Part shown: positions 1 to 64,000 of the stretch, one piece after another
Position numbering within the stretch: position 1 is the first letter of the stretch
Layout of the letters: each line of letters starts with the position of its first letter
From: Adineta vaga
Taxonomy: Eukaryota > Animalia > Rotifera
Direction: 5' to 3'
Length of the DNA stretch: 64,000 nucleotides
Assembly: GCA_021613535.1 (NCBI GenBank)
Contig: CP075494.1
Location: 4,030,001-4,094,000 of the forward strand
Made by a program: the position numbers and the translations under genes
Notes under the pieces: generated by a model
Databases searched by the model: none
What the model saw: only the letters and a program-made list of their open reading frames with translations
Told to the model about the DNA's origin: nothing

Positions 1-1275
1 TGTAAAAAACGGGGAGATATCCGTGGAAAAAAGATGTTCAACGAATAGAATACATATATATAGTATTTTGTAGTATCTGTTGTGAGCCGCCAAACAATAT
101 ATATAAAAGTACTTCCAAGTGATGTATATACATGTGTATGTAAAACAAGTTGTGCAAATTTTTTGTTGGCAACAGTTGCACTTTTAAATAATGTAATTGT
201 AAAGAAATGTGAATATGAATACTGAAATATTCTTCTCATTGTTCACATTGACACTTGAGGAATGAAGATTCAATGAAAATTTTAAAATAATTGTCTGTAA
301 AGCAAATATTGAGGGTGGATGTGGGCGAAGACAATAACGATATCCACACCTACACCCTCAAGATGGTATGTTACTGATTTAGAGAGAGATAATAGATGAA
401 ATAGAATATTGACAGAATTAGATACATTTGGATTTGACAACAGAACATGTCTTCGTGATTATTAGAATAAAGAATTTTTTTTAAAATATACAAATCATAA
501 AAACGCATGATTTCTTACAATCAACAAGTGATAAAATCATTTGATAATAAACTGTAACATATAAAGAACATTGAGAGATATTCATCAGTATAAATAGTGA
601 TCGTACTAAGATAGAAGTAGATTTTCTCTCAGACTATGTGACGTGAGAAATGTTATTTGCCCGCAAAACGTGTCATTTGTTCCGTTAGTCTCACTATTTT
701 TACTTTTTACCAAACTATAATCATGATTTATATTCCATTCGAATTTGAAGCACGTTCCAATGTATTTATTAGCTCAAATCCTTTTTTAGTTTTTTATTTG
801 AATCAGAAATTCTATCGATTGTTTTTATTTACTCATATTGTAGCTGTTAAAAGGGCGTAGTCATAATAGTTGAATCATTGTATAAGATCAAAAAATAATT
901 TTATGACTAACTCTCACTCTAATTAATGAAGAAGAAACTCAAATTTTAACGATTATTTCAATTAAAATCAATTATTTTTGTCATCAAACATCATCTTGTA
1001 ATTGTACTATGTTGTTTTTTTCTCTTTTTGAATATATCAATGTATATTCTGACGCAGGTAAACGAAAAGAATAAGTCACGTGGTATAAATATAAACATTT
1101 AAACTACCATTATTTACGCTTGACTAGTTTTGAGAGAAAATGTAATCGATACCGAAAAAAAAGAATGATATTTTTCATTTATTTATGATCAATATTACAA
1201 ATCAAAATTCTAAAAGTAAGTTTTTTGGTGAAAGATTAAATTTTTAGTGTAAATATCAAGCTATCAATCGATAAA

Positions 1276-3357
1276 ATGCAATCTAATATGACGAACGTAG
1301 AACTGCGTCCAACAGTATCAAATCGTATTCTTCAAAACATTTTTCTAATTTGGCTTGATTCAATTATCAGTAGACCAAATGATAGTCATCATCATCATAT
1401 TCTTAAGCAACTACATGGCATCGTCGACACATTTAGTGATGTTGATGATTGTATTGACTTTCTTACTGAAATTAAACACGAAAAAGTATTTATGATTCTA
1501 TCTAGTACTTTCAGTCGATATATAATACCATATTCGTACACGGTGTACCTCAACTTCATGCAGTTTATGTATTTTCTGATGACATGGTAATCGAGACACA
1601 TAGATCGATTCTATGTGTAATGCATTGAAACAGGCAACACGACAATATGATCGAACTTTAGTATCTGTTAGTTTTCTTTCAACGGATGATGCAACAAATC
1701 CAAATTTAAATCAACTACATCAATCATTCATGTATTCACAGATATTAAAAGAAATTTTGATAGAAATTAATTACGACGTCGAAACAGCCATTAAAAATTT
1801 GATTGCGTATGTTCTTCATAAAAACATTGAACAACTGCATGCGGAACAAAGAAACGATTATGAAATGCCACGAATCACTGTGTATCGAGGTCAAGGTTTA
1901 TCGAAAGATGGTTTTGAAAAAATGATGAAAACGAAGGGTGAACTCATGTCATTCAATAATTTCTTATCGACGAGTATTGATCGAGATGTTGCCTTTACAT
2001 TTGCTGACAGTATTCATTGTTCGACAGATTTGATAGCAATCAGTTTTGAAATCATTATAGATACAACGATCTCATCGTTTCCTTTTGATAATTTTGAGAA
2101 GATTAGTCAGTTCAATGAAGAAAAGGAAATTATATTCTCGATGCATACTGTTTTTCGAATAGGTGATATTGAAAGTCTACACAAAAGTAATCGATTTTGG
2201 TAGGTAAAACTTACTTTAACGAATGATAATGATAAAGAAGTCTGTGATGTAACCAACAAAATACGAGAAGTAACTCGAGAAGAATCAGTTGGACCATATC
2301 GATTAGAAAATTTCTAGTCATATTAGGAGAATATGATAAAGCTAAACAAATTATATGAGGTAATGCTCGATTCAATATCTGCTGATCATGCGAAGCGACA
2401 TATTTATGGGCAGCTTGGAGTAATCAACGGCTACCAAGGTCATTGGAAAGACTAACTACCGACAACGATTCGAATATAGCTGGTCTTTATAATAATATTG
2501 ATATGTTACGCTATAATATGGGCGAACATTCTACGGCACTCCATTTTTATCAAATCGCACTTAATATTGTAGACAAACCAAATAGACCAGCTGATTTTGT
2601 CTTGGCTACTATCGATAACAACACTGCTTTAGTATATACAGAGATAGAGCATTGTTCACAAGCGTATGAATTTCACAAGAAATCACTTAATATCCATCAG
2701 AAAATCCTTCCTTCTCTTCATCCACAGTTGGCTCTATCGTACAACAATCTTGGTTTGGTCGCTCACAATATGAGAAACTATGCGGAAGCACTAATGTTTT
2801 ATGAAAGAGCACTTAACATCTATGAAAGAATATTGCCTGTAAATCATCCTAACTTGGCTGCTATATATAATAATCTTGGTGGAGTTTATGAAAACAAGGA
2901 CGACTATTCAAAAGCACTGGAATATCATAATAAATCATTAGAAATTTACCGCATAACTCATCCTCCGAATCATCTCGATCTAGGTATTTCTTATAATAAT
3001 ATTGTTTTTGCATATTTCAATGTCGAAGATTACTCAAAAGCGTTATTATTCCATGAAAAAGCACTTCAAATCTATCAGAGAACACTCCCTTCAGATCATC
3101 CGAAATTAGTTCAATGCTATGACAATATCTGTGCTTTATATTTCGAAACAGAAGAATATACGAAAGCAGTTCAACATTGTGAGAAGGCTTTTGAAATTCG
3201 TCAAAGAATTTTACCTTCAACTCATCACGAATTGGCTATATGGTCAAACAATACTGGAGCATTGTATCAAAAGCTACATGAATATTCGAAAGCACTTTCG
3301 TTTTTTCAATGTGTTTTTGACATTGCACAGCAATCAATACCTTCCAATCAACCATGA
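1276..3357 (+). pseudogene. Decayed receiver-like/ADP-ribosyltransferase/TPR gene
   Basis: N-domain (FLIWLD...KVFMILS), ART motifs VYRGQ, FLSTS and EEKEII, then TPRs (LALSYNNLG, LAAIYNNLG). Broken by a frameshift near 1550, loss of the helical WYT..F.Y..LN.ALR segment near 1810, an in-frame TAG at 2201-2203 (FW*VKLTLT), and further frameshifts at 2300-2440. Confidence 0.85.
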
Positions 3358-3843
3358 ATCTTTTTAGAAATCGTGATCATAGTTTAACGCAAAATACTCG
3401 GTCGGATGCTTAAGTTGTTCTTTTTTTGAAAAAGAAATCATCATCGATCATGACGGACATCTATTTATCGTTTCTGTCCTCTTACCTTTGATAATGATCG
3501 TTCGATCAATAGGTTTTCTTTTGTATTCTGTACGATCGAAAAAACATTTGGGTGGGGCATTATGTGAGCAAAATTCAACAGTATATATTGTACTGCGTCA
3601 TCCCATTGTTTATTTATATCGTTGACGACTGTATTGGATGAATCAACAAGAAGGTAGGAGCGTGCACTTTTTACAGAAATAACCTTGCAATAGAAAATAT
3701 TTTAGAATCACAATAGTGATGCAAATAGAGATAATCAATATACCATAAGTGGTCTCTCGAAAGAACAAGAATTATTTATTTAAATGTTTTCAAGATTAAC
3801 AATTTTTGTTCATTTTTTAGATAAAAAAGAAAAGAATTTTTCA

Positions 3844-4443
3844 ATGAAGTTTCTTCCTACTATTTTTCGAATCTTCAATATCAATTTTCAACCAACAAAT
3901 TCTGAACATATTGATATGGATTCTGTCCAAACACGTCTCTACCCCGGTGCTCATATTGCAACTGGAAATCCTTACGATTACTTTCATCATGGTATTGTTA
4001 TTGATCCAACAACAGACGATATTTCGATTGTTCACTTTTGGGGTCATAAGAAACGAGAAGCTCATGTTCAAACAACGACTCTATCAACATTCATTTCTGG
4101 TAGTAGTACTAGAGTTGCTTCAAAAAACCGACAATTGTATTTAGTCCATTATGAAAATGATACATTTGAAAAGCAACAAGAAACTTGTCAACGAGCAAAA
4201 GATATGCTGATTGAAACACCTTATAATTATAAGTTTCATCTACTTCGATTGAACTGCGAAAGTTTTGCTCGTTTCTGTCGAACGAAAGAATGGAAAAGTG
4301 AACAAGTAACAATATTAAAACGTTTTCCATTGAACAACATTCGAAATATTTATAGAAGAATCAAATGTAGAACAAATCGAAATGTCCATAACTCGACAGA
4401 ACCGATCCAAGCCAATTATATCAATAATGTTTTTTCAATATAA
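3844..4443 (+). CDS. LRAT/PLAAT-like (permuted NlpC/P60) acyltransferase/hydrolase
   Basis: YFHHGI, VHFW and LNCESFARFC match the His-His-Cys (NCExF) LRAT signature; start codon uncertain (3784, 3844 or 3916). Confidence 0.8.
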   Translation: MKFLPTIFRIFNINFQPTNSEHIDMDSVQTRLYPGAHIATGNPYDYFHHGIVIDPTTDDISIVHFWGHKKREAHVQTTTLSTFISGSSTRVASKNRQLYLVHYENDTFEKQQETCQRAKDMLIETPYNYKFHLLRLNCESFARFCRTKEWKSEQVTILKRFPLNNIRNIYRRIKCRTNRNVHNSTEPIQANYINNVFSI

Positions 4444-4634
4444 AATATCTGTAAATAAACTTTTTCTCATTCCTTGACTGTATGAATGTAAATGTTTTAC
4501 TCAGATAACATTTACATCTATTATTGAGATAGACTTTACTAGATATCACTTATAAAAATGAAATGAAAATAATGTATGCACTATTGATTTATTTCTAATA
4601 AAGCAGCCAGAAAAAAAACTTGAATCAAGAGTTT

Positions 4635-5360
4635 TTATAACAAAGATTTATGTCGAATATAACCACTAAACTTTGTTTGAACAGATATTGATTGAACTTG
4701 AAAGTGATTATCAATGATTTCTTTGAATTTTTGAATGGTATCTTCATTTGAACAAACTATTTCGATTGTATGAATCGATGGCTTCTTCTCTGTTGTTGGC
4801 TGTTCTTTACCAGAAATATTTGTAATAACACCAATCAATTGTCGGTTACCATCGGATTCTTCAAAAGTCAGACATGTAACACAATTAACAACTGCATTCA
4901 AATGTTCATAAACATCTTGATCACATCCAGTGCATACAATAAGTAGTTGTACGTCATTATTCTCTGTTGAATTTCGATGAAAAAAGCCTTGTTGTAAGGA
5001 AACGTAGGTAACATGTAAATATTCATTAAGTATAGTAGAAGTTATTGATGAAAAGGGACTATTGCTATCACTTCGAATGCATAATTCTTTTCGACTTTTA
5101 CCAGTTGTTGTATCGAAAGCTTGTTGTAAGAGTTTACCAAATTCAGCATCACGTCCATGATCGAGAAATACTTGTTCATCACCATATATTTCAGTAAAAA
5201 TCAGTTTTGTTTTTTCTTCATTCGCATGTCGAAATACATATGTATATACTTTAGGATGATCACGATGAACAAGATCAGCCATTTTGTTCAAGGATTCCAG
5301 TATCATTGTTGCTGTTGATTCTGTAGTTGCATCAAATTCAACATATAATAAGAAAGTCAT
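4635..5360 (-). CDS. ABM (antibiotic biosynthesis monooxygenase)-like dimeric alpha-beta barrel protein
   Basis: LYVEF...MADLVHRDHPKVYTYVF...LIFTEIYGDEQVFLDH resembles the ABM/YgiN pattern; intronless; ATG at 5360. Confidence 0.6.
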   Translation of the reverse strand: MTFLLYVEFDATTESTATMILESLNKMADLVHRDHPKVYTYVFRHANEEKTKLIFTEIYGDEQVFLDHGRDAEFGKLLQQAFDTTTGKSRKELCIRSDSNSPFSSITSTILNEYLHVTYVSLQQGFFHRNSTENNDVQLLIVCTGCDQDVYEHLNAVVNCVTCLTFEESDGNRQLIGVITNISGKEQPTTEKKPSIHTIEIVCSNEDTIQKFKEIIDNHFQVQSISVQTKFSGYIRHKSLL

Positions 5361-5806
5361 GATTTGTTGTTGTTGTTCTTCTTCTTCTTCTATCTGCTTC
5401 ACACAATAACAACGGCTTAAATAGAACACGACAACGCGTTCTTTTACTTCAATGAGTCATCTCAACAATCTTTATCAAAATATCCATATAAGGTAATATA
5501 GATCCGATGACGGTTTGTGGAATTGTCAGTGTGACTAATCTAACAAAAAACTTAAATATCAATATACAAAGGATAATAGTGGCACATGGAAAGGGTAGAT
5601 TAGATCTGCTAACGTGTATTTTAATCAAGGGCGTGTAAGCCAATTGGCTGCGTTACAACCAGCGACGTCTATTTCTCTATCTATCAGCACATCGTTTGTA
5701 TTAAGCTGTTTCAAAATAGTAGTCTTGAATATTTATTAAAGATTATAGAAACAAGCACGAAGGATATTAAATATAATATCAATTTACTTTATTCGTTCCT
5801 ATGTAT

Positions 5807-6600
5807 TTATCCATTAGATTGTGACAAATCTATTCCTGTCGAATCATTCTCCAACTGGTTTTCCAATATTGTGGGCAAAAGCACTGTGTAGAATGTACCA
5901 GTAATAGGATACGATGCACTTCCCAATAAGCTTAAATATTACTTTTTTGCATCACTTGGTATACGAATGTGAAAAATGTCTGGATCATTAGTGGAATATA
6001 TGATATTACAGTTTAGTAAACATTAGACAGCATGTTTCCATAATAGACTTGATTTGTCCAAGCACGAACCGGAACGGCCGAGATTAAAGCACTGAGAATC
6101 GGCGTTGAAACAATAAGTTCAAAGATATTGCTAAAGGAAATAGTGTACCGTTGAGATGGATGAGTGGCAAGCTGGTTGAACGCTACATTATTAGTAGCAA
6201 TACCAGCAATGATATTAGTTGTGAAAAGGTGACTTTCTAGTTCGTGAAGACGTGATGTAGTTGCTATATCTGGAGCAGTGGAGAATACAACTACGACTCG
6301 AAGTCGACCACGACATTTTTCCCAACATAAAGTGTTGAAGGTTTTAATTCAGAAGTTATGTGTATTGTGCTAGATCTAAGCTTGATTTCATCGCTGAAGA
6401 CGAAGTTGTTCCGAACGGTAGAACTTTTTGTACAGCTGATTTTCCACCAAAGAAGTAAATACCAAATTGAGGACTTGAATCAGCTGGACTCAAATCAGTA
6501 GCAATGTTATTTAAAACGATTATTTTCATTTGATTGAATTGAAGAAAAGATAAAGATATGAACTGTGTACATCAACTAGCATCCATAGATCTACACCTTT
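5807..6600 (-). pseudogene. Decayed von Willebrand factor A (VWA) domain gene
   Basis: Manual minus-strand translation: DLWMLVD...FNQMK..LNNIATDL...QFGIYFFG...VLPF, then RVVVVFST...IIAGIATNNVAFNQLATHPSQRYTISFSNIFEL; interrupted by stops and frameshifts; absent from the ORF track. Confidence 0.6.
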
Positions 6601-6898
6601 CCTGTTTAGAGGATTAGTATACGTTCGTAGTGGTGGAACTGTCTCTACTAAAACAATTGCGAGAAGAAGAAAAACAATACGACAGATAGTCAACATATTG
6701 TGTAATGCTTACAGTTAAGAAATTATAAAATGTTTCTAATTTATAGTGCAGTTTATTATATGAGATAAATATAAAGATAACAAAATGTTTTTTTTTTCAT
6801 CTAAGAAGAAGAGCAAAGAAAAATGAAATCTTTTGTAGACGATAATGATAGAAGTTAGAACTAATGACAGCATCAAAAATAAAAATCTTTGTCTTGCT

Positions 6899-7900
6899 TT
6901 ATATTGTTCCACCACGTGTAACAACTGCAGTTGTATTTCGATTACCTGGTCGAATTTTTTTGATAATTGCAAAGAATTCTTTTCGAAATATTGTTCCTGT
7001 TAATGTATATAAATAGAATGTACTTGAATGTGCATAATAGGTCAATACACTTGTTATTCGACCGGATAAATTTTCTTGTGCAATTCGATATGTATCTTTA
7101 ACAACGGAAAGTGTTAATGATGTATAAAGTTGATGAATTGATATAGGTAATGTAAATATAAATATAATGAATACTTGTGCAATTAACATTCGTAATAATT
7201 GTCGATCTGTTCGTCGAATACTTCGTACTGGTTCATTTGTTCTTGGAATTATAAGACGATGTCGACGAAGATTACTTAATGTAAACAGCCCAAATAAAAG
7301 CATTAATATCGATGGACAAAATGAATAAAATATTAAATTCCAAAATCCAATAAATGTACGATAAGTACCTTTTCTTCCAAAACATGCTGGAGTTATATTT
7401 CCATATCGATCCAATGAAAAACTTATTTCATAATAAACAAGCATGTGAATATGTATTAAAAACATGATGATTATTATTATACAAATGGCTAATTTGGCTA
7501 TTTTTATTGAACTTAATCGACGAATATGAACGTTAACTGAACTATGAAAATATCGATCAATACATGCTAAAACAATAAACCACGATGATGATGACCGTGA
7601 TATATAAAATATATAAAATTCAATTTTACAAATTCCAAGATTATAATTTGCTTGATCAATATTGAAACTCACTGCTAAAAGACGTACTGGTTGTAAAATA
7701 AAAACATATATTAAACTAAATAATGTTGACCAAAGAAAATAAATAGTACAAGGTTCACGTCGCATAGATGCTCGAGTAAATATGATGGCATTAAATAGAA
7801 GTCCAATTCCACCGGTTACTATACTGATAATGGAAAGAATTAATACAATTAAAGCTGAAGCATTATTCAATTCTTCGATCGCTGGATTAATCGTTGACAT
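6899..7900 (-). CDS. Orphan rhodopsin-like 7TM GPCR
   Basis: Seven hydrophobic segments, CK at TM3 start, ACIDRY, FYLYTL..FRKE; intronless. Confidence 0.9.
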   Translation of the reverse strand: MSTINPAIEELNNASALIVLILSIISIVTGGIGLLFNAIIFTRASMRREPCTIYFLWSTLFSLIYVFILQPVRLLAVSFNIDQANYNLGICKIEFYIFYISRSSSSWFIVLACIDRYFHSSVNVHIRRLSSIKIAKLAICIIIIIMFLIHIHMLVYYEISFSLDRYGNITPACFGRKGTYRTFIGFWNLIFYSFCPSILMLLFGLFTLSNLRRHRLIIPRTNEPVRSIRRTDRQLLRMLIAQVFIIFIFTLPISIHQLYTSLTLSVVKDTYRIAQENLSGRITSVLTYYAHSSTFYLYTLTGTIFRKEFFAIIKKIRPGNRNTTAVVTRGGTI

Positions 7901-8560
7901 ATTAATATGATAATTAGAAGAAAATTTCGATGTTATTTTCCTTTCAAAAATACTGAAGATAATTAGTTTAACAACTTTTGAAAAGTCTCTCCAAATTTAT
8001 GCGTATTATAAGAAATGAAATTTGTTCTTTGGTTATAATAATGTGATTAGAAGTTTTCTTGAAATGACGTATACTAATGATAATATATTAACAAAAAAAA
8101 AAAGGAATTTAAATGAACCTCTAGGTTCTATTTCTGACGGGAATGTTTTAATAAAAATGATGTTTTCCCTAGGAACTTTTCAATTTTCTGTATACGACAA
8201 TTTCGTATTTTAATAAATTTGCTTTTGATCTTATGACGTACATATGCTCTCGGTCTAATTAAAATCCATGCTGAAATAGACAACATTCTGTCAGATTAAG
8301 AATATCATCAAATAAGTTGATTCCGAACATGAATTTCAAAATAAAATGAGAAAAGAATCGAGTAGATGTCAATAATTGAACAAGTGAAAAAAATCAATGT
8401 TTGTCTTTTTGTTGTCAAATCTTATGAATAGTAAATAACTTGTCTAAGTCCATTCACCTTCGGCATTTGATTATTCTATCACTCTTTCTCGTCTTCTATA
8501 CTTTTACAGACGTATCTTATTCTTTTGAAAAATAAGAAAGCATAAGTATAAATTGAACTA

Positions 8561-9458
8561 ATGAAATCGAACATTTGCATTACTTTCAATATGATATTAA
8601 TTCTGATAATTAATCCAATATTTTCAATTCGTGTTGGTTTTATTTCAAATACAACATATCTATCATCAAATATAATTCAGATACTTTTCAATTTAACTTG
8701 TACAGAATGTTCATGTATCGCTTTGTCATTGTCATTTGTCGGTTGGAATTGTATCAAAAATAATAAAACATGTCAATTTATTAATAATTATTCTTCAACT
8801 GATATGGGATTGATCACAACTATGAATTCAACTTTTTTATTCCAACAAATTCCATCAGAACCACCGATATCAACACTATTGAATGAGATTACAACAAAAC
8901 AATCGACTATTACAACGACAACTGGTATTTTAATTTTTATAATTTTCTTGTTCCTAATAAATATTAATGTTGTTTTTTTTCTTCTTAGTAATGATATCGC
9001 AGAATTCAACATTAGGTTCTATTTCGAGTATTATGGCAGCAAAAAATTATTGGGTACCATCTTTATTATATAGTTATTTAGCAAATGGATCAAAAAAGGT
9101 TACATTGAAAATTGTTTTAGAAACAAATAAGAAAGATGAATGGCATATAGATGATATTTCTGTACGTAATTCATCGTTAATAGAATTACTCATCAATGGA
9201 AATTTTGAAAGTACTCCACCAAATACCGGTTGGATAATAAATAAAAGTACTTGTGGTAACAATGCTGATTTCACTACCGGATTATCGTATTCATCAAGTA
9301 ATTCGTACTACGACAAATGCGATGGTATTGCCGTTTCATTATCACAATCCTTTAATGTAACTTTTGGCCAGGTATATGCGATTAATTTCTGGTATTATTT
9401 TATCGACAATCCAGGTGGTGGAGGAAATCCTGTACAAATAACTGTTATTATAGATTAA
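8561..9458 (+). CDS. Secreted protein: PAN/apple-like Cys module, Thr-rich linker, CBM4/9-like galactose-binding domain
   Basis: Signal peptide; CTECSC...WNC...TCQF; phase-1 intron 8925-8988 joins the two ORFs in frame; ELLINGNFE...GW...LSQSFNV..GQVYAINFW. Confidence 0.7.
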
Positions 9459-9517
9459 ATATCACGCATATTCATGTTTATTGAAGATTTCGTTAGTCTT
9501 TCTTCTTTGATTTATTT

Positions 9518-10540
9518 TTATGAAAGAATTTGTGGTTCAATTTGATTTGGATGAATTTGAGGAGTTCGCCATCGATGATAATAAATATCGAATAAAACAT
9601 ATTTTAATTGTCGACGAAATCGATTTGATGAACAAAAATAGATATAAAATGGACTCTAAATACACAGAAAATAAATATATTGAAAATCGATTGAAATTCT
9701 TACTGAAAAATAAAAATAATAAATAGCTGAACAAATTGATGAAACAAATTGAAGTCGTTTTAAACTAATTGAATCAAGATTTGGAATTAATAAAAGGAAA
9801 TAAACGATAATATATGGCGAAAGAATAAAAAGCGTAATGAAAACTTGTGTAAATACCATTAATGTTAATTGTTTTTCAAGTTCACGTCGAATAACTGGTA
9901 ATGCTCGATGGGATAATTGATGAATATTTTTGTAAGATAATAATCCAAATGTAATTAGAATGATTAAAGGAAGAATTCTTGAAAAGCCAAGTGCAGAAAC
10001 ATAATTAACATATTGTTGAAATATAACATTTGTTGTTGAACAAGTTAATGTTTGATTTGTTGAATAAGATAATTGAACATGCGTATAATAAATCAAATAC
10101 GGAATATTAATTATAAACCAAAAAAAGATTGTTACTCCACTTAAACGATGAGCTATTTTAATCTTACTCCATTGTTGCCATTGTAAATGAGATGATGTAG
10201 AGAAATATTGATCGATAATTGCTAAACAAATACATGTCATGGATATTAATGCACATGTTTGTAAAATATAAATTCGAAGTTTACAATAAATTAATGATGA
10301 TTGAGTCCAATCAATTCGATATCCACTAATTAATATACGAGTTAATTGCCCGAGAGTTAATGTACCAATATTAACAATTGATAAAATTGTTAAATAAAAT
10401 GCACATGAATTTTTTCGAAAAGTTTTTAAACTAAGAAATACGATTATGTTAAACAATCCACCAATACTACCTGTAATAAAAGCAACTAGACCAAAATAAA
10501 TACTTATTTCTTGAGATATCGATGTAAGTGATGTCGCCAT
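9518..10540 (-). CDS. Orphan rhodopsin-like 7TM GPCR (2 exons)
   Basis: YCKLR, AIIDQY; an intron after FYFS leads to last exon SPFYIYFCSSNRFRRQ...* ending at 9518. Confidence 0.9.
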
Positions 10541-11364
10541 TTCTTGCTTAATAATTCTCTGGAATATATTTTATGAATCTAGACATCGAGCACTATATCC
10601 AAAGTATAGTATAAGAAGAAAAAGATTATTTCTTCAGAAAGATGAGAAAAAGGAAAAAGTACTTTGCTTCTTAATTATATACAATGATATAAACAATCAA
10701 TTAAACATGGATAAGAACGTTATCAAAGTTCATCTCTTTTTATAGTATAAAGAGAAGCAATATTAATGAATGAAATGAGTTGAAAATGTTAGAGCATTTC
10801 TGTGTTCTGAATGATTGTTATAGATTTAGATATCTGTTAGGTAATAGTTTTGATTATTGAGAAGAGGGTTGCTACTACCAGTTACGAAAGTCTTTCTCTG
10901 TTAAAGGTTATATTTTCGAAGAATGTTTTTATTTAAGAATCCACGTGGAGAGAGAATATTTTATTTCAATTTTTTCTTCTGATACTATCGTGTGAATACC
11001 AAACACTGTTGCGTTCGGTCGGTAGAAGAAAAAGAAGTCGCACTTAAATCAACAGTATTATATACTGTTTAAAGAATTTTATTTTTACAATGCTGTTGTA
11101 ATCGTTGCTTTTTTTCTTCCAAGTTACACACCGTCTTTTCGTCAGTGTTTTGTAGAAAAAAAAAACCGGTTGTATTATTTATTCATTCGACGAAAGTATA
11201 ATATTAAAATTGTCAAGGTCTTTTTCATCTAATTGATTATCTTGGAACTACCATCGACGTAGTAAGTTAATATATTTTTTCTGTATTCTCTACTTCGTTA
11301 CTTCCTAACACTATTCTCCTTGATAAATGTTGATCATATAATCTTTAGTCATTCTTTGTTAAAC

Positions 11365-14300
11365 ATGACTTCTATTGATTTTCCATATGGTAATTTTGAT
11401 GAAAAAAGTAATGATAAACAAGTTGAATTATTTTGTTTAATTTGGCTCGATTCAAATCCAAATGCTGATGAAACTCTAAATGCTGAACAAAAATTACGTT
11501 CCATTATAAATTCTGTTAAAAAATTTCAAGATGTAAAACAATGTCAAAAATACATTGAAGAATGTTCCCACAAAGATCGATTAATTCTTATTGTTAGTGG
11601 ACAATTAGGACGAGAACTTGTACCACCAATTCATCTACTTCGACAAGTCACTTCAGTCTATGTCTATTGTTATGATACAAAGAGAAATAAAGCTTGGTCT
11701 TCAGCATTTCCTAAAGTTAGCAATTCGTTTTTTTCTTCACTATATGAAAATTTCATTCGTAATTATTCTTCTATATAGGTAAAAGCTGTTCTGAATGATC
11801 TTGATGAACTTATCTCTCGAATTGGCGAAGATCATGATATTCAGAAGAAAGTTGATGAACCCTTACCAATTCATATATTTACTGCTGGTGCTGGTGCAGG
11901 TCAATCAACAATGGGTGTCAATGGACAATTTGTTTTCTCTCAAGTTCTTATCGATTGTCTGCTTCGATTGAAATCGAATGAAACAGATCAAACTGAATTG
12001 ATTGATTGTTGTCAAACAGAATATAAAGGAAATAAAATGGAACTTGAGAATCTTCGTGAATTTCAAACTAAATATACATCTGGTCAAGTTCTATCCTGGT
12101 ATACGAAAGAAACATTCTTTTATAAGACATTAAATGCTGCTTTACGTAAACAAAATATACATATGATATTTTTATTTCGAAAATTTATTTCGGATATTCA
12201 TCAAGAATTAAAAAAGTATCAATCAGAGAAAATTTTAACAGTTTATCGTGGTCAAATGATGACGAAAGAAGAATTGAAAATGTTAAAAAACAGTATGGGT
12301 CAATTGATTTCAATCAATTCATTTTTTTCGACTAGTGTAAATTATGGCAAAGCTGTTTCCTTTCTTAATTTTACACGTTCATCAGATAGTTTAGAACGAG
12401 TTTTATTTGAAATCAAAGCTGATCCAAAAATGGTCACATCAAAACCATTCGCCGATATAAGTAAACATAGTGATTATCATGGTGAAGCTGAGGTTTTATT
12501 TATGATTGGTTCGATTTTTCGTTTGGAAAGTATTGAGCGAAATGATATACATATTTGGGTGATTAAAATGAGTTTATCCAGTGATGAAGAACATGGATTA
12601 AAACAAGTTTTAGCGTATATGAAAGGACAAATTGAAAGTGGAGAAACTAATCTTCGAACATTAGGCAAAGTTTTGTGGAAAATGGGAAAATTTGATTTAG
12701 CAGAAAAATATTTTGTTCGTTTATTAAAGGAACGTGATTCAACTGATCCTTTGAATAGTATTCTATATGAAGAACTCGGCGAACTTGCAGCATTGAGAGG
12801 AGATTATGATCAGAGTATTCAATGGCATCAAAAATTTCTTCGATTAAAAAATTCCAAAGAGACTGACGAGAAAAATACAATGAATGAAACAATGAACACT
12901 ACCACTTGTAAGGATATTCAATGAAAATAGCAGGCTTTCATAGTATAGTCCTTTCTAGCTACATCGTCAACAACAACTAGTGTAAAATCCGAAAATCCAG
13001 CTGATGGTGAATCTGCAACAACAACATTGGGTGGAATAGATACTGAACAATTTAAAGAATGGCTTAAAGCTTATATCAAACAAAGTAAATAGAGGTTCGA
13101 ATGAATGTTTCCACCTTCTTCTTTTATTTGATTTAGAAGCGATAGCAGTAGCAGAACAACAAAATTCAATAATGCGACGTCATCCAAAAAGTGTCGAAAA
13201 CTTCTGTTATATTCTCGAGAAACAATGTTCAACATCCGATGATGAACAACAAACTCTACGTGGTATAATTAATTTAGGTTTTACTTTCGATGATGTCAAT
13301 TCTGAAGAATGTATAAAATTCTTTCGAGTTATTCAAAATGAACGAATAATTTTAATTCTTTCGAAGACTAGTATGGATCGTATAGCAAAACAGATTCGAA
13401 ATGAAACTTTTCTTAGTGCGATTTATGTGATCGATTCTTCGAAAGAGAATTCTTTCGATTCGAAATTATATCGAGGAACATTTTCGAATATCTCTCGACT
13501 TTGTAGGCAATTGGAAACTGATCTTCCATTGTTAACATATGAACTAACGAGTGTCTGTTCAATTCCTGCTGATTATGCGAAGATGAGTACGTTGAATTAT
13601 GTTCTCACATTGAAAGATATTCTCATAGAGACAGATGCAAAAAGAAATTTAAAAAAAGAAATGATCGAATTCTGTCGAGAGAAATATGAAGGTAATGTTG
13701 TTCAATTGAAATATATCAGTGAATTCGAGAGAAATTATCAATCCGACAATGCGATTCAATGGTATTTACGACATGAAACTTTCCTTTACAAAATGTTGAC
13801 ACGAGCACTTCGAATCTTCGATGCAGATATTCTATACAAACTTCGATATTTTATTCAACATCTTCATCGTCATCTAGAATCATCAACTGAAACGAATGCA
13901 TTGAGAGTTTATCGAACCATTCGTATTCGAAAAGGTCTTATGGAAAAGATGAAGAATTACCAAAATGGATTGTTTTCATTTAATGAATTTCTTTTCGTCG
14001 ATAAAACTCAACCGAAAACCGAACCTTCTCCTGTGAATTTGGACTCGAAATTAGTTCATTTTCGTATCGATTTAGCAGCTAATACTCCACGACATGTGAT
14101 TTCGACGAAACCCAATGAAATTCTTTTAACCTTTGGAATGGTTTTTCATTTGGAAACAATTGAAGCAATCAATGAAGAAACATACAGTGTTAAATTAACA
14201 ACTAGCGATAAAATTCACAAAGCCGGCCAACAGATATCGAAAGATTTACGTGAAGCTGTTCGTGGTCCATTTCCTTTAGTACGAATAGCGAAATTGATGT

Positions 14301-15100
14301 GGCAAAGAGATTTATATGATGATATGGAATATTTTGCTTCACTGCTAATAAATGATCGACAAACAATTGAAGATGAATCAGCAAATATGTCACTCGGAGG
14401 ACTACTTCATGCTTTAGGAGGTCATTGTTATGAAACTAAACAGTATGATAAAGGATTAGTTCATTTCCAGAATGCTTTGAAAGTTTATCTACGTGTTTTA
14501 CCAGCTGATGATATTAAATTAACACCATCGTATAATAATATTGGAAGTATCTATCATAAACAAGAATTGAATGAAAAAGCATTAGAATATCATCAAAAAG
14601 CTTATGATATACAAAAGAATTCAACACATCCTGATTTAGAATCAGTTTCTGCTTATGCAGGAAATATTGCATCCGTTCTTGGTAAACTTGGAAAATATAA
14701 AGAAGCTGTTAAATATTCTGAAATGAATCTAAAAATTCAACAGAAACTTCATCCAAACAAAGAAACTGGAGATATGGCTGCAAAATATTACAATCTTGCT
14801 GGAATGCAATATCGTGCCCAACTCTTTACCGAAGCTTTAGAAAACTATAAAAAATGTCTCGAGATTGAACTGAAATGTCATTCAGCTGAAAATCCAACCG
14901 TTGCAGTAACGTATCATAGTATAGGAACAGCATTGGATAAACTCGGACGATTTCAAGAAGCAAAAGAAGCAGTTGAGAAAGCAATTGAACGTTTACTTAG
15001 AACTAAAAAAGAAGATGATAAAGATATACAATCACATCGAGCATATATCAAACAATTAGAACAGAAACTTTGGATGAAGAATTTACTTGCTTCAACATAA
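11365..15100 (+). CDS. Tandem (receiver-like/ART/TPR)x2 protein, 1189 aa
   Basis: Exons 11365-11715, 11779-12907, 12959-13084 and 13137-15100 splice in frame (3570 nt). First ART has VYRGQ, FSTS and EAE; second ART is degenerate; C-terminal TPRs. Confidence 0.85.
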
Positions 15101-15134
15101 AATTATTTTCTTAAAAAAAACGGAAACAATTCTT

Positions 15135-17550
15135 CTATCGAATTTGAATTGAATTTGTAAGTGTTTGTCGATATTTGTCTGAAGGTAAAATAAAAATAAT
15201 AAAAAGTGATAAAGATGGTAAGAATGAAATAAAATATCCGATCAAATAGAATGTAACTGATTCACGTGCTGATTTCATACATTCTAATTGAAAAATAAGA
15301 ATAATACGAGGTAAAACTAAGATAATCACCCTCAAGAATCAATATATCAATTCGAGTAGTATTGACTTGTACGATATCTAAGTGTATTCATTTCGAAAAC
15401 ATCGATGCGAATAGAATATGTTCGATTGAGATATTTTGGTTGAGTAGAATAAAGTAAATGAAAATTAAATTTTGTATTGCAATCTCGAATTGATAAATAT
15501 CTTACTTGGTAATATGAATTGATAATTTCAGGATCATTTCAGTGATCATACCATCATCCAAACTACATATTAAATTAGTTTCTGATGTTCGTCGATCATA
15601 AAGCCAAAGAAAGCCGCAAATAGAATCGAATTTTTTTTTATCTGTACACCAAAGAGACCATTTCATTTCGTCTGATTGACATCATATTTCTCGATACGCA
15701 GACAAATCGAGATTGGATACATATTTAAGTTCTATAGAAGTAGATTATATTTACTCTTTATTGAAACCAAAAACACTATATAACTGGTAAGACTTACTCA
15801 TTTTTAAATTGTTCCTTGTCAGTAAGATTCGTTAAGCACCGACATTTATATTGCCCTTGCCGAATACTCCGGCAAGTTTGTCGTTTATCTGTTCCACCCA
15901 AACAATCTACTATTCCATCACTAATATTATCCTTAGGTAAGCATATCAACTTAGCTGTATATAATAATAAACATGGTTGTCCTATTGTAGCATTGCATAT
16001 TTCATGAAAACATTCGTTTTCATCTTCACCCTTTGAACAATTCCATATACCATTACATCTCGTATATTGATTGTTAATGAATTCTTTATATTCGATATAT
16101 CCATCGCATAATGTAGGAAAATGAGGCAGTTCTAGATTACTTTTGCAAGTTACTTCTCGTCGCTTGTATGTGTTTATGTTGTGTAAATAAGTAACTTGTT
16201 TAATTCCTGAAGTTTCATATATGCATGTTAGACGATGTTTAGAGAGACATTTCTGACTACATCGAAATTGAGTATTTTCTGAACAATAGCTTTCCTTTAT
16301 ATCCGTTGCTAAAGAACATTGCAAGTGCATACGTATTCTATAGCCTCGAAGTTTTACTAATCAAATTCTTCGAAAATCATCGTTACTCTGAGCTTCACAA
16401 AAAAGAAATGTTGATGGTTGACTTATTTTTCTAAAACGAAGTTTTGATGGAGAAATAGCACAACGTTGTTCGTTATACTAGATATAATTTGGTACAGTTA
16501 CGGATATATTTGTTCGATTCCATCCATAAAGAAAATATAGATCACTCCAACCAACGGATAATGCTGGAAATTCAAATAACGGTGGACAGTATTCAATCAT
16601 TCTTTTGGTGCAAGATATATGTGCATAAATTATATCGTCCTAAAAGTAAAACGAAAGTATATCTTTCAGATTTTCGCTCCGATTGTTATAATACAAAGTT
16701 GCTTTGTTTTTACTTACTGAAAACAATTCATGTGCATGAACAAGGCATATCATAGTTCTGCAACATTCTTCATTTATATGAGTATTGGCAGTAGGTAATA
16801 AAAGATCACGATCGATTCGTTTCGCAACTTTTTCAGATGGTTCGTTGAACTACATTGTCGATATGAGTATGAGTCAATAATTCCGTCCATCCAATGTCGT
16901 TATTTGACATCTTAACATAGAAACGATGGATTTCGCAGTCACTAAGACAAATAGTATCAGATCTTAAACTGAACCTTTTTTCATCTGATTGATCTAGGCA
17001 GTCTGGAACAGATGTTTTATCTAATAAAAAGATTTCTGGAATACATTGATCATTTGAACATCGATATTTATTCGAAGCACATTCATTTTGTTCAAGTTCT
17101 TCACAAAAATGTTCATCAACATGATTAGGCCAACAATCAGCTTTTCCATCACACACTTCACACCGTGTCATCTATAGAGAAGAAAGGAAAATTTTGATCG
17201 ATAAAGTCCTTTTCTCATGGAGTAATTTTTGTATCAACTCGATTTTCAAGAAAAGCTTGATATTTTTCAACTAAATCGAGGTGTATCGACAGAATGGCAA
17301 GATTTGTTGCTCATTTGCAGTTACTTCGATATTTCGTACATAATTTACTGTACTATAATCCAAACAATCATTATCGTACAATAAGTAATACTGTCGTCCA
17401 TTTAAATATAAATTTGACCAAAATATGAGAAAACATCTATATAATAACTTTATATCAGTATAGGGAAAACGTCGTTTTAAACGAATATTATGACTTTTTC
17501 TTTATCGTAAACCATTCTCTCATCGACCAACTAGTATCGACATATTTGAC
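15135..17550 (-). pseudogene. Decayed LDLa-repeat GPCR (GRL101-like)
   Basis: CDGKADC...DEHFC, YRCSNDQCIP...DCLDQSDE, CNGIWNCSKGEDE and DGIVDCLGGTD, plus a terminal TM6-7 fragment (LPRII...FILPSDKYR); many stops and large deletions. Confidence 0.8.
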
Positions 17551-17767
17551 ATCTTGTTTTTTTTTCTGTTATCAAAATCTACGTAAATATTATTATGCTA
17601 ATTGTCAGTTCATTAAGTATAGAGAAGATTTTCATCAGAAAAAGATCAAGTTCTCACTTCTCTATGCGTGACACTTTATATTGTCGATTAGAAAGAAAAG
17701 AGAACGTATAAATGAATCTGAAAAATTGCTCTGATCTATTCGAAAGACATTTTCTAACTTCTTTGGT

Positions 17768-18694
17768 ATGAACAATCTTAATTCATCTGACGAGTTGCAT
17801 ACTGAATTCTGGTTCATTCCTATCGATATTATTCAGATCGGTAGCTGTATTACAGTATTCATATGTACTTTAGTCTCCCTAATTATCATTGCAATTGATA
17901 AAACATGTCATACAATTCCAATGATGTTGGTTACAAATTCATATTTAGCTGCACTTGGATTTGCAATTGAAGAGTTTTGGATGCGTCTTTTTGCACTACA
18001 AAACGATCTTTATAGAATTCGGTATCAGGATCCATTATGTCAGTTTCGTGGTTACTTAATCTACAGTACATGCGTCATATTTATGAATTCATTTCTTCTT
18101 CAAGCTTTTTATCGATATATTCTTGTTGTTTATCCAACACGTTTAGTTTGGCAATCTCCAAGAACACAACTCTTACTCATTTGTCTCATATGGATAATTG
18201 GTTATATATTTCCACTTGGATTTCTATTCACTGAAAACATTACTTACAATGTATACAATCAGATTTGCGATATACCTTTTCGACTTTCGGTCGCAAGGAT
18301 TTCTGCCATACTCAGTGTCTATGGTATTCCAGTATTGTCAGTCATGTTGATTTATTATAAATTAATTCAATATGTCAAAGAAATGAGTAAACGTGTGACA
18401 TCGGCAAATGTTTTATCTCGTGCTGAACGTGAACTAAAAATGGTTCGACGTACAATTATCATCGTAATGTTTCTACTTACATTAGGTGTGCCCTATGGAA
18501 TACTTATGATTATATCATTTTTTACTATTCCACCAATTTATCATTTTCGAATTGGTTATTTATTTGTTGATTTGTCATTAGGATGTGTTATGATCGTATT
18601 ATTTCAATTTACTGATCCATTGAAATTATCAATCAAGAAAAAATTGAAATTTCAAGTAGAAACAGCCACGCCAATAGTCGCAAGGACAGATTAA
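17768..18694 (+). CDS. Orphan rhodopsin-like 7TM GPCR
   Basis: Seven TMs, LCQFRGY, QAFYRY, FTDPLK; intronless. Confidence 0.9.
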   Translation: MNNLNSSDELHTEFWFIPIDIIQIGSCITVFICTLVSLIIIAIDKTCHTIPMMLVTNSYLAALGFAIEEFWMRLFALQNDLYRIRYQDPLCQFRGYLIYSTCVIFMNSFLLQAFYRYILVVYPTRLVWQSPRTQLLLICLIWIIGYIFPLGFLFTENITYNVYNQICDIPFRLSVARISAILSVYGIPVLSVMLIYYKLIQYVKEMSKRVTSANVLSRAERELKMVRRTIIIVMFLLTLGVPYGILMIISFFTIPPIYHFRIGYLFVDLSLGCVMIVLFQFTDPLKLSIKKKLKFQVETATPIVARTD

Positions 18695-19219
18695 TGAACA
18701 CATTTCAACAATCTATTCTGGTTGAATGGATTCGAAAAACTATAATCATTAGTTATTGAAATGAATATAAAGAAAGTGAAACTATTATATAAAAAATTTT
18801 ATTTGAAAATAAACACGCATATTTAGAATTATATCCTCTGTGTACTAAACTAACCTTTAAATACGAATTATAATTATCTCTTATCTTCTAAAATGATGAC
18901 AACGACTATATCACGCTAAGAGTGAACATCCTCCACAATTTTCAAACACGCATGATGAATTAACTGTAATATCTCCATCTGTTAATCGGTTTCTATTGCA
19001 TGCTAAAATTGAAAATAGTTGCATTAAGAGAAATTCTTGATCTCTTCATTATCCATCGTCAACTGTCTAAGTAGGAGATTAGTAGCACATTGTTTTTCTT
19101 TATGCATTCGATACTATTTACGTTCCATATATATAAAATCGTGATTTATTAAACAAACTTAATAGCGAATACGAGACATGTTTTTCGAAGAAAATCTGAA
19201 TGCAAAGACTAAAAATACG

Positions 19220-20385
19220 TTATGTGTGTTTGAGTATATTCAATTGTCGAGGGTTTGTCGGTCCTCCTATCCACATATTGTCTATGTTGATATTGTCAAT
19301 AGTTTTGACAGCAGTTTTCAAGTAAAGTCCATCTTTACTGCCATAAATAGCTTCTGCATCTCTTAAAGCGCGCACAACTTTCACCAAATGAACATGTTCA
19401 ACTAAATTAGTATTTACTGTTCGGTCAATTACATAGTCCCAATTCTGTTTGCTATCATCAAGTTTATAATCATGAATCAATGTTGTATTGATTTCAGGTC
19501 GCAATTGAGCAATATAAATGACACTGATGAAATAGAAAATTTGCCAGAGAAGATGTTCGGACACTTGTTGATTATGTAAATATGGATGAATTACACGAAT
19601 TGCATTCATGGATGTGAACAGATGAAGAAGAAAGAAATCAAACTCAATTTGATCCAGTTTATGAGTAGCACCATAGAGATACACAGTCAAATCGAACAAT
19701 TCTTCAATTATTCCGTCGAGATTGTTAACATTCACAAGCCATTCATTATAATGAGACAGAACGATATCGGTCGACATTTTTACACTAGGTTCCAGATTGC
19801 CAAGCCCCGGCGCATCAAATAGCGGTAACCGATCATCGGAACGGAGATCTTGCATGATTAATAAAGCCGATTTTGAGCCAAATTTAGGCGGTTTCAGATT
19901 GTCGACAACTTTATGAAAAAAGTTATAAGACACAGCGCTTAATGTTAATGCTTCACTAGCAACTATTGGACTATTGAGTTCGAATGCATAACCAATATGA
20001 ATGAGAGGATGACCTAGACCACTGACAACACTGTTGATGATCGGTTGTGGTTGATTATCTAGTAGAAATTCAAGAAATTTCTTCTGCCAATCATTTCCGC
20101 TTGCCATCAGTTCTTGATCAAAGAAATCTTGATACGCCTTGCAGAAGCGATGATCGCCAAGTAATTGACGCCAATTGCTACGAGTAATTTCATGCGGTGA
20201 TGGTTTATAATCATTATCTTCGTCGTGCATATGTTTATATAGTTCTCTTATTTTGTCATTGCTGACGCCTAAAAAGTAGAGTGTTCCCAAATGATGAGCA
20301 GTATGAGTGTGAAATCCATGATGATCAGTTACATGATGGTTGGTATGTGTATCTGTTAATATGTGTCAATGACATCGCGATTCAT
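19220..20385 (-). CDS. Questin oxidase family (AflY/HypA-like, DUF4243) oxidoreductase; 1-nt frameshift near the 5' end
   Basis: GFHTHTAHHLGTLYFLG, GLGHPLIHIGYAFE, DFFLLHLFTS and HLVKVVRAL match the fungal-type family; the MNRDVI start (20385) is out of frame with ILTDTH near 20362. Confidence 0.8.
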
Positions 20386-20799
20386 CGTTGATAAATGAAT
20401 AGTACAAAGTAGAAATGATGGAGTACAACTTTTACGATCAATATATAAGGGTAGAAATTTTTGCATCATCATTGCTGACTTGACTTTTTTTTCTTTCTTT
20501 CCTCTGATTGTTTTCATCCGAAGTAATGCTGATGGCAGCATTTTGATCATGAATAACATAAAAACACTCTATTTGATTATTATTTTCTGTTTGTACATGT
20601 CATCGAGTGATCATTGGATTCCTGATGAACTAATCAAAATTGTCATGTGGACAATCAAGCGCGTACCATAATTAAATTTAATCTTTCGTTCAGTATTGTC
20701 TTTCTTATGTTTACATTGATGACAAGTCTTAAATAAATCATTAGTCTACTATCACATTCTCAAAGATATATGACAGAAAACTAAGATAGAAACCTAAGA

Positions 20800-23037
20800 T
20801 TATTTAACAGAATATTTAACAAGTGCTTGATAATTGGAGTCTTCTTCATATTTAGCATAGATAGTTATTTCTTTGGAACCAACAGTTACGGTTCTTTTAA
20901 AATCTGGATTTTGATATCCTTCCACTTTGGCCCACTTTGAATCTATGGTCAAATTAACATCTGTCACATCTGGAATCATACAATGAATTGGAATTGTTGT
21001 ACCTTTTTTAAGAATCCCATTTATAGGTTCATAAATTCGACCTCATGGTTTCAAATGTAGAGTATATAGTAGGAAACTTCATTGGTTGTTTTAGTTGTGT
21101 GACATTGAGATTAAATATCACAACACATTCAGATTTAGATTCACTGTGCTGTGTTGCAAAAACTATTAGTTCATGCTGACCAATACGCTGCGGTGCAAAT
21201 AATAATTGCCATATTTTTCTATCATTATCAAATTGAACTAATGATGCATTCTCCACATTAGTATCATTATAATGTAATGCACATGAAAGTTGTACTTGTT
21301 CATCAGGTGCTCGTATTAAACACTCCACATATGACGCATCTTTTGGCCATGTTATGCTTGCACAATTCTTCGGTGTTTCTATTTCTAAATTAAGATCATG
21401 AAATAATTGCCAAGTACTTGGGAACGATAAAGGTGTAGTTGGAATTTGTGAAGCTTCAATTTTAAATGATATTACGTGTGAAGAACTACCATCGGCTGCT
21501 TTCTTTTTTCCAAAAATATTTGCTTTAAATATGCCATCTCGATCGGGCGCGAATTTGCATTGCCACAGATCATTTTGTTGATCATAATAAACTTGCTTTC
21601 CACCTTCAACATTTTTCCCATCGCTGTTCGTAAAACTACTAGTTAACTTCACATCAGTAGGTGCGCGAAGAACAATGCATGCTTGAGTATCTCCATTGCA
21701 TACTTTCACCAAGTGAGTATTGACTGGTGAAATCACTTTTAAATTTAAATTGTAGAACTCTTTCATTGTTATAGGATAACTCACACGATTCAATGGTAAT
21801 TCAACAATATTTAATGTAAATTCGACCACAGCCTCTGCTGATTTCATGTCTCGCTCGTTTATATTTGCAAAAAATGTTATCGTATGATTACCAATATTAG
21901 CTGGAGCAAAATAACAACGATGCAATTGTTCTATTTCATCGAATACAATACGGCCACCGCCATCGACCTCATTTCCATTTAACTCAAAAGTGGCAGTCAG
22001 ATCAACATCGGCTGGTGCTCGTATAAGTATCAGTGCATAAGACTTGTCACGAACAAGTGTTACATGAGCTTGATGCCGTGGGCTGATTATTTCTAAATTA
22101 AATTCGAAAAAAGCTGAATGAGTTCTTGGCATTTGGAAATATTGTGTCATTTGAATTGGTTGACGTAATAATTGCCATTTATCATTTTCAGGCAAATGAT
22201 CATAGATCATTTGATTAGGACGAGTAAGAAAATAGAAACAATTTAATTTTCGATTAAAAATATTTTGTTGATTTAAATGTCCAGTACCCCATGTAACATC
22301 TAAGAGATACCAATGTTGATTAATTTCAATGACATTCCATGCATGATCTGTCTTTAAAGCGGCAGTTTCTTCACGAGTAGCAAAACCGTAACCTTTTGCA
22401 TATCCACTTAGTTCTTCACATTTTATAGCCAATTGATCACATAAAGATTTATATAGATGACTGTAACCAGCACACACACCTTTTTTCGTACGAAAAACAG
22501 ATTCTGCCGATTGTTCTGGAATATTATGGTTAAGAAATGAAACAGCATCATATTCAATATTACACGCAATCCAATAGAAAATCATCCAGTGACGATCAAC
22601 TAATAGTTTATCTTTTGATAGAACACGAATAAATTCAACTAATTGTTGAAGAGAATTTGGATGCCATGCTTCTATAGTTTTACGATACGTGGAATTATCC
22701 ATCGCATCTTGCCGTTGTTTTAAGAACAAATTATTATAAGCTTCAAGATCAGCATCGATAATTTCCACATGATTAGTACCGGCTGCGAGAAGTGCATCTG
22801 ATGTATCACTTTGATTATCTATATAAAGTAAAAAATTATCCTGTCAAAGATACAAAGTACCTCTATCAGAATATTACCTTCAGCTGTCGAACGATTTGTC
22901 ACCTTATTCGTTGTATTATGTATGGCACTCTGTTCATTATTGATAAAAGCTGGTGATTCGGTATGTACTGAATGATGTGAAGTTTTCCTAGGTGAAACGA
23001 CTTTTTGAGAGGTTGATTTCGAACTTCCGCATCCCAT
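20800..23037 (-). CDS. Kyphoscoliosis peptidase/Hillarin-like transglutaminase-fold protein with Ig-like repeats; frameshift near 21040
   Basis: MGCGSS acylation motif; intron 22877-22819; triad GVCAGY, DHAWN, LLDVTWG; repeats of ...FAP...G.H.I..FA. The last module (RIYEPINGIL...KYSVK*) continues in another frame to 20800. Confidence 0.85.
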
Positions 23038-23460
23038 GACTTGTTTGTATTTGAGAACTTTTAAAAATGAATATTTCTCATCTCAATCAGTTTGTATATA
23101 AGTGCGAGAAGTTTTCATGGAGAGAAAAAAAACAACTAAGGAAGTCATTTTTTCGTTCTATCTTTGTCAAGAGAAGCTATATTAATGCTGACGATATGTT
23201 TTTAAAAATGCAAACCATCTCATGTTGTAACTAAGCGATAAGTAGAGAACGGAAGAGAAACTTTCCAACATTATTTTCATTGCCTAGTAACGTTATATAC
23301 AAAGTAGAAATCATAGTGAATGCATTTCTTTTCTATTATAAAATGTGTCTAACAAGGTTTTTATTAATAAAGTTATTATGAGTTAAGAAGCTATGAAGTA
23401 TGTAACTTTGAGAGTATCAATGACGATTTATCTTTTGCTAACGTTATTCACAGCCACGTC

Positions 23461-24748
23461 TTAATTGCCTATTTTTTCGCCGCCAGTGATAAGGATTTTG
23501 CCGGAATGGAGTAGAGTTGCCGTATGTGATGCACGTTTTATCGACAGTTTTCCAGAAGACTTCCATATACTCGTTAATGGATCATAAATTTCAGAAGTAT
23601 CCAAATAACCGGTACCTCCATAACCAGCAGTAGAAAGAATTTTACCTGAACTAAGCAGCGTTGTAGTATGCGAAGAACGTGAAGTTGTCATGCTATTTGT
23701 ATGATTCCATTTTCCTGTTGTTGGATCATAAATTTCACAACTAGACAAAAAATTAGTATCACCGACACCTCCGCTTACAAGAACTTGACCAGAAGGAAGC
23801 AGAATTGAAGAATGAAATCGACGTGCTATTGCTAAACTTGCAAGTGGATTCCATTCATTTGTTGTTGGATCATATACTTCTGTACTAGCCGAATACTTAG
23901 CTGATTGAATTCCACCAGTAACAAGAACCTGTCCTGAGCTGAGCAGAGTTGCATCAGAATAATAACGTGGTATGGGGCCCATGCTCGCGAGAGAGTTCCA
24001 TTGTCCCGTTAATGGATCATATACTTCAGAACGAGATGCATCACTAGTGACCAGAACTTTGCCTGACTTGAGCAAAGTTGCAGAATGACTAGATCGTGCT
24101 ATTGTCATATTTCCAGTAAGACTCCACTTATCTGTTATTGGATCATATATTTCACAACTAGTTAGAGTATTCAAACCAAAGGTAGTACCACCCGTAACAA
24201 GCACTTTACCAGAATTAAGTAAAGTTAAAGTATGGAAAGCACGTGATGTATGCATGCTTTCAGCAGTGGACCATTGACCGGTGGATGGATCATATATTTC
24301 ACAGTGAGTCATGTAACCAGTATTTGTTTCGCCACCAGCAACAAGGACTTTACCTGAATTGAGTATAGTTGCAGCATGAGCTTCTCGTGTTTCTGCCATG
24401 CTTCCAGTAACATTCCATGCATCCAGCGATGGATCATAGATTTCAGAAATGGCAATAGCATTGGCTGATTTGTAGCCACTGACAACTTTGCGTAAACTGA
24501 ATTGTGTTGCAGCATGAACATGACTATTCGATCGTCCTTAATAAAAGAAAAACATATTTCCCTATCTACGGAGTCAATATACATACATACCTGATTCCAC
24601 TTCATTGCAAGTACTATAAAACACGATAAATTTCAAATTTTTAGAAAAAAATATATGATAATTAATAAAAGCAGGTTTCTTTTTGGTGTATAGGTACTTA
24701 CATGCAAAATAATATAAAAAGCGAAAGAAGATAATATATTACCATCAT
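23461..24748 (-). CDS. Secreted Kelch-repeat beta-propeller (bacterial-type Kelch), 381 aa
   Basis: Exons 24748-24702, 24613-24591 and 24536-23461 are in frame; signal peptide MMVIYYLLSLFILFC; about 7 repeats of R..HTATLL.SGKVLV.GG....SCEIYDP.T..W. Confidence 0.85.
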
Positions 24749-25438
24749 CAATTTTATTAACTATAACACTATCATAAATAATCACAATATTAAAAGAATG
24801 AAAATAAACTGGAAAAAAATCGTATTTAAAGCCTTTTAATAATGACATATGCAATATCAATTTACCATGTTTTCATTTTCTCATACTATGATTACATGTG
24901 TTTTTTTTTAAATAAAAAATATTTTTTTAGTTCGCCCAGTAGGATAAATTAATAAATAGATTTTAAAATGCAAACCATCGCTCACATCTGAAATAATAAA
25001 TATCAAAGAAATGAAATTTAAAAAAAGAGAAAAGAAGTATCAATCTGTAATAAAGCAATAAAATTCTTTTTATCTTTTTTTCATATTCTCGATGATATTT
25101 ACAGCGATTATTATCGCTTATAAACGACATCATTTGATACTTATATTATCTATACCTATATAAATCTTTATTTATGCAATATTTTATGATCTCTGACAAT
25201 AATATTGAAAAGTAAAATTTAACAACATCAGCGTGTATCGTCCAGAGTTATTCATTACAAACTAGTGTCTATGAGTAGATCACTGCAAGAACTATCCTTG
25301 TTTATTTATTGCATTTTAAAAATACATTTTCTATTGAAAGATAGTAACCATAACAAAATGTTATGTATAGAATAAACACAAGAGAGAAACAGATAATTCT
25401 CGGATTAATGTGTCTTATTTTTGTTCTTTTTCTAGACT

Positions 25439-27876
25439 ATGTGGTTATGTTTTACCTTTCAAATATTCTTCTCACTTGTAATGGTGAACAAATGCAATGG
25501 CATTTCGAGTCCTATCCAACCATTTACTGAATACAAACATTCTATTGAACTCCAAACAAATATTTCGGATCTTTGGTGGACAGTTGATGATGCCGAACAA
25601 GAAATTCTATTCGAGTTGCACATGAAGACAACAGGTTGGATTGCTTTGGGTATTAGTCCAGGTAGATGAATGTAACTTCTTGAAGTGATGATGATTTACC
25701 TGAGCATATATAGGTGGTGGTATGACGAATGCTGATATTGGTGTTGGATGGATAGATCAGATGGGCACTGTTCACTTTCAAGTAAAAGGAGCATCATCGT
25801 CTTCCTCTATTTTACTTGATTAATCTCTTCAGGATCGTTATGCCTACAATCGCTCGAGACCTGTCATTGATCATACAAAAACAGATTGGTTTGCTCTTCA
25901 AGGCCGTGAACAAGATGGATGGACAGCCATTCAATTTCGACGATTGCTTGATACATGTGATTCAATGGATGTTCCAATAAAAGTAAAAGATTCTCTTTAT
26001 TGATTTACCAATGTTATTCATCTAGTCTGGAACTAATATTTTGATCTATGCGTATGGTCTTGTTGATCCTGATCCTAGTCGTCCCGATGGGGATATTAGC
26101 TATCATGAGAACCGCAGAGGTACACGCATGATTCCACTTCGATATTATATTGATCAAGCTTCCGACGCGAAATATGCCAATTTTGATTCATTCGACTTTC
26201 GTTTGAATCATACAGGTTACTTATTATCTAAAACTACATTCTTTTTCTTCGTACGTTTGTCAATATTTAGTTCCCCCTGCGGATACAACCTACTATTGCA
26301 AAGTATTTAAAACTGAAATTAAATTTCCAACAAAACGACATGCAATCGCAGTACGATAGATGTCTCTTTTTGTCCTTCTCAAATAATTTCTAATTTTTCA
26401 GCATAAAATTCTACTTGATTCAGACAATCGCGACTTTGTTCATCATATGAATATTTACGAATGTGATTCTCAGGCTCAATTCGACGACAAAAATCTACCT
26501 GATGATGTATGCGATCATATCCGTGATCAGATCACGTTGTGTTCATCAACTATTGTCGGTGTATGGTCTGTTGGTGGTGATGAGGTGAGTTTCATGTTTG
26601 GTTTCTTGAAACACATAATAAACCTTATTAGATAATGGAATATCCTGATGAAGCTGGATATCCTGTCGGTGGCGATTTTATTGTTAATTATTATATGATA
26701 GAAATGCATTATGACAATCCACATCTAGTCTCAAGTATAAATAAATTCAACTGAATTGTTGATATGAAAAAATATATTGCGTCTGTTTAGATAAACGAGA
26801 TACGACAGGCATTCGATTTTATCTTGGTCATAAACTTCGTGAACATGATATTGGCTATTTGACGTTTGGTACTGATGCGACTGCACAGGCTTTGGCTATT
26901 CCAGCGGGAGTAGATCGATTTATTGTCGACTCCTATTGTCCTGCCAATGCAAGTCATGTATGTATTTGAAGAAAACTCAGAGAGAAGTATGCAAAATGTC
27001 TAATTTTATTATCTGTTTTTCTTTAGAATTTTCCAAAATCTGGCATTACAGTATTTTGTGCCTTGGCACACACCCATTTACAAGGTAAGAGAATCAATCG
27101 GCTAGAATTTATATATGACTATAGAAATAGGTCACACTGTATGGACCAAATTGATTAGAAATAAAGTGGCTATTCAATATTTGTTCAATAGTGAAGCATA
27201 TAATTTCAACTATCAATTTCATAATCGTCTATCAAAACGAATTCAACTCTATCCAGTTTAATTTCCTGTTTTTTTTTCTATTCGAATTATTTCTTCATCT
27301 TCTATATTATAGGGTGATGAATTTGCTACACGATGTGTTTACAACACGAAGAATAAAAACATAACTACATTAGTAAAGAAAAACATTTCGCTTCTTCATC
27401 AATCTTTTTCTTATTGTTTTTAGGGTGGAGGACGAACAAAAGATGAAATGTGCAATCATGGTTTCATCTATTACCCTCGAATGATTGATTTATCTATATG
27501 TTTGACACATAATGAATTGTCGGCTTGGAAAACTATTTTGAATGTATCCAAGTAAGTCTACAATTTTGTGTCCTGAGATATTATATATACCATCTTTGTT
27601 TTCAGAGACAATTTCGATGACGTCACATTTCAACAAACGTTAATGAACATTACATGGACACCTCAATTGGCTACTCAATGGCAAACTTTTTATGAGAAGG
27701 CAGCTCGTGGTGTTACATATGGTCGAAGCCCATTTGTTAAAACCGAAACATTCGCCACTTTACCAAACTATCAAGATTTAGAGCCTATGCAATGCAATTG
27801 GGCAAGTTTTCAAAAAGTATCTGTTCTTTTTGTGCTAGTGATACTTATTGTGAAACAAGGATTAATATTTATTTGA
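25439..27876 (+). CDS. MOXD1: DBH-like copper monooxygenase (DOMON + Cu type II domains), multi-exon
   Basis: GWIALGIS.GGGM..ADI (DOMON), VHHMNIYEC, MHYDNP, AHTHLQG and DEMCN copper ligands; about 12 short introns; hydrophobic C-terminus. Confidence 0.85.
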
Positions 27877-28048
27877 ATTGAATTTGAGAAAAAATTCTTC
27901 TCTGTTCGTTTTTTACATTGATTAAATAAAAAAGTAGTCTCAAGTAATAAAACAGATTCTAGAAATAAGTTGATTTATGACTTTGTTTTAGAAAAGTTTT
28001 AATTATAATCAATGAATATTTATAGAACTAACAAAAAGAAAACAGTTC

Positions 28049-28734
28049 AGATATATTTTAAATGAATTGTCATATTTAAAATATTATCGTTGATTGATGT
28101 TAAACATGTTGATGTTATATGATTTGTTGATAGAAATATAATTGGTGTACTACTAGCTTCAGGAATAACATCTCTTGTCAAGTTTAGTAATGACAAAAAA
28201 CATGGAAATAATTACATTTTTAATATCCTTTATAAGATTTTTATGGTTACAAAATGGCCAATAGCATTCAAATATAAATATAAATTCTATCCATATACTC
28301 ATACATTTCTATGTCTTTTCGAACAGCCTATTCTGGTTTCAGTGACAGTAGGAGATTGATAAATATAACATCTTCCATTTTGATAGTTTATTGATGAATT
28401 TCTTTGTTCCATACAAGTGATTGGAGGCAATATTGTTGGTAACGGTTGATCTAATCGAAGTAATTGACGAAGATTTTCAAGAAATTTTTTATGAGAATAG
28501 TTTCGATATTGACTGAAAATGTTAGATTGATTTCAATCGTTAAATCTGTTAACGTTTGAAGATGTTTGTCGAATCGTGCTGGAAAATGCTTCTGAGAAGA
28601 TCGAGTGATTTTAGCAGATATTGTTTTACATAATCAAATTGAATTTCAACAAAGCAAAGATTTGTTGAGACAGTTTGAGGGTGTAAAGTTACATCAATTG
28701 ATAGAAGAATAAGAATACTCAAACGAATTATCAT
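28049..28734 (-). pseudogene. Probable decayed secreted Cys-containing protein
   Basis: Signal peptide, then out-of-frame coding-like segments (ITCMEQ...GRCYIY...GCSK; ECYWPFCNH); no consistent splice solution found. Confidence 0.35.
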
Positions 28735-29138
28735 GGTTAAAATTGATTAACAGAAGAAAAGAAAACAATAATCAATAATGCATAAATCTTTCTTTGACAA
28801 TAATAAATGTAATATCATGATTCGATCATTTTTATGAACAAATATTTAATAATAAACAAACACGTTGAAAAGATAAATATCCCAGTCTGACATGTTATCT
28901 CTATGAATTATAAGAAAGTTTTTTTTACCTTATTTTATCAATCTCGTTAGAGAGAATATGTCGCTATTCCCATGTCGAACAAAGCAAATATTTCTCTTGA
29001 TTAATAATCGATGGGGACATTCTAAAATTTCTCCTTTATTCAATCAATTTCGATATTACCTAGAGAGTAAATACTTTTGAGACATAGGTATATAGCATCT
29101 CTTAATCGACATTCATCTTTTTCCATATAAATCTTCAT

Positions 29139-30188
29139 TCAAAAAGGTAACGGTTGAATTCCACTGATAGCTGCATTACACAACGATCCAAAGCATGAAG
29201 AACGAAATAAATGACATAGATCAGTATTTGTTTTTGCTCGTGGTTCTGGCATAGTGGTTGATTCAAACCCAAGAATAATATGCCAAAGAAATTCCATGGC
29301 ACCACCAAATGTTTTCAATAAATTAGTTCCTGGAATTTCTCGATCACGAGGATTAGTACAATATGGTTGAATACTTGCATTGTAGAGTGTCGACCATTGT
29401 TCATATGTATAATGATGAATACGTTCTTTTCTCACATAAAACTGTGCACAACACATCGTCGAATAGGTACTCATATCTTTTCGAATGTGATTCGTTGGAT
29501 TTAATTGTAATTCTCCATCGAAATCAAGTAAACCTAATAGACGTACGGCACATTTATATATAAATGTAATATCATCAACTGGATCAGGAATTCCAGCAAT
29601 CCAAGGTCGATTACCAATCCAAATATTATTCACATTTGCATAAAAAACATCATCACGAATACATTGTGCTGCTTCAATTGGATAGAGTCCATGTTTTTCG
29701 GGTTTTCCATGAATAAATAACATTTTATCAGGTAGATCATGATAAAAGTCATAAATAAACTTCAAATATACCCCTGCTTCTTCGTGAACATTTTGACAAT
29801 AAGGCCAATTGAATGGAGGTTTCGATTCAGGATCAAATCGTTGATAGAGATATATATCATATGGTCGAGATGGACTCGTATTAAAGATATCTAAACCTTG
29901 TTGTAACCAAAGTGGCCAAGTAGATTTCTTATACCAATCGATCTCTCGATACATTGCAGGAATAATTACAAGACGATTTGTTCGCCATCTACTTTCTTTC
30001 AAAGTCGAATTTGACAATGAGGATCTGTTTGATGAAATTGAAAAGAATTTTGAAGATAGAGGAAATATTATCGTTCGATAATCTCGATAATTCGAAAAGA
30101 ATAGTAGAAAAGCACCAGATAACAAACAGAAAACGGTAAATACAGTGATTTCACTAAACGAAATCAATCGAATAAAGACAATCTTCAT
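29139..30188 (-). CDS. DUF3431-family type II membrane protein (putative glycosyltransferase-like)
   Basis: N-terminal TM; EAGVYLKFIYDFYHDLPDKMLFIHG, CCAQFYVRKERI, EFLWHIILG; intronless. Confidence 0.8.
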   Translation of the reverse strand: MKIVFIRLISFSEITVFTVFCLLSGAFLLFFSNYRDYRTIIFPLSSKFFSISSNRSSLSNSTLKESRWRTNRLVIIPAMYREIDWYKKSTWPLWLQQGLDIFNTSPSRPYDIYLYQRFDPESKPPFNWPYCQNVHEEAGVYLKFIYDFYHDLPDKMLFIHGKPEKHGLYPIEAAQCIRDDVFYANVNNIWIGNRPWIAGIPDPVDDITFIYKCAVRLLGLLDFDGELQLNPTNHIRKDMSTYSTMCCAQFYVRKERIHHYTYEQWSTLYNASIQPYCTNPRDREIPGTNLLKTFGGAMEFLWHIILGFESTTMPEPRAKTNTDLCHLFRSSCFGSLCNAAISGIQPLPF

Positions 30189-30679
30189 GCAAAGAAAGAC
30201 ATTACTGACCGATTTGTAAGACAATTCATTGTGATTCAAATAGAACAATTATCATCATTATTTTGTTTTACTCCAACATTGTTCGTTTTAATTTCTATAA
30301 CTATTATTCATGTAACGATGAAAAACGAGCATGAGAAGAAAAAAATGTCGACATGTTTACATAACAAATGAAAAATAAAACTATAGCATTCATTCAAAAA
30401 TCCGTTTCATCAGTAAGTAGAAGAAAAAATTCGAACGATTTTTTTTTCGATTCTTTCTGCCTTCAATGGTTGTTTACATATTAAACGTAACAAACGATTA
30501 TGTCTGTACAATATATAGTTTTACCAATATTGAATAGGAAATATATCTATTTCGTATGTAAAATATTTTGAGTGAAAATTTTGTTTCTTATTCAGTTTAT
30601 TATGCTTGTATAAATGGACAATAAACATACAAAACAATATCTCATATCTATTCTCCTGCTAATTCTTTTTATAATATAA

Positions 30680-31050
30680 ATAAAGCAATCATAATCAAAA
30701 ATAGTGATATATTAACAAATGCAAACGTAATATGAAAATCCTATGAAAATAAAATTTGCATCAGGAATACCATAAGTACTACTAAAATAGATACAATGAT
30801 AACTATTCGATGGGCCATTCGTAATTCTTTTTGTACCTGAAATAAATCGCTGGCACACACTTCACGTTTATTCACCTTTTTAACATAACGAACTAATTTG
30901 AAATAGATAAATATGACGATATTGGTTAGTATCATCTATATAGAATTGAGACTAAGTAAAACTAGATTGTTTCAAGTATAAAAATATGTCATTCGTTATT
31001 TGTAGTATTGATTTGAACATCCAATCTAAAGGAAAACCATGAAAATATTT
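30680..31050 (-). pseudogene. GPCR remnant (TM4-TM7), paralogous to 17768-18694
   Basis: IYFKLVRYVKKVNKR...QKELRMAHRIVIIV versus IYYKLIQYVKEMSKR...ERELKMVRRTIIIV; contains stops and lacks the 5' half. Confidence 0.7.
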
Positions 31051-34000
31051 GTTTTCATTTAAATGGTTCTCTATATACCTTCTGATATAAATTGAAAATA
31101 TAGCAAGACCTGTTATTGTTATCATTAATAGTATACAGATGAGAATAATCTTCAAAGAACATTGAAATGATGAATGTTCAACGTGTTTATCAGGCATTTC
31201 TATCGAAGAAATCTGTTGAACAGGATGTTTTCGTTTCTTACGAGATTGATAAATTTTGAATATAATCTGTACGATTGTAGGACATACCCATTGAAGAACG
31301 ATTGTTAAACCACCTTCAAGACCAAGTATGAGAGTTATTGTATAGAGTAAATTAAAATGTTGAATATAAGTATATGAACATAATAGTGGTGAACATTGTT
31401 GAAAATACGATGAATAATTAATTGTTGTTGTCCATTGTTCAACAAAGAGATCATCGATAAGTTTGTTAATAGTTGTATTTATCGAAAATCGACTTGCCGT
31501 TGTTGAAAGTGGCTTTGAAGAATTGATATGATTCGTATATTGTTGAATAAGATTCAGACATGTTTGATCGTAAAAACATTCAAGAGTTGAAACAAGAAAT
31601 GATTCACTTGGTGTACAACCCATTTTTAAACCTTTAATTGGAATCAATTTCAAAGGATTCATTTGAATGAAATTCGCTTGAGTAGTACAATTTGAATGTA
31701 ATCCACAAGAACATTGTTCATCGTAGATAAGAGCTTGAGTTGGTGCATAACTTCCGTAAGGATCAGCCCAAGGTACAATATATTCAAAATTCGTTCCATA
31801 CATTGATATAATCGCATTTCCATGATTGACACTACGAATTAAATAGAATAGACGAGCGAATGTATTTGATGCAATTGGTTGACTTCGTTCGATTAATGAA
31901 TCAAGACGTTTATTGAAAGTTTCTTCTGAGAGAAGTTGAGTTGTGACTAATAAAGAAGAAAGAATTTGTTCAATAGAATCCTTTACTGTTTGTATGGAAA
32001 GTTTGCATAAGCCAGTCAGAAATTGTAGATGAGCAGAAAGAAAACGACGATAATCGTTTTGTACGTAAGTAGAAAGATTAGACATAAGACTGTTAGTAAG
32101 ATCAATTCGCCATTGATCCGATGCAAACGAACTCGAACAGATCTAAAAAGATTGGTAAGAATGACAAAACATGACGTTAAAAATATTTACCTGGTGAAAT
32201 ATTGGTTGAATATCAACAAATCGATCATATGGCGAAGCAATCAATGAACAAGAACATTCTAATTTATCTCCATAGATATCTTTGATATATTTATACTGAT
32301 AAAAAGATGGTCGATCAAATGTTTCTTTTATTGTTCGTGATTGAACGATCGTATATAAAATAAGAATAACAAAGCAAATACTAAGTAGAACAATATATAA
32401 ACGAGTAGCCCATCGGCCAAGATGTTGAGCAGTGGTTTGATCAATATTATTACCGAAATCTCGCATAAGAAATATATTTAGACTAACAAAAGTCTTATAC
32501 GACAGAGTAATTAAATTCTTAGCTTTCGTTTTCCATCGATCGGACAATGTACAATTTACATTAGCTCGTGATGGCTGTTGTTTTTTCGTGCATAATCCTC
32601 GTACATGGAAAATAAATTTGCCAAGATAAGGTGTAAGAAAATGTAATGAAACAGTTAAACCTCCAATCATCGACAATAATGTTATTAACACTCCGATCCT
32701 AGTTTTCGAACGAACTCTTTCAGAGTAAGTACAATGACTTGGTGCACATGAATTATAATATTTATCATATAACAACGATGGATTCCATTGTTCGATCATC
32801 ATATTTTTTACAATAGTTGAAATTGAAGTATTCGGAGGAAAACGATCTACTGCTGGATCATAAACAAGAGAACGAGTTTCAAACAATGATGGGTATGCTT
32901 CATATAGAGGGGATGCTTGTATCTTTGTAAGATTTAACATATTTGAGAGACAATTCGAATTTGAATAAAAACATTGAAGTGTTGAAAGAAATAAAGATTT
33001 AGTAGTAGTACAACTTCTCATAAAATCTGGTAGTACAGATATGAGACTATGATTATAGTCATGCTCTGGATTATATGTATTATTGTACATAGCACTGATA
33101 CTTTGACAATGTGGATCGTTCGCACATAGACATGTGTTCACTGTCGAATTCACAGTAACAACTTCCGGTAGACGGAATGTCAGCTAAAAACAAGAGAAAA
33201 CATAATTGTGTTTGATTTTAGATGCAAACCAAGGATTCGAAATGAGTATACCTCCAACCATTCATCACCGGTTGTTTCATTTGTTGCTATATGTACAAGT
33301 AAATTTTCATCATCTATATTCCAGAAAAGTACCACTGATCCTGTATAGGGTTGATCGACTTGTATTAGAAGATTTGCTGTTTCAACAAGAAGATCAAAAT
33401 AAGTAATTGTTGTATGATAGAATTGATTGAGAGTAGCATTCATTTGTATATTAAAATCCGTTTCGTTTAGAACATTTGATGCAACAAATGATTGTAGGAG
33501 AAAGTGACTGACAGCATTGTTTTTAGTTTTATTAGCTAGTTGGCAGAGATCAGATAATAATTGCAAATATCCATGAGCTTTATTACGCCAATCTACAGGA
33601 GCCCAAATCGATGAAAGTTCTTCCCATATCGAAATCCAATCGGGATCGATAAATTCACTTGAACATACTTTATGTAAAGTTGGACATAATGAAATGAATG
33701 TTTCATAAGGTATTGCCATATTAGTACATGAACATCTGAGTGTTTTCGAATGTAAGATTCGTAAATTAGTGTAAGTATTTAATGATGGATGTGATATAGT
33801 TTTTGTCACGATTTCCGTACTCAATGATGTAAAGAGTACAAGAACAAGAAATGAACCTAATGATATAGAAAACAAAAAGAAATCGATGATTTGAGCGAGA
33901 GAGAGAGAGAGAATAGCTTCTAATTAAATCACCATACCGCTAAGTAAAATTAGATAGAGACATGTGATAATTCTCTGTTGTTTGATATTGGATTTTGTTC

Positions 34001-35660
34001 GTTTATTTTTATCTTTAAATAAATTTAGTCGTGGAAGTGATTGATTAAGTTTGCGTATACGTTCCATGAAGGGTACTAAAAATTCAGGTGTTTGCAAGGT
34101 ACATCTGTAGAACAATCTTATTTTTTATAAGATGATAGGGTTACCTGAATCAACATTTGCGGTTTTTGTTTGCCATTTCAATGGAATTTTAACGAAAGTT
34201 AATGCGATCAAACGAAATACTAAAGTAAGACCACCATACAAACTGATTAAGAGAGCAAGTGCAAAAGAAAAGTTCATTGGATTAGCCGTTGTGTATGTGC
34301 AAAATGACGGTGCACATTCATCAAAATACTTGGAATAGTTAATTTTTGTTGACCATTCGTTAACGAATAGATCTCTTAAATGATTGTATACAGATATATT
34401 ATCATGTTCAGAATGTAGAACAACATTGGACCAATTGAATGATGTCTATATACAAAAATATTATCTCGAATAAATACCGAGACGAATCACTTTATATCAT
34501 GTTTTATACCTGATTAAGATTTGGAAAATATTCAGATAATAATGTAAGACATTCGATATCATACAAACAATCGAATGTGCTTGCGAGAATAGCTTCAATG
34601 GGAGTACACGCTCCATAGAAACCTTTGATCAGTGTGGTATTCGGTTCAGGTATAGACCATGCGTCATGAAATATATAATGTGAACTATTTGAAATTGAAA
34701 AGAAACCGGCTGCACTGATTGGATCTCCTCTACCACATACGGCGTTTATATCTGAAGGTGAATCATCATCGGTACCAGTGTCAAACTGTGTCGGTGTTTG
34801 GTAAGCAGCGAAGTAACCATTATGTGTTCTTATGGAAATAATGCTGTTTGTATTGAGAGCTGAAATTAGATAGTTTGATTGTGTCGTCGTTTTGAGATAG
34901 TTTAGATATGAGATGAGCGTAGTCGATGCGTTATTCTTAAAAAAATTGACAGTGCCATTAATTCGAGATTGAACTTGATTTTCCGGAAGAAGATAAATCG
35001 TGACAAACTGATTATTGTCAAGTTCTATTTGATTTTGCGAAATTGTATTTTGTGAAAGTAAACAAAAACTAGCCAGAAGTTTGAACTAAATGTAAAAAAG
35101 TTGAAAAGAGTTTTTGAACGTAATTTCTGATTTACCTGAGAACTGGCTGTTGTTCGAAAATCTAACGTTCCATATCTACTAGCATCTGCTAAATACAATG
35201 CTTCGATCCATTCTTTACTAACAAAAATACTCGAACAAACAGGATGAAATATGATTGAATTTGAAACAAAGATTTTAAACGGAATGGTAATTTTCGAACA
35301 TGAACATAAGAGTGTTTTCGGATGTTTGGTATAGAGTTCATAAAAACGATCAGGTGTAATATCAGATATTGTAATCGTTCGGGATTCTGACCTCAACAAA
35401 GCCATGTAAAAAAGAGTGTAAAGAGATGCTAAAAACGAGAAAAAGTTTTCAAATTTCGAGTATAAATATAAACGATTGTCTCAGTTACTTGAAAGAAGAA
35501 AAACATAGAGCCAAGTTGCATATTTTTGATATTTTAAAGCAGTTTTCGTATCCAGTGGTTGATCATGTTCATCGTCATACTCATCTTCTTCAGGCATGAA
35601 CAGATTGTAATTACACATGTGATTGGAAAGCCAACGGAAAACCCTTCTAGGTTGTTTCAT
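30952..35660 (-). CDS. 1422-aa membrane protein with three tandem TM-Cys-rich ectodomain-TM units (putative single-chain trimeric channel) plus a 7th TM
   Basis: Eight exons (35660-35489, 35428-35136, 35085-34510, 34445-34145, 34075-33938, 33856-33252, 33183-32191, 32142-30952) total 4269 nt, open throughout. Each unit has LY..LLS, L.CSC, H.(V/I)CSS.F, L...C.L, CT....L.ST..C.Y, .E.W....Y..Y...C.P..C.Y and GGLT. Confidence 0.85.
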
Positions 35661-36449
35661 TGTAAAAAAATAATGTATCGAAAGTCAACGGCTTGACAAA
35701 TTTGAAGGTAATTTCGATAATAACGTAAATTGTCTATTTGTAAGCATCTATATTACATATATTTCTCTATGTATTTTTGTTTTACTTCATACGTAAAATA
35801 ATATGACTAGATGTTAATATTTGAGGATTAAATCGATATTTCATATACTGGTGAAAAAATGAAACCGAAACTTAGGTAAACATGTATAAGTATTATTCAT
35901 GTAAAAGAAATTGAATGGTACATGAGAAAATATAACGTTAGTCACTGGAATCCATGTGTAAATACTGATAAGAATGATAATCGTTTGAGACACATATTAA
36001 TTGTAATTACTATTCATTAGAAAATCTGATTCTTTGTGAAAAGAATGCATTTATAGTGAATATATATCCCGACAGATACGAACGATGCGCTCAACATACA
36101 TCTTTCTATAAGTGGTGAATATTTTACTGTTTACTTGTCCAATGTCTTTCCAAATCTTTGATGATGTTGAATATTTAATAGCCAATGAAAGTACTTTAAA
36201 TGACAGTGATAGAGAAACTGAACTGAAGATGAATGAGATGAGATTCTGTTAACAAATTAGATTTATAATTTCTTTTTCAACTTTTATTGACAACAACTCC
36301 ATCAGTGTTATACCATAATAGGAGCGCAAGTAATTCAAGGTACAAATATAGAAAAATAAGGATTGAACATTATAAAGTATTATTAGCTAGAGATATGGAA
36401 TACAGAAAAATAATGAGCGACAATGTAGAAGAAGTTTTTCGAACAATTT

Positions 36450-39400
36450 TCAAGAAGTTGTGGAGTCTTCTCCAGATTTTTTATGATCCTTTTTTTGAGT
36501 TTCCACCGTGATTTCTGCTGACACACTGTCGAGATCATCTAATTTTGATGGGTTGTGCACTTCCAACTGCGCTCTAACTGATGGATTCTTATCACCAGTC
36601 GATGTCTTTGAATCTGAGTTAGGATTTGTAGTTGAATACGATGAATGTTCTTCTAATCTTGATACACCTTCATGTATATATGTCTCATTAGATAATGTTC
36701 CTGTTTTTACTGTTAGAGATGCATCATCTGTATAATGAGGTACACTAGGAAATGCTATATGGGGATGTATAAAAGTTGAATTCGTGTGTAGGGAATGACT
36801 CCACATAGCTCGTTGTAATTTTAAATAAAGCTTTTTTGCCCGATCTTTATCACCAGAAGGTGCAATAGATATCTTAATAGGTGTTATAGGTGGTCGAACA
36901 TTTGGTGTCCTTGCTGCTTGAAATGTAAAGTCCTATTAAACGATAATTTTATGATTTAAAGGGAGAAGACATATGAGGATCATTTTTTGGAACTAGTTTT
37001 AGTTTGATCGTAATTTTTTCTTTGTTCGATACAGAGTTCTACAAAGATCTGTTAGATCTAACTCAAGAATCAGATATTATCTCGAATAGCTCCTCATATC
37101 CTTACAAGAATTCTACATCGAATAAAGAATAAACTACGATCAAGTTAAAAAAAAACAGCCCAAAAAAAGGTTCCCTGTATGCCTTTGTTCTTACTAATCT
37201 CTTTGATGGAATTGGTCTAGCATCGGTAATATGACTTTTTGGATAGGCAACAACATGTACTTTGTATTGATCACCAGGAGCAAAACCTTGTACAGTATGG
37301 CGAAAATGATTAGATTTTATATTTTTTTTTTGTACAACATCATCGATAAGTAATTCGAAATGATCAATCAGATCAGATGCACTTGGTGGTTCAAGTGTAA
37401 TTGTTCCATGTAACGTATTCAAATATTGTAAATCAGCTGAAAGTTTTACTAGGTAATCATTATCATCTACAGGTTCGGATTCATCATTTCCAAAAACATA
37501 TGTTGGCCTAAAATGACTCTGATGTCAATATTTATCGAGAAAATACTTTAATACATGTATATCATTGACTATACTCAATCTAGAGAAATGTAATATAACA
37601 AGTAAACAAACCTGCTTGTCACAATCGAGCTTGATAACTTTTGATCATCCGTTGCATAAGCACGTAGAATCCGTAAACCACCACCTTTGTGAAAACATGC
37701 ACCTCTCCTTCGATCATAGAGCTAAATCATAAAAACTAAGTGTTTTCTTTTGTTTCTTTTCTCAATATTTACATGAACATTATTATTATGTTGTGTGGGA
37801 AGAGTACCATCTGATGTATAATAAATCCTAGCATTTCGATGATTCGGACAATCTAAATGTATTTCTGTATCAATTGGAGTTACAGGATCAATTTCTTCAA
37901 TAATAACAGGTACTTCAACTTGTCTTTCTATTTGCATACGAAAAAAAAAGAGAATAAAAAGTTTATTTTTATCGAGAAGTTTTACTTTGAATGGTACCCG
38001 CTGAAACAACACATACAGTTGCTATACCACGAAAACGATCAGAATGAAAAGTATGTCTTCCTGTTTGATCAAATGTATGTAAATCAAAAACATCTTCGAT
38101 ATAATCAACAAAATCTCCATCAATTGAAATCGTCTAAAATTTCAATGCATTAGAACTGATTCGAAAGGAACAAACGAGATCATTACTGAACTATCTCTGC
38201 TATCAGTTTCAATTGACCGTTGATAACTTCGTGGATTTGGTTCCCGATCAGCTAAGACCCATGACACAGTCTCATCCTATTTTTTCGTAACAGTAATAAG
38301 ATATTTTTCCAAGAAAATCGTCTACCTGTGCAACGTATAACGTATGCGGAAAGACTCGGTTATTCGCTATAGTAAAGTAATTTTCCCGGAAGATAGGATC
38401 AATGATAACCGTTGATATAAGTAGATCCTTTTAAAATAAATTTGAATGACATAAAATATTCGTTTTTTTTTAAATTTACTTGAAATGAACCGATAGTTGT
38501 TTCGAAATCTAAATCATAAAAAAAATGTGTTTTTTTTCAAGTATTTATTGATTGGTATTTGTTTACCTGGATTAGCAAAGAACGATGCTCCAATTGGAAG
38601 CTCTTTACAATAGATAGCCAAGCATTTTCGAAGTCTTCCTCGTTCAGCTTTACTATGAATGGATGTTAAACCTTCGAATGAGATATTTGTAGGTATTCGT
38701 ATAACACCATGAGAAATCGTTCTGTCAAATTTCCAAATAACAAAATCATTTCTATTCTTTGTTATTGTCATGTTTGAATAGAAATTTCCTTTTTCTATAG
38801 ATTGACAATGAAAAGTCGTTTCAGGTAGAACAACTATTGTAAATGGACATGTTGACGATGTCCGTGTGTTTGAAGTTTGAATATCAGTTGAAAAATAGAA
38901 AACACCAACGTTTGAAAATGTTTCCATATACTGTTTGGTATTCTTTCGTTGAGAATGAAATAATCTTCGTTCTGGATTCAATCGATTTCCATGTTTATCA
39001 ATTTGATAAATTCTACCATTTCTTCTTGTTGACGATGAATGAAATAGGACTCGATCATGACGATTGATTTTTAAGATTCTTGGCTGAAAGAGATTTGCTT
39101 CCGTATAACTAACACGATGAGTCTAAATTTGAGAAAAAGAAAGATTTAATTTTTCAAAAAAAAACAACGAGAAGTTATTCTTACATGACTACCATTTTGC
39201 ACAATAGCACTTATAAGAGAATAATCAGGATTATTCGAATAAGAAAAATTGTAGAAACCATATTGAGGAATATTGAAAAGAAATATTTCACACGAATGAA
39301 AATGATAACGAAAGAATGGTTCGATCTTTTTGCATTGATGTTGAGCTAAAAATAAATTCTATTTTTATAAACTATATTCGTACAAACAAAACGTAACATC

Positions 39401-41349
39401 TTGAGATATGAAATTATATTCTCATTTGAGAATATACTTACCACAATCAAATATATAAGGTAGATCACTTGTTACAGCTGGCAGTCGTGATGTCTTTGAA
39501 TCCTTAGCTATAAATACAGGTTGATCTTTTGGTTGATTTGCATCCCAATTGAACTGAATAAAATCTCTTGTATTCATTTCACAAACTAGAAATTTAAAAT
39601 AAATATTTCTTTTCATTTGAATTTTACTTACTTAATTCATCGTTAAAAAGTTTTAATTTATGAATAGTCTGCTTTGGCTCGACAATGATTGTTCCAATTT
39701 CACCACTAGCAGTTCTAAAACAAAATGCACCTATTTCTTTGAATTGATGACAGACATAACCACGATGTGTTGCTCCTCTTGGCCATGAAAAATATTGTTC
39801 ACCATTTCGAAGCTAAATAATTAAGAAAACTATGATTTCAAACTTTGTTTTCCTGTTTTAAAATACAAACTTCAATGACTTGTTCTTCATCATCATCCTT
39901 ATCATCATCAATATGAAATGGTTCAATTTGTACAATCGATTGTTTATTTGTAGTATCCCATTCAAATATAACCCATTCATCTTGTTCAATAGTAAGAAAA
40001 TTTGGTCGAATATCATAATCAGTTATACTAACATATTTTCTGTTATATGTATTATTAACAACACAAACAGTTATATCATGTATTTGATTTGTGTCAGTTA
40101 AACGAAATAGATATGACATACCATATTCATTGAATGTTTTTCGATATTTTCTTCTTGATGATGATGTTTTATTCAATGTTGGAGGAATTGTATAAAGACC
40201 AGCAGATATTGGACAATATTTTTTCTCTTCAATCTGATAACCAGTTTCATGTTCTGTTGACCAATCGAGTTCAATTGTATCACCTTTATATAGATGAGTT
40301 AGTTGATTTGTTTCTTCTTTTGTCAAAGAAATTTTTGTTTGACGTTTAGTCATTTTAAGATGATTTAATTCACAATATTTTTCTGGACATATAGGATCTT
40401 CTAAGATTGAATCACGTTGTGATGATCGAATTACACAGAAGTATAAATCAATTTCAGATTGATCTGGAGGAAGTTCGATCGAAAGTGGCAATAGTCTGTC
40501 TTTTTCTGGAGTACGATTTGTTATATCAAATAATGCATAACCATTTTTTATTCGATAATAATTATCATGCTCTTTGCAACATAGCCCTATTTCCAAATTT
40601 CAGAATTATGATTAAGTTTCATTTGATTTGTAGTCGAACTATAGCATTCACTATTATCCAATTTGTATTAAAAAGAGGAGAAATTGGACCATAGTGAATA
40701 TTATATTTCGACTGAATCAAATGGAATTTTACCAGAACTCTGATATTTTGAAGTAGGACGACTCTTGCACTCTTTGTAGACTTGAATTATATCGTGTTTC
40801 TTGTTTCCTTTTATTTCAAATAGAATAACATCACCGCATTGGACATAGATTGGTGGTCTGTGGATAAGTGGATCAGTAGTTATTTTAATAACATGTATTC
40901 GTTGTTCATTTTTAGTAATATTTCTAAGGCTGGGAAGTCCTTTCGGTATCAGGACATTGGAAACTAAATAATGGTAAAAAAAACAACTATTAATAGTGAA
41001 AACTCAATGTTTAGTCATTTAAAATTTTGTATGCTCATTAATCTGATTGAGACCTTAATGTGAAAGAAATTTTAGATCACAGTATAAAATTTTGATTTTA
41101 TCATGAGAATAGAGTACATTCATCTATGTTCTACTCAGTATCCGGAGATGCCATCAACCTCGGAATTACTCGGAAGCATCTTTCTACCTTTTCTTAGTTG
41201 ATAGTTTACTTTCTGATTTATCTGAAACAAAAATCAATCGAACCATCCTCACCCTGTTCATTGGTTATTATTTGTTGTGTACTATCATTTGAAGTTCCAT
41301 CACATAAAGGAACTGGAATTGGAATTGGAATAAATGCACCAATACCCAT
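36450..41349 (-). CDS. Large multi-exon protein with several cupredoxin-like repeats, an Fn3-associated/chitobiase-C domain and an FN3 domain
   Basis: Repeats like VSITDYDIRPNFLTIEQDEWVIFEW...F..IG.F.F; IHLDC...ARIYYTSDGTLPT; GFAPGDQYKVHVVAYP; many short introns; exact exon structure only partly resolved. Confidence 0.55.
40575..40769. mobile_element. 195-bp TG...CA element (solo-LTR-like) with 5-bp target-site duplication
   Basis: Ends TGCAA...TTGCA; CTCTT directly repeated at 40570-40574 and 40770-40774; removing it restores the reading IIQVYKEHDNYY. Confidence 0.65.
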
Positions 41350-43090
41350 ATCACCAGTATACTAGTAACAGTTATGGACACGTTTTCTATATTTAAAGAC
41401 AAAAACAAAAATATTATCTTGGAGAGTGTGGGTTATCAGAAATCCCTGTGATAATATACTTTTCTCCATTATTTCGATGCTTTTATAATAAGGAAACGTG
41501 AATCTTTTAGCATAGTGAGATTCTCTTCACATATAAGTATCAAAATCATGAAGAAAATCAGTCATTCTTATTAATATGTTATCAATGAGCGCGATGATAA
41601 TATTATTTTTTGGTACTCACGAGGATTAAAGCTTGTTGTAGTCGTTCGATCACAAGAGCTGGATCGTTATTAATATATTGTAGACTTATGAATAATCTAA
41701 AATAACATCAAGAGAGTGAGATAAAAGTGCTGATTCACTTTTAGTTCCGCGATAAACAGAGTTTCTATTATCTTATATACATCCTTGGAAAAATTTCGCA
41801 AGTTCCGATCGATTCTCAGACCTTTTCATGGATTAATTGAGGGAAGCTTCAAGCGATTGAACGATTTAAGCGTCGATAAATAGAAACTTTTCATCCTTTT
41901 ATCACGATTATAATATAGTTGCTTGTGTACTGAGAGAACAAAAAACATTAATTCAACATACAACCATTGATCAAGACGCGGATGATGATGTTATGTCACA
42001 CATATACTATTATGTTAATGATGAGTTTTGTGATTTGTGGAGAGAATATACACGGCGTGAGATGTGAAAATTTCTCTTCTCAGTGAACAAGGTAAGCTAA
42101 TGAGAACATATATTTTCAAGTTGTTTGCTTCAATAGAAATGTTTTAATGTATTTATGCATCTAGCCTTCTGTTTCTTCTCAGTCTTAACAACAGCAGAAG
42201 AGAAAAGAAAAAATCTTGTGCATTTTATTAACTTTACGTTACTATGCATAATAAGTATAGAAGTGTAACTTTGAATTTCTAATAACAATTGTTTGAAAGT
42301 AACATAAATGTGAAATTCGTTGCGAAGAGAAATTATGTAAAGCGCATAAAAAAATCAACAAAATTCTGTTTCTTTAACCACTGGATCTTCATCACTACTG
42401 ATTTGATCGATGATCATTATTGTTTGACTTCTCTATATTGTTTCTTTATTTAATAGTGAAAAAAAAACTACCTCGTAAAGTCTTTCCTAGTACAAATATC
42501 AGAATATATATCAAAGCAATATTGTACAACGCAAAATATATATATTTGTTGGACATAAAATGAATTATAAAACTCCTAAATTCAGATTATTTTATGAGGA
42601 TAATAAAGATCAAGCAGACTAAAAAGAAAAAGTTTTGATTCGCATTTCACATACATAAATATATAGAAACGAAATAATTTATTTTTTGAAGGTCGGTTAC
42701 TTGTGTACTTTGCTAGGTTTCAGTGAATGCTGTCATGATTTGTCACAGTATTAATAAGACAAGAATTTGTAGACTTTTGAACACAGAAACATATACTTAA
42801 GGTAAAGTATAGCAACTCAACAGTAGACAGAAATTGTATATGTAAGATTCACATATATTTCGTGTATGAAATTCGACTGGGTTAGAGAATATGCTAAAAG
42901 TGAACCAGAATTTACAGTATAGCGTCTGTTAACTTCAAGTCGTTGAATTCCTCGACGTTTCAAACAAAGTTATCATCATTTTAGGAATAGAGTCGAAATA
43001 ATCTTAAAATGTGTTTCTTTTTGTATTAAAAAAGGAGACTTCATATGAAAAAAAAAGTTTTCAATCAAAACAATAGGTATCATTGATCTC

Positions 43091-44824
43091 CTAGATAGGC
43101 CGCAGTCCGCCTGGAGATACAATCTTAAGGACTGGCAGAGGATGTAGATTTTGAATTGTTTCAGTGGGTTCGAAGACAGGGACGCTACGTGGACATATAA
43201 TAGGCCAATATTTATGTACCAAAAATATAATGAAACCTGCTGCTGCAGTAAAAAGGACTGAACCAACAACAATTCCAGCAATCATTCCAGGATTTGGTGG
43301 TTCAGTTACGATGACTAATACTGTCAAAGCAGTGGTTGTAGTCGTAGTCGTAGTTGTCGTCGCAGTTGTTGTTGTAGCACTAGTTGTGGTACTTGTTGTC
43401 GATGTTGTAGAAGTACTTGTTGTTGAGGTGGTTGATGTTGTGCTGGTTGTAGAAGTAGTAGTGGTAGTCGTAGTAGTTGCCGATGTCGTACTTGTAGACG
43501 ATGAAGACGAAGTTGACGTACTTGTTGATGATGAAGTTGATGTGGAACTTGTGCTGGTAGTAGTACTTGTTGCAGAAGTTGATGACGTAGTTGAAGTACT
43601 TGTCGTCGTAGTGCTAGTACTTGTCGATGTACTCGTAGTGCTTGTTGATGAAGTGCTAGTACTTGTGGTGCTAGTTGATGAGGAACTAGTGCTGGTCGAT
43701 GTGGTTGCAGTACTGGTTGTTGTGGTACTTGTGGATGTGCTAGTACTCGACGTGGTTGCAGTACTTGTCGATGTACTGGTAGTACTTGTGGAAGTAGTCG
43801 ACGTGGTACTTGTAGTTGTTGTTGTTGCTATTTTGTAAAAATAATATAAAGATATGATGATGTCGTCAGAAAAACTTCGATATAAAATCTAATTTCTATT
43901 GAAAGAAGCATCAATTCTGTGTTTACACAAATCTGAACTCAAAGAATTATCAACATTTGGATAGCATTTCTAAGGATGTGAGTATGTAGAAGGAAATTAC
44001 ATCTAAATATTCGAATCAAGAGTTCTTCAATGAGGTGGAAATATCTGGTATTAAATATATAGATAGAAGTTTCTTAGATAACATCTGATTTTTTTTTCTA
44101 TTAAGTATATATAAAGGTCGTCTTATGTGCAAAGCAATTGACATAATCTCTAGACAAAATAGGTATTGTCTCATAGAATTAATGAAATAAAACATATGAA
44201 ATCAAATGGTTTGAAACCACATTGATACCAAATAATCATTCTATAAGGTGTTATAACATGCTTTTCTTTGACCTATTTTGTAGTAAACAATATGAGTGAG
44301 ATGTTCATCTGTTTAGTCTTTCACACATAAACACTCGACAATGAAGAACTTTAAAAAGTAAATAGTGCTAGTATGTCCCAATGGATGAAGCCCGAAGGGT
44401 ATCTTAAGATCTATCGGTTCTACTCAGATATCTGGACATTAATTATTGCCTCATTACATAGTCATTTTCGCAAAGAAGGTTTTCTTTTGCATATATTAAC
44501 ACATAAATATATTCGGTATAAAATTCTTACTTGTTGTCGTTGTTGGACATGTACAGTTACAACCAGTGAGAGTAGTACATATTCCTGGATCTACTTGACG
44601 CTTGAAACGATTATGAACTTCATCATCCTTAGGTGGTTCGTCGTATAGATTTTCTATATATGAATAATACAAACATTGTGAAAACCTTTCGAATATTTGT
44701 AAACATACTATTTTCGGTCAACGTATAACTACGAGTACCAATAGTGAATATTAAAATCCATACTACGAGTTGGAAAACATCCTATTTTAAAAAACAAATA
44801 TGAGACCATTGTTGTTACGCACAT
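43091..44824 (-). CDS. Mucin-like type I membrane protein (signal, RFKR furin site, small Cys knot, Thr/Ser stalk, TM)
   Basis: Exons near 44824-44520 (LVVWILIFTIG; HNRFKRQVDPGICTTLTGCNCTCP) splice in phase 1 to a ~170-aa T/S-rich exon and TM GMIAGIVVGSVLF...; 5' end uncertain. Confidence 0.7.
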
Positions 44825-46189
44825 TTGTAATCTTATGCGACCATCTTCTAACTCATCGTTGAGTAACCATCCATTCTCTTTTCGCATGAAAGAAATATAT
44901 TAAAATTTACTACTTACCATTCTGACTTAGTTGCACAATCTATATATAGACAATTTCGTGGTCAGTTATACTGAGATTGTCTTTTTACAATTCAGTGAAT
45001 GACTTAAACTTATTTAACTATTCCAATAAACCGTCTCGTCAATGCGTCTCTACCATACACTTCATCTGACGGTCGTTCTCTTCTATAATTTACATAAGTT
45101 CACTATTTTTCATTGTAATTCACTTTCTTCGATCACATTTCAACGTGAAGCAACAACAATCGATTCGACTAATTTTAATGAAATTCAACCAATGCAAAAA
45201 AATACTTTCTTCTGTTTCTCTACCATCTCTTTCTTTCTTTGCTGTCTTCTATTTGATTGTTGTTATTATTGTCGTTGCCGTCCTTGTAGCAAAAGCAGCG
45301 TCGTCAACGTCGTAGTAACTGGCAAAAAGCAGTTTTTCAATAAGCAATGATACCTCGAAATCACTTACGTATGATCGTAGCTATGATATTCGTAACAACT
45401 ACAACATAGAAACAAAATTTTCTCAATATGTTATGACTGTGATTTCTCGAGCGGGTAGTAAATAGATTTCCTCGACGTCCTTTCACTCTTTGTGTAGCAA
45501 CCTTTTACGAATAGAACTTATCTTTTTCCTTCGAAGCTTTCGAACTCTAGAACGGTTGAAACACTGTTTTCAAGGAAAGTTCGTAGATGGTCTAAAAACA
45601 GTAAAGGTTATATTTATTAAAGATGTGATTGCACTGAGGGCTTACTTTCTCGTTATTCTTGAAATTCTCTGTCGAGATCAATATGTACAGTCATATCGTT
45701 AGTGAAATCTTCGTCAATCTTTTCTACATTCGGTAGTTTGAATAAATAAATCGAAATAATTCTTAGACATAGGATTTTTGGTGAGAATAATAACATTTCT
45801 ATTCTTAATTAGAATATGTGATTTAAATTATATGAAAAATAAATAAATCTTTTTAAACATAATTTAGATTATATTCTTTAAAATAACAGCAAATAGTTTT
45901 TTAGTTAATGATCTCCAATTCATCGTCCTTGAGATGACGTGTCGTGCAATTAAATCGATAAATTACATGATTAATAATTATAACAGTACTAACAATAATG
46001 AAGTCGGTAATTTCATGAATAATTCGTAGGATTCTTTTTTGAAATATGTATATTTGATACGTCCACATAGTTTCTATTATTCAATGCTCTCGAACATAAG
46101 TATGATTTACCTCTAGTCGATGTAAAACTTCCTATGATAGCTGTATTCATTCTTGCAACATGTTCTATTCTAAACGTAAGTAAGATTCC

Positions 46190-47370
46190 TGTCTCTAAAC
46201 CTCGAAACCCACACCCACCCAAGTTATGATGATGCGAAAATTTTGTTTGTCTCCTGTACTATACACTTCAGAATTTCTTTTCTTTTCTTTCCAATTCAGC
46301 GAACGCTGGTTACAAGTTCGTTGCATAGATTTAAATTAAAAATAGAAAAAAAAATACTCCTGCTATGAGAATTTTACCGTTCTCTGTTTACTTTCACTTA
46401 AATTGTGTTGATTTGGATTTTTCATCGTTATGACGAGCAAACAAAACTCTGGTTTGTACGCACAATACATCCAACGCAACTAAATCTTCATGACAACAAA
46501 AAATATCTAGTTTAATTCGAGAGAGAATCAAATTCGTTATCTTAAATAACGTCTAACGAAAAGCTGCAATTAATATTTTCTACCATATTACGGGTGTGTG
46601 TACATCTGTTTCTCATCCACATCCTCAATTTCGATATTTTTGCTTATTTTCCAGATATATTTCTGTTCCATACAGTTATTTAGCATTGTTATTTTTCACT
46701 TTGAATCAAAAATGACCAAGACTACAATTTGGATGAAAATAAATATGCGCGGATCGAAAAAGACTCTACCCAAGCCAGATCCTACCCCTTATGCTCGGAA
46801 AGGTAAAGTAAATCAGTTAATCAATGGAGCTTAGGTAGAATCTAGAATCCTTCTTGGAAGAGTGTATCTCCTAAAACGCCGGACATACATCGACGATTAA
46901 ACATTCATCTTCAAAATGCGAGAGCGACAGTTCACTATTACTACTAGATAAGTATAGCTAGATGAATGTTGAAAAATATATTTCCACCCTAGTAAAATGA
47001 TCTGTTGATTTGAAATGACACAAATAACTGTACATTTGATTTAGAAGATCCTATAAGAGAACCCAAGGAAAAGAAAGTTCAGCAATGTGGTGGTAATGCT
47101 TGTCCTCAATGTTACAAGTGTATGGATTGGACTTATAATGGTGATTTTCTAAATGATTTTAAGTGTCTTCAAGAAGAAGACATAGGTGGTCAAATAGTTG
47201 ACAAGATCTTTTGGCATCGTCGTCCTTATGCAACATGTTGTTATCACTCTGGATTTGTACATTTGCTTTCCTATAATCATACTTATCACTCACAATTTTG
47301 TGTTTATCGCGGTTCTCCTAATTGCTATTATTGTGCTGTGTGCACTTGTGATAAACAAAAATAAAAGAAC
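46190..47370 (+). repeat. Left arm of a diverged inverted duplication (partner ~53790-54860)
   Basis: Shared non-coding blocks (ctaaacctcgaaac; cagaatttcttttc; gcaaacaaaa.tctggtttgt; acaaaaaatatct) and a paralogous gene on the opposite strand. Confidence 0.75.
46712..47364 (+). CDS. Small Cys/His-rich putative zinc-binding protein, 136 aa
   Basis: Exons 46712-46802 and 47045-47364 in frame; CGGNACPQCYKCMDW...WHRRPYATCCY...CTCD. Confidence 0.75.
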
Positions 47371-47823
47371 ATAAATAGTCTTGCCTGAAATTATCTTGTA
47401 ATCTATGATTTTTCAGGGTGTGTATCTAAGCATGTGCATTTCTCTTTCCTGATAGGATAGAAGATACTATCTAAATTTCGTCATGGCAGTATTCAAAATA
47501 TGTTATAACTAACACGTCGAGATAATATTTATTTGATCTCGGTATGAAATGAAATAGACTGATTTGTTATACACTATGTTATTAGGTTCTAGCTATTGAA
47601 AAGATAGTTCTCGATTGCATTAAATCACTTGCTTAGTATTTATTATATTATTTTTAGATAAATAAATTTTCTTTATTTCAGATTTATCATGACATAACGA
47701 ATGAACGAGCAAGTTTAATTAATTGATATTATCTTAATATTTTCTTTTACAAAATGACAGCTCTTTTTGTTTTATTCAATAAATTCGTATACTTCAACTG
47801 AGATTTAACTGAAAAGAAAAGGA

Positions 47824-50623
47824 TTATTGAACATTGTACTTAAAAAGTCCATCATAACTATTCGTCTGACCATACTTCGCATAAACTTCCACGTCTTTTG
47901 AACCTACTGTCACTCGAGTTTTAAAAATAGGATCCTTATAGCCTTCACTTTTGTTCCAGTTAGAATCTGTCGTCACGTCAACATCTGTTGCACCAGGAAT
48001 TATGCAGTGTATCAACACAACAGAACCACGCTCGAGCGTGCCATTCATAGGCTCAATAAGACGACATTTATTTGTATGAAATTTACTGTATGTCTTCGGA
48101 AATTTAATGCAACGCTTGAGTTGTGAAACATTGAGATGGAATTCGGCAACCGAACTTGACGTTGAATCAGCATTGCTCTCACGTCTACCATAGACATATA
48201 ATGAGTGAAGACCAGTACGCTGAGGTGCAAATAGTAACTGCCAATTATGCCGATCACTGTCAAACTGTGATAATGTTCCATTTTCCACTTTAATATCCTT
48301 GTATTTAATGTTACATGATAGATAGACATCATTAGGAGCTCTCATACGAATTTCGATGTAAGATGCATTGTCTGGCCACGCCAGTGTAGCGCGATTATAC
48401 GGAGTTTCGATTTCAAGATCAAGATCGTGAAAAAGTTGCCACGTTTTTGGATACGACAAAGGCGTTGAGGAAATTTTCCTTGCTTCAACATTATACCTAC
48501 ATACACCTGTGTATCTACCAGAATCTGATTTTCTTTTGGCTAGAATCGTAGCTTTGAATGTGCCATTTTGATTAGGTGCGAATAAACACCGCCATACTCT
48601 GTGATGTCGATCAAAGAACACTCTGTCTCCGCCAAAGATCTCTTCATCCTGGCTATTATTCAGAGTACCCATCAGTACAACATCTGCTGGTGCTCGAACA
48701 AGAATTTCTGTATGAGTCGTTCCATTGTCGATTTTGATCGTATTGTTCTTATGAGAAGAAACAATCCGTAGGCCTAATTCGTCGAAGGCTGCCCATGTTT
48801 TGGGAGGATCATTGGTTTCACTATGTTGAGTCTGCTCGAAGTTTGTTAGTGATACATCTTCATCTTCATACGATGATGATATTTTGCCTTTGAGCATCGG
48901 TTTCTGCTTGCCTACAATGTTGAAAGACGATGAAAAGAAAGGTTAAATAAGAATACGCATAAGATTCTATATCCTCGCTTGACACTGTCTACAGTTGCCT
49001 TAACACTCTTATTTTAATTAAACACTGACTTATCCTTCTCAGTTTTATTATGTTTTTCTTTTTAGTTCGATTGTGCTGAATTCTTTATCATCTTTGAAAA
49101 AAAAGGTACCTTAATAGAAAAAGAACTTACTTGCAGATGTAGGTGCTTTACCATTTCGAGATTTAGCAGATAAAGCGAGATGCTGCTTTAGTTCAACGGC
49201 TTTTTTATGCCACTCTAGACTCTTATCTAGATCCTGTCTATTTGCTGCAAGTTTGCCCAGATCTTTATATAAACTAATACGTAAAGGATCATTTGGTACA
49301 AGTTCATTTAAGAAACGAATAAAATATTTTTCAGCCAAGTCAACTTGTCCCATTTCCTGTAGTATTTTTCCTAATGTCTGAAGATTGACTTTTTCATCCA
49401 TTATTCCTTCTTTCATAGATAAGAACACTTGTTTTAATTCATTTTCAACTTCATTACGAAATGTCATATGAATAATCCATATATCTTCATCATTATGATA
49501 ATCAATTTTATCGAGACAAAAGATTGAATCCAACATAAAGAGAATTTCTGCTTCATCAGGGAATACGCTATATTTGCTGATATCAGCAAATGGTCTGGTG
49601 GTGGCCGTTTTTGGATCAGCATAGATCTTGAAAAGAATTCTTTTCAAATCGTCCGATTCACGAAGGAATAAAAGAGCTTTCTTCGGATCGGTGCTTGCTG
49701 AGAAAAAGGAATTAATCGAAATATATTTGTTAACACTGTTTCTTAAACTTTGTAGTTCATCATTTGATATCATTTGACCTCGATAAACTGTAAGAGGACG
49801 CTTTGATTGATGCCCTTTAAGTTGTTGATAAATATCGACAATAAATGAACGAAATAAAATTAATATAAGAATATTTCGATTTCGTAATGCACCGTTAAGA
49901 ACTTTGTAAAAGAATGATTCATTTGTATACCATCGTAAAACTTTCTCGGGCGAATAATCTTGTTGGAAATCACGAAGATTACTCAGTTCTGAAAGATTTC
50001 CTTTATATTCAACTTCGCAAATACTAATAAGTTCAGCGATATCTATCTTAGTCGATTCAAGTTGTAAAAGACAATCGATGAGAATTCGATTAAAAATAAA
50101 TTCTCCATTCAATCCTGTTGTAGATTTGCCGCCGGTTGTAGAAAAAGTAGTATATGATAATGGTTCTTCAACTTTTTTCAGTGTTGCATGATCACCTGTT
50201 ACACAATTGACAAGTTCATCAAGTTGCACAACAACAGCCTTTACCTATGTCGTAGAATAGTCAAAGGTGATTGAAAATTCATTTCAATAAATTTACTTTT
50301 GAATACTTAGACGACCATTGCTTATTTCTTTCTCTGTCCATACAATAAATATAGATTGACACAACTTGTCGATGTGTATGTATTGCAGGTACTAATTCTC
50401 TTCCAAGTTGTCCACTAACAATAATGATAAAACGATCATTTTTTTCTGCTCTTTTGATATATTGTTGACATTGATCAATATCTTGAAATTTCTTCAAATA
50501 GTTTATTGTAGAACGTAATTTTTGTTCTGTATCTCGAGTTTCTTTTGAATTTGCATCGAGCCAGAGTATGCAGAATGTTTCAAGATGTTTATCATTGCTG
50601 CTTGATAACGTAGCAGTAGCCAT
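47824..50623 (-). CDS. Receiver-like/ART/TPR protein fused to KY-peptidase-type Ig-like repeats, 842 aa
   Basis: Exons 50623-50297, 50244-49131 and 48911-47824 are in frame (2529 nt); ART motifs VYRGQ, FSAS, DEAE; the C-terminal third aligns with the non-catalytic repeats of 20800-23037. Confidence 0.8.
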
Positions 50624-51815
50624 ATGTGATACAGACTGATGGTTTTTAATAAGTTCTCAAATATGATCTATTTACTTTCTAAATATTAGATGCAAACATA
50701 TTATACCAGAAAACTATAAAGGATCGTATTTATTGGAGTTTGAATGGATTGATGACGTAATTGTCAAGAAATTTTTTCACTCCAATCGTTAGCTCACTTT
50801 CTGTCAATTCTGTATCTCTCGAATCTCTTAATAAAATCTCTCACATAGACCTAGCATATGTCGTGTATTAGCTTTAGGACTTACGGTTGTTCAAAGTCGA
50901 ATATATCAGGCAAATAAAAAGACTATGTCGTTGCTACTTAGAATATTTTGATGTGATTTTGTCGCCAAACGAATCTTTAGTTGTTCTTTTCAAATAATAG
51001 TTTTACTTTTACTTTTTTTTTTCAATTTGTCTGCGTTTGATTTCATTTCATTCGCTAAAAAAACGGCAGAAAGAATAAAAAATCGATAGTTGTGAAGAAG
51101 AAAAAAAATTGTCGACTAATCAAAAAACTTTTTTCTTAGCTGCATAGTAAGCCATAAACAAGAAGAACAACAACAAAATATGATTTTGTTTTATCAATAA
51201 AAATCATACACGATATGTTACAAAACATAAAAATAGAAGTGAATGGCAAAAGCTCTGATTCATTTTCTATTCTATACACTTAAAAAATAAAAGAATATGA
51301 GAATGAATCATCTTAGACGTATAAATTGCTGTTAAGTTTTGTGAGGAATCGGAAAGATAATAGCCCATGGAAGAACTGAGCACATCTCATTGTAAGATTG
51401 TACGGCCTTCATAGTCTGCACTCATCATCGATTTTAGTTTAGAGTAAAATCTCTCTCATACAGGCACCGTCAGTATCTAGGAATAGTGCTCACTATGTAG
51501 AGACTATAATTTCTAACAAAAATCGCTCGCAGGGACTTTTCATTATAGTAAGGTTTCATAAATACAGATTTTACTGTAATTTCATTTTCTAAAACATCCC
51601 TTCATGAGATAGCATTGACTGATGCATCGCAGATTTTAGTGATCGAGAGACTCGTGTATTTATTTACGAGTCACATGATGATTCAAACATTCACATACCT
51701 ATTAGATCATTGTGTTACTCTTCCACGGACTTTCTAACTTTCTGACCGTAATTTATAAGTGAAAACTGATTTCAGAGTTAGTATTTCGTTCGAAATTTAT
51801 TTGACAATAAAAGAA

Positions 51816-53023
51816 TCATTGAACGCTGTACATGAAAAGCCCATCAAAACTTGTCTTCTGATCATATCTGGCATAAATTTTAAGGTCTGTTGAACCAATC
51901 GTTACTCGAGTTTTAAAAATAGGATTTTTTTAACCTTCACTTCTATTCTAGTTAGAATCTGTCGTCATATCGATATCTATTGCACCAGGAACTGTGCAGT
52001 GTATCAGCACAACAGAACCACGCTCGAGCGTGCCATTCATAGGCTCAATGAGACGACATTTATTTGTATGAAATTTATTGTATGTCATTGGAAAAGTCAT
52101 TGATAGTTTAAGTTGTGTAGCATCGAGATGAAATTGAGCAACCGAACTTGCCGTAGTGCTGGTTTCTTGTTCACGTCCAGCATAGACATATAATGAGTGA
52201 AGACCAGTACGCTGAGGTGTAAACAGTCACTGCCAATCATGCCAATCACGGTCAAACTGTTCTTATCAGACGAAACAATTTTCAAACCGAATTCGTCGAA
52301 GGCTGGCAATGTTTTTAAAGCATCATTGGTGCCACTTTTTTGCGTATTCTCGATATCTGTGTCCGTTGCCTTAGACAGTTTAGGTTGAACAATTTTTATA
52401 TCGGATGTTTTTTCTGAGAAGGATGTGACTGTATCGTTTGGTGGTGGTTTTGAAATGTCCACAGTTTTCGACCATGATGAAGATATAGACCCTTCCACCA
52501 ATGAAAGAGGCGGTTCACCTTCTTGAAAATGAGTAATAATTATATGTTTCATTGAGAAAATCTTCTCTTTCATTATGGGCGCGCATAAGACGCTGTAAAC
52601 TTTGATGATCACAGCTACATCTACATTCTTTCCTAACAAAAACTAGCCAGTCGTTCTCTGTTATACATGATCTATGATATAGCACGTTAATACACGCGAA
52701 AGGTACACATTATAATGTTCTCATATGCGAGTTAAATACAACTGTACTCAGTTAACACGTTTCCCAAAAGCCTTACTGTCATATTTTTGAAAACAGCATA
52801 TGATCATTTCATTTGATCTTTTTTCCAATAAAACAATCATTTTCTCTGCTCTTTTGATATATTGTTGACATTGATCGATATCTTGAAATTTCTTCAAATA
52901 ATTTATTGTAGAACGTAACTTTTGTTCTGTGTCCAGACCTTCGTTTGGATTTGCGTCGAGCCAAAGAAGACAAAATATTGGAAGACGTTTATCATCGCTG
53001 TTTAGTGACACAACAGTAGCCAT
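51816..53023 (-). pseudogene. Decayed tandem duplicate of the ART-Ig fusion gene (ART/TPR deleted)
   Basis: N-domain near-identical to 50623 (TEQKLRSTINYLKKFQDIDQCQQYIKRAEK) followed by a frameshift; 3' Ig fragment (KCRLIEPMNGTLERGSVVLIHC) carries stops; upstream DNA is also homologous. Confidence 0.85.
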
Positions 53024-53789
53024 TTTGATAGTTTATGATAAGTTCTCAAATACTATTTGTTTACTTTCTAAATATTAGATGCAAACATATTACTATATGG
53101 TATCGTACTTATTATGCGTGTTCGAGAGTTTGAAACGACTACCGACGTAATCATCATGATATTTTTTCACAGCAATCGTTTATAGGTCACATCTCTCGGA
53201 ACTCATAATAAAATCTCTAAATCAGAACTAGTATTTATCTTCTACGATTTTTACAACTTACGATTGTTCAATATCAAATAAATTCGAAGATTATACCGTT
53301 TGTTATTTAGAATGTTTTGATCAAACGGATATTCAGATGTTGTTCTTTAGAATAATAGTTTTAACCTCTTCTGTTATTGTAAATTTTTTTCGAATTTCAT
53401 TTTAGTTACTATAACACACAGAAGAAGCAGTAAATAATCGGATGTTGTAAATGCGCAAAAAATGTTCTCAACTAGAGAAATCATTTGCAAAACACATCAA
53501 AACATCAAAATATACGTGAATGACAAAAGTTCAGATTTTGTTTTTTATTTACATGCATTTCAACGTATGGAATAATATGCGAATAAATCACTTTATATGT
53601 ATAGATTTTTATTGAATTTCATAAGCAATCGAAAAGATGGTAGATCCTGAAAGTACTAGACGCATTTCAATATAAAATAGATCAAACTTCAGCAACAAAG
53701 GGTGTAGATGTGGAATCAATACACTATCCATACATACACTTTCATCTTCATATTTTACGTTCATCATCGATTTCAGTATAGTTTCAAAT

Positions 53790-54860
53790 AAAACTGTTTA
53801 TTTTATTCTATTTTGCCGATCACACTCACATAAATAAGACTTATAAGCATAATGACAATTATACGAGTCATAGCGGCAGTATGCGTGAGAGCCTCCCGCA
53901 TAATAATTGCATGTTCCATTAGGGTGTCGAGTCCAATTTATTTGACTAACTATATTATTACATGTATTATCACGCTGGTAACGCTTGTAATCATCGTGCA
54001 AATCACCATCATAAACCCAATCTATACACTTGTGACATCGTGGACAAGCATTACCACCACATTGTGCGACTTTTCTTCTATTAGATATTGGTATATCTTC
54101 TTCTAAATAAAAAATACAATATTTTGTGTTATTTCGAATTGTCAGATCTTTTTGCTTCTACGACATATCAAAGATACGAATCACTAAGGTCTTTGACATG
54201 AATGTAATCCTCATAATAGCACAAAGTGCATTATATGATAAATTTACTATACCTTCTCGATTGATTGGCGTCTGTCTTGAGCTACCAAAGTTGAGATTTA
54301 TCGCAACTCTTGTTGTCGTCATTTTTTATTTGAAATCGAAAATAAAAAATACCAAGTACGTGCAGGAAAGACAAACAAATCTAAAAATGCAAAAACATCA
54401 ATCTTTCTTAACGACAATGTATGTTTTTATGTTTAGAATAAAAAGTGACTGCTTTGTATATTTCCTTCTAAAAATATTGATGGAGATTGTAGTGCGAGAC
54501 GCCATTCGCGATAACAAATGTAATTCTTGTGTAAGATATTTTTTGTCTAATAACAATTCAGTTGCATTGGATTTAATTCATACACAAACCAGAATTTTGT
54601 TTGCTGACAACAACAATGAAAGAAGCTAAATCAACAGAACGCAAGTGAAACCAAATAAAGAGCAATGATTGCTATCGACATAAATATTTTTGCCTTTTCT
54701 TCCTGCAAATCTATGCAAAGAACTCGCAATCACACAATTACGTTACAGTTTTTACTAAATCGGAAAGAAAAGAAATTCTGAAGCACACACAACACAAGAG
54801 GAAAATAAAGTATTTGCATCATCAAAACATGGATGAGAAAGTTTCGAGGTTTAGAAGCAG
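53790..54860 (-). repeat. Right arm of the diverged inverted duplication
   Basis: Reverse complement matches blocks at 46190-47370. Confidence 0.75.
53798..54322 (-). CDS. Small Cys/His-rich putative zinc-binding protein, 124 aa (paralog of 46712-47364)
   Basis: Exons 54322-54253 and 54102-53798; CGGNACPRCHKCIDW...WTRHPNGTCNY...CECD; phase-1 intron at the same position as in the paralog. Confidence 0.75.
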
Positions 54861-56595
54861 AAATCTTACTCAGATTAAAATATAGCATATGATTAGAATG
54901 AACACATTTAGAATTAATCTCAACTTGAAATTCTCGAATACACATTAATTTATAATTGTTCTTGTCAATCAATTTTAACATGTCCATTATAACAATCATT
55001 TGCTGATTTTTCTGGCCAATCGTGTCATAACTGTGCAGGAGTTTTCTATTCATTACGATTAGTTTTTCGATGAACGATGTTTGTAATTCACAGACCAAGT
55101 GTCAATAATCTCCTCTCCGTAGTGAGAGCTTGTAATATGACGTGGATACGGAAATTAACTCAGTCTACTAATCGAAATAAAAGAAAATTTTCTTTTATTT
55201 CTTTGTCGAGCAATATTTCAAATATGTCATATATGCCATTTAGATTAACCAAAGAAAGTCTAAATTTTGATTCATTTAACTGTTGTTGTAATAGAACAAT
55301 AATGGAAAATGCATAGCTATGAATTAAGCTTTTTGTCAGAAGGATTTTGATTGAGCAATATACGAATATTCTAAAATGACTGGGATTGATCAAAATGAAC
55401 ATGTTCAGAAATAAATTACTTGTGAATGATGATTATGACTGTGTATTTGAAATATTATCTTCTGCTTGATTCTTCACAACTGAGAGTGATAATTACTGTT
55501 ATCTTCTGTTTCTATGTTTGTTGATATCCGATCATCTACTTTTGATGTGCATAGATAAATAACAGTACTATTTCTATACAATGATTCATATTTATTTACA
55601 TAATCAGTGAATCTTAGAAATGCTTTCACATCGATAGATTGACTTTTTTTCTGTTGATAATTTGGCATACTCTACTATAAGTTTCACGTGCTTGTTTCTC
55701 ATATTCTATGTTTCAATAAACACGTTCAATAATGTTGTTAATCAGAAGTAAGAGGATGAGATGCAGAGGTCGAATAACACATACAAATTGATATTCATTC
55801 TCTACTTTTCATCCATATTCATCTCGTATACAATTCAGCAAACATTTTAATTAAAACTATGGTAATACTATCCTAAAATCATATTATTTTAACGTTTTAC
55901 GCATGTTTATTAGGTAAACTGGTTTGTCATACATTAGATGAAAAAGAAAATACAAATGCTAAAGGAGAGTATAACAGCTCATTTAACTGCGTTGATCATC
56001 ATTGCTAGGATATTTGCATCATTTTCCCTAATTAAATGTGCTTGACGTGTAATGAGCAGCAGGAACAATTTGTAGTATACGACCGGCAGTTCTAGAAGAA
56101 AGTTTAGCGATAACTGCGGGTCCAGCGCAATTTGTACATGTTGCCACTGTCATAGTATCATTCTTAGGTGTGCCTAATACGCTATAGCTTACTGTAACAG
56201 AAGTAATAAAAGTAGTTGATAGACCATTCTAGATAGGCTGACCACTATTAACCGAGATAAATGACATAGGCCAATTTTCCAAATGTATTTCGAAACTAAA
56301 ACAATAAGAATCAACTGTAGTAAAGAAATTTATTGATAAATTCAGTTACAATTCATATTTATTCGGTTTTAAACTACACATATTCAAAGATTTTTTTTGC
56401 TCTCTCTCTTTTTCAAAGTTACAATAAGTGAACTTATTATAAAATAGTTTTCACATCCATGATCTACTTACTGAATTTATTAGCAGTTCTATTTTGTTGT
56501 TATATTTCTTTCTTTTCCAAAGAATGATTTATTACCTGAAAATATTTCACCATTGATAGATGGGAATAGGAAAAAAAAGACTACAAATAATTCAT

Positions 56596-56638
56596 GTCGT
56601 TGTAATCTAATGGTCAGGATCTGGCGTTGCCAACGTCA
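56596..56638 (+). pseudogene. tRNA 5'-half fragment, anticodon GCC (Gly)
   Basis: A-box/D-arm TAATCTAATGGTCAGGAT; anticodon stem tggcg/cgtca with loop TTGCCAA; no T-arm; followed by T8. Confidence 0.55.
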
Positions 56639-57187
56639 ACAACTTTTTTTTCATTTGACGAATACAAATTTCATCATTCTTTCATCTTGTTGTATTATTT
56701 GTTTGAAGATTTGATTTTGAAGGAACATTTTTAAGAATTTATTAACTGAGAATTATAATTATAATTCAAACAAAAGAATGAAAAGCCTCTCAGTGTGTTT
56801 TTAGATCGAGTTTATTGAAAACGTATGTCAAAGAAAGTAGGCTATGAAATCATTTTAATTAACATTATTTTTTTCTCTTTGTACCGTCTCATAATCCCCG
56901 GAATACATACGATGATGACGTTTATTTTCAGATCATATAATGATGGATAAACATAGTTTCAAGAAAATGAAATAAAAAGCAATAACTACATGACAATATT
57001 TTATTATTTACGTCGAGATTTTGTATATGCCTATTTATATAAGTTCTTTTATCTTACGGGTATCAACCGTGAAAAGGATATCTGCACTCTTTTTATCTAC
57101 GTCATTTCGATCGAGAACATTAATTCTTCGGGATTGAAGAAAAAAATTATACTAATAGAAGTATCATGCCAACTAATTCATTTAATA

Positions 57188-58223
57188 ATGTCACTGACAA
57201 TCGTAGACTTCTGTATACAGTATTCTCTTTATATTGGTTATATAACATTTATTGCTGGAACAGTTGGTAATGTTCTGAATATTCTTGTTTTTACTCAGTT
57301 GAAACTCTTTCGAGATAATCGAGCAGCTTTCTATTTAACTGTTGAATCGATTTCAAATTTATTGTTTCAATTTATTTCAATTAGTGTAACTATTTTAATA
57401 TCAATTTACGGAGATGATGCAACAGGAAGAAATCTTATTTGGTGTCGATTTCGATTTTTCTCAACTCAAACAGTTACACTAATGACATGTTATACAATTT
57501 GCATTGTTGCTTGTGATCAATTCTTTTCAACAAATTATCGTTTCAGAGAATTATGTACAATTCGATTGGCTCGATATCTTCTATTTACATCTGCATGTCT
57601 TTGGTTTATTCATAGTATTATTTTTTGCATATTTCTCGAAATTCAACCAACTGTTGGATGTATTATATTAAATTCTATCTGGCTTCGATATTCATCATAC
57701 TTCTTCTATCCAATTTTAATCGGGTTTTTACCTATTATAATCGCTTCATTATTCAATTGTTTGGCTTTTCGAAATGTTCGTCGTATAATTCGTCGTCAAT
57801 TACCTATTGCTCGACGTCGATTAGATCAACAAATGACAGCAATGGTACTTACACGTGTTGTAATATTTGTTTGTTTTTTATTACCATACATTATTTATCG
57901 TATTTATGCGATCAATGTTCCTGTTGCACAAAATAAATCCTTAGAATATTCAATAAGACAAGTAATTCAAACTTTATTTGTATCTTTATCTTCTGTGAAC
58001 TTCACGGTAAATGTTTAGATTTTATTGATAAAAAATATTTTTATTTTGTTTCTAGATTACTTTCTATATCTTTATATTAATATCACCGCGATATCGTCGT
58101 CAAGTTAAATTTGTTTTGGTCAAAAGATATTGGCGAACATTGAAATCTTACTGTTGTGGAAGAGGAAATCAAATTACACCTGAGATTATAAACACAATCG
58201 ACTCAAATATAGAACTTGAATAA
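57188..58223 (+). CDS. Orphan rhodopsin-like 7TM GPCR (2 exons), paralog of 9518-10540
   Basis: GNVLNILVF, WCRFR, ACDQF; intron 58007-58055; last exon FYIFILISPRYRRQ. Confidence 0.9.
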
Positions 58224-58311
58224 ATTATATCTTTATCTTTCAAGAACACTTTATTTTTTATTTATAGTTATGTAACTATTTCATAATACAAATGAAAAGA
58301 GAAGAGAAACA

Positions 58312-58335
58312 AATAATAATAATAATAATAATAAT
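58312..58335 (+). repeat. (AAT)8 microsatellite
   Basis: Direct observation. Confidence 0.9.
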
Positions 58336-58519
58336 AGCGAGAGATGACAATATAACGATATCACCATGGCAAAATTGTTTTTTTTTCTACAACATATACA
58401 ACACCGATGTTTTTGTTAATCATTGATGAAACAATTCGAGTAATTCGCGTGATAATTTAGCTGAAAGCACGATGTTCTTTTTTTCAAGTAAAAGGAAAAT
58501 AAATCTTTTTTAAAAATAG

Positions 58520-59850
58520 TATGTATCATATTGATTCAACCGCCAGCATTCCGTCATAGTGAACTTAATTTATTTACGATGAATGTTTGTGTAATAAGTG
58601 CATGGATATGTATTTTTATGTTAGTACTGAGTATTCAACAACTTTTTAATGTACATGATTTGCTGTCGTGTCACTTTCAAGCATTTATGGCGAATTTATT
58701 GATTATTATGAAAATTATTCATCTTTACATGACATTATTCTTGATTTTTATCAAACTCATCCATATGATCCGATCGATTTCACTTGTTATATATATTTAG
58801 AATGTGATCGTGATCCGTTGCCTTCGCGTCCAGATTGAACGGAAATTTGTATTGGAAAAATTGATTGTCTTAATAGTGACATTGATGAAAAATATTGTTG
58901 GCAAATCCATAACAATCAATTCTATGGTTATGTCCATATGAAGATGATGAAATTTTTCCAATAAATATCAGTGGACAAAATCATACTATGATGAAAAAGA
59001 ATGTGAAACATATGGTCATGTATTAATATATACTCATTGTAATTATTTATGGAATTGTTCGAATGAAGTCGATGAAGTGAATTGATATGTTTACCTGTTG
59101 GCAAAGCAAATGATGGTATGGTGGACTGCCTATCGATTGGTACAGCTTATGTAATCATAGATTTGATTGTCGCCCAATCAAGATAACGAGTAATTTTGTA
59201 TGAAAAATCGAATATATCCTCAATATATTACTCCTTGTGATTTTTCATTCGATTTTCTTTGATCTGATGCCGAATTATTTATTTGTGAATACTTACATAG
59301 ATAGAACAAAGATACATTATCACATTTTTCATTGAATGAAATCAATCAATCGATAATTATCAATATGAATCTCATGGTTAATGACATACGTGTTAGATTT
59401 GATAATGAAATGTAACAATGGACTTATTTAGTAATTTGAGATTGTCAAGTTAAATTTAATACAGATTTACTTTATTCAACATGACCTAAAAGTCTAACAA
59501 GAAATTATTCAATAGATATTGATATTTATGAGAAAAAATCATTAACTTATCTAGGATAAGTTTATTATTTTCAATTCTATATCCATTTTTACCTGTTTAT
59601 CGTTTCACAACAATCACTTATATTCAATGTAAAATGAATAAAATACAAACATGTATCGATGCATAATGTCATCATGGTCAATGTAAAGAAGGATGGCCTG
59701 AACGTTATTGTACAATTCAACATACTTGTCAATACTCATCTATAATTCGTTATGTATCGGTATTACAGCTAAAAATCGATTGATCTGTATTTGTTCTATT
59801 GATATATTTGGTCCTTGATGTTTTCTTCATGATAACATCTGCCAATTATT
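58520..59850 (+). pseudogene. Heavily decayed LDLa/EGF (GRL101-like) gene
   Basis: EICIGKIDCLNSDIDEKYC, CNYLWNCSNEVDE, ANDGMVDCL, CHHGQC and LICICSIDIFGP fragments with numerous stops. Confidence 0.7.
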
Positions 59851-60278
59851 TCCTGATAGATCATTCTCATCATCGAATTCGACCGAGATATTGATGAGAC
59901 TGAACTGTGCAGAAATTTCCACAATGATCCGCCTCTTCTTTCGAAACTTATTGTGTAAGCGGCTGGAAAGACTGATCGGCTCTAGTATAGTGTACTCACT
60001 TTTCGGGTACACTAAAAAACGATCTTAACTGTTTATTGATGACAGTTTACAATTCATTTAAAATTTATATGGAAAATAGTGCATTTCCCTTAAACAAACA
60101 TAAATTTAGTTTTTACTGTTTCTCTTCTCCTCAATTCATTTGTAAAAGGAAAGAAAATTAAAAAAAAGTTTCACTCAACTTTTTTTCTCAATTTGAATTA
60201 TTAAAACAATTTCTGATAAAAAATCGCGCATATTTTATTCCATTCATTGATTGATTGATCAGAAACCTTCATTCTCAA

Positions 60279-61076
60279 ATGTTTTTCTATTATTTAACGA
60301 TTATTTTTGCACTTATTTTCATAACTTGGATAGAAACAATACGAATTGGTTCTATTCATGGTATGGCTTTATCGTCATCTACTATCTCGCTTATATCAAT
60401 GAATAAATCATGTCATGAATGTATTTGTACAATGATTCAATCACAAAATATATTGGGTATTAGTTGTTCTTATAACAGAACTTGTCTAATTTTTACTAAT
60501 TATTCATCATTGTATATTTTGAACAATGCTTCAAACTCGACTTTTCATTTTCTTGTTTTTCCTCCTGAATCAGAGTTTACAACTTATCAATCGACCAATG
60601 GAATTCAGATGAGTACGTTTTCTAGATTTGAGTTTTTTAACGAAAAGAAGAATTTTTTGCTTCATTTTAGCAACAACTCAAATTGCTTCAACATCAAGTA
60701 TGCTTTTTTATTTTTAACAAAAATTTAGCCATATGAAAGAATTTGAGTATTTTGATCGCATTCAGAATTCAGTGGTTACTTCAAAAACGTATCTTTTCGT
60801 ATAAATTGATTGCATTTTGTAGATAATATATGGAGCTGTTCAAACATGACGGTTTTACACGATATCGATACACCTGGTCAAGATATAACGAGCTACCAAC
60901 CAAAGAACTACACAGAATGTTGTAGTTGGTGTTTATCTACATTAGATTGTGTTGGATTTGTATGGGGTTGGCCAAATAATTCATTTTCGGGACATCAATC
61001 TCGCTGTTGGTTAAAAAGAAATATAACTTCTCCTTCCTATAATCCAGCATACACGAGTACACATTTCGCATTCTAA
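60279..61076 (+). CDS. Secreted protein: PAN-like Cys module, Thr linker, PAN/apple domain
   Basis: Exons 60279-60612, 60671-60697 and 60822-61076 (phase-1 introns); CHECIC...SC...TCLIF; DTPGQDI...ECCSWC....CVGFVW...CWLK. Confidence 0.75.
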
Positions 61077-61723
61077 TGATGACAAATTAAAATTGATTAT
61101 TCAGTTTAGATAAAGTTTTCAACTTCATATAAATAAATCATCGAAAATTTGTTTCTCTTGAATTGTTATCCAGTTTACATATGTAGATCTTTACTTAACA
61201 ATATTTTTTAGTCTATATTCGAAATGATAATATCTGAAAACTGACTCCTAAATAAGATTAATTCAATAATTCTCTCTTTTCTTCTCTATATGAGTTTAAA
61301 ACACAAAGAAAAACATGATTAAAATTTTAACTATCACATTCGTTACTTCGTGTCTTATCGTTTTGAATCATATTGCAGAAAATTTCTACCCACTGAATAT
61401 AATTAACTAAACTCAGACTATATTTCTAGATTCGGGTACTTTCACCTATTCTCTATTATTGAAGAAGAATGTTTTCAAAGTCCATTGGTTATTTAGCTGG
61501 AGAATGTAAATATGTTTAATAGATAAAATTCATCAAATTTAAAGTAATCGTAGGATCTAGATATAATCTCTCCATCCAAATTCACAGCCTAAAAAAATCA
61601 TAGAACATTTTATTCTATATATGGAATGTGTTTATTAATGAAGTTTAGGAAATCAATCTTGTTAAAAGTCAAAAGTCATAGTCATCTATACAATCAAAGT
61701 AATTGAAATATCGTCAATAAGTT

Positions 61724-63468
61724 TTAATTACGTAATAAAACACTGATTTCATTTGAACCAGCATTTGCGACAATAATATCAAGTTTATTATCATTATTTA
61801 CGTCGATCAACATAACTTGTGTAGGAGTATCCCCAACTAAGTAGTTCGTTTCATTTTGAAAGATACCATTGCCTGTGTTGAGATAAATACCGACATTGTT
61901 CACAGCCGCATTGGCAACAATAAGGTCAGGCTTATTATCACAATTTACATCGCCTATAGCTACGGAACGTGGATATGCACCAACTGAGCGAGTAATTTGG
62001 CTTAGAAAGGTACCATTACCTGCATTAAAAAGAATACTAATGTTGTTCGAATTAGAATTTATAGCAATAATATCAGATTTATTATCATTATTCAAATCGC
62101 CGACAGCTATTGAAATTACATAAGTGCCAATTGGATAAGTAATTTGATTCAGAAAAGTACCATTGCCCATATTGAGAAGAACACCAACATTAGATGAATT
62201 GGAGTTTCCAACGATAATATCAAGCTTATTATCATTGTCTACATCAATGACTTCTATGGCGATTGGCTGACTACCAACTGTATATACCGTTTGATTGAAA
62301 AAGGTTCCATTACCGATATTGATAAGAACTCCCACATTATTTGAATTATAATTGGCTACAATAATATCAGGTTTATTGTCGGCGTTAACATCAGCTACTA
62401 CTACTGAGAACGGATTTGTACCTACGGAATAAGTCGTTTGACTTAGAAAAGTTCCATTGCCTGCATTGAGAAGAACGCCAACATTGTTTGAATTATAGTT
62501 TGCTACGACAATATCTGGTAGATTGTCAAGGTTTACATCAACTGCCGTCACTGAACGTGGATACACACCAACTGAGTAAAATATTTCAGCCAGGAAGGTA
62601 CCATTACCTAGATTGAGACGAACACCGACATTGTTTGAATTATAGTTTGCTACGATCATATCGGGTTTATCGTCATTGTTAACGTCAAGTACTGCCATTG
62701 AATATGGGACCAATCCAGTCGAGTATGTAGGCTGACTAACAAACATAATATTGCAAGCTATAAAGAAAAAACAAAATACTGAGAATTTTTCCAAATTAAT
62801 GAATTGATAATTCAGTAAAGTGACCGTAACTTTTAAAGGAAGTGATTAGCAGTCAAATTGTTTTAAAATCTTGAAATCGTCGTAGGCATTTGAAAAAGGT
62901 TCTCTCATCAATCAGTATTTCTTCTAGTATCGAAATTTATTTTATTAATTTATGAACTGCAGTCTTTTATATCTGTTATTTAAGATTTTGTTAGCTATTC
63001 TGAATACGTTGATAGATACTAAATCACTTACCAGTTGTTGTTGTCAATGTACTAATTGTGGATGTTGTAGTCGATACTATTGTAAAGAAAAGTAGACGAT
63101 GATGTATTTCTAAATATATTCTATCAATACTAACTTTGTAGAGTTCGCATTCCAGATACGGTGATCATGCTAATAGTATCCACATCGATAGACATGTTTG
63201 TATTTTGATTCGATATATTAGTGAATAATTGACAATTCAAAGACGATCGATGAAAACTTGCTGCTTGGCATTGAATTTCATTTAAACAAGCAACTTGACA
63301 CTTGCGAACATCTAGTGTAGTAGTTGTCGTTAACGGTAAACAAGTTGTATTCGTACATTGAAATTGCCATCCACTCAGAACTGACATTGTCAATAAATGT
63401 TTATCTTGTGCAACTAATTGTACGATAAGACCAAACAAAATCACCATCGATATTCCTAACGAATTCAT
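61724..63468 (-). CDS. Secreted PAN/apple + FG-GAP/VCBS-repeat beta-propeller protein
   Basis: Signal peptide; KCQVACL....CQAASF.....CQLF; Thr-rich mini-exon; seven repeats of DVNND.KPDIIVAN..SNNVGVLLN.GNGTF; phase-1 introns. Confidence 0.85.
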
Positions 63469-64000
63469 AACTAATAGGACTTCAAAGTATGATAGAATAA
63501 ATTTGATTTTGAATCCAAGACAGAAAAAAATATGAAACAATATGTTAATTTTTTGTTCCTCTTTCTCTTGACAAATGATATATTAAAGTCTACTGAGAAA
63601 TTAATTATATAAGTTTTTTTAAACTTGTCCAGGAAGTCTCATTTTGAAAGTGAACAGTACTCTATTTTTCTCTGATATTCAAGATTGAAACGAGTCATTT
63701 TTAGCTTTTATTTTATGCAAAATTTTTCGAAAGATTATGTAAAACTATATAATTTCAAGCACAAATCAAATTTCAACAGAGACACTGTTTTGAAACTAGA
63801 CAAGTAACAATAGTCTTTCTAAACAAAACTGATAATCACAATATTCATGATGTTTGTTCTCCGGACATAATCATCAAGATGAAGTATCAGTAAGTTTTTA
63901 ATAGCTATGGAAACATTTCTTTCAATTTATTAAATGGTTTTTTCTTCTAAGAAAGAAAGTTTATTTGATTTTGTATCAAATGTTCTTTTTTTGTCATTTT

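Follow-up and report, generated by a model that had tools for sequence, protein, structure and literature searches.

In the 64-kb window of Adineta vaga DNA analyzed here (the whole stretch, not the gene alone), the splice model rebuilt from the sequence yields one intact gene on the minus strand (Table 1). The coding sequence of 4269 nucleotides comprises 1422 codons plus a stop, with zero internal stops, and all seven introns are bounded by GT..AG and measure 48–81 nucleotides. The intact eight-exon ORF of 1422 amino acids claimed in the original prediction is borne out by this model, whose frame is open throughout. Transcript support covers one of the seven junctions: intron 4 (34144–34076, 69 nucleotides) is skipped exactly in a 157-nucleotide contig from run X7 (labelled as RNA by guess), in which position 34145 is joined to 34075. 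The other six junctions are without read support.

Table 1. Positions of the gene and of its parts in the window
Feature	Position	Strand	Basis or remark
Whole gene	30952..35660	−	8 exons, GT..AG introns, open frame
Exons 1–4	35660–35489, 35428–35136, 35085–34510, 34445–34145	−	splice model
Exons 5–8	34075–33938, 33856–33252, 33183–32191, 32142–30952	−	splice model
Unit 1 (aa 32–449, exons 1–5)	34071..35567	−	family-profile envelope, hydropathy, tree
Unit 1, TM1 and TM2 (YGGLT)	35394–35516; 34209–34271	−	hydropathy
Linker 1 (aa 427–482), predicted cytoplasmic, 25% K+R, LNLF motif	33972..34208	−	composition; contains intron 4
Unit 2 (aa 468–905, exons 5–7)	32554..34016	−	profile envelope, hydropathy, tree
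Unit 2, TM3 (split by intron 5) and TM4 (IGGLT)	33828–33971; 32632–32694	−	hydropathy
Linker 2 (aa 880–954), predicted cytoplasmic, LNIF motif	32407..32631	−	composition; motif consensus
Unit 3 (aa 938–1340, exons 7–8)	31201..32457	−	profile envelope, hydropathy, tree
Unit 3, TM5 and TM6 (EGGLT)	32344–32406; 31288–31350	−	hydropathy
Seventh TM (aa 1357–1377) and 45-aa C-terminal tail	30955..31152 (TM 31090–31152; tail 30955–31089)	−	hydropathy 2.79

The protein is made up of three homologous units, each consisting of a transmembrane helix (TM), a loop of about 320 amino acids rich in cysteines and N-glycan sites, and a second TM that carries GGL. Unit-against-unit blastp gave E-values of 3.7e-31, 1.3e-44 and 3.3e-39, with 24–30% identity over about 400 amino acids, and by this measure the homology of the three units is far above chance. 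The loops contain 10, 13 and 12 cysteines, and unit 1 is without two of the conserved ones. Lysine plus arginine make up 15–25% of the linkers versus 6–7% of the loops, and 22 NxS/T sequons fall in the loops versus two in the linkers; these markers fit a predicted topology with loops outside and linkers inside. An LNLF/LNIF-type consensus motif precedes every TM1 in alignment A2. Introns 1 and 5, both of phase 1, follow LLS in the TM1 of unit 1 and of unit 2, respectively, and have no counterpart in unit 3, and the TM2 motifs of units 1, 2 and 3 are YGGLTLVF, IGGLTVSL and EGGLTIVL. The three 2-TM Cys-rich units in one polypeptide, the basic cytoplasmic linkers, the three GGLT motifs and the LLS intron common to units 1 and 2 had all been described in the original prediction, and each was recovered. 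Two of its details need correction: GGL is placed within TM2, not at its end, and a seventh helix and the tail behind it, both downstream of unit 3, had been overlooked.

Read support for a single junction could suggest that the model mistakenly merges three neighbouring paralogues, or that it represents a pseudogene in decay. Allelic differences (34 listed coding SNPs) give a pN/pS of about 0.5, so that constraint on the gene appears modest, and DNA contigs from runs X1–X3 have indels of two nucleotides each at amino acids 1383 and 1413 of the tail, both of which would suit such a merger or decay. However, the frame stays open through eight exons separated by short canonical introns, the read-backed junction is precisely the one at which unit 1 ends and the linker to unit 2 follows, and exon 7 holds parts of units 2 and 3 with no stop between them. 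Furthermore, intron-free paralogues carry the three units in single ORFs of 1260–1369 amino acids, and the layout is identical in annotated homologues. A merged model is thus highly improbable.

The gene is one of hundreds in a rotifer family that is very large and undescribed. In the Adineta vaga genome, a first look counted at least 920 candidates, the family comprises 2241 clusters at 50% identity, and all of its named members are from bdelloids. A literature search found no paper on a bdelloid three-module family, and in the ESM Atlas, searched by features and by shape, family-like matches came from Rotifera clusters only; the next-best rows, Wzz and ERGIC at a TM-score of 0.28, are alike in topology only. 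The family profile (A1) matches all three units of the window protein, with E-values of 1e-28 to 1e-113 per exon piece. Aligned with 50 full-length members, the protein fits the family pattern of a TM, a loop of the form CxC...HxxCSS...C-rich...CxPxxCxY, and a TM with GGL, three times over. The same three-unit layout, Cys pattern and TRxY/GGL motifs occur in other members of this bdelloid family, such as Adineta vaga I4U23_000188 (P0131), the Adineta ricciae 'Transmembrane protein' A0A815XH75 (P0245) and Adineta steineri A0A814JS41 (P0125).

Mean identity within the family is 25%. The loops, glycosylated and Cys-rich, diverge fast, whereas the best-conserved parts include the membrane helices and the juxtamembrane motifs: S/T-T-R-x-Y precedes TM1, GL-x-GGL lies in TM2, and R/K follows at a distance of seven residues. 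In the tree, units 1, 2 and 3 of the window's subfamily form separate clades of 11 rows each (the window protein and ten relatives) with support of 100, indicating that the unit positions were inherited as a set. Unit 3 of the window protein is closest to the unit 3s of Adineta and Rotaria (55–66% identity). The residue before GG in this subfamily is Y in unit 1 (11/11), I in unit 2 (11/11) and Q, H, Y or E in unit 3, where a polar or charged residue lies in the middle of TM2; the window protein has E at this position, whereas its nearest bdelloid relatives have Q, Y or H. Genes across the family range from heterotrimer-like ones, with units 25–30% identical, to nearly homotrimer-like ones, in which identity reaches 75–96%.

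Three modules per chain are the rule, which is almost always exact. Three unit groups were recognized in 101 of 143 proteins, all three being complete in 51 of these 101, and none of the 143 has more than three complete units. Likewise, exactly three tandem units were found at 17 of 20 sampled paralogous loci of the genome, and four at none. One or three units had been expected in bdelloid homologues, and a number fixed at three throughout the family is supported by both samples. Some genes whose units are 50–96% identical to each other still have three, so the number persists even where units have been homogenized or re-made.

Many long relatives share the seventh TM, which is followed in them by an extracellular FG-GAP propeller. 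In the nearest bdelloid relatives (P0125, P0123, P0127 and others) this propeller is about 450 amino acids long, whereas the window gene ends 45 amino acids after the seventh TM. No FG-GAP propeller was found downstream of the gene on the same strand, and the sole FG-GAP ORF in the window lies 26 kb upstream, also on the same strand. The window gene is one more member of the family, belonging to a branch without the propeller, which was lost.

Searches for known families were carried out with sequences, profiles and models. Pfam returned sub-threshold noise only for all eight exons (E ≤ 1) and for five homologues (E ≤ 10); at these cut-offs neither ASC (PF00858) nor P2X receptor (PF00864) was matched by any exon or homologue, Mito_carr was not matched, and no cytoplasmic signalling domain of the family was found. 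The 142-sequence profile A1 had zero matches among PDB sequences at E ≤ 10. Foldseek found nothing in the PDB at E ≤ 0.001 with either the unit model or the three-unit model (Nav/Cav rows at a TM-score of 0.06 are noise), and no match among the BFVD viral models. In the exhaustive VIA search, which covered 48,161 chains, the unit model reached a Z-score of 7.7 at most, in an alignment confined to the TM hairpin, and the rows align 47–100 residues that belong for the most part to the two long TM helices; PAC (7ji3) aligned over 71 residues of the TM hairpin only (Z 6.3), and the top rows shown include no ASIC, ENaC or P2X. As modelled, the ectodomain fold is unmatched among the solved structures searched.

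These results bear on the proposal, made in the original prediction, of a divergent DEG/ENaC/ASIC or P2X superfamily member concatenated three times. Two TMs around a Cys-rich loop, GG in TM2 and the trimeric number all agree with it, but Pfam, the PDB profile search and Foldseek gave no match, and the best VIA alignment is limited to the TM hairpin. For DEG/ENaC/ASIC, the ASC profile, the palm/beta-ball/thumb/finger fold and the HG/GxS motifs are all missing; for P2X, there is no Pfam, fold or PDB sequence match, and its dolphin-shaped, beta-rich ectodomain was not matched. The HG motif before TM1 and the G/SxS filter in TM2 are absent, as had been noted at the outset, with TRxY and GL-x-GGLT instead. 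Such kinship is close to refuted.

Fold models were made for homologues of the window protein. A single unit was modelled with a pLDDT of 91, and single-chain AF2 folded a three-unit homologue of 1141 amino acids into one compact body (pLDDT 82, pTM 0.75). Docking of two units gave an ipSAE of 0.55 versus 0.00 for the best control, with at least 78% of contacts common to the runs and a partner pLDDT of at least 74, and was graded 'weak support': 51 of 78 solved complexes pass at that mark in the calibration, as do two of 108 mismatched pairs, and the range up to 0.60 holds five of the 78 solved complexes together with all four passing mismatches (of 180, harder ones included). The models thus predict, at that grade, that the units pack into one body. 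Of the single-chain assembly originally envisaged, one gene with three homologous units that are predicted to pack together is retained, and descent from the trimeric channel families is not.

The product of the gene is most likely a surface sensor with a built-in pseudo-trimer, which may be a channel or a receptor. It would be a 7-TM glycoprotein of three diverged modules (TM, disulfide-rich ectodomain of about 320 amino acids, GGL TM) with a leftover seventh TM. The modules would stand side by side as a pseudo-trimer, with three ectodomain lobes outside, above a six-helix membrane bundle, and short basic linkers inside. The ectodomains may sense something extracellular, and the conserved helix bundle may relay this to the cell interior, most probably through the opening of an ion path, because the family is without a cytoplasmic signalling domain and its membrane helices rank with the best-conserved regions. 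That the protein is a single-chain pseudo-trimer is quite probable; that it conducts ions is plausible, if somewhat short of an even chance, and the complete explanation, a pseudo-trimeric sensor signalling most likely through an ion path, is to be held about as tentatively. Counting against this explanation are the lack, in these searches, of a fold or sequence match to any channel, the propeller in many relatives, the other use of Gly-Gly faces in plain helix packing, the docking grade, the modest constraint and the single read-backed junction.

Alternatively, the protein could be a pseudo-trimer of the cell surface that does not conduct ions and acts as a receptor or as a glycoprotein of adhesion or recognition. 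Its variable ectodomains would then bind ligands, microbes or matrix, the six helices would do no more than anchor the trimer and keep it together, and any signalling would pass through partner proteins on the basic linkers. Lineage-specific growth to hundreds of genes with fast-diverging loops accords with this, as does the propeller fused in many relatives, since FG-GAP propellers typify receptors for adhesion and ligand binding. The failure of Foldseek and VIA to match a channel-like fold points the same way, and the GG motifs are compatible with it, since Gly-Gly and small-residue TM faces also serve plain helix packing. However, membrane helices and juxtamembrane motifs that rank with the best-conserved parts are rare for plain anchors, no cytoplasmic signalling domain was found, and unit 3 has its polar or charged residue in mid-TM2. 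We consider the non-conducting receptor a tenable possibility, though one to be doubted on balance.

If the modules do form a built-in trimer, a fold unseen in solved structures would have been used hundreds of times in one animal lineage, and bdelloids would possess a large repertoire of receptors or channels that has so far gone unrecognized. How fused subunits fix stoichiometry and asymmetry could then be studied in a natural example. In the broadest version, the family is a new class of ligand-gated ion channel, pseudo-trimeric within a single chain and with a new ectodomain fold, and its hundreds of genes make up the main receptor repertoire through which bdelloids sense their environment (chemosensory or microbe-sensing). 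This version is rather unlikely; were it true, the fixed order of units would build asymmetry into the pore of each channel. The news from the window locus alone is smaller than that from the family.

ASIC/ENaC, P2X and PAC, the known trimers whose 2-TM subunits bear large ectodomains, are all ion channels. As in the units of the window gene, two TMs flank a large disulfide-rich ectodomain in each subunit of DEG/ENaC/ASIC, P2X and PAC (TMEM206), whose assemblies consist of three subunits; however, separate chains assemble in those channels, to which the searches showed no sequence or fold relation, whereas the three units here are one chain. A built-in trimer would realize that architecture naturally within a single chain. 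In the mitochondrial carrier family, one chain has three homologous 2-TM repeats, a repeat plan like that of the window protein, and forms a pseudo-three-fold six-helix bundle. This known transporter, together with the conserved helices, lends some weight to a transporter or lipid-handling protein with a tripartite bundle. But the repeats of carriers are about 100 amino acids long with small matrix loops, whereas each repeat here has a predicted extracellular domain of about 320 amino acids; a mass lying mostly in extracellular loops is unusual among carriers, and the size and variability of the family suit sensing better than transport. No carrier was matched in sequence or fold, membership of the mitochondrial carrier family itself is rejected on the missing Mito_carr match, and a transporter is improbable. 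In the four-repeat Nav/Cav channels and the two-repeat TPC and K2P channels, subunits are fused so that stoichiometry and asymmetry are set by one gene; these differ from the window protein in fold and repeat number, but the principle is alike.

The gene lies on the minus strand, in an assembly of 100.8 Mb in six contigs. Rebuilt from the window sequence, it has eight exons and a coding sequence of 4269 nt that encodes 1422 amino acids, in agreement with the exon count and length originally predicted. All seven introns are of the GT..AG type and measure 48–81 nt. A nearer AG as the acceptor of intron 4 was rejected because it yields a stop, and an 18-nt 'intron' was rejected as intron 5 because it is too short; with the introns chosen, the transmembrane (TM) helices align gap-free to the family. 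Contigs of sequencing runs X1–X3 read through the introns, and these runs are therefore DNA-like. A 157-nt contig of run X7 (labelled RNA by guess) joins position 34145 to 34075, omitting exactly intron 4, and this junction bridges the C-terminal end of unit 1 and the linker ahead of unit 2; the other six junctions are without read support. Exon 7 is common to units 2 and 3. The joined protein was used for coordinates, hydropathy, local profile searches and the tree, and single exons or homologues served as queries in the database, fold and complex searches; the structural models are those of homologues.

Coordinates of the gene (exons from the rebuilt splice model), its protein units and other open reading frames (ORFs) of the window
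Feature	Location	Strand	Remark
Exon 1	35660-35489	-	
Exon 2	35428-35136	-	
Exon 3	35085-34510	-	
Exon 4	34445-34145	-	
Intron 4	34144-34076	-	69 nt
Exon 5	34075-33938	-	
Intron 5	33937-33857	-	81 nt
Exon 6	33856-33252	-	
Exon 7	33183-32191	-	
Exon 8	32142-30952	-	
Unit 1	aa 32-449		
Unit 2	aa 468-905		
Unit 3	aa 938-1340		
Seventh TM	aa 1357-1377		hydropathy; followed by 45 residues
369-aa ORF, downstream neighbour	29139-30248	-	DUF3431, E 2e-14
Kelch-repeat beta-propeller ORF	23461-24399	-	Kelch_1, E 9e-46
ORF rich in FG-GAP-like repeats	61727-62845	-	

The three units match one another with E values of 1e-31 to 1e-44 and 24–30% identity, which bears out their proposed homology. Hydropathy reveals seven helices, six of them within the units; the predicted two TM segments per unit were thus recovered, and the seventh helix had been overlooked. 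Lysine and arginine make up 15–25% of the linkers versus 6–7% of the loops, N-glycosylation sequons number 22 in the loops versus two in the linkers, and the loops contain 10, 13 and 12 cysteines, all of which supports an inside N-terminus and outside loops. The phase-1 intron after LLS in TM1 is present in units 1 and 2, as originally described, and not in unit 3.

Mean identity in the family is 25%. TM1 opens with S/T-T-R-x-Y, TM2 is preceded by a wrist-like CxPxxCxY and contains GL-x-GGL with R/K after it, and each of the cytoplasmic linkers bears an LNLF motif; these motifs and the cysteines are the best conserved columns. In the subfamily of the gene, GG is preceded by Y in all 11 unit-1 sequences, by I in all 11 unit-2 sequences, and by Q, H, Y or E in unit 3, the gene itself having E at this site. 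The 34 listed coding differences between alleles comprise 12 synonymous and 22 non-synonymous SNPs (pN/pS ~0.5).

No Pfam domain was found in the exons searched. Exon 8 as the query retrieved hundreds of proteins, those from named organisms all belonging to Adineta steineri, A. ricciae, A. vaga or Rotaria, and the titles of the matched family proteins are all 'unnamed' or 'hypothetical'. An exhaustive search gave 2241 clusters at 50% identity. The genome containing the window yielded 920 first-look candidates, 105 of which were scored, and has at least 106 family matches at E<=1e-5, only the one gene being inside the 64-kb window. Its downstream neighbour has a hydrophobic stretch at the N-terminus.

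Three units per protein is the rule in this family. The 143 proteins examined were the window model and, from the 150 listed representatives, 142. Three unit groups are present in 101 of the 143, all complete in 51; the shorter proteins are partial models, the single protein with four fragments is a broken model, and more than three complete units were found in none. Exactly three same-strand tandem units occur at 17 of 20 paralogous loci of the same genome, the remaining three being interrupted by 1.2–3.4-kb gaps or running off the fetched stretch, and none of the 20 has four.

In the tree (FastTree), the units of the gene's subfamily fall into three parallel clades, one for each unit position, with 11 members and a support of 100 apiece. 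Of 150 units, 128 have their best match outside their own protein in a unit of the same position, so the triplet is inherited together. A different branch (P0148, P0162, P0170, P0171, P0214 and P0219) has proteins whose three units are mutual closest relatives, with 41–67% identity. Two paralogues in the genome of the window show the same pattern: unit pairs are 50–75% identical in L019:4272-7937 (+); in L015:2789-6821 (+), units 1 and 2 share 68% identity, and the third unit, which has many stops in a crude translation, matches them at 94–96% over 77 aligned residues. Such homogenised units could be explained by gene conversion or by renewed triplication, and under either the number three is preserved.

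Full-length family proteins take two forms: the one is ~1200–1330 amino acids long with six TM helices, and the other adds a seventh TM together with a C-terminal extension that can reach 900 amino acids. Nine of 10 extensions tested proved to be FG-GAP propellers (E 1e-18 to 1e-52), which would be extracellular by the inferred topology. The nearest relatives of the gene are of the long, extended type, and no propeller-like sequence was found downstream of this gene, which has lost the propeller. Relative to the window, X1–X3 contigs (2013 runs) have 2-nt indels at two sites of the 45-aa tail, 30983/31072 (aa 1383 and 1413), and the tail therefore looks like an unconstrained leftover. The same contigs have a compensated +1/-1 pair at 32561-32571, in cytoplasmic linker 2 (aa 900-903); this pair and the tail indels are probably allelic. 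In phmmer comparisons (E as low as 5e-67), the FG-GAP-like ORF of the window is similar to the propellers at the C-termini of long members; it has no adjoining three-module units inside the window, and may be a separate propeller gene. In the closest paralogue, two ORFs directly after the third unit (L001:5779-6792 (+), G000:C5:~87900-88900) take the position of the expected seventh TM and tail; on visual inspection, they resemble a putative mariner/Tc1-type transposase.

A single unit of the homologue P0003, which shares 59% identity with exon 8 in the family alignment, was folded with a 142-unit alignment. The model (pLDDT 91.4, pTM 0.79) has two long TM helices flanking an ectodomain of mixed alpha/beta structure that includes a long helical hairpin. 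The three-unit homologue P0242 (1141 amino acids) gave pLDDT 82.2 and pTM 0.75, the latter too high for a string of three units independent of one another. When two units of P0125, a member of the gene's own clade, were separated, they docked with an ipSAE of 0.55 (median of three runs) versus 0.00 (best of three controls), graded 'weak support' by the tool, in a range (<=0.60) that holds only five of 78 solved complexes, yet all four passing mismatches (180 pairs with harder mismatches counted in). The mark was passed by 51 of the 78 solved complexes and two of 108 mismatched pairs; contact agreement between the P0125 runs was at least 78%, and partner pLDDT at least 74.

The product is probably a surface protein of a new family, with a pseudo-trimer built into its single chain. 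We lean, only slightly, towards one that would conduct ions, given the conserved helices, the lack of any cytoplasmic domain and a mid-membrane polar residue in unit 3. The same features speak against a non-conducting receptor or adhesion protein, a reading nearly as likely, to which the FG-GAP fusions in relatives, the helix-packing nature of the GG motifs and the failure to find a channel-like fold lend weight.

Kinship with DEG/ENaC/ASIC or P2X channels, suggested by the original prediction, did not hold. Foldseek found no PDB match at E<=0.001 for either the P0003 or the P0242 model, and neither a BFVD fold search nor a PDB sequence search with the family profile gave a match. Shape searches of the ESM Atlas returned only Rotifera clusters at TM 0.73–0.78, before a drop to 0.28. 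An exhaustive VIA search with the unit model reached a top Z of 7.7, its rows aligning 47–100 residues, mostly the two TM helices, and the best 50 rows included no ASIC, ENaC or P2X. With no relative in sequence or fold searches, membership of DEG/ENaC and of P2X was rejected. PAC (7ji3) aligns with the family unit at a VIA Z of 6.3 over 71 residues, and what the gene still shares with DEG/ENaC and P2X channels is the topology and the number three only.
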